In this document: piece by piece, positions 1 through 64,000 of the stretch
Numbering within the stretch: the stretch's first letter is position 1
Layout of the letters: every line of letters begins with the position of its first letter
Source of the DNA: the human T2T-CHM13v2.0 reference genome, Homo sapiens
DNA: 64,000 nt
Reading direction: 5' to 3' (one strand)
Assembly (NCBI RefSeq): GCF_009914755.1
Contig: NC_060926.1
Position numbers and translations under genes: made by a program
The notes under the pieces: model-generated
The model's input: the letters and a program-made list of their open reading frames with translations, nothing else
What the model was told of the DNA's origin: nothing
Database searches by the model: none

Positions 1-200
1 ACTATGCTAACCATTTTATGAGGGCTATCTCCCTTAATCTTTACAACACTGTAAAACAAGTACTATGATTGTCCCTATTTCCAAGAAAGAATATAATTTG
101 AGAGATTTCATATATAAGCAAAGGTCATACTCCCTGTAATGGAACAACCAGATTTGAAACCAAAAATGTAATGTTAGACCCTTGATTTTTAACAGCCATC
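1..200 (-). mobile_element. MIR SINE fragment
   Basis: Degenerate match to the MIR core (ttaatctttacaacactgta...gtccctatttcc...aaggtcatac...gatttgaaacc...ttttaac). Confidence 0.6.
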
Positions 201-294
201 ATCTCAAATCCAGGTTTTGAGAAGGATAGTAAACAATGTAAAGATACATGGAGAAAAGAGGGCAAATTCAACTGATATCTCTTTGCTTCAGTAA

Positions 295-390
295 ATTTTT
301 AGACTGATATAATTTCAAACTTATACAAAAGTTTCAATAGTACAAGGAACTCCAATATACCCTTTGCCCAAATTCACCAGTTTTTTATAC
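295..390 (-). mobile_element. Old L1M (L1MC/L1ME-type) 3' end fragment
   Basis: aatttcaaacttatacaaaagtttcaatagtacaaggaactccaatataccctttgcccaaattcaccag resembles the antisense L1MC 3' terminus. Confidence 0.6.
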
Positions 391-689
391 CCCCCCAACG
401 CACATTCCATAAAATGACTTTTAAAAATTTGTTAATAGTAGAGTGAAATGGCTCTACTATATTTACATATTGACTCCAGAAGCCAGTTGGAATTTTCAAC
501 TTGTGACTGACCTTTCAGAAAGAGTTCAGGGCTGGATGTAATTGTATGGAATGAATTGTATGGACAGAGATTGGTAAAATCAATAAAATCAATCAGAGCC
601 TTAAGTGAGAGGATAAAAAAGGACAATTCATTAGAAATGGGATAATCCTGTGTAATAGATGTCCAGAGAGGAGAAAATTTCAGAGGTAT

Positions 690-850
690 AGTTGTAAGAT
701 CAAAAGTTTCAGAAAGATTAAGAGATCTGGAGAAAGGTTGGATTTAATATTTAGAAGGTTTTCAGTGACCTTCAGCCCAACATTTGTGGGTAGCATACTG
801 AAAAAGAAACCTAAATTCCAAAGGGTAAGGAGAACAATTAGTCAAGAAAA
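690..850 (-). mobile_element. L2 LINE fragment
   Basis: ttggatttaatatttagaaggttttcagtgaccttcagc...aagaaacctaaattccaaaggg resembles antisense L2. Confidence 0.5.
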
Positions 851-1655
851 TAAAAATAAATGTAAGAAAAAAATTGCTCATGTGTTAATAATTAACACAT
901 TTTACTTTATCTTCGCTTTTTTGCTATTTATACACTTTGTTTAATTTACTATGCTTCTGAGTCAACTGTTTAAAAAAAATACAGTGGTGTAGCCAAGCAG
1001 AAAGTTAGAGGATGGAGTGTAAAGTGGTAGCCTATCTAGTGATTGTTCATTCCATCTTCTCAGGGCCAGGTTGAAGGAAAAGGGGAAGCTGCTTCTTTCT
1101 GGAAGAACACAGAAATCTGTGATGCCCCACATACCCTCACGATGGTGGTGCAAAAGCTGCCAATTGAGCAAATTGTACCATGAGTATGTTCACCCCTGCT
1201 GAATTAGGTAGAATGGGGTTTGGCTCAGATACTTTACTACTTAGATACTAAAATAAATAACGGTACTTTAAATGTGAGATATTTTCTGGATATTTGAAAA
1301 ACACATGTAAACATGTGTGGGTGTATGTCATAAATATATATGGATGGGTGTTCATACTTCACCTTGTATTGTGCATGACTCAGGTTTAGAGAAATGTTGT
1401 GTTTCTACTTCTTTACTCAAAGTCAGTGAGCCTATTCTATGACTTAGATGAACAAATTCAATTTAATTGGAGGAATTTTATAATTTCAGTGGGCAAGTTT
1501 AATTTCCCTTATAAATATATTTACCTGTATTTTGATTACTACAAAGGTAGTGGAGGAAATATTTGTATGTAATTCCTAGCTTTGTTGTGAGGTTAAAGAC
1601 ATCACATTTTGGAACAGTGTCTTCTGTCACTCCCACTTCATGGAAATCTTGTTTC

Positions 1656-1981
1656 TTTTTGTTTGTTTGTTTTTGTTTTTGATTTTTTGTTTTTAGCCTG
1701 TTTCACTTTTGTCTCCCAGACTGGAGTAGTGCAGTGGCACGATGTCAGCTCACCACAACATCTGCCTCCCAGGCTCAAGCGATTCTCCTGCCTCAGCATC
1801 CCGAGTACCTGGGATTATAGGCACGCATCACTACTGCCAGGCTAATTTTTGTATTTTTTTTTAGTAGAGATGGAATTTCATCATGTTGGCCAGGCTGATC
1901 TTGAACTCCTGACTTCAAGTGGTCTGCTCGCCTCAGCCTCCCAGAGTGCTGGGATTACAGGCGTGAGCCACCGCACCCAGC
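1656..1981 (-). mobile_element. AluS (Sx/Sz-like)
   Basis: Full dimeric Alu, antisense, ending ...gggattacaggcgtgagccaccgcacccagc. T-rich/(TTTG)n tail at the left. Imperfect TSD aaatcttgtt / aaaccttgtt. Confidence 0.95.
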
Positions 1982-3779
1982 AAAAACCTTGTTCTTTCTA
2001 TTTTACTTGATTTGAAACATATTTTAATTGAGGAGCATCATAAGCTCAAGAATAAATTATATGCTACTCATATTGCTGTTACCAGTGGTGCCTGACTTGC
2101 AAGCACATTCATTGAAGGATAATCTGCTTTGCAAAGAGGAACCAGTTAAAACTTGGATTATATTTGTTCAAATTGACACACATCAATGTTTTCTCTACTG
2201 TGTGTTAATCTCCCTTTTCCCCCAATAACATGGAATCCATACAAATTATACAATTATTATTTTTGTATTTTTTGAGTTTAGATGTGTTACAATCGTGATT
2301 TTGAAGGGATATCAAGAAGTCGTTTAAATTAACACTATAGTAGGCTGGCTGGAACCATCCCATAAAGCAATGGAATATGGAATGTCTCTCATGGATGCAC
2401 GGAGAGGGAAAAGGAGAACATATCCTTTAGCAGATTTTCCTCCATCATAGCATAAATCTGGAGCTCTCCCATTAAGAAAGAAAGAATATTAGTATTACCA
2501 ATTACCAAACACAGTGTCTTGAGCATGAAAGGTAATCCTTTGCCTTTGTAGAATCAGTATTTGTAATTGTATCTGCTTCTTTGTTTGAAAATATGGCTAG
2601 GAAAAGAAAATGCCCCCTAGGGAATTGACTAGGTTTTTTTTTTTTTTTTCCCCCAATTTTGTTTTCCTCCTCTCCTTTTTCCACTTCCCTCAGTCCCGTT
2701 CTTCCTTCCTCAGTATTTCTCTTTACTTATGATATTTCCCCCCATTTTTATGAAATAGGCACCTTAGTATGAGGATGGATCAGTGAGCCTAAGCTACCTT
2801 TGTCCTGTGCATTGAGGCATGGACAAATTTTTGGTCTTTCCTGTTGATTATAGTCTTGTACATTGAAGTTATGAGTATGACTACTGCATATTAAAGCTTT
2901 AAGACATGAACTTTTATAGAAAAATCTCTATATCACTCTATTTTAAAAATGTATTTTAACAAATATCAAAACCAATTATAAACAATTGACAAGAATACAG
3001 AAAACTTTATTATTAGTTAAAATTTTAAATATATTTTAAACCACATTTATTTGCAAATAAATTTTATTGTTTGATCAACTTGCAGATAAAAAGAATGGTA
3101 AATAAAATATTTTAATATAAAACATTACATCAATAATACTATATATAATATTGTATTACATCTGACTGTAAATTGTGAAAACAGGTTAGGTGTTACTGAC
3201 TCCATAAGGCATAATGGTTGATGTCAAATAATCAAACTATAGTTTGTTTAATAGTTTCCTATTGGTTTTAAACTCCCCAGGGTTACAACATTTACAGAAT
3301 ATTTATTGTAAAGTGCCAGGTTACCTGATAATACCATGTTAAAATTCTGCTAACATCCCTTTCACGCAGAGACTCTTAATGGGATTAACATATGTCACAA
3401 TTCAAAAACCTAAACAGAATTCTATTTAAACCTACTGGTTTTGAAAGAGACAGTGTTCAGGTGTTTATTTGTAGCACTTCTGGGAGTAATGCCAAACCCC
3501 AAGAACATTAGTATTCCTGAAACTTTACATTCTCTTCCTATAAATTGTTCTTCTGGAAAAGGTAAAATAGTATTATGTGATTAGACTACACATAGACATA
3601 ACTGTAATGACTTATTCACAGATGAGAAAAAAAGTGAGTGAGCTGTTAAAAAAAACATTACAAATAAAGGGGAAACATGACATTATTTTGTTTACTGCTT
3701 AGTATGTATATTTCAGCATGAATTTGCTGCCCCCATGATTCAAATACCTAGATTAATATTAATAATAGCAGGAATAAGT

Positions 3780-3930
3780 AAAATATCACATCTTATATGT
3801 CAGATGTTTTTCACATACATAGCCTCTTTTATCTTCATGAAAACTAAGCAGTGTAAGTATTATTAGTTCCATTTTCAGATTGACAAAATGAATTTTAGTC
3901 AGGTTAAGTAATAAGTTCAAGGTAAGTAGT
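3780..3930 (-). mobile_element. MIR fragment
   Basis: gtattattagttccattttcagattgacaaaatg...aggttaagtaataagttcaagg matches the MIR core. Confidence 0.6.
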
Positions 3931-4413
3931 AAAACATCCTGCATTGCTTACCTGTATAACTTTACAACCTGAAATGTTTTGTTTATTATAAACTTTAAAT
4001 AAGTATTCTTTAAATAACCATATAATGCCTGGAAAGTAAATTAAACCTGTTGCGCATGGTATAAATATTAACCGTCTTGAACTACAAGGCTCACCCAGAA
4101 GGACAAGGAGGTTAAAATTTCTAATTTGAGTTTCTATGAAGTGGATGTCCAAAAGGAATAAAATAATTGGGGCTGAGATACATAAGTAGAGAAATAAAGA
4201 GAGGTGGAAAAACTAGATATTTCAATGAGATTGAAGAATGGGTGTTCTGGAAGACTGAACATTAATGATTTTAGGTGCTAGAAAATTGATTGGATTGCAT
4301 TGTGTGTACATTACCAGCCATATTGGTGGGTAGAAAATTGAGGAGATAGATAAATTGAGGAGATAGATAGATGCCCATATTTTTACATTATATTCTCCTT
4401 ATAGCGCATTTAA

Positions 4414-4543
4414 TTTTGCACATTTGGAATTTTTTAAAATATCCAAATTAAGGATACTTTCTCAACGGATATTTTTCTCATTAGACTCTAAACTGGTCAT
4501 AATTTCTGACCCATTGTGCCTGTGTGTTTGTGCAAAGTTGTGT
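4414..4543 (+). repeat. Local direct duplication, copy 1
   Basis: Aligns to 5549-5685 (ttttgcacat...aattaaggatacttt...gatatttttctcattagactct...ataatttctgaccca...tgtgcaaag). Confidence 0.85.
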
Positions 4544-5548
4544 TTAGTATGCTCATGTTTAATTGAAGCACTGAGTTGTGTTATTCTTCTTTTTCATATT
4601 TTTTCCAGTGCTTGAGACTTACTATTTGAAGTCTGATAGTATGTTGCAAAGTATGATTTTAATAAACCATAACCTAAAGGACAATTTCAATGGTTATAAA
4701 AGACACAGGGAGAAAAGACAGACTTTTGTGCATGGAGAAGGAAGTTACTATTTTTGAAAATCATACAGGTTGATGTATTTTGTTTGATAATAGATTATTT
4801 GTCTGAAAATAGGGTATGTTTTTATTAGTCAGTAGTGGAAGCAGAAGAAATCCCTAATTAAGTTTCTAGATTCTCAAAAGGAGTAAGAATAGTAATGGCA
4901 TTTAATAAGAATCTATTTTCAGATAGATGCTAGTGCTCTGCACTTATTTAATTTACTTATCACATCAACTCTACAAATTAAGCATTAATAATCCCTTTTT
5001 ACATATTTGCAGAAAAGGTTGATAAGGTTAAACAAATTTCCAAATACAACTTAACTGTTTTTTTATAAAGACAGAGTTTGAAGCATAGTTTTTTGCTTGA
5101 TTACAGTGATGAGTAAATACATTCTTTCCTTTTCTCTCTTTTTCTTAATATATAGAGTTTGGTTTTGAGCGTGAATATTCTTAAGTTCTGCAATTCAAAA
5201 TTGAGACTTCAAAATTTGTGTTTCTAAAAATATTCTTATTTTATTTTAATACGTAATCAGGAGTTTTCTAGGCATAGTAATAGATTGACCATTGGTTAAA
5301 TTAAGCTAATAATCACTCAAGGTGGAAAAAAGTTTTTTAAACCCATATTATATTCAAGTTGACTGGTAATTGCATCTTCTTTCCTTGCACTTCAGTAAAG
5401 TCCTAATAAATGCATTTTGGAAATGGATTTCCCTGAAGAGCTATTTTCATTCATTTGTCTGTCTCACACACACAAAAAAGCAGACAATATTCAACTTAAA
5501 ACATCTGCTTCATGCTGAAGATAAAATTCAGTCCAATAAATGTTGCTG

Positions 5549-5685
5549 TTTTGCACATCTGAGAATTTTCCTGAATGAATTCCAGAGAATTAAGGATACT
5601 TTCCCAACAGATATTTTTCTCATTAGACTCTGAACTGGTAATAATTTCTGACCCACTGTGCATGTGTGCGTGTGCAAAGGTGTGT
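5549..5685 (+). repeat. Local direct duplication, copy 2
   Basis: Aligns to 4414-4543 with scattered substitutions and small indels. Confidence 0.85.
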
Positions 5686-6283
5686 GTGTTTGTGTGTGCA
5701 TACATAAATCTTTCACTAATGGGTTATTGAACCTTTTTATATTGCAGATTATTTGATTTGTTGATATGTTTTTTACTTTGCTAGTAATCACTAAAGACTC
5801 TTAAACCATTGCAATAACAAAATAATTATTTCCTGACCTGCAATTGTGCTTTTAATCTTTTCAGACAATGGAGTTTTGTTGTTATTATGCTGCTCTAGCT
5901 TTTAGCTTGTCTTGAAAGCAGGATGATTCATTTTCGTTTTTCACTAGCATGTTTTTCTTTATTCTTCAAATACAGTTTTAAAATTCAGTCAAAGAATATT
6001 TCAAGCATGTTACAAAGGCACTCAAGCGACAATTAAATTTAAGAGGTTTAAAAAGGTTTAATCAGTGAAGTATCTAGAGAAATAAATCTTACGGGGTTCC
6101 AGAAGGTTGATGAATCATTGTGAAGGCATTAACACCTGTTTTCACTCTATGTGTAAAGTGTCCCTGCATTTGTTCTGTATTTGCTGAAGGCAAGAACAGA
6201 TATATATATATTTGTATCCTTTTTGCAAGGAAAAATAGCCTCAGGAATATTATCAAAATAAAATATTATCAAAGGCAAATTTA

Positions 6284-6411
6284 AGCCATGTGCAGTGGTG
6301 CATTGCCTGTAAGCTCAGCTACTGGAAAGGCCGAGATGAGAAGACTCTTTGAGCCCAGGAGTTTGAGGCCAGCCTGGGCAACATAGCAAGGTCCTGTCTC
6401 AAAAAAAAAAA
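6284..6411 (+). mobile_element. FLAM (free left Alu monomer)
   Basis: Single monomer ...gagcccaggagtttgaggccagcctgggcaacatagcaaggtcctgtctc followed by poly(A). Confidence 0.85.
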
Positions 6412-7259
6412 TGTGAGATTAGTACTCAGACATAGTTTAGTTTTCCTTTCTATGGGGAAAATAACTCATAGGTATGTTATGTAGACCATCATTTCAGCTA
6501 CTTTTCACTTTATGGGCAATTAACTTTTTTTCTTTTCTCAGCATTTTCTCTAAATAATGTTCATTTTAAACATATTTTTCAGAATATGTCAATAAGCCCA
6601 TGGTAACAGTTATGTATACTCATTGACATTAAAGCAAGGATTCTGCTTGATAAAACAGTATTTTTCAGTTTAAAGAAAATTAAATGAAATAAATAAAAAA
6701 TTTTAAAAACATAGGATTCATGTTTTGTTTCAGAAAATCCATAAATTCAGTTAAATAATTAATTTTATCCAGGGTACCTTAAAAGTGACCATAAGTAAAT
6801 AACATTATTATAGCAAAAGTAGAACTTTTCCAAACCAACAATCTATCACAACACAGGCCAGGAATTGGTATGGGGGAAAATAAGAACTTAATAATAAAAT
6901 AAGTATCTAAATTATAGATGCTTTTCATAATTTTTAGTTAAGAACAAAATTCTATATGGGCCCTGTCAAGTACTCACTACTTTTAATATTTGAGGAAGAC
7001 TATGTAATATACATGTTAAATATATATTTTATGCCATCTAATTTTGCCATTGATCGTTAGAGGAACAGAAAGCAACATATCAAGATTACATTTTCTAGTA
7101 TTGTGTATATTCATCACTTCATCTTGTTTCTCCCAATAATTGTTGTCTTGAGTTACAAGTAAATAATTATAATTAAGAAATTAAAATTATTTCTTGAGAA
7201 TAAAATTGATTTTTAGTGAAAACATATATAACAAAAACTGTAAAAATTCAGAATACAGA

Positions 7260-7790
7260 GATACGAATGCCAGCTAAGAAAATGGGGGCATACTATTTCA
7301 AATAAGATAACATTTGAGCTGGGCTTTAAAGGATAGATGGAGATTAAGCAAATACATATTTAAGACAGGGTATTCTAGATGAAGAGAATGGTACAAACCA
7401 TATAATAGAGAAAACACAGATTGTTCTTTGTGAATGGTATATGTCTAATTTGGTTCTAATACGAGATAATAAAAGCTTATGGAAGAAAACAAACTGAAAA
7501 GCAAATTTGGGATTAGACAAAAAAAAGTCCAAGTGATTTTTTTATTTTGGAAACAAGAAAAATTATTTGAAAATGTAATCAGTGAAGTCACACTATTCAA
7601 ATGCTGATATTTAATCTAGGATCACTTTCTATGATTAATTGAAGAGTAGAGAAAGAGAAACTAGTCATGGAACTATTGCAAATTTGAGGTATGATTGTCT
7701 GAATAAGATGGTTGCTGTGTAAACGCAAATGAGAAAACAAACAGAAAAATATTATAAAAAGAGAAAAAGAACTTTGATAGTGAAGAGAAA
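7260..7790 (-). mobile_element. L2 fragment (highly decayed)
   Basis: acatttgagctgggctttaaaggatagatggagatt...gggtattctagatgaagagaatgg is typical of antisense L2. Confidence 0.5.
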
Positions 7791-8011
7791 AATAAAAAAA
7801 ATGAAGACTAAAAGAAAAAAACGTGTATCAAAAGTTGTTCTGGTTAGGTAATTTCACTTCAGAAAGTATGGACTAAAAATCCACAATTCAGTGTAAAACA
7901 TTCACCACATTATTTATATTGTGAAATATTAAAAACCAACATAAATGGCCAAAATAGAAATGGCTACATAAAATATATGCTGGACGATAACAAAGATGTA
8001 AAAATGGACAT

Positions 8012-8215
8012 GGACGGTTGTGGGGTGGGGGGAGGGGGAGGGATAACTTTAGGAGATGTACCTAATGCTAAATGACGAGTTAATGGGTGCAGCACACCAG
8101 CATGGCACATGTATACATAAATAATTAACCTGCACATTGTGCACATGTACCCTAAAACTTAAAGTATAATAATAATAAAATTAAATTTAAAAAAAAAGAC
8201 AAAAAAAAAAAAAAA
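8012..8215 (+). mobile_element. 5'-truncated young L1PA (PA3/PA4-like) 3' end
   Basis: G-rich tract, then cctaatgctaaatgacgagttaatgggtgcagcacaccagcatggcacatgtatac...ccctaaaacttaaagtataataataa and an A-rich tail. Confidence 0.95.
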
Positions 8216-11200
8216 TAAAGATGCAGCCAAGGGAACTCACCACCAGGAAAAAAAAAAAAAAAAAGAAACTTTATCCAATAACTTTATTCTTGCCATATAG
8301 ATACATCTTTATGTAATAAGCCTGATAATACAGTCTTATAATAACTGTTTTTTTTAAAAAATGCATGTGAAACATAGAAAATAGTAAACTTGATTGGATT
8401 TATGTGATGGGCCATAGTTATTTTTGTTTGTTTTCTCTTTGTCCAGGAAGTCTCAAAATTGTTTACATTGAGCTTATATTGTTTTTTATAATAAACATAT
8501 TAATGAAATTTGTATTTAAAAAGCATTTGAGGAGATTTCCGGTTTCAGGTCCATTGTGTAAAGAGTATGGAAGTTGTCTCTCCTGTCCTTAAAACAAGAG
8601 AAAGCAGAATAAACTAAAAATCAGTGGCTTTTCTTGGATCCATCAGAGAAAGAAGTAGTAGGGCAATTTGTCAACTGAAGCCTGGAGAGGTAGGTGTGTA
8701 CGTAGACTCACAGCCGATATCTACCTAAATGGAAAGAAATTCCTGGAGCCACAGACTGTTCTTACTACCGGAAAAAAAAAAGATAAATAAAAAAGCAAGA
8801 GAATGCTGTCTTAACAAACAAAATAATCATCAGAACCAGGCTCAGATATAACACAAATGTAGAAATGATCAAAAGTAGAATTTAAAATAAAGATGATTAA
8901 TATGTTAAGGATTTTAATGGAAAAAGTAGATATGTGTATTACACATATGAGTAATGTAAGCAGAGACATGGAAACGTAAAGATGGAATCAAAAGGAAATG
9001 CTAGATATCAAAAAAGTTGTAATGAAAATTAAGTTTATCTTTCTTGAGCTTATCAGTAGACCGGACACAGCCATGGAAAGAATCAGTGATCCTGAAAATA
9101 GGTCAATATACACGTCCCAAACCAAAATGCAAAGAAAGAAAAGAGGTGGGGGAAAGAACACTTTAGAACGTGGGGTAATTTCAAAAGGTGTAAAGTAGGT
9201 GTAATTGGATTACCTGGAAAAGAAAATGAGGAAAGAGCAGAAAAATATTTGTAGTAATAATTGCTGATACCTTTCCAAAGCTGATGAGAGACATCAATCC
9301 ACATATCCACTAAGCTCAGGAAACATCGCAAAATAAATATTTTAAAACAATAATCACCACAAGGACAAACAAAGGCATATAATAATCAAGCAGCAAAACT
9401 GAAGACAAGAAGAAAATCTTGAAAGAAACCAGAAGAAAAATCATTTAACCTATAGAGAAACAAGAATAAGAATTACAGTAGACTTCTCTTCATATACCAC
9501 TTAAGCAAAAAGAGAGTAAAGTGAAATATGTAACGTGTTAAAAGGAAAAATAAACATTATTCTGGAATTTTATATTCAGTAATTTATACTGCAAAAGTAA
9601 ATGTAAATAAAAGTATAAAGATTGTAGCAAACAAAATCTCATGAAATTGAACACCAGTAGGCATGACATGCAAGAAATCTTAAAATATGTTTTCAGAAAC
9701 ATGAAATACAATATAGCCAGAGTTCAAATCTATATGTAAAAAGAAAGCATGTTGGATAAGGAATAAATGAAGTAAAATAGAATATTTAATTGCTCTAAAA
9801 ATACTGTTTGTTTGGAGTAACAATACTAACATTCTATTCAGTGATTATAGCATGTACATACATGAAGTAAATAACAGCAATACTTTAAGAGATGGAAGGA
9901 AGTAGTGGAGAAGTCTGTTATAAGGTATTTGCACTACACTGGAAGTGTTATACTGTCATTGAAGGTGAACCTATAATAGCTTAAAAATATTAAAAAGAAA
10001 ACACTCAAGTTTTTTTAAAGACATAAAACAAGGAAATATATAAAATGCAGTAAAAGATGCTCAACTAAAAGGTGAAAGAATGAGAAGCAAAGAACAAATG
10101 CAACAAATAGAAAATGGTTACAAATATAGTTGATATTAACACAACTATATCCATAACCACATAAATGTTAATTGTCTAAGTATACAAACTAAAAGACAGA
10201 TAATAGAGTGGATAAAAAATAATGCAACAACCATATGATCTTTATGGCATGTTTACATTAAACATAAATACTCAGATATGTTAAAAGGGATGAGAAAGAT
10301 ATATCATGCTTACATGAACAAATCCTAAATGCATATTGCTAAGTGAAAGAAGACACTCTGAAAAACCTATCTACTGTATGATTCCAATTATAAAGTATTC
10401 TGGAAAAGGGGAAACTATAGAGGGGGTAAACAGATCAGTAGTTGCTAGAGGTTCAGGATGGGATAGAGGGTTGAACAGGCAAAGAGCAGGGACTTTTTTT
10501 AGGGTGGCAAAAATATTTTCTTTATGGTACTGTAATGGTAACTACTTGACAACATGTGCTTATCAAAATCCATAGAATTTCACAATGCAAAGAGTGGATC
10601 TTAACTTATACAAATTTAAAAATATTTAGGAGGCCAAGAATCCCAGGATAGAATACAGAATATGATGAAACATTAACTATATTGCAAATATATGAAAGAC
10701 TGCACGAAAGTGGTGGGAAAATATAGTGTGGACCTAACTGTGGAAGTGAGTGCACTCTGTAAGACTGAAAGCAAAAGGACTGTACAGGTATGCTCTGTGA
10801 TCTACCTGATAAACCTCTTTTTAGTGACAGTATGGGTTATTTCTCAGACTACTATTCATAAATACTGGACTTGAAAAATTAAGTAAATAGATGGCCAATG
10901 GTGGCAGCCAGATTTCTTCCTGTTGGAAGAGGAATTTGCAAATAAATAAACTAGGGAGGCTAAAATAATCTATATGGTAATGGATTGGACTTAGAAAGCT
11001 AAATATGAACTCATGTTTAATGTAAAATAGATACGGAACATTACATATAGAAAAATTTATAGATATGTTGATATATATGGGCTAATATTTGCATGTATTA
11101 TTCCTTGCTTTGTTCTCTAAGAGGGCCTAGAACCAACAACATCTCAATAGTGAGTATACCAACTCCTACTCAAATTAGATATTGATTTCTAATACTATAT

Positions 11201-11448
11201 TCCAATAAAAGAAACTAGACCTCTTTGAGAAATGGCTGATTCTAAGACTGGGGCAGGAAATACTGAAAAAATGAATCTAGAGCACCTTAGTGAGAGCAAG
11301 TAAGAAAGTGCTCAGAAAACACCACAATGATGGAGAATGCAAATATATGTCAGAAGAACACAGGAGCCAACTGAAAATGCCTTCAATGACCCAAAATGGT
11401 CCAATTTGAGCATCAGAATAAATAAAATATTATTTTATTATAACCTAA

Positions 11449-11793
11449 TGATACAGTTTGGCTGTGTCCCCACCCAAATCTCATCTTGAATTTCCACATG
11501 TTGTGGGAAGGACCTGGTGGGAGGTAATTGAGTCATAGAGTAGGTCTTTCCTATGCTGTTCTTGTGATAGTGAATAAGTCTCATGAGGTCCAACGTTTCT
11601 ATAAGGGGGAGTTTCCCTGCACAAGTTCTCTCTTTGCCTGTCACCATCCATGTTAGACTGGACTTGCTCCTCCTTGCCCTCTGTCATGATTGTGAGGCCT
11701 CTCTGGCCATGTGGAACTGTAAGTCCATTAAACCTTTATTTCTTCCCAGTCCCAGATATGTCTTCATTAGCAGTGTGAAAACCGACTAATACA
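11449..11793 (+). mobile_element. THE1 (THE1A/B) MaLR solo LTR
   Basis: Starts tgatacagtttggctgtgtccccacccaaatctc, ends gactaataca. Perfect 5-bp TSD cctaa (11444-11448 / 11794-11798). Confidence 0.95.
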
Positions 11794-12353
11794 CCTAATG
11801 TATAAAAATAAGTATCTGTGGTTTCATATTTACATAAATAATCAAATAAAAATAGAGAAGAAAAATAAAAGAATAGAAAAACCTGCCTTGCAGGAAAATT
11901 CCAAATAATTTATGTAGATACTCTTTAAGACAGCACAGTGCACACTGACCTTCTTCCATATAGTATGTATAGAAAGAGGGAGAGGGAAATACCATTACAG
12001 TGAGGAAATCTGACAAACACTACTTCAGCTGGTGAGCAGGGTTTACATTAACCTTTATACTGAAATACTGAAACATTAACCTTTATACGTACCATTCACA
12101 CGAGTGATAAGGCTCTGTGGTTTTCCTTGCCAAAACCCTCAACCCCACTATAATCATAAGAAAATCACCAGACAAATCATAACGGTTGGCAAAAATCAAT
12201 ATTTCTCAAAATTGTCAAGGTCATCAGAAACACAAAGAGTTTATGAACCTGTTGCTGTCAAGAGGAGACACAACAACAAAATCTAATGTGGTGTCTTTTG
12301 ATAAGAGCCTGGATTAGAGAAAGAATAGTAGGTGAAAACTAAGGAAATCTGAG

Positions 12354-13021
12354 TGTCATGATCAACGTTACATGCTAACTTGCCTGGGCCATGGAATGCC
12401 CAGACATTCCATGCTTAACATTTGGCTAAACATTATTCTGGGTGTGTCTGAGAGGGTGTTTCTGGAAGAATAAATTTTGAATCTGTATACTGCATAAAGT
12501 TAATGTATGTGGGCTTCATTTAATTAATTAAAGGCGTAAAAAAACAAACAAAAAAAGCCAATTAAGAGGAGATTCCTCTTGCCTCACTCCCTTGAGCTAA
12601 GACATTGGTCTTTTCCTGCCGTCATTCAAACTAGAACATCAATTCTTCTAGCATCTCAAGATGACAGGCTTTTAGACTGGAACTTATACCATTGCCTCTC
12701 CTCTTTTCAGGCCTTCCTACTTGGAGTAGAACTATAGGACTCCTTCATCAGAACTTCTGCATCCCCATTTTGCTGAATATAGATCTTGGAACTTCTGGGA
12801 CTTCTTAGCTTCCATAATTATATGAGCCAGTTCCTTATAATAAGTCTCTCCCTCCTCTCTCTCTCTTTCTTCCTCTCTCTCTCTCTCCACACACACACAC
12901 ACGCACACACACGCACAACCAGTTATATGTATATGTGTGTGTGGCTTCATATGCATATATGTGTGTGCATGTGTGTATACACATAACTGATTGGTTTTGT
13001 TTCTTGAAGAACCCTAATGCA
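12354..13021 (+). mobile_element. MLT2 (MLT2D-like) ERVL solo LTR with internal (CT)n(CA)n/(TG)n microsatellite
   Basis: ctgggccatggaatgcccagaca...aaacattattctgggtgtgtctgagagggtgtttctgg...gagccagttccttataataa...ttggttttgtttcttgaagaaccct. Confidence 0.85.
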
Positions 13022-13859
13022 ACAAGCGTGTATCTAGCCGTAATGATTTATTAGCTGATAAATGTACCAGAACAATGTAAAACATTAGTAATTGAAAATC
13101 TAGGTGTTAGGCATTTGGAAACTCTCTGTACTCCATATAAATAAATAGCCTTGCAGTTATTTCTGTCTATATAAAACTATTCTAAAATACAAATTTTATT
13201 TTAAAAATAAGTTGATACCAGCTTTTGAGCCTGAGTAAATGTTTGTGACATTTGCAGAAATTGAGGAGTTGGTATTTTTAAAAAGAATTAGAGTGTACAC
13301 AATATATATTTCTCTATGTTCTCTGTATTGTCTCTTTGCTTCAGTTTTATGTAGTTAACTCATTTTAGGTAACATACCACATAAATATTTTCTTTTGGCT
13401 TCACATACATATTTAAGATTTTATATTTTAATGTTCAATTTCATTTAATGTGTAATTTAAAAATCTGCCTCTAATTATTTTGAAGCAATTAGGATACTGA
13501 TATAAATAAATAATATTGATTAACAAAAGGAAATTGGGCCCATGTCAGTTTTGATCCATCTGAATGCCAAAATAGCACTGATCTTCCCTATTGACAGCAA
13601 CTTTACTGCAAGGACATATTTAGTATAAGATGAGGTGATAAAACACTTATTTTTAAATATTTCCTGCCCCAATCTTAGAATTTAGAGGCATGCAAAATAG
13701 TTTATGTATTGAGCTGATAGGGTTTAAAGTATCTTTATTTCTTTTTACTTGCACAATGCATTACAAACAAAATAATTTGAAAATTTGTATATAACAGTTA
13801 AGTCTTGTGTACTTCGGCAGTTTAAGCATTTAAAAACAAAGTGGATTTAAAAGAAAGAG

Positions 13860-14270
13860 ACTCTAGCTCTGCTCATCCTGCTTAAGTGAGTGGATGTGAT
13901 TATAACCTCTGACATAAACCTGTGAGGTAATCAAGCCTGGGAAACATTTTGAGGTACTTTTACTCCAGTTCCTCGACTCATTACAGCACTGAGAATCCAA
14001 GCTCCGCAAGCACACTCTGATTGGTCCTAGGTGGTCCAGACGCTCTTAGCAGCAGTTGGTACCTTGATCTGAAACTTTGTTTTATTCCACTATTCAATCA
14101 GCCGCTGCTGCTCAAGCTCATGCTTTCTTCTGTCAGCTCTACAGGCCAGTGAATCACTGGTACGTCACCATTCCTGCAACCAAGGAGAAAGGAAATGACG
14201 TTCCTTTATGCAGTTGTTATACAACCAACTTGGGACAAGTTTGAGGGAGTGAGTCCGAACATTTAACAGT
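13860..14270. promoter_or_regulatory. Candidate cis-regulatory element
   Basis: Non-repeat, locally GC/CpG-richer stretch. Contains an inverted CCAAT box ctgattggtc (14017-14026), CRE-like tacgtca (14161-14167) and ETS/CRE-like ggaaatgacgt (14191-14201). Motif-level evidence only. Confidence 0.35.
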
Positions 14271-14321
14271 TACAATGTTATTTTTTGGTCAAATCACTAG
14301 GACCTGCCAGAAACTACTTAG

Positions 14322-14706
<385 letters not shown>

Positions 14707-15094
14707 AATTCCCTGCCATTTTGAGATATTTTCCAGATAATTTTGGTACTACCTCAAGGGATTGGTTATCATTTTTTCCTAGAAAACAGTGTCACAATTT
14801 GAACTTTTTATCTTGCTGTCTTTCAAAAAGTCACTCTGATTCAGAGGTGAGTAGGCAAATTATTATTTCTTCCTCTCATTTTAAACCTCCCATGATGAAT
14901 CAAAGACTAAGAATCAAATAACCGTATCATTGATATTTTCAATTATCTTTAGTATGAGCTTTAAAAACTTTATGTTGTTGTTCTTTATTTACAAATGTCA
15001 TAGCCATCACAAGAAGAAAGAAGCAGCCTGGATGGCCTAATTACCACTTAAAAGAGAGCTCCCCTGATGATACGATGTCAATTAATGGACTTTG

Positions 15095-15578
15095 TGTAAG
15101 GGAACATTTTGCATATTTCTGCATGTCTTGTGACAGCTTTTTCACTATTCTGTCTTTTCGAGGATGTTTGTATAGCTAACAGCCTTGGAAGATATATTTC
15201 TCTTTTGAGCAGAAGGCAAATTTTGTTTTCTGACCAGTACAATAAAGATAATATCTGCTACTAAAGCAATAATATTTTAGTTGGGGTTCACAGCCTCCCT
15301 CAACAGATGGGGGCCTTGCTAAGCTTGGGGCTCCTCAGCTGTGACAGGAAACCATTGTATGCACAGCATCCACTCCATCAGCTCCACATGGCCCCTCCAG
15401 TGGTTGTGTAGCAGGGAGCACCCATGTGAACCTGAAGCTCATACTGCCTGCTGAACTGTGAGCGCTAATGTCTTCTGTCTATGACACAGGGAATATTTGT
15501 CCATCAGTAAGACCATGACATCCTCACTGGTTAGTTTGCAAGTACAGTAAAATCTCAGATCCCTAGCAATTTTTGACA
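15095..15578 (+). mobile_element. LTR40-like ERVL solo LTR
   Basis: aggatgtttgtatagctaacagccttggaagat...tgaagctcatactgcctgctg...ttgcaagtacagtaaaatctcagatccc...ttgaca. Confidence 0.75.
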
Positions 15579-15649
15579 ATGTCTATAGGTTAAGCTACTG
15601 ATGTCTCAGCCTTTGCTTATTTCTTCAGTATAGACTAATCTGTCATCAT

Positions 15650-16240
15650 AAATATTTCCAGAGATCTTAACTTTAATATGTCCAGAATTGAACTCATATT
15701 TATTTGGTACCCCAAACCATTTTCCCTTCAAGTGCTCCCATTTCAGTAAATTTTACTCTGAATTACGTAGAGAAGAAACTTTAGAATGGTCAACCTGCAC
15801 TTCTAATCAACTACTAAGTCTCATTCCTGCCACTACATACCAAGCAGATCACTATCATTCCTTACTTCCTGTATTATTCTCCTCTAATCTACTGGCAGAC
15901 CACAGACAAATGTCAAAAGATCTAAGTATGTCACTTCCCAATTTAAAAGCTTTCAGTGGATTCCTGGTTGGCATTAGGTAAAATAACAATACTTAAACTT
16001 GGCTTCCAATGTTGCTGTTTCCACACCTAGTCTTGTGTCCAACCCTACCTTTTGTTCTCTCCTTCATGGACTCTAATCTCCAATTGTAATAAATTTCTGT
16101 GCATGAATCCAGTGTCTTTAATTTTACCCCTCATCACCTGGTCATTCTGTTCCCTTGGCATGAAACATTTTGTTTTCTATACTTTATCTGCCTAAAAATG
16201 ATGTAGAACATACAAAGCACTGAAAAACCTCCCTGCCAAC
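15650..16240 (+). mobile_element. L2 fragment
   Basis: ctttaatatgtccagaattgaactc...tatgtcacttcccaatttaaaagctttcagtggattcc matches the L2 3' region. Confidence 0.65.
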
Positions 16241-16634
16241 CAAGGAATGTATTAGATAATGTCAATAAGAAATAATTATTTAATGTTTCTGGAATTAATG
16301 CATTTTGAAATTTGCTTCATAAATTCATAGAAATTACTTTTTTCAAAACAAGCATCAATTTATGGTACCTAGAAACTACCCCCCTCACACACACATGCAC
16401 ACTAAGCCAGTGAGATGAACATTTGTATATCTGTATGAGTTGTGCATATTATGAATTCCTAGCAGTGAGAATGCAATTAATTTTGAAGGGTAAATAGAAT
16501 TATGATTTGTTAATACACCTGCAATGGTAAGCAATGCTAAATTAAGATACAACTAATTTTGATTAGCTATATTAAAACTTGAGGTATTATGGAAATTAAT
16601 GATAGCCATATTTCATTTGACATTTAGTTTAAAT

Positions 16635-16835
16635 CGGGTACTGGACCAAGTTCTTCATACATGTTACCTCATTTAATCCTCATAACATTCACATGGGTGG
16701 ATACTATTATTAATTAATTTTACAGATGGTGGAACTGAAGTTTAGAGGGTTTAACTTACCTAGTGTTTCTGAGCCAGATGGATCTCAGCAGAGAAAGAAC
16801 CGTGGTCTTCAAATTCCAAAATAAGCCTCTTTACT
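16635..16835 (-). mobile_element. MIR
   Basis: catttaatcctcataac...tactattatta...ttttacagatggtggaactgaagtttagagg. Confidence 0.8.
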
Positions 16836-18239
16836 CGACAGGCTCAACTGCATGCTATTAGTAGAGTGAAAATGAATGCACACAATGCCATCTTTGAAAG
16901 AGTGATAAATGTGATGAGTTAAAATAGTTTGTTTACCTGGAATTCCAGTATAACTGTCATCTTTAACATCTGTAAAGACATTAGTAAAAATGCCTGTGAG
17001 TTTGGATATCTGATTAAAATAAAAATTCTACTAAAGTGAGTTATTTTCACCAATATTACTAAAAAAGAAAGCTGAAGTCATGGAGTGTAACAGTCACAGG
17101 GCATTTTATATAAAGCTCCTCAGTTCCAAATCCTCAGGTCCTCAGGATGTGGGGCTATTCCATCGCCACTTACATTGTCCTATGGTGAGTTCTGCCCACA
17201 CTACCCTGAAAACTCATAAAATCTAAAATCTTGGCCGATAAACATGTATATTGTTCAAAATAATTTGAATGGAAATCAATTTAGAGAATATTCACCTGTT
17301 AAGAATCAGGCCTTGAGATCTTATGGAAGTTATTAATCTTGGAGAACAAAGATATTGTCCTGTTGCTAAGTACATTGCCACTAGACAATTAGGAGTACTT
17401 CTTTACTTTATGAGACTCATAATGAGACTTTCTCCTCCAAGTCTTCTTGAAAAAACCTGTTATAGCCTTTTCAAAGAGAAAATTAATTCAAATTAAATTA
17501 TATATGTATAGCTGAAATATGTTTGAGAAATCATCAAAACAATAATACATATTATTAAATTTATTATAACAAACTTATAAAAATTGCAATTTACAGAATT
17601 CACACTTACAGAGAGATATATGTCAAGTGATTACTACATAGAAGCAGGGGAGAACAGAGAGTGGGAGTAAAGCTCTAGAATTAGTCTGGCTAGTTCATCT
17701 GGGCAATACCACTTCTGTTCAATAATTTTGGAACAAGAATGATGTTATTGTCCTCCATAGAGGAGAAATGTAATCTCATAGGCCAATATCACTGGAAGCT
17801 GGTATGCAATTTCTACAGCAGACATTCTGCTCCAGGTTACCCATCTTATGGGAGTTCATTTTGGATCTCAGCACAAAGGGATAGATCTCTCCTTTGGTGG
17901 GTCTTAGGCCTTAATCAGTACTGTTCTACCAGAGAGGCAGCCGAAAGTTCTAATCTTTATTTCAAATTCTAAATGATCTGTTCTGAGATTTTCGTATTTC
18001 TGCAGGTAAAAAATAACCGTAAATACTAAACTTGCTTCCTTGGGTCTATATTCTCCTTCAAATCATGGCTTGCTACTATTTAATTTCCTGTTGATTCACT
18101 GATGTCTTAAAGTAAATGTTTGATATGTTACCCAGACTTTTTGGTTGTTTCTCACAATTCAAGGTAAGTTCCATATTATTTAGTTCAAAATTATACAATA
18201 CAGAAGTCTTCATTTAATATTTTCAGAAATCTTAAGACT

Positions 18240-18344
18240 TAGAAATATTATTTTCTTTTGACAGATGAAAAACATAAGGATCAAAAAGAGTAATTTATCA
18301 TTCTGAGATAATATATATATATCTAAGGTTATATAATTATTATA
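18240..18344 (-). mobile_element. MIR fragment truncated by the satellite island
   Basis: aatattattttcttttgacagatgaaaaacataaggatcaaaaagagtaatt...ctaaggttatata matches the MIR core, then stops. Confidence 0.5.
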
Positions 18345-19258
18345 TGATTATTAAGACTGATATTTAATAATTAATCATATTATTACTCCTAATACCACAG
18401 GGGGTGTACACCTACCTGTGATATTGTTCCTCATATCCAGGGATGGAGAGCATGATATTAGTTTTAATATCGCAGTAGGTGTACACTCACCCTGTGACAC
18501 TGATCCTAATATCCAGGGGGGAGAGTATGACATGACTCCCAACATAACAATGAATGTACAGCCACCTGGTGATATTGCTCCGAATATTCATGGAAGAAGC
18601 CTATAATATTACTCCCAATATCGCAGGGAGTGTACACCTCTTCTGTGATATTGTTCCTAGTATCCTGAGGGGGAGAGGATGATAATAATTCCAGTATCGC
18701 AGGCTGTGTTCACCCACCCTGTGATATTGATATGAATATCCTGAAAGGGAGAGGATGATATTACTCCCCCATAATAGATAGATGTTATTCCCCATAATAG
18801 AGTAGGAGGTGTACACCCACCCTGTGATATTGTTCCCAATATTCAGAGGCCAAGAGGTTGATATTACTCCCAATATCGCAGAAGGTGTACACCCCCGTGT
18901 GAGATGGTCCTTAATAATATTCCAAGGTGGAGGGGGTGATATTACTACTTATATCGCAGAAAGTGTACACCCCCCATGGATATTGTTCCCATGATCCTGG
19001 AGGGAAGAGGATGATATTACTTTAAATATCACAGAAGGTGGACTTGCCCCCACTGATATTGTTTCTAATTTCAACGTGGGAGAGGACGATATGCCACCCA
19101 ATATCGCAGGGAGTAGAAACACCCCTGTGATACTGTTCTTAATATTCAGGGAGGAAGAGGATGATATTACACCCAATACAGCCGGGTGTACACCTTCTGT
19201 ACACCGAGGGTGTAAACACATCTGTGAAATAGTTCATAATTTCCAGAGGGGGAGATGA
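18345..19258 (+). repeat. SATR1/SATR2-type ~75-bp satellite, left arm of a ~0.9-kb inverted repeat (~12 monomers)
   Basis: Monomer gatattactcccaatatcgcagggggtgtacaccccctgtgatattgttcctaatatccagggggagaggat. The arm is the reverse complement of 19362-20249. Confidence 0.9.
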
Positions 19259-19361
19259 GGCACCCCCCTGAGATATGGGGAGTAAGAGCCACCCCCTCTC
19301 CCCCTCTGGTTATTACGACCCACGGTGGACTCACAGCTTGTTTATGATATTGTGAGTAGTA
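19256..19361 (-). repeat. GC-rich variant monomer and palindrome spacer
   Basis: tgaggcacccccctgagatatggggagtaagagccaccccctctccccctctggttattacgaccc. The same variant recurs at 23239-23334 and aligns to the reverse complement of the main monomer. Confidence 0.85.
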
Positions 19362-20249
19362 TCATCTCCCCCTCTGGAAATTATGAACTATTTCACAGAC
19401 GGGTGTACACCCGTCTGTATTGGGAGTAATATCATCCTCTTCCTCCCTGAATATTAAGAACAGTATCACAGGGGTGTTTCTACTCCCTGCGATATTGGGT
19501 GGCATATACCCCTCTCCCACGTTGAAATTAGAAACAATATCAGTGGGGGCGTGTCCACCTTCTGTGATATTTAAAGTAATATCACCCTCTTCCCTCCAGG
19601 ATCATGGGAACAATATCCCTGGGGGGTGTACACTTTCTGCGATATACGTTGTAATATCACCCCCTCCGCCTTGGAATATTATTAAGGACCATCTCACACG
19701 GGGGTGTACACCTCCTGCGATATTGGGAGTAGTATCAACCTCTCGGCCTCTGAATATTAGGAACACTATCACAGGATGGGTGTACACCTCCTACTCTATT
19801 ATGGGGAGTAATATCTATCTATTATGGGGAGTAATATCATCCTCTCCCTTTCAGGATATTCATCACAATATCACAGGGTGGGTGAACATGGCCTGCGATA
19901 CTGGCATTATTATCATCCTCTCCCTCTCGGGATACTAGGAACAATATCACAGAAGAGGTGTACACTCCCTGCGATATTGGGAGTAATATCATACGCTTCT
20001 TCCGTGAATATTCGGAGCAATATCACCGGGTGGCTGTCCATTCATTGCTATGTTGGGAGTCATGTCATACTCTACCCCCTGGATATTAGGATCAGTGTCA
20101 CAGGTGAGTGTACACCTACTGCGATTTTAAAACTAATATCATGCTCTCCATCCCTGGATATGAGGAACAATATCACAGGTAGGTGTACACCCCCTGTGGT
20201 ATTAGGAGTAATAATATTATTAATTATTAAACATCAGTCTTAATTATCA
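19362..20249 (-). repeat. SATR-type satellite, antisense array (right arm of the inverted repeat)
   Basis: Reverse-complement monomers (gatattgggagtaatatcatcctctccc...). About 30 differences from the left arm in ~580 bp compared by eye. Confidence 0.9.
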
Positions 20250-20595
20250 ATGGTAATATTAATTAATAGTACAACCTTATTAATCATTAATGATTATTTT
20301 AAATATATGATTATGCATGATTTAAATTATTACTATTAAGGTCATTTTTCAATAATATTAGTTATTAATTTTAATATTAATTATTGTTTTATTACCAACA
20401 TCACTTATGATTGATTTAAGTAACATTAATTACTGATATCATTATTTTATTATTAATAGTGATATTACTATTATTAGTAGTAATCATTAATATTTTTAGT
20501 CCATATTAACTTTTACTATCTCTATTGTAATTATTAATATCGATGATTACTATTAATTGTTATTATATTTATTAATATTAATAATTAATATAACT
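20205..20595. repeat. Extremely AT-rich low-complexity core between the divergent arrays
   Basis: ~390 bp of tattaat/aatattaa/ttattat words with very little G/C. Confidence 0.9.
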
Positions 20596-23238
20596 GTTCC
20601 CGATATCCGTGGGGGAGAGGATATTACTCCCGATATCGCAGAAAGTGTACACCCTTCTGTGATGTTACTTCTAATAGCTGGGGGTAGAGGATGACATTAT
20701 TGAAAATATCGCAGTGGGTGTACATCCCTTCGGTCATCTTGTTCCTAATATCCTGGGTGGGAGCAGATGAAATGACTCCCAATATCTCAGGGGGCGGAGA
20801 CCTCCCCCGTGATACTGTCCCTAACGTCCAAAGGTGGAGAGGATGGTATTTCTTCCAATTTCACAAGGGGTGCACACCACCCCTGTGATATTGATCCTAA
20901 TATCCAGGGGGCAAGAGGATGATATTAGTCTCAATATTGCAGGAGGTGTACACTCCCTAGGGATATTGTTCCTAATATCCAGGGACGGAGAGAATGATAT
21001 CACTCCCAATATAGCAGGGGGTGTACACCCCTTCTGTGACATTGTTCCTAATAGCCAGCGTGGGAGAGGAAGATATTACCCCCAATATCGCAGGCGGTGT
21101 ACACCCCCTTGTGACATTGTTCCTTCTATCCTGGGAGGGAGAGGAAGATACTAGTGGCAATATCGCAGGGGCTGTACACACCCACTGTGATATTGTTTCG
21201 AGTATCCCGAGGGGGGAGAAAATGATATTATTCCCAATATCGCAGGGGGTGTACATCCTCCTGTGATATCGTTTCTTATATTCAGGGGGAGAGGATGATA
21301 TTACTCCCAATATCTCAGGTGTTGTACACACCTCCTGCGATATTGTTCCTAATATCCCGAAGGGGAGAGCATATTACTCTCAATATCGCAGGGGGTGTAC
21401 ACCTCCTTTGGAATACTGTTTTTAGTATCCATGATGGGAGAGGATGATATTACTCTCAATATCGCAAGAAGTGTACAGCCGCCTGTGATATAGTTCCTAA
21501 TATCTAGGTGGAGAGAGGATGATATTACCGCCCGTATTGCACGAGTTGTAAAACCTCTTCGATATTTTGCCTACAATCCCGAGGGGAGAGGACGATACTA
21601 CTCCCAATATCGAAGGTGTACACCCCCCTGTGACTATTCCCAATATCCAAGTCGGGAGACGATGACATTACGCCCAATATCGCAGGGGATATACACCCAC
21701 CCTGGGATATTGTTCCTTTTATCAAGAAGGGGAGAGGATGACATTACTCCCAATATCACAGGGGCTGTACACCCCTCCTGTGATATTGTTCTTAATATCC
21801 TAGGAAAGAGAGGATGATACTACACCCAATATCGCAGGGGGTGTACACCCACCTCCTTAAGATATTGTTCTTAATGTACTCCACCTCCCCCTACCAGGGA
21901 TATTGTTCCTCATATCCAGGGGATGAGAGGATAACATTATGCCCATTATCGCAGGGGGTGTACACACCCTCTGTGATGTTGTTCCTAGTATCCAAAGGTA
22001 GAGACGATGATATTACTGGCCATATCGCAGGGGGTGTACACCCTTCTGTGATATTGTTTTTGATATTCGAGGTGGGAGAGGATAACATTAGTCCCAATAT
22101 GGCAGAAGGTGTGCGGACCCCTGTGATATAGTGCCTAATGTACAGGCAAAAGAGAATAATATTACTCTCAATATCGCAGGGAGTGTAACCCCCTCAACCC
22201 CCCGTATATTGTTCGTAATATGCAGCGGGGTAGAAGCTGATATTACTCCCAGTTTCGCAGAAGGTGCACACACACCTGTGATATAGTTCGTAATACCCAG
22301 CGGGAAAGAGGCTGATATAACTCTGGATCTCGCAGTGGGTGTACACCCCCAACCCCCCCGGGGTATTGTTCCTAATATCCAGGTGGGAAGACGATGATAT
22401 TGCTGACAATATCGAAGGGGGTGTACAACTCTTCTGTGATATGGCTTCTGATATCGAGGGGGTGAGTGGATGATATTACTCCCAATAACGTAGCAACTGT
22501 ACAGCACCGTGTGATTTTGTCCTTAATAACCACATGGGGAGAAGTGATATTACTCTCAATATTGCAAGGGGTGTACACCCCACCTGTGACATTGTTTCTT
22601 ATATCCAGGAAAGGAGAAGATGATATTACTACCAATATCGAAGAGATGTACAGCCCCATGGGATATTGTTCTAAATATACAGGTTGAAAGAGGATCAGAT
22701 GACTCCCAAAATAACAAGGGGTGTACACCCCGCCTGTGATATGAATCGTAAAATTTAGAAGAGTGAATGACATTGCTTCCAAAAAAACACGGGGTGTACA
22801 CCCCCTCTCTGATATCGTTCCTGTCATCTAAAGGAAGAGATGATGATATTACTCCCAGTACCGCAGAATATACACCCCCCCTGTGATATTGTGCGTCACA
22901 ACTAGTGGGGGAGAGCATGATATTACTTCAAATATGACAGTGGCTTTACACCCCGTCTGTGATACTGCTCCTAATTTCCAGTAGCTAAAGTAAGATGTGC
23001 CTCCCAATAGAGTAGTGGGTGGACACCCGCCCTGTGATATTTCCCCGACTATTTAGGGAAACACAGGATGACATGACCCCAAATCCCGCAAAAAGTGAAC
23101 ACCCATTGTGTGATATGGTTCCTAATACGCGCAGGTGTAGAGGATGATATTACGTTTCATATCGCAGGCTGGGTACACACACCCTGTGAAATTGTTCCTA
23201 ATGGCAGGAAAAAAGAGAATGCTAATAATGGACACAGA
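20596..23238 (+). repeat. SATR-type ~75-bp satellite, sense array (~35 monomers)
   Basis: tgtaca cores recur at ~73-77 bp spacing (e.g. near 21021, 21097, 21172, 21249, 21322). Confidence 0.92.
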
Positions 23239-23334
23239 TAAGAGCCACCCGCGATGCGGGGAGTAAGAGCCACCCCCTCTCCCCCGCCTGGCTATTACGA
23301 CCCGCATCGCAGGGGGGTGAGGCACTCCCCCGCG
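23239..23334 (-). repeat. Terminal GC/CpG-rich variant monomer
   Basis: gcgatgcggggagtaagagccaccccctctcccccgcctggctattacgacccgcatcgcaggggggtgaggcactcccccgcg is in direct orientation with 19256-19323. Confidence 0.85.
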
Positions 23335-23339
23335 TTTTT

Positions 23340-25885
<2,546 letters not shown>

Positions 25886-25928
25886 CCTCAATTTGTTTTT
25901 ATAATTATGTATTTTAGTGTTAGCTTTC

Positions 25929-26311
25929 CATATTAGTCCATTTTTTTACACTGCTGTAAGGATACTACTGGGTAATTTATAAATGAAGAGGTTTAATTGA
26001 CTCACAGTTCTGCATGACTGGTGAGGCCTCTGGAAAGTTACAATCACTGTGAATGGGGAAGCAGTCATGTCTTACATGGAGGCAGGCAAGAGAGAGCACT
26101 TGTGAGTACAGGAAAAACTGCCATCATCTATAAAACCATCAGATCTCCTGGGAATTCACTCAGTATACTGAGAACAACATAGAGGAACTGCCCCCACAAT
26201 CAAATCACGACCCTCCCTTGACACCTGAGGATTGCAGGTGCCTCCCTCGGTAAGTGGGGATTACGATTTGAAATGAGATTTGGTTGGGAAACACAGTGCC
26301 AAACCATGTCA
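25929..26311 (-). mobile_element. THE1D/MSTA-type MaLR solo LTR
   Basis: tattagtccat...gaggtttaattgactcacagttctgcatg...gagatttggttggg...ccaaaccatgtca. 5-bp TSD ctttc (25924-25928 / 26312-26316). Confidence 0.92.
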
Positions 26312-27136
26312 CTTTCCCTTTCAAAATATTTTAAGCATGAAATTAATCCCCTGTAACTGACTCGGCCTAGATGTCTATCTGTGTTGTGTCTTGGTTTCTT
26401 CTATTTTATCTACTGACTTAATAGCTTTTTCACACTTTGTGAACATAAGAAAGAAGTATTTTAATCACTGTTAGTGGGAAATAGAGTGCTGTGATATTTT
26501 GGAGGCACGACTGCAAATACTTATCATCAAAAGCTTTTTGAGTGCATATACTCTTTAGCTTAGGAAATCCACTTTCGATTTACAAAACAAATGACACATT
26601 GTTTACAATAATAAAATTTTTTAAAAGCTTAATTATTCTGTAAAGGGAAACCAGATAAGTAAATTAAGGTATACGATATGACTGAATAATCTGGAATCCT
26701 TAAAAATGATGTGGTAGAAGAAGTATATATAACAATGTATATTCTCATTATATTACTTAGTAAAAAATAGCTGCTTATAAAAATAAATGACTAATAGTTA
26801 AGCCCTAATAGTGGAAGTTTTTATCTAATGAGACAATGTATTCTGTCTTTGGGAGATTCTACTTCTAGAAATTTTTTCTAATTATTAAATTTAGGTCTGT
26901 CCTATTAATCACCTCCAATATTATAGAGACCAGATCCAATTGTTCTTCCATTTGGTAGGCAATTATCTTTTCAAGTCTCGTCTTTAATCTTCTTGTTGAA
27001 AAATAAGTTTAAAATTCTTATTTATTTTACTTGTATTTCATATAACAAGGTCTTATGTTTAATTTTTGAACAGGCTGAAATTTTTCCTGTTTTGTTTTTA
27101 AAACCTTATATAGAAACATACATCTAATATTAAAAT

Positions 27137-27433
27137 ACTTGGGTGTGATGTAGTGACTAATGCCTGTAATTCTAACACTTTGGGAGCCCGAGGGAGGTGG
27201 ATTGCTTGAGCCAGGAGTTTGAGAACAGTTTGGGCAACACAGGGAGACCCTGTCTCTACAAATAATTAGAAAATTAGCTGGGCATGTTGGCAAGCACTTA
27301 TGGCTCCAGCTACTCTGGAGGCTGAAGTGGAAGGATCGCCTGAGCCTGGGAGGTAGAGGCTAGAGTGAGCCATGATGTAGCCACTACAATCCAGCCTGGG
27401 CAACAGAGTGTGACCCTGTCTCAAAATATATAT
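27137..27433 (+). mobile_element. AluJ
   Basis: Diverged dimer with J-type ggattgcttgagccaggagtttgag and gtgagccatgat. Confidence 0.9.
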
Positions 27434-28351
27434 AAGTGACCAGTTGAGATGCATGCAGCACTATTACCTACATCATTAATTCAACTCTATATGGTGTTCG
27501 ATTTTTCTGTTACTTTTTATTTCCTCTTTCCTTCTGTTTATTTCTTATTTCCATTTTCATTTTTTCTGGAGTCACATGACACTACTGATGTTGACTAAAT
27601 TTCTAACTTCCACCCAACACCCATGGTGTTTCTAAGCTCCATCTCTTCTACTTTGAATTTGTTAATTTAAACATATAACAAAGCATTACTTTTACCCCAG
27701 TTAAAAGTTTGTATGTTCATGTACTTTATTATTTCAAAAATATTTTTTGTTTTTTCTCTCCAAAGTATGCTGTCCATTTCTCATAGCTTCTAGTCATCCA
27801 CATATTTTTTCAGTTTGCTTCTTCATTTTTCTTCAAAAACATTGATGAACCCTTTTCCACTCAATACTATTAATAGCTTCATAGGCAATAATTAACACCT
27901 GGTCATGTACATAACAACCATTGGATGCCAACTTGAAACTACTAATAAATTCTGTAAGTCTATGAATCTCTCTTCTTCAGAGCTCGGCTTTAACTACTGT
28001 TTCTTTGCTGAACAACTCTTTGAATTTTTAATTTAAGCCAGATTATCTTAGCTCTTATTTTTCTGACACACAGTGAAAGTATAGGCATGTATCCTTATTT
28101 TTAAAATTTACCTTTCCATAGGTAGATTAAAAAAATCCATAGGAGCAGAGACAATTAGTGCTTTGATCACCAAAGTATTTTCAGATTTTAGTGGAAGGCT
28201 TGAGGCATATTAAGTATTCAATAATTTTTTAAATTAAATAGTGAATTCCATAGGATCCATATCGTGACAGAGTTATATTTAAGGGATATATATGCATATT
28301 TATGTATATGTGTGCACATTATACATGTATAAATATATATACATATATATC

Positions 28352-28405
<54 letters not shown>

Positions 28406-28426
28406 ATCTATCTATCTATCTATCTA
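28352..28426 (+). repeat. Tetranucleotide STR [TCTA]13 TCA [TCTA]5
   Basis: Read directly from the sequence; preceded by a (TA)-rich tract. Confidence 0.95.
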
Positions 28427-29347
28427 GAGACCCTTTTCCATAAGTGGTAATAGTTCTTCAGTTAAAAAAGATGTAGCCTCAAATCTATTTTTTAAAAAAT
28501 TTCCACATTTACACCTTTACTGCATGGACATAGAATTGGAAAGGGTGATTTCTGAGGAACCTTCCTGGGTTACCTCAGTAAGTCTTTTGGATGTGTAAAA
28601 GACATGAGTTACACTCTTGATCCTGAGTACCTGCAATTAATCCTAATAGGTTCCACGTAGCAGGTGCTATTAAGGTGAATCACTGGGACTAAAAAAGAAC
28701 AAACCATTTTTGCCTTACTGCAATAGCATTGCAGTGATAATAACACAGTCTTTTGTCACAGTCTTCTCTAGCTACGCTTGGTACTATATTCAATGCCAGG
28801 TGGAAAGAATTCCAAGATTATCTTCATACCTTTGTCAAACTTTTTGTTGAATACTATTTTTTAATGAAAGAATATAAATATCTTAAACTTTATGTTGTAC
28901 ATTTCTGCTTTTGAGGGTTTGTGTCTATGAATTTGTGTGTCATTATATATGGCTTTGTTCTTTCTTTGCTGAATTTCTTCCACCTCTATTTAATCCATGA
29001 AAATGCAAGCTAGAGACATTTATAAATATTATGAAAGTTGCTAAATTCATTTTCAGAAATAAAACTCTCTAGTTTACCAATCTGCTTATTCTTTCTTTAC
29101 ATAAATTTCTCATTGTGGCAAGCTTTGTCCTCTACTAAGCCAAGCAAATATAGCTCTTTTTCTCTCATCGGATGTGCCAGACTCTTCTAATCTCTCATGT
29201 TATTTCTTTTTAAGCATGGCCAGAAAGAAGAAAATGTATTTTATTTCAAATAAATTGTTTTATCTTTAATGCTGGATGCTCTTATTGGTGAGTGCAATTG
29301 TGTGTATGGGTGTGTTTAATCTCTGAAATCACATGTCTCTTCTGGAT

Positions 29348-29533
29348 CAGGAGTCTGCAAACATTTCCACAAAGCATAAGATAGTAACTATTTTATACTT
29401 TAGGATATAGTTGCAACTGCTTAATTCTACCCTTCTAGTGGGAAAAGAGCCATAAAAAGGCATAAATAAATGCACATCTAGTGTTCCAGTAAGATTTCAA
29501 TTCTAGCCTGTGATGGTAGTTTCCTAACCCATG
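29348..29533. mobile_element. MER58A (hAT-Charlie) DNA transposon
   Basis: Termini caggagtctgcaaac ... tagtttcctaacccatg. Internal agatagtaactatttta and gtgttccagtaag. Confidence 0.75.
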
Positions 29534-30874
29534 CTCTAGTTTACTGAGAAAATTAATATTTTCTATTTTTGCTTTATTTCATGCTTTCTAACTTTTGACA
29601 ACAAATATATTCAGTGTTCAGAAATGGCATCTTTAAAATTTTAAAAATATTTTTTCTAATATTTAATAAATAAAATACATGTGTAGACTTAGACATTAAG
29701 TGTATTTATGCATTTTTGCTATACATAGACTTCCCTCCTTTAATTATTAGGGGAAATTATATTGGACTGTATATACCATTATTTTGGTTTTCCACATTAT
29801 ATTTATATCTAATTTCAGGATTTGAAACACTGTAAGGAAGAAAAACCTTAAATAATTTATTTTCTTAATAGTTTTGTAGAGCCTCACATTTGATTTCGTG
29901 GAAATTTTATCTTTATATGTCCACAACCTATAAGGTTATTAGTGTGAAGACCAGTTTACTTCTTTGATTTCTGTTATATATCTTTTGAAGTATGCTAATG
30001 TAATGGAATCACCAATACACATGCAATGTGCTTTATCTGGTTTCATTAAAGGTGGTAAAAAAAAAAAAGGAAAAATAACAAACTATTGTCATCATGTAGT
30101 GTTGTAATGATATCCTTGACTGAAGTTTTCAAAGCATCAACTTTTTAATCAGATAAATAAATTATCTTCAGAGTCAGCATATTGAAGGCTGCTGGCTGAC
30201 AGAAATAAATAGATAGGAGAAAAAATTGCAATGCAACTTCAGTAGAATAATATTAAGGTTAAACAATAATTCAACATGTTGTGGTTACATATGTGTATCC
30301 ATACACAATTCCACATATGTTTGTTCTGTACATGATTGTATTCTTATATATTATGCAGTTAGACAATAAATTTTTAATATTCTGGAAGCAGAAATAACAC
30401 CATTTTCACATAGATCCATCTAACTATTCAATAAAACTTATCAAACTCATAGAAACATATTTATAACAACCTATGCTGGCTTAATACATTTTAGTAAAAG
30501 AACAATTTCAGCTTATTACCTAATTTAATATGACATTCACAACCTTCTAACAAAGTCAGGTAAGTAAATTTATCCCCTCTTTATTAATGAGGACAGTGAG
30601 TTTACAGTGATTACTCATCTTGCTTATGTTTTTATAATAAATAAATTTCATTTTTAGGATTAGAGAACATGAATTATGATGCCTGGTATACATTCCCCAC
30701 TCCCCTGTCTATAATAATTTCCTTTCCCTTGAATGGCCATTTAAAAATAATCAAATTTTGACTCAAATATACAATATATGTATAAGACATAACTCAAACT
30801 ATTTTGCCCTGCCATGCCATAAATAAAATTTGTTTTAAAATCACTTTTTATTAATGTTATATTCTTATGGAATA

Positions 30875-31270
30875 GGCAAGACAGGTATTATTACCCCCCT
30901 TTTTTCTGATAAAGCTAAAGAACAAAAGTTGTTAAGTGAGTTTATTGTTATACTCCTAGTACCACACAAGCATTGTAAACTCCAGCTTGGTTTCTGGGGC
31001 AGAAACAGGAAACTTTCATCAAATAGTAACAACGATAATAATGATAGAACAAAAAAACTTAATAACTAGTACTCATAGGTCATTTAATGTGTCAGGTGTT
31101 TTCCTAAATGCTTTACATATTAACACCTTTCTAGAGATGAGGAAAGTAAAGACAAAAGCTAATAAAGACAAAAGCCAGTAAAGACAAAAGCTAGTAAATG
31201 ATGGACTGTGGACTCATTCAGACAATCTTATCACACAGTCTGTGCACTTGACCAGAGCACTCTGCCACCT
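30875..31270 (-). mobile_element. MIR fragments with an internal 16-bp triplication
   Basis: aggtattattacccccctt...ctgataaagctaa matches the MIR core. Three imperfect copies of agtaaagacaaaagct at 31145-31198. Confidence 0.5.
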
Positions 31271-32359
31271 CTTTTACTAAATTAACCTCCATTGTGTCCA
31301 ACAAAATAAATATTAGTGAGTAGTCAATGGTACAAATAGTTACAAAGTTAAGTAAGGTGACAGTTTAACAGTCCCAAAATAGGTATATAAATATGTACAA
31401 AACAATAAAACTATACATTTGAACAGTAATTTACATATTAATGATTGTTTCAGAATAGTTTCACGTACATTATTTTATTAGTCATAATATATCCAAAATT
31501 GCAGCAGCTAAAAAGTGTCAATACATAATTTTTATTTATTTTTCTTGATGAATTACAATTTTAAACACTATACGTAAATTTTAATTCTTTATCCATCAGT
31601 TTAAGATGTTCAGTTTGACCTATTATCTATTACATATGGTATTAGTGCTCCACATTAATCTCTAAACCTTTTCCTATTTCTGCAATTAGGTCTTCCTCAT
31701 GTTATCTAAGTTGTTAATTCTGTATACTTAAAATCTAATAAACAGATGGTATAATTTTATCCTTATACAAATATTATTCACCGAACAGCCATGTATTATA
31801 ATTACATCTGTGGAGAAAATAAACAATTGAAATAAATTATTTTAAATACCAAGGTCAAGTGAATTTTAATCTCTTGGCATTCCATTAAGCTTTACAAAAT
31901 CATACTACCAAGGACCATGTTTATCTCCAACAAAACAAAACTATTTCCCCTGAATTTCAATGGGCCTTTTTTCTTTGAGAAAAATATGTCAGATGATTGA
32001 CTTCTGCTGCCTATTTTAATTACGCAGTTGTTAAATATCCTAACTTGACTCAGTTGTTTTGTAGGCACATACATGCCTTCCACGATTTTTAAAAATTATT
32101 TTGTTGTACACCGCTATTTTGAATATGTACTTTCTTAGATCCCTTGTCTTTCTCCTTTTTGTATTTCTAGCTTTTTTATATTATAAATGAATGAAAATGA
32201 CATAGAACTGGAAACTCTAATGAAGAATCAAGTGAAAATTTTAAAACTAAAAAATTGCAATAGCAAAAACTAAACAAACAAAGGGTAGACAGGAGAATAC
32301 ACAGAGATGAGAGGAAGATTAGAGAGCAGCACATTGGCAAAAAAATACTCACATTGAAG

Positions 32360-32482
32360 CTGTGTGGGTCCTCCAGGGAGACCCTGAGACACAGCTTAGC
32401 ATTCAGAATGTTTATTTCAGAGTTCCCATGAGATTCACACTTTGAATGAGGAGGAAGCACCGTAAGGCAAAGGAGGAAGATG
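32360..32482 (-). mobile_element. LTR16-like ERVL LTR fragment
   Basis: gggtcctccagggagaccctgagacacagcttagcattcagaatgtttatt. Confidence 0.45.
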
Positions 32483-32489
32483 TATGGGT

Positions 32490-33975
32490 TATTTTGGAAA
32501 CCTTCCACATCCAAGTTTCTGTTCACTGCTGCTAGGATGCTGATCAAGAGAGTGTTTTTATATTTAATCTTCATTATCTAAGGATATTCTGGTCACATGT
32601 TTGAGTTAATGAAATCACCTTTGAGGAAAGTTGTATGACATAAACATTATTTTTGACGAGAATTTCAGTTGAAGGAGGAGTAGAACTGTCATCAAGAAAT
32701 AACACAATTTTGCAGTTGTTATTCCATCCAGCTTTTCTGCAGTGAGGATGAGCCACTGATACAAAATGTTTCTGAAACCAATCAGAAAAGATGTCCCTGG
32801 TGCCCTGGTGATCCATGTTTCTTTGTTAGCATAATAGTGGAAGAGTAAAAAATTCACTCCTTGAAAACAGCAAGCAGGCAGGCTTTTGCCTATCACAACA
32901 AATCTATACTTAACGTGTGTCTACTGCATTATTACATCCCACCATAGTTATTCTGTGCTTGGCATTTTAAATTTCTGTAGGGGTTGTCTCATCAGCTGTA
33001 GTTAGTGTCTTTCTTGGGCAATAATGCCAAAGCAGTGATATTTTCTTAGCGTCATAGACTTGTTCTAGCATCAGATTTTCATCAGTGATACTTTAGCAAA
33101 CTCATCAATGAATTTCTCTGGGAAGGATCACTGCGGGCCTTTAAAAATTTAAGGCTGTATCTTTTCTTAAATTACTCCAACAAGCCTGTTGAATATTCAC
33201 AGTATCCTCCAATTTTCAGTTCATTGCAATAAATCTTTGCTTGTTTCATGATCAACATACCATGACGTGGCATGTATTCACTACAATGCTCACAGCTCTA
33301 ATCTTTCAATACACAATAAAGATCTTCATTTTTAAGCTCTATTCAGTGTTTTTCTATTTATCATTAACTGCTGTTCATCACTTTTAACATAAAATTCAAA
33401 AGTTTATACTTTTGTTTCTTCAGGATATAGTATGGTGGTTATTTCAGCACCATAATTTTCTGTAAAATACTTCACATTTACAACTTTGTCCAGTTTCTCC
33501 AACGGTTTGACTTTCTATGTTATTGATAAACTTAAATACTTTCTGATGTTTTGTCACTGTTATCCACAGGGTTATCTGCAAGAGCTGACATTTTCAACAA
33601 TATCTTTACACCACACAGCAAAGGATAAGCAAAAACAACACAGTGAGCAATGCACATAGGTCTTGCCCCATCTGGGGCATCGTCAGGAACCTGCTGTTGG
33701 TGCATCCAACCTGCATGCATGCCATTTTATTACTCTTTGTAAGTGTGCTTACTGAGGGAAGCTGGGCATGAGGAAGAAAATATAATGCAGCTGAAGGGTG
33801 TTAGGGTCATTTTTCCCTCAGGGATGCTGAAGAAACTGTGTATTATACACCTGAGTTTTGATTGTGACCTGTCACATGGGGTCAGGTGTGAAATTTTCTA
33901 CTTGTGGCTTCATGTCAGAACTAAATAAGTTTTGGATTTTGGAGCATTTTGTATTTTGAATTTCCAGGTTAGGAA
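32490..33975 (-). mobile_element. Tigger4 (Zombi) pogo-family DNA transposon, one end missing
   Basis: Terminal sequence gtcacatggggtcaggtgtgaaattttctacttgtgg...tttggattttggagcatttt, with a decayed transposase on the minus strand. Confidence 0.85.
32495..33590 (-). pseudogene. Disrupted pogo/Jerky-like DDE transposase of Tigger4
   Basis: Frameshifted ORFs IGKS...YYANKETWITR and DIFSDWFQKHFV...KIVLFLDDS...SLTQTCDQNILR match the DDE_1 motifs (LxxDN, QPxDQG) of Tigger/JRK proteins. Confidence 0.85.
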
Positions 33976-34477
33976 TAATATATATCTATATCTATATCTG
34001 TATCTCCAATTATATTCTCTTGTCTCTTGACATACATACATGCTGCTGCTTGTAGTTATCCAAAGGTTCACCATTAATCTGTTTATTCTCCTCTTCCTCC
34101 TCTTTCTTTGTCTTCCCCTTCTTTTTCTTTCATTTGTTTGTTTGTTTTGGGTAGTTTATATTGCTATGTTTTTAAGTTCATTAATATTTTTTCTGAAATA
34201 TTTAATGTGACATTAATCACTTCCAGCATAGTCTATATTAAACTTCTTAGTTTCTATCTCAAGAAGGTTTATTTAGATTTGAACATGTATCTAAAATGTC
34301 TCTACAAACACATCCAATCTTTCTTCTAGCATTTAAATGTATGAAATGCAAGTATAACTGTTATTTCAATAGCCTTATCTATGAAATTCTAAGCTCTATA
34401 TAAATTCTGGGTTGCTTTCAATTGATCGATTTTTCCCATTATTGTTAGTCATACTTTCTTCATTCTTTGCATACCTA

Positions 34478-34789
<312 letters not shown>

Positions 34790-35089
34790 CCTATTTTTAA
34801 ATAAATGCCAGAAATTGTGATTTTACTATTTTGGAAACTAAATACGTAGGTACTCTTATAAATGTTCTTGAGATTTGCTCTTGGATGAGCAACTGGTTTA
34901 TTCTTTCAATTCCTGCTTTTTCTATTCATGGGGTGAGATCAGATTAGCATTTAAGCTACACCTAATTTTTCCTCACTGCTGGGTCAAAGCCTTTTTACAT
35001 ATTCTGTTCAATGAGCCATAAATATAGATATTACCCCAATCTGACTAGTGGGAATAGAAAAACTTAAGAAACTTGCCAATCTAATTCTT

Positions 35090-37950
<2,861 letters not shown>

Positions 37951-40750
37951 TTACCCTTTTAATTCCTTTGTAGTATTTCATAGTGGGTGGTTTCCAAACT
38001 TTACTTACTACATGTCAAGATCAACCTTCCATTACATTTAAAACTAGCTTTCTGATTAAGATGTTAGGTGTGGGTTATTGTTTAGCTCTAAAATCTGTTG
38101 AAAGATGAGTTTGAAACATATAGCTTATAAAATGAAGACTAAAAAGATGTATCTATTAACATTAAAAATTTGAGAGAAGGGCATATTATGATTGCAAAAT
38201 AAAAGCCATTTTAAAAGACAAAAATATAAAAGAAACAATTGAATATACTTATTTGTGTATTTAGCCTACTTTTTTATCCATCTGGATAACTGGTTGTACC
38301 TACTATAAGTATAGATAATTTGAATATATATCCAAAATATTAACCACAGTTATTGTTGGGTTACACAATGACTAGTTTTGTTAATTTTTACATATTTTCA
38401 ATATTCTTATAAGGAACATTATTATGTAATAAGAATTTTTAAAGAAGCACTACTAATTAAGGACTTTTTTTTTTACTAATTACTTACATATGTTTTCCTA
38501 ATTCTCATAAGAATCATAAACAGAGATATTGTTTGTACCTCCTATGACAGATTAAAGTCAGAGTTTTCTACAGGAATTTCAAGGAATGTTGATTCAATTA
38601 TTTAATCAAATTAAGTTCATCCTTCATCAATTAGATTTACATTTAGAGATGAGTTAAAAGGCGATAGATGTAATTCCATCAGTAAAAATCTATAAGATTA
38701 TTAAAACTTTTGTCTTCTCATAATTTCATTTTAGAGAAACATTTTAAATGTTATCCTTTAAATAAGGTAGGCTCCATTCAAGTTTCCCAATGGTCATAAC
38801 ACAAGAGGGAGATGTATTAAAAGATGTCAGGAATAAAAAGTCAATATACTTGTTATCAAATAGTTAACATTAAAATGTAAGAAGGCCTTTGAAATAAATG
38901 TGATTTTGAATCAAATCACAAAGAAGATATTAAAATATATAAACCATTTTATTTATAAGTCAATAGTGCACCTACATAAGCAGACCAAATATATTTCCTT
39001 AGGAGTGCATTTGTCAGTGTATGTGTGATATAATACATTTGATTTTTAAGTGTCCTATATTTTATCTTTAAGTAATTTTAATTATACCATAGACTATATG
39101 ATTAGTGCTCATAATTTATTTAAAAAGTAGATATGTATAATTTAAAAAGCAAAATTACTCCTTAATATTGTCCCATCCTATAATCGATAGAATTTTTAAT
39201 AATATTATACATATTCTTTTTCATAAAATGGTACTTTGCAGTAAAAAAAAAATAGAATTTAGCAGCGTAGCATTGAACATTATTGTAATTTGGAACCACA
39301 CAGTTTTTTTTTTTTTTTAACTTCAAAGTTGGACTCTGAACGTTTTAACAATTTGGAAAGCCCTGTGACCATTACATCTTTTTTGTGTAGTTCAACCTCG
39401 TTAAAAATACTTGCTAATGAATTTGGAACCAAGAGCCTGCAATCACAAAGTGCAAATTAAGACTTCTGTTATCATTAATGTAAGTAAACACCCACAAATC
39501 AAGACAAAATGGATCCCTATATTCTAAACTTTGAAGTTTTTATGAGAAATAAATTAACCATAAAATTAGAGTGCAGGCAGTTTTCTGAAGAAAAAAAATC
39601 TTAAAGGTACTCTGAAATACTTAAAAGGCAATACTTCCTTTACAAATTTAGGCAGAGACACATAAGTTGAACAAGGCAATTTGAAAATTGGGCAAGATTT
39701 AGATTCCCATTAAAAGTGGCCTTTGCTTAAGTTTTCTGAAAGTGAATTAGACTCACTGTAAGTGGCTGCTACACAATAGTTTAAAAAACCAAAAACAACA
39801 CAGATGAAGTGCTCTTACCGCCTTAGACTCCTCAAACCTAGATATTCAGGGAAGTCTCTCCAAAATGATGACTACTTCCAAGATCACTATTTCAGAGCAG
39901 AATAAATAAAGTTTTTTGAAGAGCATGAGAAAAAAAATAAAAGAAACATTAAAATGCAGACAAATGTGTATGTTTAAGTGTTTTATTAATGAGAAGGAAT
40001 TTGTATTTTTTAACAAGTACTCATTTTAAACTTTCAATTTAGAGATAAATGTATATAAGAACATATACAATTTAGATACTGTGCATCCACAAATAATTAT
40101 AAAAGTAAGATCATTTAAAAGGATAAGATCTAAAGAATACATGAACACTAATCCTTTTTAGTGTGACAATGTAAAAATAGAAATCTTATAAATATGAGCC
40201 ATGAAGCATTCTCATCAGGATTTCATTGCAAAACATGAGACCAAGTCCTGAAAGGCTGATTATATTAAATATCTCGACATATGTTGTTTAAGTCATGTTA
40301 ACTTAAGCTTCTACCACTATTAAAAGTTACAAAAATACTTTAAGACCTTATTATAATTTCTTTCATATGTCGTTTGAATTTGATGAAAGAAACTAAGGCA
40401 TATTTCAAGTTTCAAAACATATATGTTCAGGATTTGCTAGATCAGATTTGAACCACTCAGCTTAACAATGTACCTTTCTAAAAGCATTGCTTTTATCATT
40501 ACAACTTCAATTTTAACACTTAGACAAGATTTTGAAGGATCAAAGATAGGTGTCCTTTATTTAGATGAAGTCAATCAAGGAGGATTTAGTTAAAACTTTA
40601 ATGTTAAAATTTAAAAATTTCCAGAACCTTGTTACTATGGCAATACTTATTTTTAAGTCAAAATGGTTAGCATTCAGAATTCAGTTTAGAATAATTTTAA
40701 ATAACCTTTGTTCTCTAGTCCCTAGTTCCTAACATGTTTGCCTCAGAAAT

Positions 40751-40823
40751 CTCATTGAAATGAAAATATATATAGAGAGAAATATGATTAAAATTAACAT
40801 ATATATATTTTCATTTCATTGAG
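40751..40823. repeat. 24-bp inverted repeat (23/24 match, 25-nt loop)
   Basis: ctcattgaaatgaaaatatatata (40751-40774) versus tatatatattttcatttcattgag (40800-40823). Confidence 0.85.
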
Positions 40824-40899
40824 GTATGTGTGTATACACACAGACACACACACACGCCTATTTTGAGAGCGAGCGAGCGAGAGAGTTATCAGCAATTTC

Positions 40900-41700
40900 T
40901 ATTGGTTCATAATTCCACATTGTTTCTTTATTTTAGACATTTCCATTATTAAAGAATGGCCATCACAGATATAGTGTTCTCTTTTTTGGTGAATTTTAAA
41001 AGGACATTGTATTTAAATATTTCAGATCTATTTATATGTGTAAGATATAACCAAAATCTGTTCACCTGTCGCCCAAATCAAGTTCAGTTAAACCTATTTC
41101 TATCTTCCATCTCTTTCCCTTGGGAATTTTATCTTATTCATTTTTCTACCTTTATAGACAGATTCCTAAACTATTGATAATACGTTTTCATATTTTAAAT
41201 TTTGACCGAAGTACTTTTATATTGTTTGTATTTTTCTACAATTATAGTATTCTTTGCTATCTTAGTTGTGTTACTATTTTTTAATAAGTTTTCAGATTAG
41301 GAGGTCTGTTTATTGATGTTATATAGAAAATATTACAATGGTTATGTTCATATTATATTCAGTAAACTTGTTTTATTTAAACGATTTGCTTACAGATTCT
41401 CATGTTTTGTTATCAAATGTTTTGAAAATAATGACAGTTTGTTCATTGCCAAATTTAATATTTCTCATTTTTTTCCTTTGTGTCCTCTTATTCTGTTAGC
41501 TTAGACCTTGAACACATTGTTGCACAAAAAATAGCAAGTACCAGGAATCTTGTGTTCTTTACAATATTTAAAAAAAATGCATCTTGAACTTTGAAATTTA
41601 TGATGTTTTCTGTAGTTTTTTGGTAGATAAGCTTTACCGGGAAAGAGTTAACTTTCTATTCATAATTTCATTTTAGAAAATAATATTCTCCTGTAGGAAT
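40900..41700 (-). mobile_element. Highly decayed L1M ORF2 fragments
   Basis: T-rich antisense L1 motifs such as gaaaataatgacagtttg, ttagcttagaccttgaacacattgttg and gttttttggtagataagcttta. Confidence 0.5.
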
Positions 41701-42745
41701 AAAATGTATTTGTAAGTAATTTTTAATAAAATTTAAGTATATATTAAATCTCACGTGAAAAACATATAGCCTCTGATAATTAAAAAAAAACTGAAAAATA
41801 AAACTAAACTGAAAACCAAGATATTTCTCAATTGTAAACATAGATAATTCATATGTTAGTATACAGCAGTACACACAATCCAGAAATATATTACTTGAAT
41901 CACGCTTCTCAAAAATATTTATTTCAAAAATCTTAGAATGGCAGTTTATTACCATGGAATTGAAAATCCTAAGGAAGATTTTTTACAGACAGAAATCCTG
42001 GTTCTTTCCCTTAATACTGTGTCCTTGAGCACACTATTTACTCTCATTAATACTTTCTTCAGGGTTAATTTAATTCATGTTATCAATAATTTAATAATAC
42101 CTCAGACTATGTTTTAAAGATTTGTGAAATAAGTTTTTTAAATAGCATATATGGATACAAAGGAAACATTCATTATTGTTGAAAATCTTAGCTATTGGAT
42201 CAATGTCATCATTTTTGTTTTAAATAAATAAATAAGACAATAAACTAATTACTCAAAGAGAATATAAACTATTATCGCTTTCTGGTTACATGATTTCTTT
42301 GAATATGTTTATATTTCAGATATAAGTAACATTTTAAGCTACATTAATTGAATGTGAAAAGATAAATAGAATAAAATGAACATAACCTAACTGAGGTCCC
42401 CTAAATTAGTGAAATATTATGGCTATTTCTATAATTAGTGTTCAGAAACCTGGCCACTTAGAGAGTCAAATTTTTATGAATGGTTATCTCAATAGCAATT
42501 TTTGGTTGATTTGTTTTCTTTATGATATTTTCTGTCTTGTAAATTTTACCCAAAGGATACATGAGTTTTATAACACTAAAACAAACAATATTTTTATAAT
42601 AAATATTGGACTAAAAGTTTCCCCATTGTGTTTGAATTTTTTTTTTGTAGATTTCAGAATCAGAACTGAAAACAAGAGACATAGAATACTTCATTTCTTA
42701 AGGACAGTCATTGACAACCTGGGCTGCACACTTTTCCCTCAGAGC

Positions 42746-42995
42746 CAAACCAAATTGCCACGTGTTCTTACTTACAAGTGGGAGCTAAACATTAGGTGCA
42801 GGTGGACCTTAAGGAAACAATAGACACTGGGGACTATTAAAGTAGGGAGGGAGGCAAGAGTTAAAAAACGACTTCTTGGTTACTATGCTCACTTTCTGGG
42901 TGATGGAATCGTTTGTACTCCGGATCTCAGCATCATGTGATATACCCGTTAACAAATCTGCACATGTACCCCTGAATTGAAATAAAGTTAGAGAA
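42746..42995 (+). mobile_element. Older L1PA (PA15-17-like) 3' end
   Basis: gtgttcttacttacaagtgggagctaaacatt...caatagacactggggact...ctcagcatcatg...aacaaatctgcacatgtacccctgaa. Confidence 0.9.
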
Positions 42996-43302
42996 AGAAA
43001 GGAGGCTTCAGATTCACAGGATGACCAAATGGAAGAGAGATTAATAGAAAATACACGAACTAAAACGCACAAAGAACAAAAAAACAGAATAGAAAAAAAG
43101 AGAGCAGAAGAGACATAGGACACTGGGAAAATTTCTACCAAACATACAGTTACGGTCCAGAGAGTAGTCATGAGAATGGAGGCACAATTAATATTTGATA
43201 ATGCAATTCCAAAATATTGTCAAAACTGTTGAAAGACACCAATTCAAAGAATCAAGAACATCTGAGAACCCCCAATAAATAAATAAAATGTGTACCATAG
43301 TA

Positions 43303-43472
43303 CAATTTTTCTCAATGTTTGGCTGCAGGAATGCCATCATCACCACTCGGGAATTGGTTAGAAATACAAATTCTTAGGCTCCACTTCAGACCAACGAAAT
43401 CTGAAACTCCGCCTACAGGGCCCAGAGATTTGTATTTCAACAGGCCCTCCAAATGAATGCTTTAGAATTACT
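43303..43472. mobile_element. MER5A DNA transposon
   Basis: gttagaaatacaaattcttaggctccacttcagacc...aatctgaaactc...tttcaacaggccctccaaatga. Confidence 0.8.
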
Positions 43473-43685
43473 AAGCAAACTGATAGGAAAAAAATAAACA
43501 AATGTGAGTAACTGCAGAAGAAAATAAGACAAATATAATCATATTGTTGTAAACTAATATACAGACCCAAAATATAGCAATTTCAATGTCTATTATCTTT
43601 TGTAATATCTAAGCATGCAAGTGATCCAGCGAATGACGATGTAGATCTAGCAAGTGCATCAATGTTGTAGCAAGAGTTTATACCA

Positions 43686-43991
<306 letters not shown>

Positions 43992-45346
43992 TTAATATTG
44001 TATTTATAACAAGTGTTATCTCTGATTTTACAGGGCCATTTTTTACTTCAGAGAATGGTACGTTTTGACTTGGATGTGCAGCCTTCTCTAAACTATTTTG
44101 TAAAATGTTTCTTTGATTAGAAAAAGTATGTAAAAAGTTTTGGGGAGAGCATGCCATGAAAACTATTTTCTTTAAATTGTTATATGAGGAACTTTATTTC
44201 TGTGAAAATATTTGAATGAACATTGATCCTAATCTTCCTCCACCCTGAACCATTGAATGTTGCACTTTTGAACTTCAGCTTTTATATTAATAGAAATCTT
44301 AGAGCGTTTGTACATTTATTATCAGAGATGAACTTAAAACATAAGCAAATATGTGCATTGTTTCATGACAATATGAATACACACTATTGAAATTTCTATT
44401 TTGTCATTTACAAATAGCAAAATTATTGTTTAGGCTAAGAACAATTTTTCAATATGTCTTTAAAATAAAAATAGATACAAATAAGACATTGAAAAATCCC
44501 TTTCAGGGGAAAATTTACTAGGCACAAATTATTCTTACTTTGCACAAGCTACTTATTTGTAAGTGGAAATTTTGAGCCCTCTGAAACAGTATTTGAGTTG
44601 TCAACATTAAGAGAAGTGTGATTACCTATTGCTTTTGTTGTGAAGGTAAAGAAAGTCAGCTGTGTCTTGCTTTAACATGACCTTCACAGGGAGTATCAAG
44701 GGCAGTTTACCTTTTGCTAATTTCATATATTGCAAGCTGTGGGTAAGAGCTGACCAGCAAAATAAAATTGATTTTGGTGGCATTTAATTTACATAAATTC
44801 AATAACATTGTCCTTTAAAATAGACCATTTTGTTCAAAGAAACATTTTGAAAGTTACTGAGTCTTTAAAATAGTATTTTTGTGTGTATGTGAATGTGTTT
44901 GGCATGGTTGTGAAAAGGCCAAAGTGAAAGAGAAAAATGTAAAAGTCTGTTCACTAATATCCCACATTTTGGATGAAGGCAGGAGGACTAAGCAGCATCC
45001 CTAAATCTAGTAGAAGAGGAACATAGGTATCTATATATTAGGGAGATTATGAATAAAATTGTGACTTGTGTTTTAGAACAAGAATTTTACATGAATAGCA
45101 TTTGTTGCTGTTGATAATTATGTTTAAATAAATAATCCTTCTAAGTCATACTACACAGTGTAATATCATTTAGAAATTGAAGGGGTTGAGGTATATTAGG
45201 CCATCTAATGCCATTTATTTCATTGAATAGAAAAATAAAGTATGGAGAATTTAAGTGAATATCTTTAAATGTTTCATTTGAATCCAATGTGAAATGTTAG
45301 ATTTTATTGTTAATATATGATTACCATTGTAATTATTGAGCAGATA

Positions 45347-46005
45347 GTTGAGGCAGACTTTAAAAGTTTAAAACATGTTCTCAAATTCTTTGATTCTCTT
45401 TCCATCAAGAGTTGGGTGTCTATATAACTTCCCTTTGAATCTGAGAGACTTCTCAGTATGGGAGTGAAGTCCAGCAATCTATGTATCAACAGGCTTTCCA
45501 ACTGAATGCTGGAGAAATACTACAATCATACTTTAGTGTCTATTGTGTAGGATAAAGTAACACCCTGTAGCTTCTAAGGCGATGCCATACAAATTATTAC
45601 ATCTTCTACTGTAATGTCTTAGAATGTTTGCTGTTTGGACAATTTCTTTGGGATTTTTCTTTTGGAATCCAGCCACCCTCCTATAAGACCCTGATATATT
45701 CTGGGGTTACAGATAGGTGCTCCAGGAGCCAATCCTTGCTAAATTTAGCCTTTGAGTCTTCCTAGCTCATGCTCCAGACATGAAGAAGGCTTTAGATATT
45801 CCATTACCCAACTGTCCAAGTCATCACCAGCTGTTCAACTCTTCCCAGCTGAGGCCCTAGACATTATTAAGCAGAAATTAGACATCCCTGCTATGGAAAT
45901 CTCCAAATTCCTGTTTCAAAGAGTATTTGATAATATCAAACTAGTTTTTCTTTTATAACACTCATTTTGGGATGGTTTGTTTTATAGTGATGGATCTATG
46001 AAACA
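45347..46005 (+). mobile_element. MLT1 (G/H-like) MaLR LTR, probably with a nested MER5 fragment near 45455-45520
   Basis: caaattctttgattctctttccatcaagag...cttcccagctgaggccctagacatt...ttttgggatggtttgttttatag...aaca. Confidence 0.75.
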
Positions 46006-46375
46006 TTAGACAAAGAAATAATCATATTAATAAGTATAGCTTATAATTCTTGAGCATTCATTATGTATCATGACCTTAATAAAAATTATTTCACTTGGTC
46101 TATCATCACATTCAAAAAGATAACAGAAAGCCATAAATATTTAAATAAAACATCTGTATCTCAAAAAATTCACTATTTTTTTTCCTTTTAAATGTGTACA
46201 GCAACCACTCAGATTTGTGGTCCAGTTGCTGAGAGAGATAAATGAGAAAAATATGTATATAGATGCTTCCAGCTTAAGGAGAAAACTTAATGATTTCATG
46301 GAGTTATAGAACTAAGAAAAATAAAAATTTACTTAGTAGAAAAACATGCTTAGTAGACAATGTTAAAAGAGGTCG

Positions 46376-46795
46376 TGTGTTAGGCCATTCTTGCATTGCT
46401 ATAATACCTGAGGCTGGGTAATTTATAGAGAAAAGAGGTTGAATTGGCTCACAGGTCTTCAGACTTTATAGAAATCATGGTGCTGACATCTTCTTGGCTT
46501 CAGGTAGGGGCCTGAGGAAGCTTTCAATCATGGCACAAGGTGACAAAGGAGCCAACATGTCACATGGCAAGAGCAGGAGAAAGAGAGGGAGCGAGAAAAA
46601 GAGAAGGTGGCGGGTGTGGTCCCAGTGTTTTAAACAACCAGATCTTGCATAATTAACTAAGTAAGACCTCACTTCTCACCAAGGCAATGGTAATAAACCA
46701 GTCATGATGGATCTGTTCCATGAGGCAATCAGGCCTTACTGGGCTCCACCTTTTAGTAACTTTGGTAGTGAGAAATAAAATTTGGAAAAACAACA
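46376..46795 (-). mobile_element. MSTB-like MaLR LTR
   Basis: tgtgttaggccattcttgcattgctat...ctgggtaatttatagagaaaagaggtt...tttaaacaaccagatct. Confidence 0.88.
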
Positions 46796-47344
46796 ACAAC
46801 AATAATGTTTTTAGAAGAGAAATAATAATAAAAAAAAAAAACAGAAGGGACGCCAGACTCACATTTATGAAGAAATAGAAGAAGCCACATAAAGAGATAA
46901 ACAAAAATTGAACAAAAATATTTTCAATAAAATGAAGTCAAAATATATTTCCTATGAAATATATATAAGTAAAAATACTAGGATAATTTAAGTCATCTAG
47001 ATTAATTTAGATTTAGTATAGGAATCACTGAGAAGTGTTTTTTTTCAACTTCCCTATTCAATATCTAAGGCACCAAACTGGTAAAAGTCATCTGAAAGCG
47101 TGGAATATCATTTCAAGCAATCAAACTAAGTGCCAGTTTTACTAACTTTGGGGCCACTGGAACTGGACTGGAAAAAGAAATCTAAGTTCTCCCAAACCAA
47201 ACCCCTTGAAAACTTGTAAAACACTGAAAATGAATCATCAACTTATAGGTTAAATTTAGATTAAAAATGGATACATTCTCCCTTACTCTGAATAACACAG
47301 AATTAAAAGTAAAAACAGTATTGTATAATAATGCAAAAAGACAA

Positions 47345-47557
47345 TGTAGCTTAGGATTTCCATGAGTGGACTTAGAAAAAAAGAGTGCTTGGATCACAAG
47401 CCTTTGAGTAATGAGCATCTTCCTCCATGAACTAGGATATATGATGGTACCTGTATTTATATAATTTTTTTAATTATAAAATGAGATAAAGTATGTGAAG
47501 CACTTAGTACACTGTCAGACATGTATCAATACTCAGCAAATGACAGTCATTATTACT
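47345..47557 (+). mobile_element. MIR fragment
   Basis: aatgagataaagtatgtgaagcacttagtacactgtcagacatg...actcagcaaatgacagtcattatt matches the MIR 3' end. Confidence 0.65.
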
Positions 47558-48721
47558 AGTTACACGGATTGAGCAGGTACACTATCTTTCACCCCAAGGC
47601 TTTTTTCCATGCATTCCTTCATCCTAAAGTTTTGTGATAAAGGCATTATTTTTATGTCCACTTTACTGACAATTACATTTGTGTGTAGTGAACTTAAATA
47701 TATATCTATTGACAAGAAAATTAAGTTTAGTAAACTTAGATATGTATTTACTGACAAAGAAACTAAAGTATATAGTAAACTTAAATATACACCCCAAAGT
47801 TATACAGCTGGTATAGATATTTTTCCTACTAAGAGGGAAATATTTAGAGATTTGTCTGAAAGGTAAGAAAATTAATTTCTTCCCATTTAGTTGAGAAACT
47901 AAAAAAAAAACTTTGCGATTTTATCTGTGCTAATTTTAGCCATATACTGAAGATTAATACTATTACACATTTTTTTAAAGTGTAAAAATTTTAAAACTTT
48001 AAAATCATTTAACAAAATAATGGATATTTATTGATGTATGGATCAGTAAAAATAACTGTTTATTGTTTGAAACCATTTAGGTTTCCATTATTGATAATCG
48101 TAATTCATTATTAACAGCTTACTATGTTGCATTGTAATAGCATGTTGTTCTTATTTTAAATATTAATAGAAAAAGCAGATTTAATTGACTTTGAATGGAT
48201 TTTCATATTCTTAATACAATGAAGCTATGTTTTACTTTCAAAAGTTTTTTCAGTTCTTAAAATTTTTTTATCATTGTGAGATATTTCATTTACTTATTGT
48301 AAGTAAGCCAAATTCATGGTGTATTCATTAAAAACAATTATATCATTTAAAATATTTATTTTATGACATTAACTTATTTTCAATGTATTGCCTAATTTTA
48401 GTATTGTTTTTAGTATACTTTAAAGAGAGTTTATGTACCACTTTTTTTGGATATAAAATAAATTTTAAAAAAGAATGCTATGGCTACCTTTGCCTGGTGT
48501 GAAAAAAATACTATTATAATGGTTTTCTTATTGGATTTTCCCAATAATAAGGCTTAATTTGAATATTCTAGCTCCATTGATAAACATTAGATGTGTTCTC
48601 ATTAAATTTTCCGCTGCGTTGACAGTTTATTTTCTGAAAGTGATTGTTTGCAGAAATACCAGTATTAGAAAGAAGAGGATAAAACTGACTTTGTTTGCTT
48701 TATGAAACACTAATACACAAA

Positions 48722-49010
48722 GCAGAGTGGGGAGTGGGAGATGTTGACCAAATACACAAAATTCCAGTTAAACAGTAGTAAGTTCATGAGATTTAATGTG
48801 CATCATAGTAACTGTGTTTAATAACAATATATTGTATATTTGAAAATAGCCAATAGAGTAGCTTTTAAGTGTTTTCACCACAAGAAAATAACAAGTGTGT
48901 GAAACAACGCATATATTAAATAGCTTGATTTAGATATTCAACAATATATACATGTATAAAAAATCATTCTGTACACTATAAATATTTACAATTTTAATTC
49001 TTAATTAAAA
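48722..49010 (+). mobile_element. L1MA (MA8-like) 3' end
   Basis: gagatgttgaccaaatacacaaaattccagtta...gcttttaagtgttttcaccacaa...tagcttgatttag. Confidence 0.8.
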
Positions 49011-49079
49011 TATCTCAACATACAGAATGCTCAAAATAGTTAACAAAACATTTATTCATAAGGATCACATTAAAATTAT

Positions 49080-50526
<1,447 letters not shown>

Positions 50527-50600
50527 TGCTATAGCTTCAATGTGTCCCCAAAAGTTCATGTGTTGGAAATTTAATCCCCAATGCAACAGTGTTGAGAAGC
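50527..50600 (+). mobile_element. MST/MLT1A-type LTR 5' fragment
   Basis: tgctatagcttcaatgtgtccccaaaagttcatgtgttggaaatttaatccccaatgcaacagtgttgaga. Confidence 0.75.
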
Positions 50601-50619
50601 AGCCTGGCTTAGACTATGA

Positions 50620-51460
50620 GTAGAGGAAGGTGTTGTAAGTGATCTTCAACTAATTGAACCTTAGTATGAAGATTTTAAGAAACAGTTATATGTGACAAAA
50701 TAAAATCTTTGTCTTCTTATTGACAGGTGGAGAGAAAAACTCTATGTCCAATTAAGATCACAGGAGAGAAATGGCAGGAGGTAGCTGTGAATATGCAGAA
50801 AAGTAGATTATTCAAGATATATTTGTTCTTAATGAGTGTTTAAAAGAAATGCAGACAAGTTAGGAGACAAGCTTAACTTACAGGTTTCTGGCTTGTGTAA
50901 ATAGATATGGCTTTAAATAAATAACACTTTAGAGGAAAATGACAGTCCAGATTTGAACATGTTGAATTTGAAACGTTTCTAAAACATCCAAAAGGAGAGG
51001 AAAAGTAGTCAGGCAAACATGTGGGACTATTATGGAGATAAAGGTGTGTGCATTCACAGCTCATAGCTGAGAATTAAAGCCATTACAGCATATTGGTTTG
51101 CCAGATTTAATGTATAATGTGAGGGGAGACAAGAGCTTAGAATAAATAACAAGAGACATTACCATTTTTGTAGAGTTGATATAAGAAAAACATGTAAAGA
51201 AGACTGAAGACCAGACAAAGTGGTGCTAGGAAAACCAGGAAAGTGAGGAAAATTTGAACAATGGAAATAATGGGCTCAAATAACATCCAAAATGTTGCCA
51301 AGAATCAAATGGCAGAGTCTGTTAATGCCAAAAGCTAAGGCCTTATAGGAGTAGATAAATAAATCAGTGGGTAGTGATCTGGAAGTAGGAGAGTAACTGT
51401 CAAAGAGAGAATGGCTAAAAAAGAGTTGGATGGGAAGAGGAGAAATTGAGAGAAATATTT
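50620..51460 (-). mobile_element. L2 fragment
   Basis: caggtttctggcttgtgtaa...tttgaacatgttgaatttgaaacgtttctaaaacatccaa...aggaaaaccagga. Confidence 0.7.
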
Positions 51461-53302
51461 TATTAATTTATAAATATAAAACAGAAATTCAGATTTCTGA
51501 TTAGTGGGGAAACGAGTGAATGATAGGGTTGAGAACTCAAGAGTGAATTTTAGCAAGCAGAGATATAACAGGCACTGGCAACTTTTGGCAATTCTTGCTA
51601 CATTATTTTTGGCATAACACAATGCGATGCATATGCAATTACTGCATTGTCTTTCCTATTCCTAGCAAAAGAAAACCTTGTAAATTTTAGTGTCATGTTT
51701 ATCAAGTGTCATTATGAACTAGCAGAGTGGTTATTGTTATTTTTGTTTTTCTTATTTTTATTTTGGAGAGGGTCTCTTAAGCTTGAACGGTTTCATGACA
51801 CAAGTGTAAAAAATAACTTTAGTCTTGTGAATGTTCTTAAAAGATCATATTCACTACCATGAGCTGGAGGAAATTTGTTTTGGTCAAACTTACTTAACAT
51901 TTTGAGTAAAGTTTGCTAATCATTGAATATGTTATAATACACTTTCAAATATTCTTTATTTCTCTGGGACATTTCAAAGACAAGGGACTTTGGTTTGGAA
52001 TTATAATTGTCATCGGACCTTTTCATGGTTCTTCTATTGTCAAGGATTTACAATAGAATATTACATTTTATAATGTTCTGATGAAAAAGTAAGACAAATT
52101 TAATTAAGAGAAGAGGCTAAACAAACTTTTAAGTAACTTTAGGTAACAAATGTCACAGCTATTGAGTGAGGTGGGAAAAGAAAGAACCCTGTAATATGAG
52201 TTTAAATAACACCTCTCAGGGTACTTCATTGATGTCTCTCTTATTCACTTAAATCAAGATTTGTACAATTGTTTATGCACTTACTTTCAAAATAAAAGGC
52301 ATGCCGCTTTCTATTGTCATAGAAGAATTCAATTTACACTGTAGATCTTCTTAACAAAATAAAACAACTTTAACAAAAGAGAGCCCCTCTAGAGTGGCTG
52401 ACCACTCTAACAATTTTTTGAAAGTTGTTCTTTGTGGTTATGCTTTCTGGGACATGAATTCCCTGCAAAATATTAAATTCTTACTTCCAAACTTGTCTAT
52501 TTTTATAAACAATAACCACTGTCTAATCTCTGATATTTTACCATGTAATGTTGAAATTCCCCCCAAAATAGAAGGCATTGAGTATTTGCCACTCAGGAAC
52601 ATCTTTAGAGAAGAACTGAGCCACATTCTCAAAGACATTCTGATTGTTATCATGTGTTAAGAAGTTAGAAAACTATTTCTATTTCAATGTTTTTGTAGGG
52701 CACATAAGAAGTTTTGAAAGTTTTTTTGTAAAAAAAGTACATGTGTATTCTTAATTATACAGTGAGTACACAAATTTGAAGTCTTTGTTCAAAACTTTAG
52801 AAAACATAAAAAAGTCACACCAAGTGGTGCTTATTCCACTATTATCTCCAATCACTGATATATTACTTTCACTGAAACTTTTCAATACACAATATGAACT
52901 CATTAGTCCAATCAAATTGCATTTTTAATTGCTTTTGATTTCAGAATGGCCCAGGTATAATAATAAAGAAGGAAAAGCAAATAATGAAAAAATTGACTCA
53001 TAAATGAATCTAGATGATGATAAAATCAACCATTTTTCTTTCAGGGAAATTTTTAGATATTTCACAAGAGATATTTCATAATGATGGGACTAATGTCTCT
53101 GAAAAAAATTTGAAATTACTCACTTAAAATCCAAGCTTTGAGTTAAATCTAATGACCAGGTTAATGGTGTCATTAAGAACTGTAAGATGTATTGCATTAT
53201 CCAGCAAACTACTCATTATACTCTTCCAACAAACATACTTTTCTAGGGATTGTGATGAACGTTTTTTTCGGTAAGAACTAATCACATTTTTAATGTATTT
53301 GC

Positions 53303-54611
<1,309 letters not shown>

Positions 54612-55652
54612 GAGGCAGAGCAAGATGACTGACTAGAAGCCTCCACTGATCACCTTTTTCATAGGAACACCAAATTAAACAACTATTCACACAAAAAAAG
54701 CACTTTTACAGTAGCCTAAAATTAAGTCAGAGATCACAGTGCCTGGTTTTAACTTCATATCACTGAAAGGGGCATTGAACAGGGTAAAAAAGACAGTTTT
54801 GAATTGCCAAGGCCAATCCCCCCCATCCTCCAGCAGTGGCCATATGGTGATGAGAGAGAATTTGTGTACTGGAGGAGGGAGAGTACAGTGATTCTGGGAC
54901 TTTGCACTGGGACTCAATGCTGCCCTGTCACAGTGGAAATCAACACCAGGAAGAACTTAGCCAGTGCCCACAGTGGAAGTGTATAGACCAGCCCTGGCCA
55001 AGAGGAATCAGCTATCCCAGTGGTCAGAGCTTGAGTTCCAGCAAGCCCCACCATCATTGGCTAAAGAGCTTTAGGAGTCTAAATAAACTTGAAAGGCAGT
55101 CACGGCCACAAGGACTGCAGTTCCTGGACAAGTCCTGGTGCTGTTCTGGGCTTGGAGCCAGCGGACCCGGGTGGGGCACATGACCTAGAGAGACACCAGC
55201 TGGGGTGGCCAAGGGAGTGCCTTCATCATCCCTCCCCAACCTCAAGGAGTACAACTTGCAGCTACAAAAGAGAGTCCTTACTTCTGCTTGAGGAGAGGAG
55301 AGGCAAGAGTAAAGAAGCCTTTGTCTTGCAACTTGGATACCAGTTCAGCCACAGGAGAAGGGGGCACCAGACTGTGCCCTGGGGCCCTATTCCAGGTCAC
55401 AGCTCCCAGATGACATTTCTGGACATACTCAGGTCCTGAAGGGAAACCTGTGTCTTGAAGGGAAGGACCAAGTCCTGGAAAAATTGATCACCTGCTGACT
55501 AAAAAGCCCTTGGGCCCTGAATAATCGGCAGTGGTAGCCAGGCAATACTCACCATGAACCTTGGGTCAAACTCAGAGATGTACTGGCTTCAGGTGTGACC
55601 CAGAACATTTCCACCTCCAATGGCTACAGGGAGAAACTGTTTCCTCTTGAGT

Positions 55653-55808
55653 AAAGAAGAGGGAAGAGTAAAGGGGACTCTGTCTTGCAGTTTAGATACC
55701 AGCTCAATCACAGAAGGATAGATCAGTAAGAAAGGAGAAGGAAGAGTAAAGGGGACTTTGTCTTGTAGTTTAGATACCAGCTCAACCACAGAAGGGTAGA
55801 TCAGTAAG
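55653..55808 (+). repeat. 78-bp tandem duplication inside the L1 5' UTR
   Basis: ggaagagtaaaggggact...tttagataccagctcaa...tagatcagtaag occurs twice; it appears as a 26-aa repeat in ORF 55589-55855. Confidence 0.9.
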
Positions 55809-56707
55809 CAAGCTCTTGGCATCCCTGATTCCAGGATTTGGCTCTTGGATGGCATTTCTAGATCTGCCCTGGGCCAGACGGGAGTTCACTGACCTAAAGA
55901 GAGAGTCCCAAGCCTGGAAACATTCACCAAAAGCTGACTGAAGTGCCCTTGGGCCTTTAGTAAATATTACAGGTAGCCAGCAATACTTGCCATGGGCCTG
56001 TTGTGGTGGAGGTCATGGGGAGAGGCTCCTCTGCTTGTGAAAAGGGGAGGAAAGAGTGGAAGAGACTTTGTCTTTAGACTTGGGTGCCAGGTGAACTGCA
56101 GTAGAAATAGACCACCAAGTAGATTCCTGAGGTTTCAGACTCCAGGCACTGGCTCTAGGATGGCATCTCAGTGTTGGGGGTAAATTGCTGCTCTGAAGGG
56201 AAGGACACTAGCTAAGCTGGCTTCACCTTCTTCTGATTGTAGTGCCCTACAGCCTTGAGAAAACATAGGCAGTGGCCAGCCAGTGACTACTGTGGGCCTT
56301 GGGAGAGACCCAGTGTTGTGCTGGCTGCAGGTCTGTCTCAGAAGTCCCAGTGCTAGTGACCTCAAGGGTGCTTGTTTACCCCTCCTCCAGCACCAAACAG
56401 CTCAGAACAGAGACACATTCCATTTGTTTCAGAGAAAGTAAGGAAAGCAAATGAGAGTTATCTGCATGGAAAACCAGATAATTCTTGCAGATCTTATCCA
56501 AGACCACCAAGGCAGTACCACTACAAGTCTGAAAGAGCCACAGTGTTACTGGGCCTAAGAAGCTCCCTATTATAGAGATAGCTGCAGTGACCAAAAACTT
56601 AGGTCACAGCACCCACGTCTTTTTAAATACCTGCAAAGCCTTCCCCAGGAGGACAACAAGCCCAAACTGTTAGGACTACAATAAATACCTAACTCTTCAA
56701 TGCTCAG

Positions 56708-57665
56708 ATGCCAGTGAACATCTACATGCATCAAGGCATCCAGGAAAACATGAATTTACCAAATGAAATAAATAAGGTACTAGTGATCAATCCTAGAGAG
56801 ACAGAAATAAGTGACCTTTCAGACAGAGAATGCAAAATTGTTGTTTTGAGAAAACTCAATGAAATTCAAGATAACAAAGAGAAGGAATTCACGATCCTAT
56901 CACAAACGTTTAAGAAAGAGATTCAAATAAATAAAAAGAATCAAGCAGAAATTCTGGAGTTGATAAGTGCAATTGACATACTAAAGAATGCATCAGAGTC
57001 TCTTATCAGAAAAATTGATAGAGCAGAAGAAAGAATTATTGAGCATGAAGACAGGCCATTTGAAAATACACAGTCACAAAAGACAAAAAATTATGGACTA
57101 TGAAAGAATAAAGCATGCCTACAAGATCTAGAAAATAGCCTCAAAAGGGCAAATCTAATGGTTATTGGACTTAAAGAGGAGATAGAGGGAGAGAGAAAGA
57201 AAGTTTAATTAAAGGGATAATAACAGAGAACTTTGAAACCTAGAAAAAGATATCAATAACCAAGAACAAGAAGGTTACAGAAAACTAAGAAGATTAACCC
57301 AAATAAGACTATCTCAAGATGTAGTCAAACACTCAAAGGTCAAGGATAAAGAAAGAATTGTATAAGCAGCAAGAGAAAATGAACAAATAACATACAATGG
57401 AACTCCAATTATGTCTGGCAGCAGACTTTCAGTGTAAACCATATAGGCTGTCAGAGAGTGGCATGACATATTTAAAGGCCGAAGGGGAAAAAAAAACATT
57501 TATTCTAGAATAATGTATCTGGCAAAAAAAATGTCCTTCAAACTTGATGGAGAAATAAAGACTTTCTCAGACAAACAATAGCTGACGGATTTTATCAGCA
57601 CTAGACCTGTCCTACAAGAAATGGTGAAGGTGCTTCTTCAGTTTGAAATAGAAAGATGTTAATGA
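56708..57665 (+). pseudogene. Decayed L1 ORF1p
   Basis: ORF 56708-57103 (DLSDRECKIVVLRKLNEIQ...NQAEILEL...RKIDRAEERIIEHED) is the L1 ORF1 coiled coil; stops and frameshifts follow. Confidence 0.9.
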
Positions 57666-58163
57666 GCAATAAGAAATCATCTGAAGGTACAAACTCACTG
57701 GTGATAGTGAGTAGACAGAAAAATAGAATATTTTAATACTATGATTACCATGTAATCTACTTATATTTTGAGTATGAAGACTAAAAGATGAGCATATCAA
57801 AAATAATAACTACAACAACATTAAAAGTCAGAGACAGTACATAAGATACAAATAGAGACAATAAAAAAATTTAAAAGCTGGGGAATAAATTGTAGGGTTT
57901 TGGTAAGCATACTCCTTGCATGTTTGTTGGTTTGTTTGTGTATGCAGTGTTAAATTGTTATCAGTTTGAAATAATGGGTTTTAAGGTATTATTTGTAAGG
58001 CTTATGCTTTTCTCAAGTAAAAAAAATACAAGAGATTACACACACACAAAAAGCAAGAAATTAAAACAAAGCACTAGAGAAAATTACTTTCACTAAAAGA
58101 AAGACAGGAAGGAAGGAAAGAAGTAAGAGAAGATCACAAAACAACCAGAAATCAAACAACAAA

Positions 58164-61100
58164 ATGGAAAGAGTAAGTCTCCTTATTAATGCTGGCATTG
58201 AATGTAAAGGGACTATACTCTTCAATCAAATGATACAGAATGGCTGATTGGAGAAAAAATAATAATAATAATTACATGATTCAAGGATCTGTTGCCTACA
58301 AGAAGCAAATGTTACCTATAAAGATCTGCATAGGCTGAAAATAATGGGATGGAAAAAGGTATTTCATGCAAAGAAAACTAAAAGGAGCAGGAGTAGCTAT
58401 ATTCATATAAGACAAAATAGATTTCAAAATTAGAAGTATAAAAAGGGACAAAGAAGACCATTATATAATGATAAAAGGGAAAATTCAGCAAGAGTTTATG
58501 ACAATTGTAAATATGTATGCTCCCCAACACTGGAACACACAGATATATTAAACAAATATTACTAGAGCTAAAGAGAGAGGTAGACTCCAATACAATAATA
58601 ACTGGAGACATCAACACCCCACTTTCAGCATTAGATAGATTGTCCAGATAGAAAATCCACAAAGAAACAAGTTTTCTTCTGCACTATTGACCAAATGGAC
58701 TTAATAGATATTTACAGAATATTTCATTCAACTGCTGCAGAAAACACATTTTACTCCTTAGCACTTGGATCATTCTCAAAGATTGACCATATGTTAGACC
58801 ACAAAACAAGTCTTAAAACATTTAAAAAATTGAAGTAATATCAAATATCTTTGACCACAATGAAATAAACAGATCAATATCAAGATAAATTTGGAAAACT
58901 ATACAAACACATAGAAATTAAACAAAATGCTATGAATGATCAGTGGGTTAATGAAGGAATTATGAAGGAAATTTTGAAATGTCTTAAAACAATGATAAAG
59001 AAAAAAAAACTACCCAAAACTATAGAATACAGTGAAAGCAATACTAAGAGGACAGTTTACTGCTTTAACACCTATTTCAAAAAACGAGAAAAACTTCAAA
59101 TAAACAACCTAATGATGCATCTTATAGAATTAGTAAAGCAAGAGGAAACAAAATCCAAAATTAGTAAAAGAAAAGAAGTAATAAAGATTAAAGCAGAAAT
59201 AAATAAAATTGAAATGAAGAAAACAATACGAAAGATCAATGAAAGTAAAAGATAAAAAATAGACAAAACTTTAGCCAGAATATCTAAGAAAAAAGAGAGA
59301 AGACCCAAATAAATAAAATCAGAGATGAAAAAGGAGACATTACAGTTAATGCTGCAGAAATTAAAAGGATCATTAGTGGCTACTTTGAGCAACTATATTC
59401 TATGAATTGGAAAACGTAGAAGAAATGGATAAATTTTTAGATACATACAACCTACCAAAGTTGAACCATGAAGAAATCCAAAACCTGAACAGGCCAATCA
59501 TAAGTAACTAGATTGAATCTGTAATAAAATGTCTCCTAGCATAGAAAAACCTGGAACCTGGTGGCTTGACCATTGAATTTTACTAAACATTCAATTAAAA
59601 ACCAATACCGTTTCTACCCAAACTATTCCAAAAATAGAGGAGAGAATACTTCCAAACCCACTCTATGAGGCTAGTGTTATACTGATACCTAAACTAAACC
59701 AGAAAAAGGCACATCAAAAAATCCACAAAACTACAGGAAATTAAATATTATTGATGAACATTGATGCAAAAACCCTCAACAAAATACAGTAGTGGAAACC
59801 AAATTCAACAACACATAAAAAGGTAATTCATCATGAGATTTATCCTGGGAATGCAAGAATGCTTCAACACCTGCAAATCAATCAATGCTATACATCATAT
59901 GAACAGAATGAAGTACAAAAATTATACGATCATTTTAATTGATGCTGGAAAAGCATTTGATAAAATTTAGAATTTCCTCATGATAAAAACCTTAAGAAAA
60001 CTTAGTATAGAAGGAACATACCTCAACGCAAGGAAATCCTGTATGACAAACCCATCGTTAGTTTCATACTGAATGAAGAAAAACTGAAAGGCTTTCCTCT
60101 CAGATCTGGAGCATGGCAAGGATGCCCCCTTTCACAACTGTTATTCAGAATATTACTGGAAGTCCTAACTAAAACAATCAGACAAGAGACAGAAATAAAG
60201 GACATCCAATTGGAAAAGAAGAAGTCAAATTAACATTTGCAGATGATCTTACCTCATCTTTGGAAAAAGCTAAAGACTCCACCAAAAAACTATTAGAACT
60301 GATAAACAAATTCAGTAAAGTAGTAGGATACAAAACCAACTTACAAAAATTAGTAGTATTTCTATATGCCAACAGTAAAAAATCTGAAAAAGAAATTTAA
60401 AAATAATCCAATTTATAATAGCTACAAATAAAACTCAACACCAAGGAATTAACCAAAGAAGTGAAAAGTCTCTACAATGACAACCATAAATATTGTTGCA
60501 AGTAATTGAAGAGGACACAAAAAATGAAAAGATATTCTATGTTCATGGGTTGGAAGAATTAATATTGGTAAAATGTTTATGCTACCAAAGCAATCTACAG
60601 ATTCGATACAAACTCTATCAAAACATCAGTGACATTCATCCCAGAAATAGAAAAAAAATTCTAAACTTTATATGTCACCACGAAAAGATAGACAAACTAT
60701 CCTGAGCAAAAGAACAAAACTGGAGGAATCACATTACCTGACTTCAAATTATACTACAGAGCTATAGTAACTGAAACATCACACAGCAGTGGCATAAAAA
60801 CGTACACATCAACAAATGGAACAGAATAGAGAACCCAGAATCAAATTCATGCATCTACAATAAACTCATTTTTTACAATGGTGCCAAAAAACATATATCG
60901 GGGAAAGGATAGTCTTTTCAATAAATGGTGCTGGGGAAACTGGAAATCCATGTCCAGAAGAATGAAGCTAGACCTCTACTAATTGCCATATACAAAAATC
61001 AAATCAAAATGAATTAAATATTTAAATACAAGACCTCAAACTATGAAACTACTAAGAGGAAAGCATCAGGGAAACTGTCCAGGAAACGGAACTGGTCAAA

Positions 61101-61460
61101 GATTTCTTGAGTGATAAGCCACAAGCATATTGGACAAATGGGATCACATCAATTTAAAAAGCTTCTGGGCTGGGTCCAGTGGCTCACGCCTGTAATCCCA
61201 ACACTTCGGGAGGCCAGGGCAGGTGGATCACCTGAGTCAGGAGTTCGAGACCAGCCTGGCCAACATGATGAAACCCTGTCTCTACTTAAAAAAGAAAAAA
61301 AAAATACAAAAATTAGTCAGGCATTGTGGTGGTCACCTGTAATCCCGCTACTTAGGAGGCTGAGGCAGGAGAATCACTTGAACCCGTGAGGCGGAGGTTG
61401 CAGTGAACCAAGATCACACCATTGAACTCCAGCCTGGGCTACAAGAGTGAAATTCGTCTC

Positions 61461-61491
<31 letters not shown>

Positions 61492-61562
61492 TCTGTACAG
61501 CAAAGGGAACAATCAGCTAAATGAAGAGGCAACCCACAGAATGAGAGAAAAGTTTGCTAAGT
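58164..61562 (+). pseudogene. Decayed L1 ORF2p (endonuclease/reverse transcriptase)
   Basis: ORF 58932 NDQWVNE...KLQINNLMMHL...IKAEINKIE. DNA motifs gatgctggaaaagcatttgataaa (DAxKAFDK), caaggatgccccctttca (QGCPLS) and tttgcagatgat (FADD). Many disablements. Confidence 0.92.
61168..61483 (+). mobile_element. AluSq-like inserted in L1 ORF2
   Basis: Full Alu with long poly(A). TSD aaaaagcttctg (61156-61167 / 61484-61495). Confidence 0.95.
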
Positions 61563-62829
61563 AAATATTACCAGTAAAAAATTATAATTATGCATTCTCT
61601 CACACATTGTGAATAACATCCAATTACAAAACATGCACAAAAATATATTTTGTTCTGTTTAAATGTATTTGTTAACATACTAAATAAAATACATGAACAA
61701 AATATATTTAAATATATATTTACTAATAACATAGAGATACTTAAATGATTTTATATCTATTGAAAACAAATTTGAGTTTTTTTATTTAATTAAACTAATA
61801 CTGGTTTCTTTGATTATAGAAACAATTTATGCCTTTCATAAAGATTCAATGTAACAAAATATATGAGGAATAATTAAAATTATTTTTGTAAGCTACTAAT
61901 TGCCTAATTTTTAATGAGTATTCTTATACATATCTTTCTTTGCACACACATACACACATATGCATATGTAAAAATCCTTGCAATTTTGTTTACAATGGGA
62001 TTTTAATATGAATATTTTATATTCTTTTCACCTGCTGTCGATATGATGTGAAAATTGTACCAAGTTGATATGTTCAGATAAAAACTATTATTTTTAACAA
62101 TTGCCTTGTTACCTATTATTTTAATGTTAGTGTTTACATATAAAACAATCTATTTAAGCAGTCTACAACTGTTGGACTTATGGATTTTCCACATCTTTTC
62201 ACTATTATTAGAACAACAAAAATAAATATTCTAACTTTGATTTCTTTTCTGATAACTATTTTAGAATATACAGCTATAAAACAAGGTATATATAGTTCTG
62301 ATTCATTACTAAGCATAAGTTTTTATATAAAGCTTTATGTTTTATTTTATAATTTTATATTACAGGTGCTCATTATTCCAGGAGTAATTCAGTAGATTGT
62401 ATGCTGGCTTTGAAATTATTGTATCTTTGACAATTATTTGTTTTCAATTTCTAATTTTATTATGAGATCATAACCATTCCATTGCCAAATAACAGACTGA
62501 CTTTTGTAAATTTTCATGGATATAAGAACTATGTATGTTCTTTAATTACAACACACAAAATAATATAAACTTCCCTTTAAATAAATTTGTCGATTATTTA
62601 AATCCTCTGTTTCTTTGCTCATGTACTACATTGTCGCTTAATCCAATAATTACTAAAATAGTAAACACACAGATAAATATTTTGATGTTGTATATTACGG
62701 GGGAAAAGCTAAAACTGAATTGTGATATATACTATGCAAATTTATGGAGGCAAATTTTAAAGGTGTTTGTACTATATGATCCTATTTTTAATTCATATCC
62801 AAAAGTGAATAAGATAGAAAACTTACGTA

Positions 62830-64000
62830 CAGGCTGACAACCTGGAACATATGGAAAATATCACCTTTCCCCTGCTTCTGAGTACATAACGATTTAGCAG
62901 AGTATTGATGAGCACATGCATGTAAGGAAACCTCCTGAGGCTGAGAAAAGACCATCTGAAAGCATTAGAGAGAATGGTACTCAGTGTTCACACAGGGCTG
63001 GAAATAGTGTCTGTTTTTACCAATTAGACTGACAAACCTCGTAATTCAAGCGGTAGTAGACGGAGATTTCAGATGGGTCTCGCCTTAATTGTGGAGAATA
63101 ATGAGCCCTTTGGTTCCACCAAACACAAGACCCTGAATGATCACATTTTCCAAGTTACTTAATGTATCCAGAATAAAGATCATGAAAAAGAAAATCACCA
63201 ACCAAAAAACTGAAATTTGCAATATCTGGAATTCCATGAAAGATTACCAGGCATGAAAGAAGGAGGAAGTATGACCTTAAGAAAAATAAAAATCAATTTA
63301 ATGAATCCAGCCCAGAGCTGATATGGATGTTATAATTAGTACACAAAAAATTCCACGTATCTTGTTATCTTTTGAACAGAAGAAATACAGAACTTCCAGG
63401 TATCTCTTTATCTTTTAAACAGAAGAAATACAGTTGTTATAACTATAACTATATAATTATGTAATTTATTCTGTTCAAAAGATAAAGAGATACATGGAAG
63501 TTTTTTTTTAAGACCAAACCCAGACTACTGTAGTATGAAAACTACAGTTACTAAGCTGAAAATATACTAGATGTGATTAGTAGCAGATTAGGCAGCAGAC
63601 AAAAGGATTATTGAACTTGGTAAGTGAACCAATAATTTCCACCTAGGTTTACACCTCTCCTTTTAATATGTTCACTAAAAGACATATACATACATATATG
63701 CTCCGAGAAGCTGTATTTATATCTCAAAAATGGACAAAACCCAATGTCCATAAATATTAAAGTGAATCAATAAATCATGGTACATCTATACAATGGAGTA
63801 ATATGCATAAATGAAAGTTAACAAAAATATCCATCTATCAAAAGAATCCAGGCCCAAAACAATACATACTGTATGATTCTATTTACATGACATTTAAAAC
63901 AGGTATGGTGGTAGAAATCAGGGTAATGTGTACCTTTGGGTGGAGAGTTGCTTAGAGAGGGCATACATGAGCATCTGGTGTGCTGGATAAACCATATTTC
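62830..64000 (+). mobile_element. Old L1M (L1ME/MC-like) 5', ORF1 and 3' fragments
   Basis: ORF1-like aaaatatactagatgtgattagtagcagattag...ggattattgaacttg and 3' UTR-like aatacatactgtatgattctatttacatgac. Confidence 0.65.

What the first reader, a model, noticed from the sequence alone, without database searches (positions are those of the whole stretch)
19256..23334. ~4.06-kb satellite cassette with in-register redundant ends: candidate mobile unit with a circular intermediate
Seen: the order is GC-rich variant monomer (from 19256), antisense 75-bp array, AT-rich core, sense array, then the same GC-rich variant monomer (to 23334). The last 17 nt (23318-23334 tgaggcactcccccgcg) match the first 17 nt (19256-19272 tgaggcacccccctgag) at 14/17. 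Joining the ends therefore continues the GC-rich monomer in register and closes a 4062-bp circle. Known: the monomer resembles the RepeatMasker satellites SATR1/SATR2, which are annotated only as satellites and, as I recall, are reported mostly in OR7E-type segmental-duplication clusters. I see no such cargo here. Inference: this is one higher-order unit that excised by recombination between GC-rich monomers and reintegrated as eccDNA or a rolling-circle product. That would make SATR a dispersing structured element, with an origin-like layout of an easily unwound core flanked by divergent palindromic iterons, rather than a passive satellite.
Basis: partly seen in the sequence, partly recalled or inferred. 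Interest (0 to 1): 0.9.

Follow-up and report, generated by a model that had tools for sequence, protein, structure and literature searches.

The report
Lone SATR satellite unit with palindrome
This is a single old copy of a known composite primate satellite unit (GC-rich monomers, backward 75-bp array, AT-rich core, forward 75-bp array) with a private 1.9-kb palindrome at one end, and nothing in it shows that it moved as a DNA circle.

Summary
The modules and the 14/17 end match are real. The same order, GC monomers / antisense 75-mers / ~380-bp AT core / sense 75-mers, occurs in all 23 of 26 fetched loci that show an AT core. Head-to-tail dimers with a 4.28-4.37-kb period lie on chr9; one unit aligns to window 19261-23329 at 89%.

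Window 18345-19258 is an inverted copy of 19362-20249 (95.6% without gaps). So 19256 is the inner edge of a palindrome, not an insertion end.

The redundant ends follow from holding slightly more than one period of a periodic array. They carry no weight for a circle. None of 18 blocks seen end to end is a circular permutation, and termini vary with no target-site duplication.

The flanks are unique, apart from one 607-bp inverted copy 52 kb away, so this is not a passenger in a large duplication.

This unit layout is already in print for macaque (10.1101/2025.08.04.668424), and SATR flanks are known in Xiao/DA duplicons.

Verdict: a real, ordinary member of a known composite satellite. The circle and origin ideas are untested.

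The parts
17721..18327 (.). 607-bp stretch abutting the satellite. Its only other copy in the genome is inverted, at chr2:193137988-193138595, 51.7 kb downstream and just outside the window.
   Evidence: 2 candidates, 2 scored, 93% identity; 568 matches, 36 mismatches, 7 gap columns, 94.0%; the homology stops exactly at 18327/18328.
18328..18344 (.). AT-rich junction between the 607-bp copy and the left palindrome arm. It is at least partly AT-core derived.
   Evidence: Left-arm alignments to other loci's AT cores start at 18331-18335 in L017, L020, L021, L026 and L027.
18345..19258 (+). Left palindrome arm: sense-oriented 75-bp monomers plus an inverted copy of the AT core's left end. It is an inverted duplicate of 19362-20249.
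   Evidence: The two arms are sisters in the tree (SH-aLRT 96); the central 801 nt fold as one hairpin, -389 kcal/mol, z -44.
19259..19361 (+). Palindrome spacer: about 1.3 GC-rich variant monomers, co-oriented with the antisense array. This is the native 5' start of the unit.
   Evidence: GC monomers align with antisense-oriented 75-mers; the G-to-antisense junction is conserved at 39 other places (81-92%), and none of them spans the left-arm junction.
19362..20213 (-). Antisense 75-bp array of about 11-12 monomers. The right palindrome arm runs on to 20249.
   Evidence: The array is 837-971 bp in at least one unit of 20 of the 23 loci with an AT core.
20214..20595 (+). AT-rich core, 382 bp, 14.7% G+C, not a true palindrome.
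   Evidence: With both junctions (20100-20720) it is found full length at 34 other places, 83-91% identity; only 40 of 715 candidates were scored.
20596..21341 (+). Sense 75-bp array, the part shared by all unit types. Short-type units end at window-equivalent 21341-21343.
21342..23239 (+). Sense array, the long-type extension, increasingly degenerate towards 23239.
   Evidence: It is shared with chr9 L017/L021/L026, chr14 L016 and others.
23240..23334 (+). About 1.2 GC-rich variant monomers, head to head with the sense array. This is the start of a next unit, cut off by unique DNA at 23335.
   Evidence: the sense-to-GC junction (23100-23334) spans 14 other places at 71-85%.

Best explanation
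The block 18328-23334 is one old, solitary, non-coding copy of the composite SATR higher-order repeat. Its native period reads: GC-rich variant monomers (G), then about 0.9 kb of antisense 75-mers (s), then a ~380-bp AT-rich core (A), then sense 75-mers (S).

The G monomers are diverged 75-mers lying in the same orientation as s. The 95 bp of G at the 3' end are therefore the beginning of a next period. The copy holds slightly more than one period, which is why its ends look redundant and 'close in register'.

How it reached 2q32.3 is not shown. I infer a segment copied out of, or left over from, a tandem G-s-A-S array, by the same non-transposon duplicative processes that spread SATR-flanked duplicons. 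Tandem dimers elsewhere arise by unequal exchange between G arrays.

After arrival, a fold-back or template-switch replication error copied s plus the first 35-50 bp of A in inverted orientation onto the left of G. This made a 1.9-kb palindrome with a 103-bp spacer. The same track possibly also copied 607 bp from 52 kb downstream.

Shown: the anatomy, the conserved module order, the multimers, the unique flanks, the private palindrome and the sister arms. Inferred: the mode of arrival, the single-event origin of the left end, and the ages.
For: - Anatomy.
- G monomers align with antisense-oriented 75-mers.
- Module order G-s-A-S holds in all 23 of 26 fetched loci that show an AT core. The other 3 (L029, L030, L031) show only part of a block.
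- Tandem head-to-tail units: L026 period 4282 bp; L017 and L021 4365 bp; also L015, L019, L023.
- The internal junctions are ancestral. A with both junctions is at 34 other places, G-to-s at 39 and S-to-G at 14.
- Flanks. 14720-17300 has no other match. 17300-18344 has only the 607-bp copy. 23335-24400 has an Alu plus one 71% match. 24320-26000 matches an old interspersed repeat at 66-77%. The window's flanks cluster with no other locus's flanks.
- The palindrome arms are each other's nearest relatives (SH-aLRT 96; 95.6%). No other scored place spans the left-arm/G junction (0 of 39).
- The 607-bp copy (94.0%) and the arms (95.6%) differ by z of about 1.4 by my own arithmetic on the and 45 counts, which is compatible with one age. 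Both are inverted copies of sources lying to the right, in colinear order.
- Each monomer holds a hairpin-capable palindromic motif. GGTGTACACC occurs 18 times in the window, all inside 18403-22802, against 0.01 expected.
- Tree: the window unit is sister to a 17-row clade, with end branch 0.033.
- No Rfam family. No Pfam family in the 3 ORFs tested of the 7 that reach 90 aa.
Against: - The mode of arrival is not observed. No empty site or outgroup genome could be examined.
- In 9 of 11 independent flank contexts whose boundary on that side is in view, the block starts in G monomers. The two exceptions are L035 and L031. This is more regular than random breakage of a tandem array would give, and it hints at a G-specific process that my explanation does not account for.
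- Flank groups were made with a simple BLAST rule and could be over- or under-merged.
- Which of the two 607-bp copies is the original is unknown, so the one-track model of the left end is only one of several.
- Gene conversion between the arms could make the palindrome look younger than it is.
- RepeatMasker/Dfam names for the modules were not tested.
Confidence: 0.7

Rival explanations
1. One G-s-A-S unit was excised as a circle by recombination between GC-rich monomers of neighbouring units, perhaps amplified by rolling circle. It then reintegrated here, so SATR spreads through eccDNA.
For: - Tandem units bounded by G arrays exist and could loop out a one-period circle.
- Blocks in unique DNA begin in G in 9 of 11 flank contexts, and four contexts have G at both ends: the window, the chr4/chr11 family, chr13:53.53 and chr9:10.98.
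- Flanks here are unique.
- eccDNA-mediated spread of satellites has been proposed in plants and Drosophila (PMC2543021 and 10.1101/846238; search listing and start of abstracts only).
Against: - The end redundancy is expected of any fragment longer than one period.
- The 5' end used for the closure is a palindrome breakpoint.
- No block seen end to end is a circular permutation (0 of 18).
- A circle opened at random would rarely open in G, which is at most about 15% of a unit by the lengths. The model therefore needs an extra, unknown G-specific opening step.
- G phases at the ends differ between loci.
- No eccDNA data could be consulted.
Confidence: 0.12
2. The block is what is left of a larger structure, either a longer tandem SATR array or a Xiao-type duplicon. 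Deletions between G arrays collapsed it to one unit. The palindrome is a by-product of that collapse.
For: - The 3' G stub shows that a further unit once followed or was copied in part.
- Multi-unit arrays exist elsewhere.
- SATR is reported at duplication breakpoints on 8p23.1 (PMC5088589, passages).
Against: - There is no trace of HERV-E/OR7E-type shared flanks.
- The window unit branches outside the short-type Xiao clade.
Confidence: 0.1
3. The s-A-S core is a foldback-type non-autonomous transposon, with long inverted arms made of tandem subrepeats around an AT-rich loop.
For: Inverted arrays of 75-mers flank the AT core at every locus. The family has several tens of places, 34-39 per probe as lower bounds, with conserved internal junctions.
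Against: - The arms are only about 70% complementary, no better than any two monomers.
- The arms are unequal: s is about 0.9 kb, S is 0.15-3.5 kb.
- The 3' G has the same orientation as the 5' G, so the unit is not symmetric.
- Termini vary and there is no target-site duplication.
- No coding capacity was found.
Confidence: 0.04

Closest known systems
SATR1-SATR1v 'core unit' of macaque mixed arrays (T2T-MMU8v2.0 preprint, 10.1101/2025.08.04.668424; passages read)
   Same: The preprint describes a variable GC-rich SATR1v array, a conserved inverted SATR1 array, an AT-rich uncharacterised repeat (rnd6), then a forward SATR1 array. This is the order seen here and at 23 human loci. It also reports uniformly sized ~377-bp SATR2 pieces between SATR1 arrays; the AT core here is 382 bp. 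Equating the two is my inference.
   Different: - The macaque units are mostly subtelomeric and multi-copy, flanked by spacers and composite repeats. This one is interstitial, single and in unique DNA.
- The macaque inverted and forward arrays are given as 589 and 191 bp. Here they are about 850 and 2640 bp.
- No palindrome of this kind is mentioned in the passages I read.
- The supplements of the preprint were not open to me.
SATR-HERVE-SATR ('SES') flanks of Xiao/DA core duplicons (PMC2700803, passages; PMC5088589, passages)
   Same: The short-type units at chr4p16, chr11q13, chr3, chr7 and chr12 are 88-92% identical to window 19259-21341. I infer from their positions that these are Xiao-type loci.
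   Different: - No HERV-E or OR7E partner and no shared flank here.
- The window unit is the long type and branches just outside the short-type clade.
Palindromic AT-rich repeats (PATRRs) of translocation breakpoints (recalled, not from a call)
   Same: An AT-rich centre inside a larger inverted arrangement, and an association of the family with rearrangement breakpoints.
   Different: The AT core is not itself a near-perfect palindrome. Its best internal inverted repeats are 22-33 nt at 76-86% complementarity, and it folds only modestly better than shuffles (z -2.6). The real palindrome here is made of 75-mers and is centred on a GC monomer.
eccDNA-mediated spread of euchromatic satellites (Drosophila 10.1101/846238; plants PMC2543021; listing and start of abstracts only)
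   Different: No circle data, permuted copies or microhomology junctions were found here.

Membership tests
SATR composite higher-order unit (G / antisense 75-mers / AT core / sense 75-mers) | Module order and orientation | tested here: met
   The window map reads a-S-G-s-A-S-G. G-s-A-S is seen in all 23 of 26 fetched loci that show an AT core.
SATR composite higher-order unit (G / antisense 75-mers / AT core / sense 75-mers) | Colinear sequence homology across the internal junctions | tested here: met
   19259-21341 aligns at 77-92% to 30 units in 22 loci. 19261-23329 aligns at 89.0% to L026. Junction probes.
SATR composite higher-order unit (G / antisense 75-mers / AT core / sense 75-mers) | RepeatMasker/Dfam classification of the modules as SATR1, SATR1v and SATR2 | not testable with these tools
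No repeat library is on hand.
Xiao/DA core duplicon | SATR blocks flanking HERV-E and an OR7E core, with flanks shared among copies | tested here: not met
   Flanks are unique or old interspersed repeats. The window's flanks are singletons in the flank clustering.
Segmental duplication (at least 1 kb, at least 90% identity) | Paralogous stretch meeting the thresholds and extending beyond the repeat | tested here: inconclusive
   The 2.1-kb core reaches 90.1-91.6% to nine units, and the whole 4.1 kb reaches 89.0%. Nothing outside the satellite is shared except the 607-bp inverted copy at 93-94%.
Insertion from an extrachromosomal circle | Copies at different sites are circular permutations of one unit | tested here: not met
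   0 of 18 blocks seen end to end is permuted. 17 start with G by the run table and the 18th (L029) starts with a partial G monomer.
Insertion from an extrachromosomal circle | Circle-junction reads in eccDNA data | not testable with these tools
   No read data. The same S-G-s junction is native to the chr9 tandem dimers, so only reads with locus-specific variants would count.
Transposable element (foldback or other class II) | Defined termini and target-site duplication | tested here: not met
   Ends fall at different monomer phases in different loci, and no duplication flanks the window block.
PATRR-type AT-rich palindrome | Near-perfect palindrome of several hundred AT-rich bases | tested here: not met

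The most novel reading that the evidence does not exclude
SATR units spread by a process specific to the GC-rich monomer. That could be recombination or breakage at the G6-loop-C6 hairpin motif of these monomers, possibly through one-period circles. This would explain why blocks in unrelated unique DNA so regularly begin, and often end, in G monomers. The fold-back palindrome at this locus would be a fossil of the same hairpin-prone chemistry. SATR would then be a self-propagating, protein-free structured repeat that seeds landing sites for Xiao/DA duplications.
Probability: 0.1. Interest if true: 0.7.

Novelty: new member of a known kind. Interest (0 to 1): 0.3.

Why it matters
SATR blocks mark the breakpoints of the OR7E/Xiao/DA duplications. 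Those duplications drive 8p23.1 and related rearrangements (PMC5088589, passages).

A solitary long-type unit in unique DNA, branching just outside the short-type clade, shows what a SATR unit looks like before a duplicon lands next to it. chr14:45.95 Mb appears to show the next stage, with an old long unit head to head with a short-type unit.

The private palindrome shows that these hairpin-rich monomers do suffer fold-back errors. This is a plausible reason why the family sits at breakpoints. None of this is a new kind of element.

Tried and rejected
- Circle reading of the 14/17 match: rejected as non-diagnostic (periodicity; the 5' end is a palindrome junction).
- AT core as a PATRR-like palindrome or special structure: only short imperfect inverted repeats, z -2.6.
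- Coding or RNA function: 7 ORFs of 90-151 aa, of which 3 were scanned and gave 0 Pfam families; 0 Rfam families.
- Empty-site search. The chr1:54.70 Mb stretch that matches the right flank at 71.5% shows nothing like the left flank apart from Alus. The sequence beyond the distal 607-bp copy does not match the right flank. So no pre-insertion site was found.
- Target-site duplication at 18327/18328 versus 23334/23335, and at 17720/17721: none seen.
8 smaller stretches were then obtained. Several SATR places listed were therefore never inspected: chr9:117.99, chr4:8.94/9.50/9.76, chr11:67.99, chr14:45.98, chr8, chr10 and others.
- Literature: searches for 'SATR1' (28 papers) and 'SATR2' (19 papers). 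In the passages I opened I found no description of this chr2 locus, of a human solitary unit, or of a circle model for SATR. Most of the listed papers I saw only as titles.
Full report
**What is in the sequence**

The window is T2T-CHM13 chr2:193068001-193132000. TRF finds ~75-bp tandem arrays from 18404 to 22739. The G+C profile shows an AT-rich island at about 20200-20600. By direct reading and a module map the layout is:
- 18345-19258: sense 75-mers
- 19259-19361: about 1.3 GC-rich variant monomers
- 19362-20213: antisense 75-mers
- 20214-20595: AT core (382 bp, 14.7% G+C)
- 20596-23239: sense 75-mers, decaying towards the end
- 23240-23334: about 1.2 GC-rich monomers (70.5% G+C)
- from 23335: unique AT-rich DNA

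The satellite does not start at 19256. Window 18345-19258 is the reverse complement of 19362-20249. The alignment has 914 columns at 92.9% including a 23-bp indel, or 849 matches and 39 mismatches (95.6%) without gaps. The left arm carries an inverted copy of the first 35-50 bp of the AT core, so it is a copy of the right arm and not simply the forward array of a preceding unit.

In a tree of 28 such segments the two arms are sisters (SH-aLRT 96). The next nearest sequence, chr13:53.53 Mb, is 95.2% identical to the right arm and 94.1% to the left arm. The central 801 nt fold as one long hairpin (-389 kcal/mol; shuffles -95 +/- 7). A probe across the left-arm/GC-monomer junction (19150-19470) finds no other place that spans it. 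All 39 other scored places start at query 98-141, that is window 19247-19290 (38 of them by 19266), where the native GC-to-antisense junction begins. So 19256 is the inner breakpoint of a private 1.9-kb palindrome with a 103-bp spacer.

**Is 19256-23334 a real unit?**

Yes. I fetched 26 other places found with junction probes and labelled them with the window's own GC monomer, 75-mers and AT core.
- All 23 loci that show an AT core have antisense 75-mers on one side of it and sense 75-mers on the other.
- Where the far end of the antisense array is in view, GC monomers sit there.
- The other three loci (L029, L030, L031) show only part of a block.
- The antisense array is 837-971 bp in at least one unit of 20 of the 23 loci. 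It is 1978-2536 bp in L028, L034 and L035.
- The AT core is 307-416 bp, except 728 bp in L034 and some truncated second units.
- The sense array ranges from 138 to 3468 bp.

Units occur head to tail:
- chr9:77.05 Mb (L026) has one unit aligning to window 19261-23329 at 89.0% over 4161 columns and a second aligning to 19259-23041 at 83.5%, with a period of 4282 bp.
- L017 and L021 have a period of 4365 bp.
- L015, L019 and L023 also hold several units.

The internal junctions are old and widespread. These counts are lower bounds, since only 40 candidates are scored per search.
- The AT core with both junctions is found full length at 34 other places at 83-91%.
- The GC-to-antisense junction is found at 39 places.
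- The sense-to-GC junction is found at 14 places.

**Why the ends look redundant**

An alignment of GC monomers with 75-mers shows that the GC monomers are diverged 75-mers lying in the antisense orientation. The native period is therefore [G...s]-A-[S]. The G at 23240-23334 is the beginning of the next period, head to head with the sense array.

The window holds one period plus 95 bp. Any such stretch has ends that can be joined 'in register' to give a circle of exactly one period. The 14/17 match therefore says nothing about a circle. In addition, its 5' member begins at the palindrome breakpoint, not at an insertion end.

**Tests of the mobile and circular reading**

- *Flanks.* 14720-17300 has no second copy. 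17300-18344 has a single one (see below). 23335-24400 has an Alu and one 71% match. 24320-26000 matches an old interspersed repeat at 66-77%. In a clustering of the 2.5-kb flanks of all loci, the window's two flanks are singletons, as are both flanks of chr13:53.53 and chr2:82.53.
- *Permutations.* Of 18 blocks seen from unique DNA to unique DNA, none is a circular permutation. 17 start with G on the antisense side by the run table, and the 18th (L029) starts with a partial GC monomer.
- *Independent contexts.* Grouping by shared flanks gives 9 independent contexts for these 18 blocks. Two further contexts, L035 and L031, have that boundary in view and start in a sense array.
- *Termini.* The GC monomer is cut at different phases in different contexts. 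The 3' ends are G (the window, the chr4/chr11 family, chr13:53.53, chr9:10.98), a sense array (L034, L022), or a truncated second unit. No target-site duplication flanks the window block.
- *Junction.* The junction a circle would create (S-G-s) is native to the tandem dimers.

So there is no positive evidence for a circle and none for a transposon with defined ends. One regularity remains that random breakage does not explain: blocks begin in G in 9 of 11 contexts, although G is at most about 15% of a unit (lengths; my arithmetic). I keep this as the basis of the most novel reading.

**The left end**

Window 17721-18327 has exactly one other copy in the genome. It lies inverted at chr2:193137988-193138595, 51.7 kb downstream (568 matches, 36 mismatches, 94.0%). 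Its homology stops at 18327/18328, exactly where the satellite begins.

Both this piece and the left arm are inverted copies of sources that lie to their right. Read from the palindrome centre outwards, they are in the same order as their sources. Their divergences (6.0% and 4.4%) do not differ significantly (z about 1.4, my arithmetic). A single fold-back replication track with one long template switch would produce this, but the polarity cannot be settled without outgroup genomes.

The monomers carry hairpin-capable palindromes. GGTGTACACC occurs 18 times in the window, all within 18403-22802, against 0.01 expected. The GC monomers carry a G-run/loop/C-run. This makes fold-back priming plausible, as an inference.

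**Place in the family and age**

In a maximum-likelihood tree of 31 units over the 2.1-kb core, the window unit is sister to a 17-row clade (SH-aLRT 95 for the 18 rows together). Its end branch is 0.033, and its nearest relatives are at path length 0.08-0.09.

Within that clade, a 16-row group (SH-aLRT 99) contains every short-type unit, in which the sense array is about 745 bp or shorter and ends at window-equivalent 21341-21343. All units outside it are long. So the window unit and the long unit at chr14:45.95 Mb are the nearest long-type outgroups of the short-type units found at chr4p16, chr11q13, chr3, chr7 and chr12.

At roughly 1e-9 substitutions per site per year, the end branch and the arm divergence suggest tens of millions of years. 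This is an inference only.

**What is known**

- The macaque T2T preprint 10.1101/2025.08.04.668424 (passages) describes a core unit made of a variable GC-rich SATR1v array, a conserved inverted SATR1 array, an AT-rich uncharacterised repeat, and a forward SATR1 array. It describes solo-core and multi-core arrangements and ~377-bp SATR2 pieces between SATR1 arrays. It states that the mechanisms of emergence and turnover of subtelomeric regions remain poorly understood. It contains neither 'eccDNA' nor 'rolling'.
- Xiao/DA duplicons are flanked by SATR-HERVE-SATR (PMC2700803, passages).
- 8p23.1 duplication breakpoints map to SATR1/SATR2 (PMC5088589, passages).
- The T2T repeat paper lists a new SATR1 variant (10.1101/2021.07.12.451456, passage).
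- A 2006 paper notes 2.3-2.6-kb 'SATR2' copies in 13q duplications (PMC1794570, passage).
- ZNF141 and ZBTB24 ChIP signals over SATR repeats are reported (passages).
- eccDNA spread of satellites is an existing hypothesis in other taxa (listing only).
- I could not see the preprint's supplements, which may hold human comparisons.

**Verdict**

The unit is real and its dispersal in unique DNA is real. The layout is already described, the circle inference rests on a non-diagnostic feature, and the true left end is a private palindrome. There is no coding or RNA-family signal. Interest is modest.

Noticed in passing
window 17721-18327 and L009:4988-5595 (chr2:193137988-193138595): A pair of 607-bp inverted repeats, 94% identical and 51.7 kb apart, brackets the SATR block and about 47 kb of unique DNA. 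It is a possible substrate for an inversion polymorphism. The distal copy is bounded by a (TA)n run on one side.
   Followed up: partly
L016 (chr14:45944601-45954600): An old long-type SATR unit lies head to head, about 0.5 kb apart, with a short-type unit from a different clade of the tree. It looks like a duplicon that landed beside an older solitary unit.
   Followed up: partly
window-equivalent 21341-21343 in L010-L014, L015, L016, L019, L023-L025, L033: All short-type units end at the same point of the sense array and continue into GC monomers. This shared breakpoint is confined to one 16-row clade (SH-aLRT 99), which suggests a single ancestral deletion or unequal exchange.
   Followed up: partly
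L017, L021, L026 (chr9:42.18, 80.49, 77.05 Mb): Three nearly identical tandem dimers of the long unit, with GC arrays of 1.1-1.7 kb at one end. They are evidently copies within chr9 pericentromeric duplications.
   Followed up: no
window 19795-19838: A perfect 23-bp tandem duplication inside the right palindrome arm accounts for most of the gap columns between the arms.
   Followed up: no
window 23369-24487 and L036:2007-3100 (chr1:54.70 Mb): The right flank aligns at 71.5% over 1151 columns to a single chr1 place, and the alignment runs through an Alu in both. This may be an ancient paralogous stretch or an old composite repeat.
   Followed up: no
window 24320-26000: An old interspersed repeat: 66-77% identity to at least 40 places, about 460 bp in most and up to about 1570 bp in a few.
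   Followed up: no

What the first reader, a model, noticed from the sequence alone, without database searches (positions are those of the whole stretch)
19256..23334. ~4.06-kb satellite cassette with in-register redundant ends: candidate mobile unit with a circular intermediate
Seen: the order is GC-rich variant monomer (from 19256), antisense 75-bp array, AT-rich core, sense array, then the same GC-rich variant monomer (to 23334). The last 17 nt (23318-23334 tgaggcactcccccgcg) match the first 17 nt (19256-19272 tgaggcacccccctgag) at 14/17. Joining the ends therefore continues the GC-rich monomer in register and closes a 4062-bp circle. Known: the monomer resembles the RepeatMasker satellites SATR1/SATR2, which are annotated only as satellites and, as I recall, are reported mostly in OR7E-type segmental-duplication clusters. 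I see no such cargo here. Inference: this is one higher-order unit that excised by recombination between GC-rich monomers and reintegrated as eccDNA or a rolling-circle product. That would make SATR a dispersing structured element, with an origin-like layout of an easily unwound core flanked by divergent palindromic iterons, rather than a passive satellite.
Basis: partly seen in the sequence, partly recalled or inferred. Interest (0 to 1): 0.9.

Follow-up and report, generated by a model that had tools for sequence, protein, structure and literature searches.

The report
SATR satellite cassette with added palindrome
This is one copy of a known primate satellite unit (SATR type) that recurs with the same internal order at dozens of human sites, and its apparently circle-closing ends come from the repeat's own period and a local inverted duplication.

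Summary
So are the 14/17 end match and the 4062-bp arithmetic.

The block, however, starts at 18345, not 19256. Bases 18345-19258 are an inverted duplicate of 19362-20249.

The monomer matches published SATR1 primers. The same cassette, in register at 81-94% identity, occurs at dozens of CHM13 sites:
- The AT core alone gives 43 non-self matches.
- 20 of 20 cores examined have antisense-left and sense-right arrays.
- 9 of 17 fetched loci share flanks and belong to one segmental-duplication family; in the one checked, the block abuts a retroviral gag-pol remnant, matching the published SATR-HERVE-SATR flank of Xiao/DA.
- The other 8, and the window, have unrelated flanks.

So the unit did spread without its flanks. 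I found no target-site duplication (0 of 6), no circular permutation (0 of 6) and no coding capacity.

A macaque T2T preprint already describes this unit order. A circular intermediate is neither shown nor excluded.

The parts
17721..18343 (+). Left-flank segment F. It has one other copy in the genome, inverted, about 52 kb downstream at chr2:193137972-193138595, outside the window.
   Evidence: One search found the self match plus one match at 93%. Searches give 92.4% substitution identity (47 substitutions in 620). The homology stops at the edge of the satellite block.
18345..18380 (-). Truncated, inverted copy of the left edge of the AT core (counterpart of 20214-20249); 13.9% GC.
   Evidence: the alignment runs 18345-19258 against 20249-19362; arm I6, 97%.
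18381..19258 (+). Left palindrome arm: a sense-oriented 75/76-bp array that is an inverted duplicate of the antisense array.
   Evidence: In the tree it is sister to the right arm (support 98/96). Other loci match it only as the reverse complement of their own antisense array.
19259..19361 (+). Palindrome spacer, which is the head of the cassette: about 0.85 of a GC-rich variant monomer plus a conserved switch sequence where orientation flips to the antisense array. The TGA at 19256-19258 could belong to either side of the junction.
   Evidence: The same switch sequence is present in L021, L024, L028 and L029.
19362..20213 (-). Antisense 75/76-bp SATR1-type array (right palindrome arm).
   Evidence: It is 87-94% identical to copies at 13 other fetched places.
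20214..20595 (+). AT core: 382 bp, 14.7% GC, a specific conserved sequence.
   Evidence: In one search, 33 non-self matches span at least 385 of the 431 query bases at 81-93% identity.
20596..23195 (+). Sense 75/76-bp SATR1-type array. Neighbouring monomers are only 67-71% alike.
   Evidence: One search shows in-register matches of 83-93% at other loci. Primer matches.
23196..23239 (+). Tail linker: a non-monomer sequence between the sense array and the GC tail.
   Evidence: also in L024 and L029. (also at chr9:80.49M, 42.18M, 77.05M and 117.997M, chr5:147.77M, chr1:191.17M and chr22:36.16M).
23240..23334 (+). Tail GC-rich variant monomer (70.5% GC, 9 CpG), itself a strong dyad.
   Evidence: DNA fold of -26.8 kcal/mol, z -5.1, with 0 of 200 shuffles as good.
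23335..26000 (.). Right flank: an old interspersed repeat, LINE-like (that name is recalled), interrupted by an Alu-like insert at about 24005-24320.
   Evidence: 1131 candidates, non-self identity 70-76%; 1163 candidates, 66-77%. for the Alu-like matches.

Best explanation
The block 18345-23334 is one copy of a primate-specific composite satellite unit of the SATR family. It is non-coding and not self-mobilising.

The unit reads: GC-rich variant monomers, an antisense array of 75/76-bp SATR1 monomers, a conserved 382-bp AT-rich core, a sense array, a short linker, then GC-rich variant monomers again in the same orientation as the first.

Shown:
- The unit was copied as a whole to many chromosomes. 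In-register identity between loci (81-94%) far exceeds identity between neighbouring monomers (67-71%).
- One lineage sits next to a gammaretrovirus-type gag-pol remnant and was amplified with the Xiao/DA (OR7E) segmental duplications.
- Other copies, including this one, lie in unrelated flanks.

Inferred:
- Copies arrived by DNA-level break repair (duplicative transposition or templated insertion). The break-prone places are the hairpin-forming GC arrays and the AT core.
- In this locus the head-proximal 0.9 kb was then copied in inverted orientation by a fold-back or template-switch event, using a TGA microhomology at 19256-19258. This made a 914-bp-arm palindrome with a 103-bp spacer and removed the original left junction.
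- The 17-nt "redundant ends" follow from the monomer period plus that junction.
For: Identity as SATR1:
- Primers designed on the SATR1 consensus (PMC3606032, supplementary file 3) match 12 and 7 times, only inside the block and in the expected orientations.

Copied as a unit:
- A 1260-bp piece of the sense array matches 5 other places over at least 1170 bases at 83-89% and 17 places over its first ~747 bases at 90-93%.
- Shifted self-alignments inside the array reach only 67-71%.
- BLAST of window 15000-27000 against 17 fetched 10-kb loci found homology of 80% or more in 16 of them (none in L028). It begins at 18333-18358 or 19247-19257 in 15; in L021 the head-side match is weaker than 80%. 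It never enters the flanks, apart from Alu-like matches at 23996-24320.

Fixed order:
- 20 of 20 AT cores have the antisense array on the left and the sense array on the right.
- GC variant monomers at head and tail are in direct orientation.

Segmental-duplication lineage:
- 9 of 17 loci share non-satellite flanks at 88-95%.
- In L033 the block is followed by Gag_p30, RVP, RVT_1 and RNase H matches. This agrees with the published SES = SATR-HERVE-SATR (PMC2700803 passages; PMC5088589 passages).

Solo status of the window:
- The left flank is unique apart from one local 624-bp inverted copy.
- The right flank is an old interspersed repeat with no match above 77%.

Palindrome made in place:
- The arms are sisters in a 22-row tree (98/96).
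- 10 of 11 other loci compared with themselves have no such inverted pair.

Not a transposon:
- No flank word exceeds shuffles at the 5% level in any of 6 loci.
- Outer ends fall at different monomer phases.
- 0 Pfam families in the 7 longest of 13 stop-to-stop frames of 90 aa or more.
- No Rfam match.
Against: - No empty site or outgroup genome was available. The mode of arrival (break repair versus circle) and the order of events are therefore inferred.
- All 6 simple solo copies begin in the GC array and 4 of 6 end in one. This regularity is also what recombination between GC arrays would give.
- The sister relation of the two arms could come from arm-to-arm gene conversion after two separate copies were juxtaposed, as at chr14:45.94M, where two cassettes of different clades lie head to head.
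- I could not compare the block with the Dfam/Repbase SATR1, SATR1v or SATR2 consensus sequences. Which label the GC-rich monomer and the AT core carry is unknown.
- The genome search scores only the best candidates, so all locus counts are lower bounds.
Confidence: 0.72

Rival explanations
1. Circle-mediated spread. Recombination between the direct GC-rich arrays excises a circle carrying antisense array, AT core and sense array. The circle re-enters the genome by recombination or end joining within a GC array. The result is a cassette bounded by GC arrays, or a tandem multimer.
For: - All 6 simple solo copies start in a GC array and 4 of 6 end in one, in direct orientation.
- Tandem cassettes share one GC stretch between units at chr3:75.66M, chr12:8.43M and chr9:117.99M.
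- No target-site duplication in any of 6 loci.
- Flanks are unrelated.
- GC monomers also occur away from full cassettes, at L044 and L045.
- Satellites in general are known to form circles (recalled, not checked here).
Against: - No circular permutation among the 6 simple solo copies. A circle opened at random is therefore excluded, and opening must be confined to about 5-10% of its length.
- Copies truncated inside the sense array (L021, L028) and a 0.9-kb distal fragment (L048) look like ordinary partial copies or deletions.
- The window's own head is a palindrome junction, not an integration junction.
- Unequal crossing-over explains the tandem copies equally well.
- No paper in the searched library holds both SATR1 and eccDNA.
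Confidence: 0.15
2. The cassette moved passively inside a larger segmental duplication, as it does in the OR7E/Xiao/DA clusters.
For: 9 of 17 fetched loci are of this kind. The literature places SATR1/SATR2 in Xiao/DA core duplicons.
Against: - For this locus, homology to all 17 loci stops at the block edges.
- The left flank has only a local 624-bp inverted copy.
- The right flank matches nothing above 77%.
- No retroviral or olfactory-receptor sequence adjoins the block.
Confidence: 0.03
3. The cassette was carried by a transposable element: retroviral or LINE-mediated transduction, or a rolling-circle transposon.
For: The duplicated lineage abuts a gag-pol remnant. Xiao/DA have been called LTR-retrotransposon-like, with 4-9-bp target-site duplications (PMC2700803 passages).
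Against: - No target-site duplication.
- No poly-A tail at either end.
- Variable end phases.
- No coding matches inside the block.
- No retroviral sequence next to the window's copy.
Confidence: 0.04
4. The layout is functional: an AT-rich unwinding core between divergent dyad-bearing repeats acts as a replication origin or another selected structural element.
For: - The order is invariant in 20 of 20 cores.
- The core is a specific sequence kept at 81-93%.
- Monomers carry an internal dyad (z from -0.2 to -2.8 for three monomers, -5.1 for the GC monomer).
Against: - The core is no better conserved than the arrays beside it, as expected if the whole unit is simply copied.
- Many copies are truncated.
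- The macaque preprint reports such units as heavily methylated (section 7).
- No origin data could be consulted.
Confidence: 0.03

Closest known systems
SATR1-SATR1v core unit of rhesus macaque mixed arrays (bioRxiv 10.1101/2025.08.04.668424; section 7 read)
   Same: The order of modules: GC-rich variant array, inverted SATR1 array, AT-rich repeat, forward SATR1 array. Both solo-core and multi-core (tandem) loci occur, including interstitial solo cores without spacer duplications.
   Different: - Sizes: macaque 589-bp inverted and 191-bp forward arrays, against 852 bp and about 2600 bp here.
- The macaque GC array averages 81% GC, against 61-70% here.
- Sequence homology to the macaque AT-rich repeat (rnd6) could not be tested.
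- The window adds a 914-bp inverted duplicate.
SES (SATR-HERVE-SATR) flanking element of the Xiao and DA core duplicons (PMC2700803 and PMC5088589, passages read)
   Same: The same cassette sequence: 88-92% identity over about 2.1 kb to loci at chr4:9.5M, chr11:67.98M, chr7:6.96M, chr3:75.66M and chr12:8.43M. L033 (chr4:9.5M), the one of these checked, adjoins a gag-pol remnant.
   Different: The window's copy has no retroviral or OR7E neighbour and no shared flank. Its sense array is about 2.6 kb rather than about 0.75 kb.
SATR1 satellite of RepeatMasker/Repbase
   Same: The published SATR1 consensus primers match the monomers.
   Different: The family label describes monomers only. Here the unit is a 2-5-kb ordered composite. 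The consensus itself was not available for comparison.
Fold-back inverted duplications and template-switch (MMBIR/FoSTeS-type) rearrangements (recalled concepts)
   Same: An inverted duplicate joined through a short spacer, with a possible 3-nt microhomology. A second inverted templated piece (F) adjoins it.
   Different: F and its partner are more diverged (7.6%) than the arms (4.4%). By my arithmetic from those counts, z is about 2.6. A single event is therefore not shown.
Spread of euchromatic satellite blocks via extrachromosomal circles, proposed for Drosophila (recalled, not checked)
   Same: Short satellite blocks appear at new sites without flanks and without target-site duplications.
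   Different: Here the dispersed thing is an ordered composite with fixed ends in GC arrays. No circle evidence exists for it.

Membership tests
SATR1 satellite | Monomer sequence matches the SATR1 consensus | tested here: met
   Primers built on the consensus (PMC3606032 supplementary file 3) give 12 and 7 matches at up to 2 mismatches, 0 expected, all inside 18501-23200. This is an indirect test, because the consensus itself was not at hand.
SATR1 satellite | RepeatMasker/Dfam alignment to SATR1, SATR1v or SATR2 models for each module | not testable with these tools
   No Dfam or Repbase library was available. The labels of the GC-rich monomer and the AT core remain open.
SATR composite core unit (macaque preprint) | Order: GC-rich array / inverted SATR1 / AT-rich repeat / forward SATR1 | tested here: met
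   (20 of 20 cores).
SATR composite core unit (macaque preprint) | Module sizes of 589 bp (inverted) and 191 bp (forward) | tested here: not met
   852 bp and about 2600 bp in the window; about 880 bp and 750 bp in the short human copies.
Xiao/DA SES flank | SATR block directly adjoining a HERV-E-type internal region within a shared duplication | tested here: not met
   The window shares no flank. The feature is met for L033 and for the 9 loci sharing flanks.
Transposable element (any class) | Target-site duplication and fixed termini | tested here: not met
   None of 6 loci has a flank word beyond shuffles at the 5% level. Ends fall at different monomer phases.
Transposable element (any class) | Coding capacity or known structured RNA | tested here: not met
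   0 Pfam matches in the 7 longest of 13 frames. 0 Rfam matches.
Insertion derived from a circular intermediate | Copies that are circular permutations of one another | tested here: not met
   None of the 6 simple solo copies with both ends fetched (window, L021, L024, L027, L028, L029) is permuted.
Insertion derived from a circular intermediate | Reads spanning the tail-to-head junction in circle-enriched DNA | not testable with these tools
   No such data were available. Genomic tandem loci would give the same junction.
Replication origin | ORC/MCM binding or nascent-strand enrichment | not testable with these tools
   No such data were available.

The most novel reading that the evidence does not exclude
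The SATR cassette behaves like an integrating and excising unit whose direct GC-rich arrays serve as its recombination sites. Circles carrying antisense array, AT core and sense array form by GC-GC recombination and re-enter at GC arrays. This would explain three things: every simple copy is bounded by GC arrays, none has a target-site duplication, and tandem multimers share one GC stretch. It would also give the Xiao/DA core duplicons their preferred breakpoints.
Probability: 0.12. Interest if true: 0.7.

Novelty: new member of a known kind. Interest (0 to 1): 0.28.

Why it matters
SATR1/SATR2 blocks mark the breakpoints of the Xiao/DA core duplicons that drive 8p23.1 and related rearrangements (PMC5088589). 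The macaque T2T authors state that the mechanism of their spread is unknown.

Human solo copies share one ordered unit, always end in GC arrays or the AT core, and carry no flanks or target-site duplications. That narrows the possible mechanisms and gives concrete junctions to test in ape T2T assemblies.

For this particular locus the result is mostly corrective. It is an ordinary member of a described family, with a local palindrome.

Tried and rejected
- Rfam scan of 17500-24000 at E up to 1: no match.
- Target-site duplications at 6 loci: none beyond shuffles. The best was a 7-mer at L028, reached by 31 of 500 shuffles.
- Looked for the upstream part of the right-flank interspersed repeat on the left of the block or anywhere in the window, using three other copies (L040-L042). 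Not found. Those copies themselves extend only 45-145 bp beyond the junction point, so this says little.
- Considered one multi-template-switch event making both the left arm and segment F, since both are inverted and adjacent. It is weakened because F and its partner are more diverged than the arms: 47/620 against 39/888.
- Considered that the sense and antisense arrays form an old in-register palindrome around the AT core. Inverted alignments reach only 69-72%, the same as any shifted register.
- Considered an inverted triplication. The third array is not an in-register copy of the left arm (72%).
- Looked for GC arrays standing alone as possible target sites. Of 4 small loci fetched, 2 are truncated cassettes (L043, L046) and 2 hold GC monomers in other contexts (L044, L045). 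Inconclusive.
- Literature: 31 papers hold SATR1 or SATR2. None holds SATR1 together with eccDNA.
- The bioRxiv preprint's supplementary figures and tables, which may show unit sequences, could not be seen.


Full report
**What is in the sequence**

Between 18345 and 23334 the window holds a 4990-bp satellite block. Tandem Repeats Finder reports arrays of period 74-76 at 18404-18760, 19380-19792, 19828-20213, 20620-21854 (16.5 copies, 71% matches), 21899-22192, 22206-22346 and 22538-22739.

A strand map made with the window's own monomers gives this order:
- a sense array at 18381-19258
- an antisense array at 19362-20213
- an AT-rich core at 20214-20595 (14.7% GC)
- a sense array from 20596 to about 23195
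- a short non-monomer linker
- a GC-rich variant monomer at 23240-23334 (70.5% GC)

A second, partial copy of that variant monomer lies at 19256-19330, in the same orientation (93.5% over 46 nt). None of 341 BLAST HSPs of the block falls elsewhere in the window.

Bases 18345-19258 are the reverse complement of 19362-20249. The match is 92.9% over 914 alignment columns, with arms of 95-97% in the ungapped repeat finder, or 95.6% counting substitutions only (39 in 888). It includes 36 bp of the AT core's left edge.

So 19256 is not an end of the element. It is the inner junction of a palindrome whose 103-bp spacer (19259-19361) is the cassette's head.

At that junction the left arm ends in TGA. 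Normal heads at other loci read ...ggggTGAggcacc. The three bases could therefore belong to either side. I read this as a possible microhomology; that is an inference.

The "in-register closure" is a property of any two cuts in the same phase of a roughly 78-80-bp monomer. In genomic tandem copies such as chr3:75.66M, the equivalent of 23334 and the equivalent of 19250 lie 62 bp apart. This is the same register with one more partial monomer.

**What family it is**

Primers that Carbone and colleagues designed on the SATR1 consensus (PMC3606032, supplementary file 3) match the window 12 and 7 times at up to 2 mismatches, with 0 expected. All matches are inside the block and on the strand the map predicts. 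I could not compare with the Dfam/Repbase consensus sequences, so which label the GC-rich monomer and the AT core carry is open.

**The cassette is a dispersed unit**

The window's own assembly could be searched.
- A 1260-bp piece of the sense array matches five other places over at least 1170 bases at 83-89%: chr2:82.5M, chr9:117.99M, chr9:10.98M, chr14:45.95M and chr11:43.3M.
- It matches chr13:53.5M over 932 bases at 85%.
- It matches 17 places over its first ~747 bases at 90-93% (352 candidates, 23 scored, so these are lower bounds).
- Shifted alignments within the array reach only 67-71%. The inter-locus matches therefore show copying of the whole ordered sequence, not monomer similarity.
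- The AT core with its two borders gives 43 non-self matches. Of these, 33 span at least 385 of 431 bases at 81-93% (59 candidates, 40 scored).

I fetched 17 loci of 10 kb. In 16 of them there is homology to the window at 80% or more; L028 has none. It begins at 18333-18358 or 19247-19257 in 15 of the 16; in L021 the head-side match falls below 80%.

It ends at about 21342 in the short copies, where the tail GC monomer follows soon after. In longer copies it ends at 21527, 22481, 22563, 22871 or 23330. It never continues into the flanks, apart from Alu-like matches.

The left arm matches other loci only as the reverse complement of their antisense array, so they lack it.

In 20 of 20 AT cores examined, the antisense array is on the left and the sense array on the right of the core.

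**Two populations of copies**

Nine of the 17 loci (L026, L030-L037) share non-satellite flanks with one another at 88-95%. The window and the other eight share none.

In L033 (chr4:9.5M) the block is followed within about 300 bp by frames matching Gag_p30, retroviral protease, reverse transcriptase and RNase H. This fits two published descriptions:
- the "SATR-HERVE-SATR" flanking element of the Xiao and DA duplicons (PMC2700803, passages)
- the statement that the Xiao core contains OR7E flanked by SATR2, SATR1 and ERV1, with SATR repeats marking duplication breakpoints (PMC5088589, passages)

The window's flanks are not of that kind:
- 16800-18344 is unique apart from one local copy.
- 23335-24000 and 24330-26000 belong to an old interspersed repeat whose best non-self matches are 66-77%.

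The module order is conserved, head-to-tail multimers exist, and the flanks are not duplicated. The multimers are at chr3:75.66M (period ~2.2 kb, 83%), chr12:8.43M (88%) and chr9:117.99M (period ~5.3 kb, 90%).

**Does that show a circle?**

No. The simple solo copies with both ends fetched are the window, L021, L024, L027, L028 and L029.
- All six begin in GC variant monomers.
- Four end in GC variant monomers. Two (L021, L028) stop inside the sense array.
- None is a circular permutation. A circle opened at a random place is thereby excluded.
- The outer ends lie at different phases of the monomer.
- No flank word exceeds shuffles at the 5% level in any of the six.
- A seventh place (L048, chr1:191.17M) holds only the last 0.9 kb of the sense array plus the linker, at 88% to the window.
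- The block has no Pfam-recognisable coding capacity (7 of 13 frames tested) and no Rfam match.

These facts fit DNA-level copying with breaks in the GC arrays and in the AT core. The GC monomers are strong dyads (-26.8 kcal/mol, z -5.1). The AT core is where the window's left arm and the duplicated-type blocks end.

The same facts also fit a circle that forms and re-enters only through its GC array. I cannot separate the two, and I rate the second at about 0.15.

**The palindrome**

In a tree of 22 copies of the arm region the two window arms are sisters (98/96). The nearest other copy is chr13:53.5M. Of 11 other loci compared with themselves, only chr14:45.94M has an inverted pair (83.7%). 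Its two members belong to different clades, which indicates juxtaposition rather than duplication in place.

I conclude that the left arm arose in place by a fold-back or template switch. Arm-to-arm gene conversion could mimic the sister relation.

**A further local rearrangement**

The 624 bp just left of the block (17721-18343) have one other copy in the genome. It is inverted and lies about 52 kb downstream, just outside the window. The homology stops exactly at the block edge.

Its orientation would fit one nascent strand that folded back, copied 19362-20249, jumped about 50 kb ahead in the same direction, copied this piece, and returned.

However, the pair is more diverged (47 of 620) than the arms (39 of 888). 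By my arithmetic from those counts, z is about 2.6. A single event is therefore not shown, unless conversion has kept the arms alike.

**Comparison with what is known**

A 2025 preprint on the rhesus macaque T2T genome (section 7 read) describes SATR1-SATR1v "core units". Each consists of a GC-rich SATR1v array, a 589-bp inverted SATR1 array, an AT-rich uncharacterised repeat, a 191-bp forward SATR1 array and a further repeat. The units occur as solo cores and tandem multi-cores, some interstitial without spacer duplications. The authors say the mechanism of spread is poorly understood.

The order is the one found here; the sizes differ. The structured unit is thus in print, and the human duplicated copies are in print as SES. 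I found no paper in the searched library that links SATR1 with eccDNA.

**Verdict**

The specific evidence offered for a circular intermediate is not evidence, and the origin idea is untested.

This locus is a new member of a known kind, with a local palindrome and an adjoining inverted flank copy as its only peculiarities.

Noticed in passing
window 17721-18343 and locus L038 5972-6595 (chr2:193137972-193138595): A 624-bp piece of the left flank has a single inverted copy about 52 kb downstream, at 92.4% substitution identity. The homology ends exactly at the satellite block's edge. Neither copy's outer context is shared.
   Followed up: partly
L025-L027 (chr14:45.943-45.985M): Three cassettes lie within about 35 kb. 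Two lie head to head about 1 kb apart and belong to different clades of the arm tree. One of them is of the segmental-duplication type, as if a duplication had landed beside an older solo cassette.
   Followed up: partly
L022/L023 (chr9:117.986-118.004M): A tandem pair of long cassettes with a period of about 5.3 kb (90% identity), plus a further partial head. This is the largest block seen.
   Followed up: no
L033 6625-10000 (chr4:9.50M): In the duplicated lineage a gammaretrovirus-type gag-pro-pol remnant starts about 300 bp after a truncated AT core. No LTR-sized gap lies between them, so the satellite block sits where a 5' LTR would be expected.
   Followed up: partly
L044 (chr12:30.993-30.996M) and L045 (chr11:3.431-3.434M): GC-rich variant monomers occur without the full cassette. 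In L044 they recur every ~500 bp among unrelated sequence, which suggests another composite repeat built on the same monomer.
   Followed up: no
L048 240-1146 (chr1:191.17M): An isolated 0.9-kb fragment matches only the distal part of the window's long sense array plus the tail linker (window 22358-23255, 88%).
   Followed up: no
L029 about 2880-3070 (chr13:53.53M): The head of this solo cassette abuts a stretch of repeated CCAATCAGC-like units. I recall these as typical of ERV9/LTR12 U3 regions. The name is recalled and comes from no call.
   Followed up: no
literature: PMC3059204 (passage read) lists hsa-mir-3683 as derived from SATR1. The dyad in each monomer could explain hairpin precursors. 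No Rfam family matched the window's block.
   Followed up: partly
chr9:99203-99617 and chr2:113935202-113935596: AT-core copies of 86-92% identity lie about 99 kb from the chr9 short-arm end and at chr2:113.9M. I recall the latter region as carrying subtelomere-derived duplications near the ancestral fusion site; this was not checked.
   Followed up: no

What the first reader, a model, noticed from the sequence alone, without database searches (positions are those of the whole stretch)
18345..20249. ~0.9-kb fold-back palindrome with a 103-bp loop and junction microhomology
Seen: 18345-19258 is the reverse complement of 19362-20249. The match includes monomer-specific variants, the small ccccataataga duplication and the first ~45 bp of the AT core. 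Identity is roughly 95% by eye, far above monomer-to-monomer similarity, with one ~24-bp indel (near 19195-19220 in the left arm). The junction uses tga, shared between ...gggggagatga and the GC monomer's ...ggggggtga|ggcac. Inference: a 3' end inside the GC monomer folded back on itself and copied ~900 nt (fold-back priming or rolling-hairpin-like synthesis) during or after insertion. The structure could extrude a cruciform, be fragile or invert, and would yield ~0.9 kb of dsRNA if transcribed.
Basis: partly seen in the sequence, partly recalled or inferred. Interest (0 to 1): 0.8.

Follow-up and report, generated by a model that had tools for sequence, protein, structure and literature searches.

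The report
Old fold-back duplication in SATR repeat
A 0.9-kb inverted repeat on human chromosome 2 is real and is best read as an old, decaying copying accident at the edge of a known satellite-associated repeat, an ordinary kind of rearrangement with no sign of function.

Summary
The inverted repeat is real. Window 18345-19258 is the reverse complement of 19362-20249 across a 103-bp spacer. Substitution identity is about 95.6%, with a 24-bp and two 1-bp indels.

The material belongs to a dispersed composite repeat (76-bp monomers, an AT core, monomers). Its layout and loci fit the SATR1/SATR2 repeats of Xiao/DA duplicons, but the name could not be tested. Twenty-three other full-length copies are nearly as similar: the nearest differs by 5.2-6.1%, the arms by 4.5%.

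The arms are still sisters on the tree (100/96). They share 8 derived sites along their length, and two alternative groupings are rejected. The spacer continues the right arm in all 23 paralogs. The central junction sits on a TGA microhomology. This supports a local fold-back or template-switch duplication, roughly 10-25 million years old.

New here: the arm extends, with gaps, to 18324. There it abuts, across a 4-bp TAAG overlap, a 608-bp segment (17720-18327). That segment's only other genomic copy lies inverted about 52 kb downstream. This suggests a multi-template-switch event.

Cruciform formation and fragility look unlikely. A long RNA hairpin would fold if the locus were transcribed, but transcription is unshown. 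Ordinary; low interest.

The parts
17720..18327 (+). 608-bp low-copy segment directly left of the left arm. Its only other genomic copy lies inverted at chr2:193,137,986-193,138,596, about 51.7 kb downstream and outside the window.
   Evidence: 2 candidates, 2 scored, 93%; 568 of 605 aligned positions identical (6.1% substitutions). Homology stops at ...TCTAAG (18327) on one side and at 17720 on the other.
18324..18327 (.). Outer junction: 4-bp overlap (TAAG) shared by the end of the 608-bp segment and the start of the left arm.
   Evidence: The downstream paralog reads ...TCTAAG then unrelated sequence. The reverse complement of right-arm positions 20271-20279 reads TAAGGTTGT, against window 18324-18332 TAAGGTTAT.
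18324..18344 (+). Gapped extension of the left arm, derived from the AT core and 9 bp shorter than its right-arm counterpart 20250-20279.
   Evidence: local alignment reaches 18324 with 20279; the motif AACCTTA occurs only in the two arms among 11 aligned rows; the 9 other copies have AACGTTA, AACTTTA or AACATTA.
18345..19258 (+). Left arm: inverted copy of 19362-20249, made of about 36 bp of AT core plus about 11 monomers of 76 bp.
19194..19220 (+). Stretch holding the 24 extra bases of the left arm (the 'long' form). The right arm carries the 'short' form.
   Evidence: The long/short state needs at least 5 changes on the family tree, so it is a recurrent deletion between GGGTGTACACC direct repeats. 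The nearest paralogs (chr13, chr2:113.9 Mb) are long.
19256..19258 (.). Central junction: TGA microhomology between the end of the left arm and the sequence that precedes the spacer in paralogs.
   Evidence: TGA in 14 of the 20 paralogs that cover the position; window 23311-23325.
19259..19361 (+). 103-bp single-copy spacer. It is the natural outward continuation of the right arm: part of a second monomer type of about 80 bp, plus a monomer end.
   Evidence: a spacer homologue lies directly next to the arm homologue in all 23 other copies. One search shows the alignment.
19362..20249 (+). Right arm, extending with gaps to 20279. It is part of the intact composite element.
20214..20594 (+). AT core of the composite element, about 15% G+C.
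   Evidence: (84-90% to 23 paralog cores).
20595..23335 (+). Forward-oriented monomer array and terminal monomers of the second type. The right end of the element is near 23335.
   Evidence: Positions 20595-21200 match 19 paralogs at 88-93%. Positions 21201-22347 are shared only with chr14:45.95 Mb.

Best explanation
**What was there first.** The locus already held one copy of a dispersed composite repeat. Its order is: second-type monomers, an inverted 76-bp monomer array, an AT core of about 380 bp, then a forward monomer array (19259 to about 23335).

**What happened.** A DNA end or nascent strand reached the outer edge of that element. It switched template onto the complementary strand 103 nt back, pairing through a 3-nt TGA/TCA microhomology. 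It then copied about 0.92 kb of the inverted array and the first ~66 bp of the AT core. That made the left arm.

**The outer end.** The outer end of the new copy is joined through a 4-bp TAAG overlap to a 608-bp segment. That segment's only other copy lies inverted about 52 kb downstream. The simplest reading is one replicative, microhomology-mediated chain of template switches: flank, then an inverted copy of the +52 kb segment, then an inverted copy of the arm, then the element.

**Since then.** The arms have diverged by about 4.5%, roughly 10-25 million years' worth. I saw no evidence of homogenisation, selection or function.

**Shown:**
- the repeat and its boundaries
- the sister relationship of the arms
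- the continuity of the spacer with the right arm
- both microhomologies
- the 608-bp inverted paralog

**Inferred:**
- the enzymology (fold-back priming versus fork template switching)
- that the 608-bp piece and the arm arose in one event
- which 608-bp copy is the original
- whether the event followed or accompanied the arrival of the element
- the date
For: **Sister arms.**
- Arms sister at 100/96, stem 0.010, tips 0.030 and 0.018. Support is 99/98 with the indel region removed.
- AU tests reject the left arm grouping with the chr13 and chr2:113.9 Mb copies (p 0.005), and the right arm grouping with the two chr14 copies (p 0.004).
- 8 shared-derived sites are spread from 19502 to 20248. 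Seven occur in none of the 23 other copies. AACCTTA is a further shared state.
- Both arms rank the same paralogs in the same order.

**Geometry.**
- The spacer homologue is contiguous with the arm in 23 of 23 paralogs.
- In paralogs the element continues beyond the spacer with ...GGGGTGA and further monomers. The element is therefore broken exactly at the junction.
- TGA is the state in 14 of the 20 paralogs that cover the position.

**No other source.** No closer copy and no second copy of the junction turned up in two whole-genome searches.

**The 608-bp segment.**
- It has exactly one other copy (2 of 2 candidates scored).
- Its divergence, 37 of 605, is not significantly different from the arms' 40 of 888 (z about 1.4, my arithmetic).
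- Its boundary overlaps the arm's by 4 bp.

**Precedent.** Hermetz et al. 2014 (PMC3907307, passages read) describe human inverted duplications with a single-copy spacer. They found 2-8 bp of inverted microhomology at 13 of 21 sequenced junctions.
Against: - The margin over the nearest paralog is small: 4.5% against 5.2% (right arm) and 6.1% (left arm) to chr13:53.53 Mb.
- Analysed separately, the spacer-proximal third puts the right arm nearer to a chr12 copy (0.033) than to the left arm (0.044). The middle third is unresolved. Only the AT-core-proximal third gives a starred pair, 98/94.
- The arms differ in the 24-bp indel. The left arm is long, like its nearest paralogs. The right arm is short, like 10 other copies.
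- The AU groups were named after I had seen the tree.
- The genome search scores only 34-37 of about 350 candidates, so a closer donor could have been missed.
- The first junction (17719/17720) shows no microhomology.
- The direction of the 608-bp copy is unknown, because both copies sit in single-copy flanks.
- A 3-bp microhomology alone is weak evidence: about 1 in 64 by chance.
- No outgroup genome was available.
Confidence: 0.78

Rival explanations
1. Two separate events. A simple fold-back duplication made the palindrome. Independently, a rearrangement of the ~52-kb interval (an inversion with duplicated breakpoint sequence, or an unrelated small inverted duplication) placed the 608-bp segment next to it.
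For: - The 608-bp pair is nominally more diverged than the arms, 6.1% against 4.5%.
- The TAAG overlap would fit an end-joining breakpoint equally well.
- One flank of the +52 kb copy is a (TA)n tract, a plausible break site.
Against: - It needs the second event's breakpoint to fall within 0-4 bp of the palindrome's outer end.
- The difference in divergence is not significant (z about 1.4).
- The flank of the +52 kb copy shows no similarity to the AT core beyond shuffled controls (score 22 against a shuffle mean of 23.5).
Confidence: 0.25
2. Two independent family copies were juxtaposed head to head, as at chr14:45.95 Mb, with no copying of one arm from the other.
For: - Inter-locus identity is almost as high as arm-to-arm identity.
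- The arms differ in the 24-bp indel.
- The spacer-proximal third does not resolve the pair.
- chr14 holds two elements head to head with 83-97% complementary arms around a spacer of 500-600 bp.
Against: - The arms are sister at 100/96, and two alternative groupings are rejected.
- 7 shared sites are unique to the arms.
- The indel is homoplastic, needing at least 5 changes on the tree.
- The left copy ends exactly at a microhomology with the broken edge of the right element.
- At chr14 the two arms fall in different major clades, unlike here.
Confidence: 0.05
3. Two independent copies were later homogenised by arm-to-arm gene conversion, giving a false sister relationship.
For: - Palindrome arms are known to convert each other (recalled, not from a call).
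- The sister signal is strongest in one third of the arm.
Against: - Shared-derived sites run from 19502 to the last base of the arm.
- The 40 mismatches are evenly spaced: the largest gap is 92 columns against a mean of 23, so no recent tract is visible.
- Conversion does not explain the truncated left copy or the junction microhomologies.
Confidence: 0.05
4. Assembly artefact: a chimeric fold-back read or a mis-join in a satellite.
For: Satellite arrays with palindromic layout are described as hard to assemble (macaque T2T preprint, passages read).
Against: - Artefactual fold-backs give identical arms. These differ at 40 sites plus three indels.
- The pattern polarises sensibly against 23 paralogs.
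- Both junctions lie in otherwise single-copy context.
- Reads were not available to me.
Confidence: 0.02

Closest known systems
Fold-back inverted duplications with a single-copy spacer (Hermetz et al. 2014, PMC3907307; yeast fold-back inversions, PMC7467729 and PMC10622511, seen as search listings only)
   Same: - The inverted copy lies next to its template.
- A single-copy spacer continues one arm.
- There is a short inverted microhomology at the spacer/inversion junction (3 bp here; 2-8 bp in 13 of 21 patient junctions).
   Different: - The scale differs: 0.9-kb arms and a 103-bp spacer, against duplications of 10 kb to tens of Mb and spacers of 766-70,466 bp.
- This one is interstitial and rejoined at its outer end. 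There is no terminal deletion, telomere capture or dicentric outcome.
- It is a fixed, old event, not a de novo pathogenic one.
Replicative template-switch rearrangements with templated insertions (FoSTeS/MMBIR; named from my own knowledge. Lee, Carvalho and Lupski 2007 seen only as a reference-list entry)
   Same: - Several junctions in series.
- Microhomology at two of the three junctions (4 bp and 3 bp).
- The templates lie nearby on the same chromosome (0.1 kb and about 52 kb).
- Inverted segments are included.
   Different: A single-event origin is inferred, not shown. One junction has no microhomology. The direction of the 608-bp copy is unknown.
SATR1/SATR2 satellite-associated repeats of Xiao/DA core duplicons (Mohajeri et al. 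2016, PMC5088589; Li et al. 2009, PMC2700803; macaque T2T preprint 10.1101/2025.08.04.668424; passages read in each)
   Same: - The architecture is an inverted array, an AT-rich stretch, then a forward array. The macaque preprint describes its SATR1 core unit this way.
- Paralogs sit at 4p16.1, 11q13, 12p13, 3p12, 7p22 and similar places. From memory I associate these with OR7E/Xiao clusters.
- SATR repeats are reported at rearrangement breakpoints.
   Different: - The window copy is a solitary 5-kb block in a gene desert. No OR7E, HERV-E or wider duplicon homology was detected in its flanks.
- The SATR name could not be tested, because no repeat library was available.
Fragile palindromes and cruciform-forming inverted repeats (PATRRs recalled from memory; inverted Alu work of Lobachev and colleagues, abstract of PMC10164571 read)
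   Same: Long inverted repeat with a computed hairpin of -1015 kcal/mol (DNA parameters) and -1662 kcal/mol (RNA parameters).
   Different: - The spacer is 103 bp, the mismatch 4.5%, and a 24-bp bulge lies 38 bp from the centre. The centre is not AT-rich (47% G+C).
- The abstract states that distance and divergence reduce inverted-repeat instability, except in long single-stranded DNA.
- The standard non-B annotation used for ape T2T genomes caps spacers at 100 bp, so this repeat would not be listed.

Membership tests
Fold-back inverted duplication with spacer | The inverted copy is adjacent to its template, and the arms are each other's closest relatives. | tested here: met
   sister at 100/96; 4.5% against at least 5.2% to any of 23 paralogs.
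Fold-back inverted duplication with spacer | The single-copy spacer is the ancestral continuation of one arm. | tested here: met
   the spacer homologue abuts the arm homologue in 23 of 23 paralogs. One search shows the alignment.
Fold-back inverted duplication with spacer | Short inverted microhomology at the spacer/inversion junction. | tested here: met
   TGA. The ancestral state is inferred from the 20 paralogs that cover the position (14 TGA, 5 CGA, 1 GGA). The overlap is 2-5 bp, depending on which paralog stands in for the ancestor.
Fold-back inverted duplication with spacer | Terminal deletion, or a dicentric or breakage-fusion-bridge outcome. | tested here: not met
   The structure is interstitial. 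The outer end of the copy is joined to local sequence at 18324-18327.
Microhomology-mediated multi-template-switch rearrangement | Two or more junctions in series with microhomology, using nearby templates. | tested here: met
   TAAG at 18324-18327 and TGA at 19256-19258. The templates lie 0.1 kb and about 51.7 kb away. The junction at 17719/17720 shows none.
Microhomology-mediated multi-template-switch rearrangement | All segments were laid down in one event. | tested here: inconclusive
   Divergence is 6.1% (37 of 605) against 4.5% (40 of 888), z about 1.4. No outgroup genome was available.
SATR1/SATR2 satellite-associated repeat | Sequence match to the curated SATR1/SATR2 consensus. | not testable with these tools
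No Dfam or Repbase library was on hand.
SATR1/SATR2 satellite-associated repeat | Inverted array, AT-rich stretch, forward array; dispersed at tens of loci. | tested here: met
   There are 23 full-length paralogs on chromosomes 2, 3, 4, 7, 9, 11, 12, 13 and 14, plus more diverged or partial copies on 1, 5, 15, 18 and 22. Compare the macaque core unit described.
Cruciform-prone fragile palindrome (PATRR-like) | Near-perfect arms with no spacer or a very short one, and an AT-rich centre. | tested here: not met
   The spacer is 103 bp and identity is 95.6%. A 24-bp bulge lies 38 bp from the centre. The centre is 47% G+C.
Hairpin-RNA locus (inverted-duplicate small-RNA or dsRNA source) | Transcribed across both arms. 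| not testable with these tools
   No expression data were available. The hub's annotation lists no gene within 100 kb. There is no Rfam match in 16000-25000. The fold itself is strong.

The most novel reading that the evidence does not exclude
The edges of SATR-type composite repeats are intrinsic hot spots for replication template switching. On this reading the locus is a three-junction fossil of such an event. The same property would explain three things: why SATR1/SATR2 mark breakpoints of Xiao/DA-associated inversions and duplicative transpositions (PMC5088589); why the family's own unit is a quasi-palindrome around an AT core; and why a second, larger head-to-head pair exists at chr14:45.95 Mb.
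Probability: 0.2. Interest if true: 0.55.

Novelty: new member of a known kind. Interest (0 to 1): 0.22.

Why it matters
In itself it matters little. It is one small, old, decaying inverted duplication in a gene desert.

Its value is as a clean worked example. The repeated family supplies 23 outgroup copies, so both breakpoints can be read to the base and the ancestral sequence inferred without another species. That shows a fold-back signature with a spacer and microhomology at sub-kilobase scale, chained to a templated piece from 52 kb away.

If the pattern recurs at other SATR edges, it would bear on why these repeats sit at breakpoints of large primate rearrangements.

Tried and rejected
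- **Empty site from a transposable element.** I tried to recover the pre-insertion site from an element spanning the insertion. The right flank (23336 onward) is an old interspersed repeat that begins at the element's edge (1101 candidates at about 74%). The left flank does not align upstream in three of its copies, so this was uninformative.
- **Direction of the 608-bp copy.** The flanks of both copies are single-copy and no target-site duplication was seen. Unresolved.
- **Is the flank of the +52 kb copy the missing remainder of the AT core?** Local alignment scores did not exceed shuffles. Rejected.
- **More DNA around the +52 kb copy and upstream of the window.** I used the 3.6-kb locus already held.
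- **Other low-copy duplicates of 14000-26000 within the window.** Only Alu-like matches.
- **Rfam.** No match.
- **Ji and Zhao 2008 (PMC3092482).** Not held. The Xiao structure is cited second-hand from PMC5088589 and PMC2700803.
- **Literature on this locus.** Searches for SATR1 with palindrome, fold-back, inverted duplication or hairpin terms listed nothing about it. Among the 12 papers listed, none contained SATR1.
- **Relative-rate asymmetry of the arms.** 22 against 16 unique changes, not significant (p 0.33).
Full report
**Observation.** The repeat finder reports three collinear inverted pairs that tile 18345-19258 against 19362-20249 at 95-97%. A gapped alignment gives 869 matches and 40 mismatches (95.6%; 21 transitions, 19 transversions). 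The left arm has 24 extra bases at 19194-19220, and there are two single-base indels. BLAST reports 92.9% when the 26 gap columns are counted. The spacer is 19259-19361, 103 bp. The arms are built from 75-76-bp monomers that resemble each other at only 66-71%. The in-register arm match is therefore far above the satellite background.

**What the material is.** The window is CHM13 chr2:193,068,001-193,132,000, and the assembly could be searched. The monomer arrays belong to a dispersed composite repeat.
- A 606-bp piece right of the AT core matches about 20 other loci at 88-93% over its full length.
- The left arm finds 23 other full-length copies at 87-93% on chromosomes 2, 3, 4, 7, 9, 11, 12, 13 and 14, plus more diverged or partial ones (34 of 347 candidates scored).
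- Comparison with 20 fetched 10-kb loci gives the canonical order: second-type monomers of about 80 bp, the spacer homologue, an inverted 0.9-kb array, an AT core of about 380 bp, then a forward array.
- The unit repeats in tandem about every 2.25 kb at chr3:75.66 Mb and chr12:8.43 Mb.

This layout matches the macaque SATR1 core unit described as an inverted SATR1 array, an AT-rich repeat and a forward SATR1 array (10.1101/2025.08.04.668424, passages). SATR1/SATR2 are described as defining the Xiao element and the 'SATR-HERVE-SATR' flanks of Xiao/DA duplicons (PMC5088589 and PMC2700803, passages). I could not test the name against a repeat library.

It is a near thing.
- In a 25-row alignment the arms differ by 4.5% in substitutions. 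The nearest paralog (chr13:53.53 Mb) differs by 5.2% from the right arm and 6.1% from the left.
- The maximum-likelihood tree makes the arms sisters at 100/96, with a shared stem of 0.010 and tips of 0.030 and 0.018. Support is 99/98 after removing the indel columns.
- AU tests reject the left arm grouping with the two long-form nearest copies (p 0.005), and the right arm grouping with the two chr14 copies (p 0.004). The caveat is that I named these groups after seeing the tree.
- Eight sites between 19502 and 20248 are derived in both arms. Seven of them occur in none of the 23 other copies. A ninth shared state (AACCTTA) lies in the AT-core extension.
- Both arms rank their paralogs in the same order.

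Against this, the three thirds analysed separately are not all decisive. Only the AT-core-proximal third gives a starred pair (98/94). In the spacer-proximal third the right arm sits nearer a chr12 copy. A stretch of 300 columns carries few informative sites, so I read this as low power rather than mosaicism, but it leaves room for the rivals.

- The 'ccccataataga' duplication is in 21 of 23 other copies and says nothing about arm-to-arm copying.
- The 24-bp indel at first looks like evidence for two origins: the left arm is long like the chr13 and chr2:113.9 Mb copies, and the right arm is short like ten others. But the state needs at least five changes on the tree and lies between GGGTGTACACC direct repeats. 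It is a recurrent slippage deletion.

**Junctions.**
- *Spacer and central junction.* The spacer continues the right arm in all 23 paralogs. In paralogs the element runs on outward with ...GGGGTGA and further monomers. In the window it is therefore cut exactly where the left arm begins.
- *TGA.* The left arm ends ...GGGGGAGATGA. The paralogs end TGA at the matching place in 14 of the 20 that cover it, as does the window's own right-end monomer. A nascent strand ending in the complement of TGA could pair 103 nt back on its own or the sister strand and copy the array in reverse. That reproduces the observed order base for base.
- *Outer end.* With gaps the arm reaches 18324 with 20279.

- The 608 bp immediately to the left (17720-18327) have exactly one other copy in the genome. 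It is inverted, at chr2:193,137,986-193,138,596, about 51.7 kb downstream and just outside the window (alignment; 568 of 605 identical).
- Its homology stops at ...TCTAAG, and the arm starts TAAGGTT..., so the two overlap by TAAG (18324-18327).
- The pair's 6.1% divergence is not significantly different from the arms' 4.5% (z about 1.4).
- Further left the flank is single-copy, as are both flanks of the downstream copy. The direction of copying could therefore not be settled, and the junction at 17719/17720 shows no microhomology.
- The coincidence of boundaries is most simply explained by one chain of template switches: flank, inverted copy of the +52 kb segment, inverted copy of the arm, element.
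- The alternative is a separate rearrangement of the 52-kb interval whose breakpoint happened to land on the palindrome's end. It remains open.
- I found no similarity between the downstream flank and the AT core beyond shuffled controls.

**Timing.** The Kimura distance between the arms is about 0.047 (my arithmetic).
- With recalled primate rates of 1-2 x 10^-9 per site per year, this is roughly 10-25 million years. That sits inside the 25-million-year span Li et al. give for Xiao/DA spread.
- The shared stem (about nine changes) means the arms' ancestor had already diverged from every sampled paralog. This favours duplication after arrival at this locus. An unsampled or lost donor would allow duplication during arrival.
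- Mismatches are evenly spaced, with a largest gap of 92 columns against a mean of 23. There is no sign of recent arm-to-arm conversion.
- All seven CpG transitions fall on the left arm (7 against 0, binomial p 0.016). CpG counts are now 12 against 19. Non-CpG changes are balanced at 17 against 15. I have no explanation for this asymmetry.

- *Folding.* As a single strand the 1,905 nt fold into one long hairpin. The RNA minimum free energy is -1662 kcal/mol, against about -509 for shuffles and -685 for a direct-copy control. Of 898 pairs, 860 are arm-to-arm. The longest perfect helix is 91 bp. With DNA parameters the energy is -1015 kcal/mol.
- *Transcription.* Whether the locus is transcribed is unknown. 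No gene is annotated within 100 kb (hub note) and Rfam finds nothing. In macaque, SATR arrays are reported as 86% methylated on average.
- *Cruciform and fragility.* The 103-bp spacer, the 4.5% mismatch and a 24-bp bulge 38 bp from the centre all weigh against it. The abstract of PMC10164571 states that distance and divergence reduce inverted-repeat instability, except in long single-stranded DNA. A permanganate/S1 study of ape T2T genomes found inverted-repeat and cruciform motifs depleted in single-strand signal, and used a 100-bp spacer cap that would exclude this repeat.
- *Persistence.* Survival for millions of years is itself evidence of stability.

**Verdict.** The functional suggestions are untested or unlikely. 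This is a new instance of a known kind of rearrangement inside a known repeat family.

Noticed in passing
L029 (G000:C14:45945500-45955400), about 3835-7756: A second, larger head-to-head arrangement of the same repeat family. Two whole units (AT core, arm, spacer homologue, second-type monomers) face each other around a centre of 500-600 bp. Complementarity is 83-92%, with a 118-nt patch at 97%. The two arms fall in different major clades of the family tree, so this is a juxtaposition of different copies rather than a fold-back of one.
   Followed up: partly
window 20595-22347 and L029 2013-3917: The long forward monomer array right of the AT core (window 21201-22347) is shared only with the chr14:45.95 Mb copy, at 91-93%, among the 20 fetched loci. 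For the arm, however, the nearest relative is chr13:53.53 Mb. Different parts of the element therefore have different nearest relatives, which suggests exchange or unequal crossing-over among copies.
   Followed up: no
window 18345-19258 versus 19362-20249: All 7 CpG transitions since the duplication fall on the left arm and none on the right (binomial p 0.016). CpG counts are 12 against 19. Non-CpG changes are balanced at 17 against 15. Unexplained.
   Followed up: partly
window 19259 and 23311-23335: The element begins at the first base of a second-type monomer (GGCAC...) and ends 14 bases into another (...GGGGGGTGA GGCACTCCCCCGCG). It looks like one unit plus a short overlap cut from a tandem array.
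   Followed up: no
L021 (G000:C13:53525300-53535200), about 4150-4370: The chr13 copy, the closest paralog of the arms, is bounded on its outer side by tandem CACCAATCAGC-containing repeats. From memory these resemble an LTR12-type sequence. Not tested.
   Followed up: no
L042 2110-2190 (chr2:193,138,597 onward): The downstream copy of the 608-bp segment is flanked on one side by a (TA)n-rich tract of about 60 bp.
   Followed up: partly
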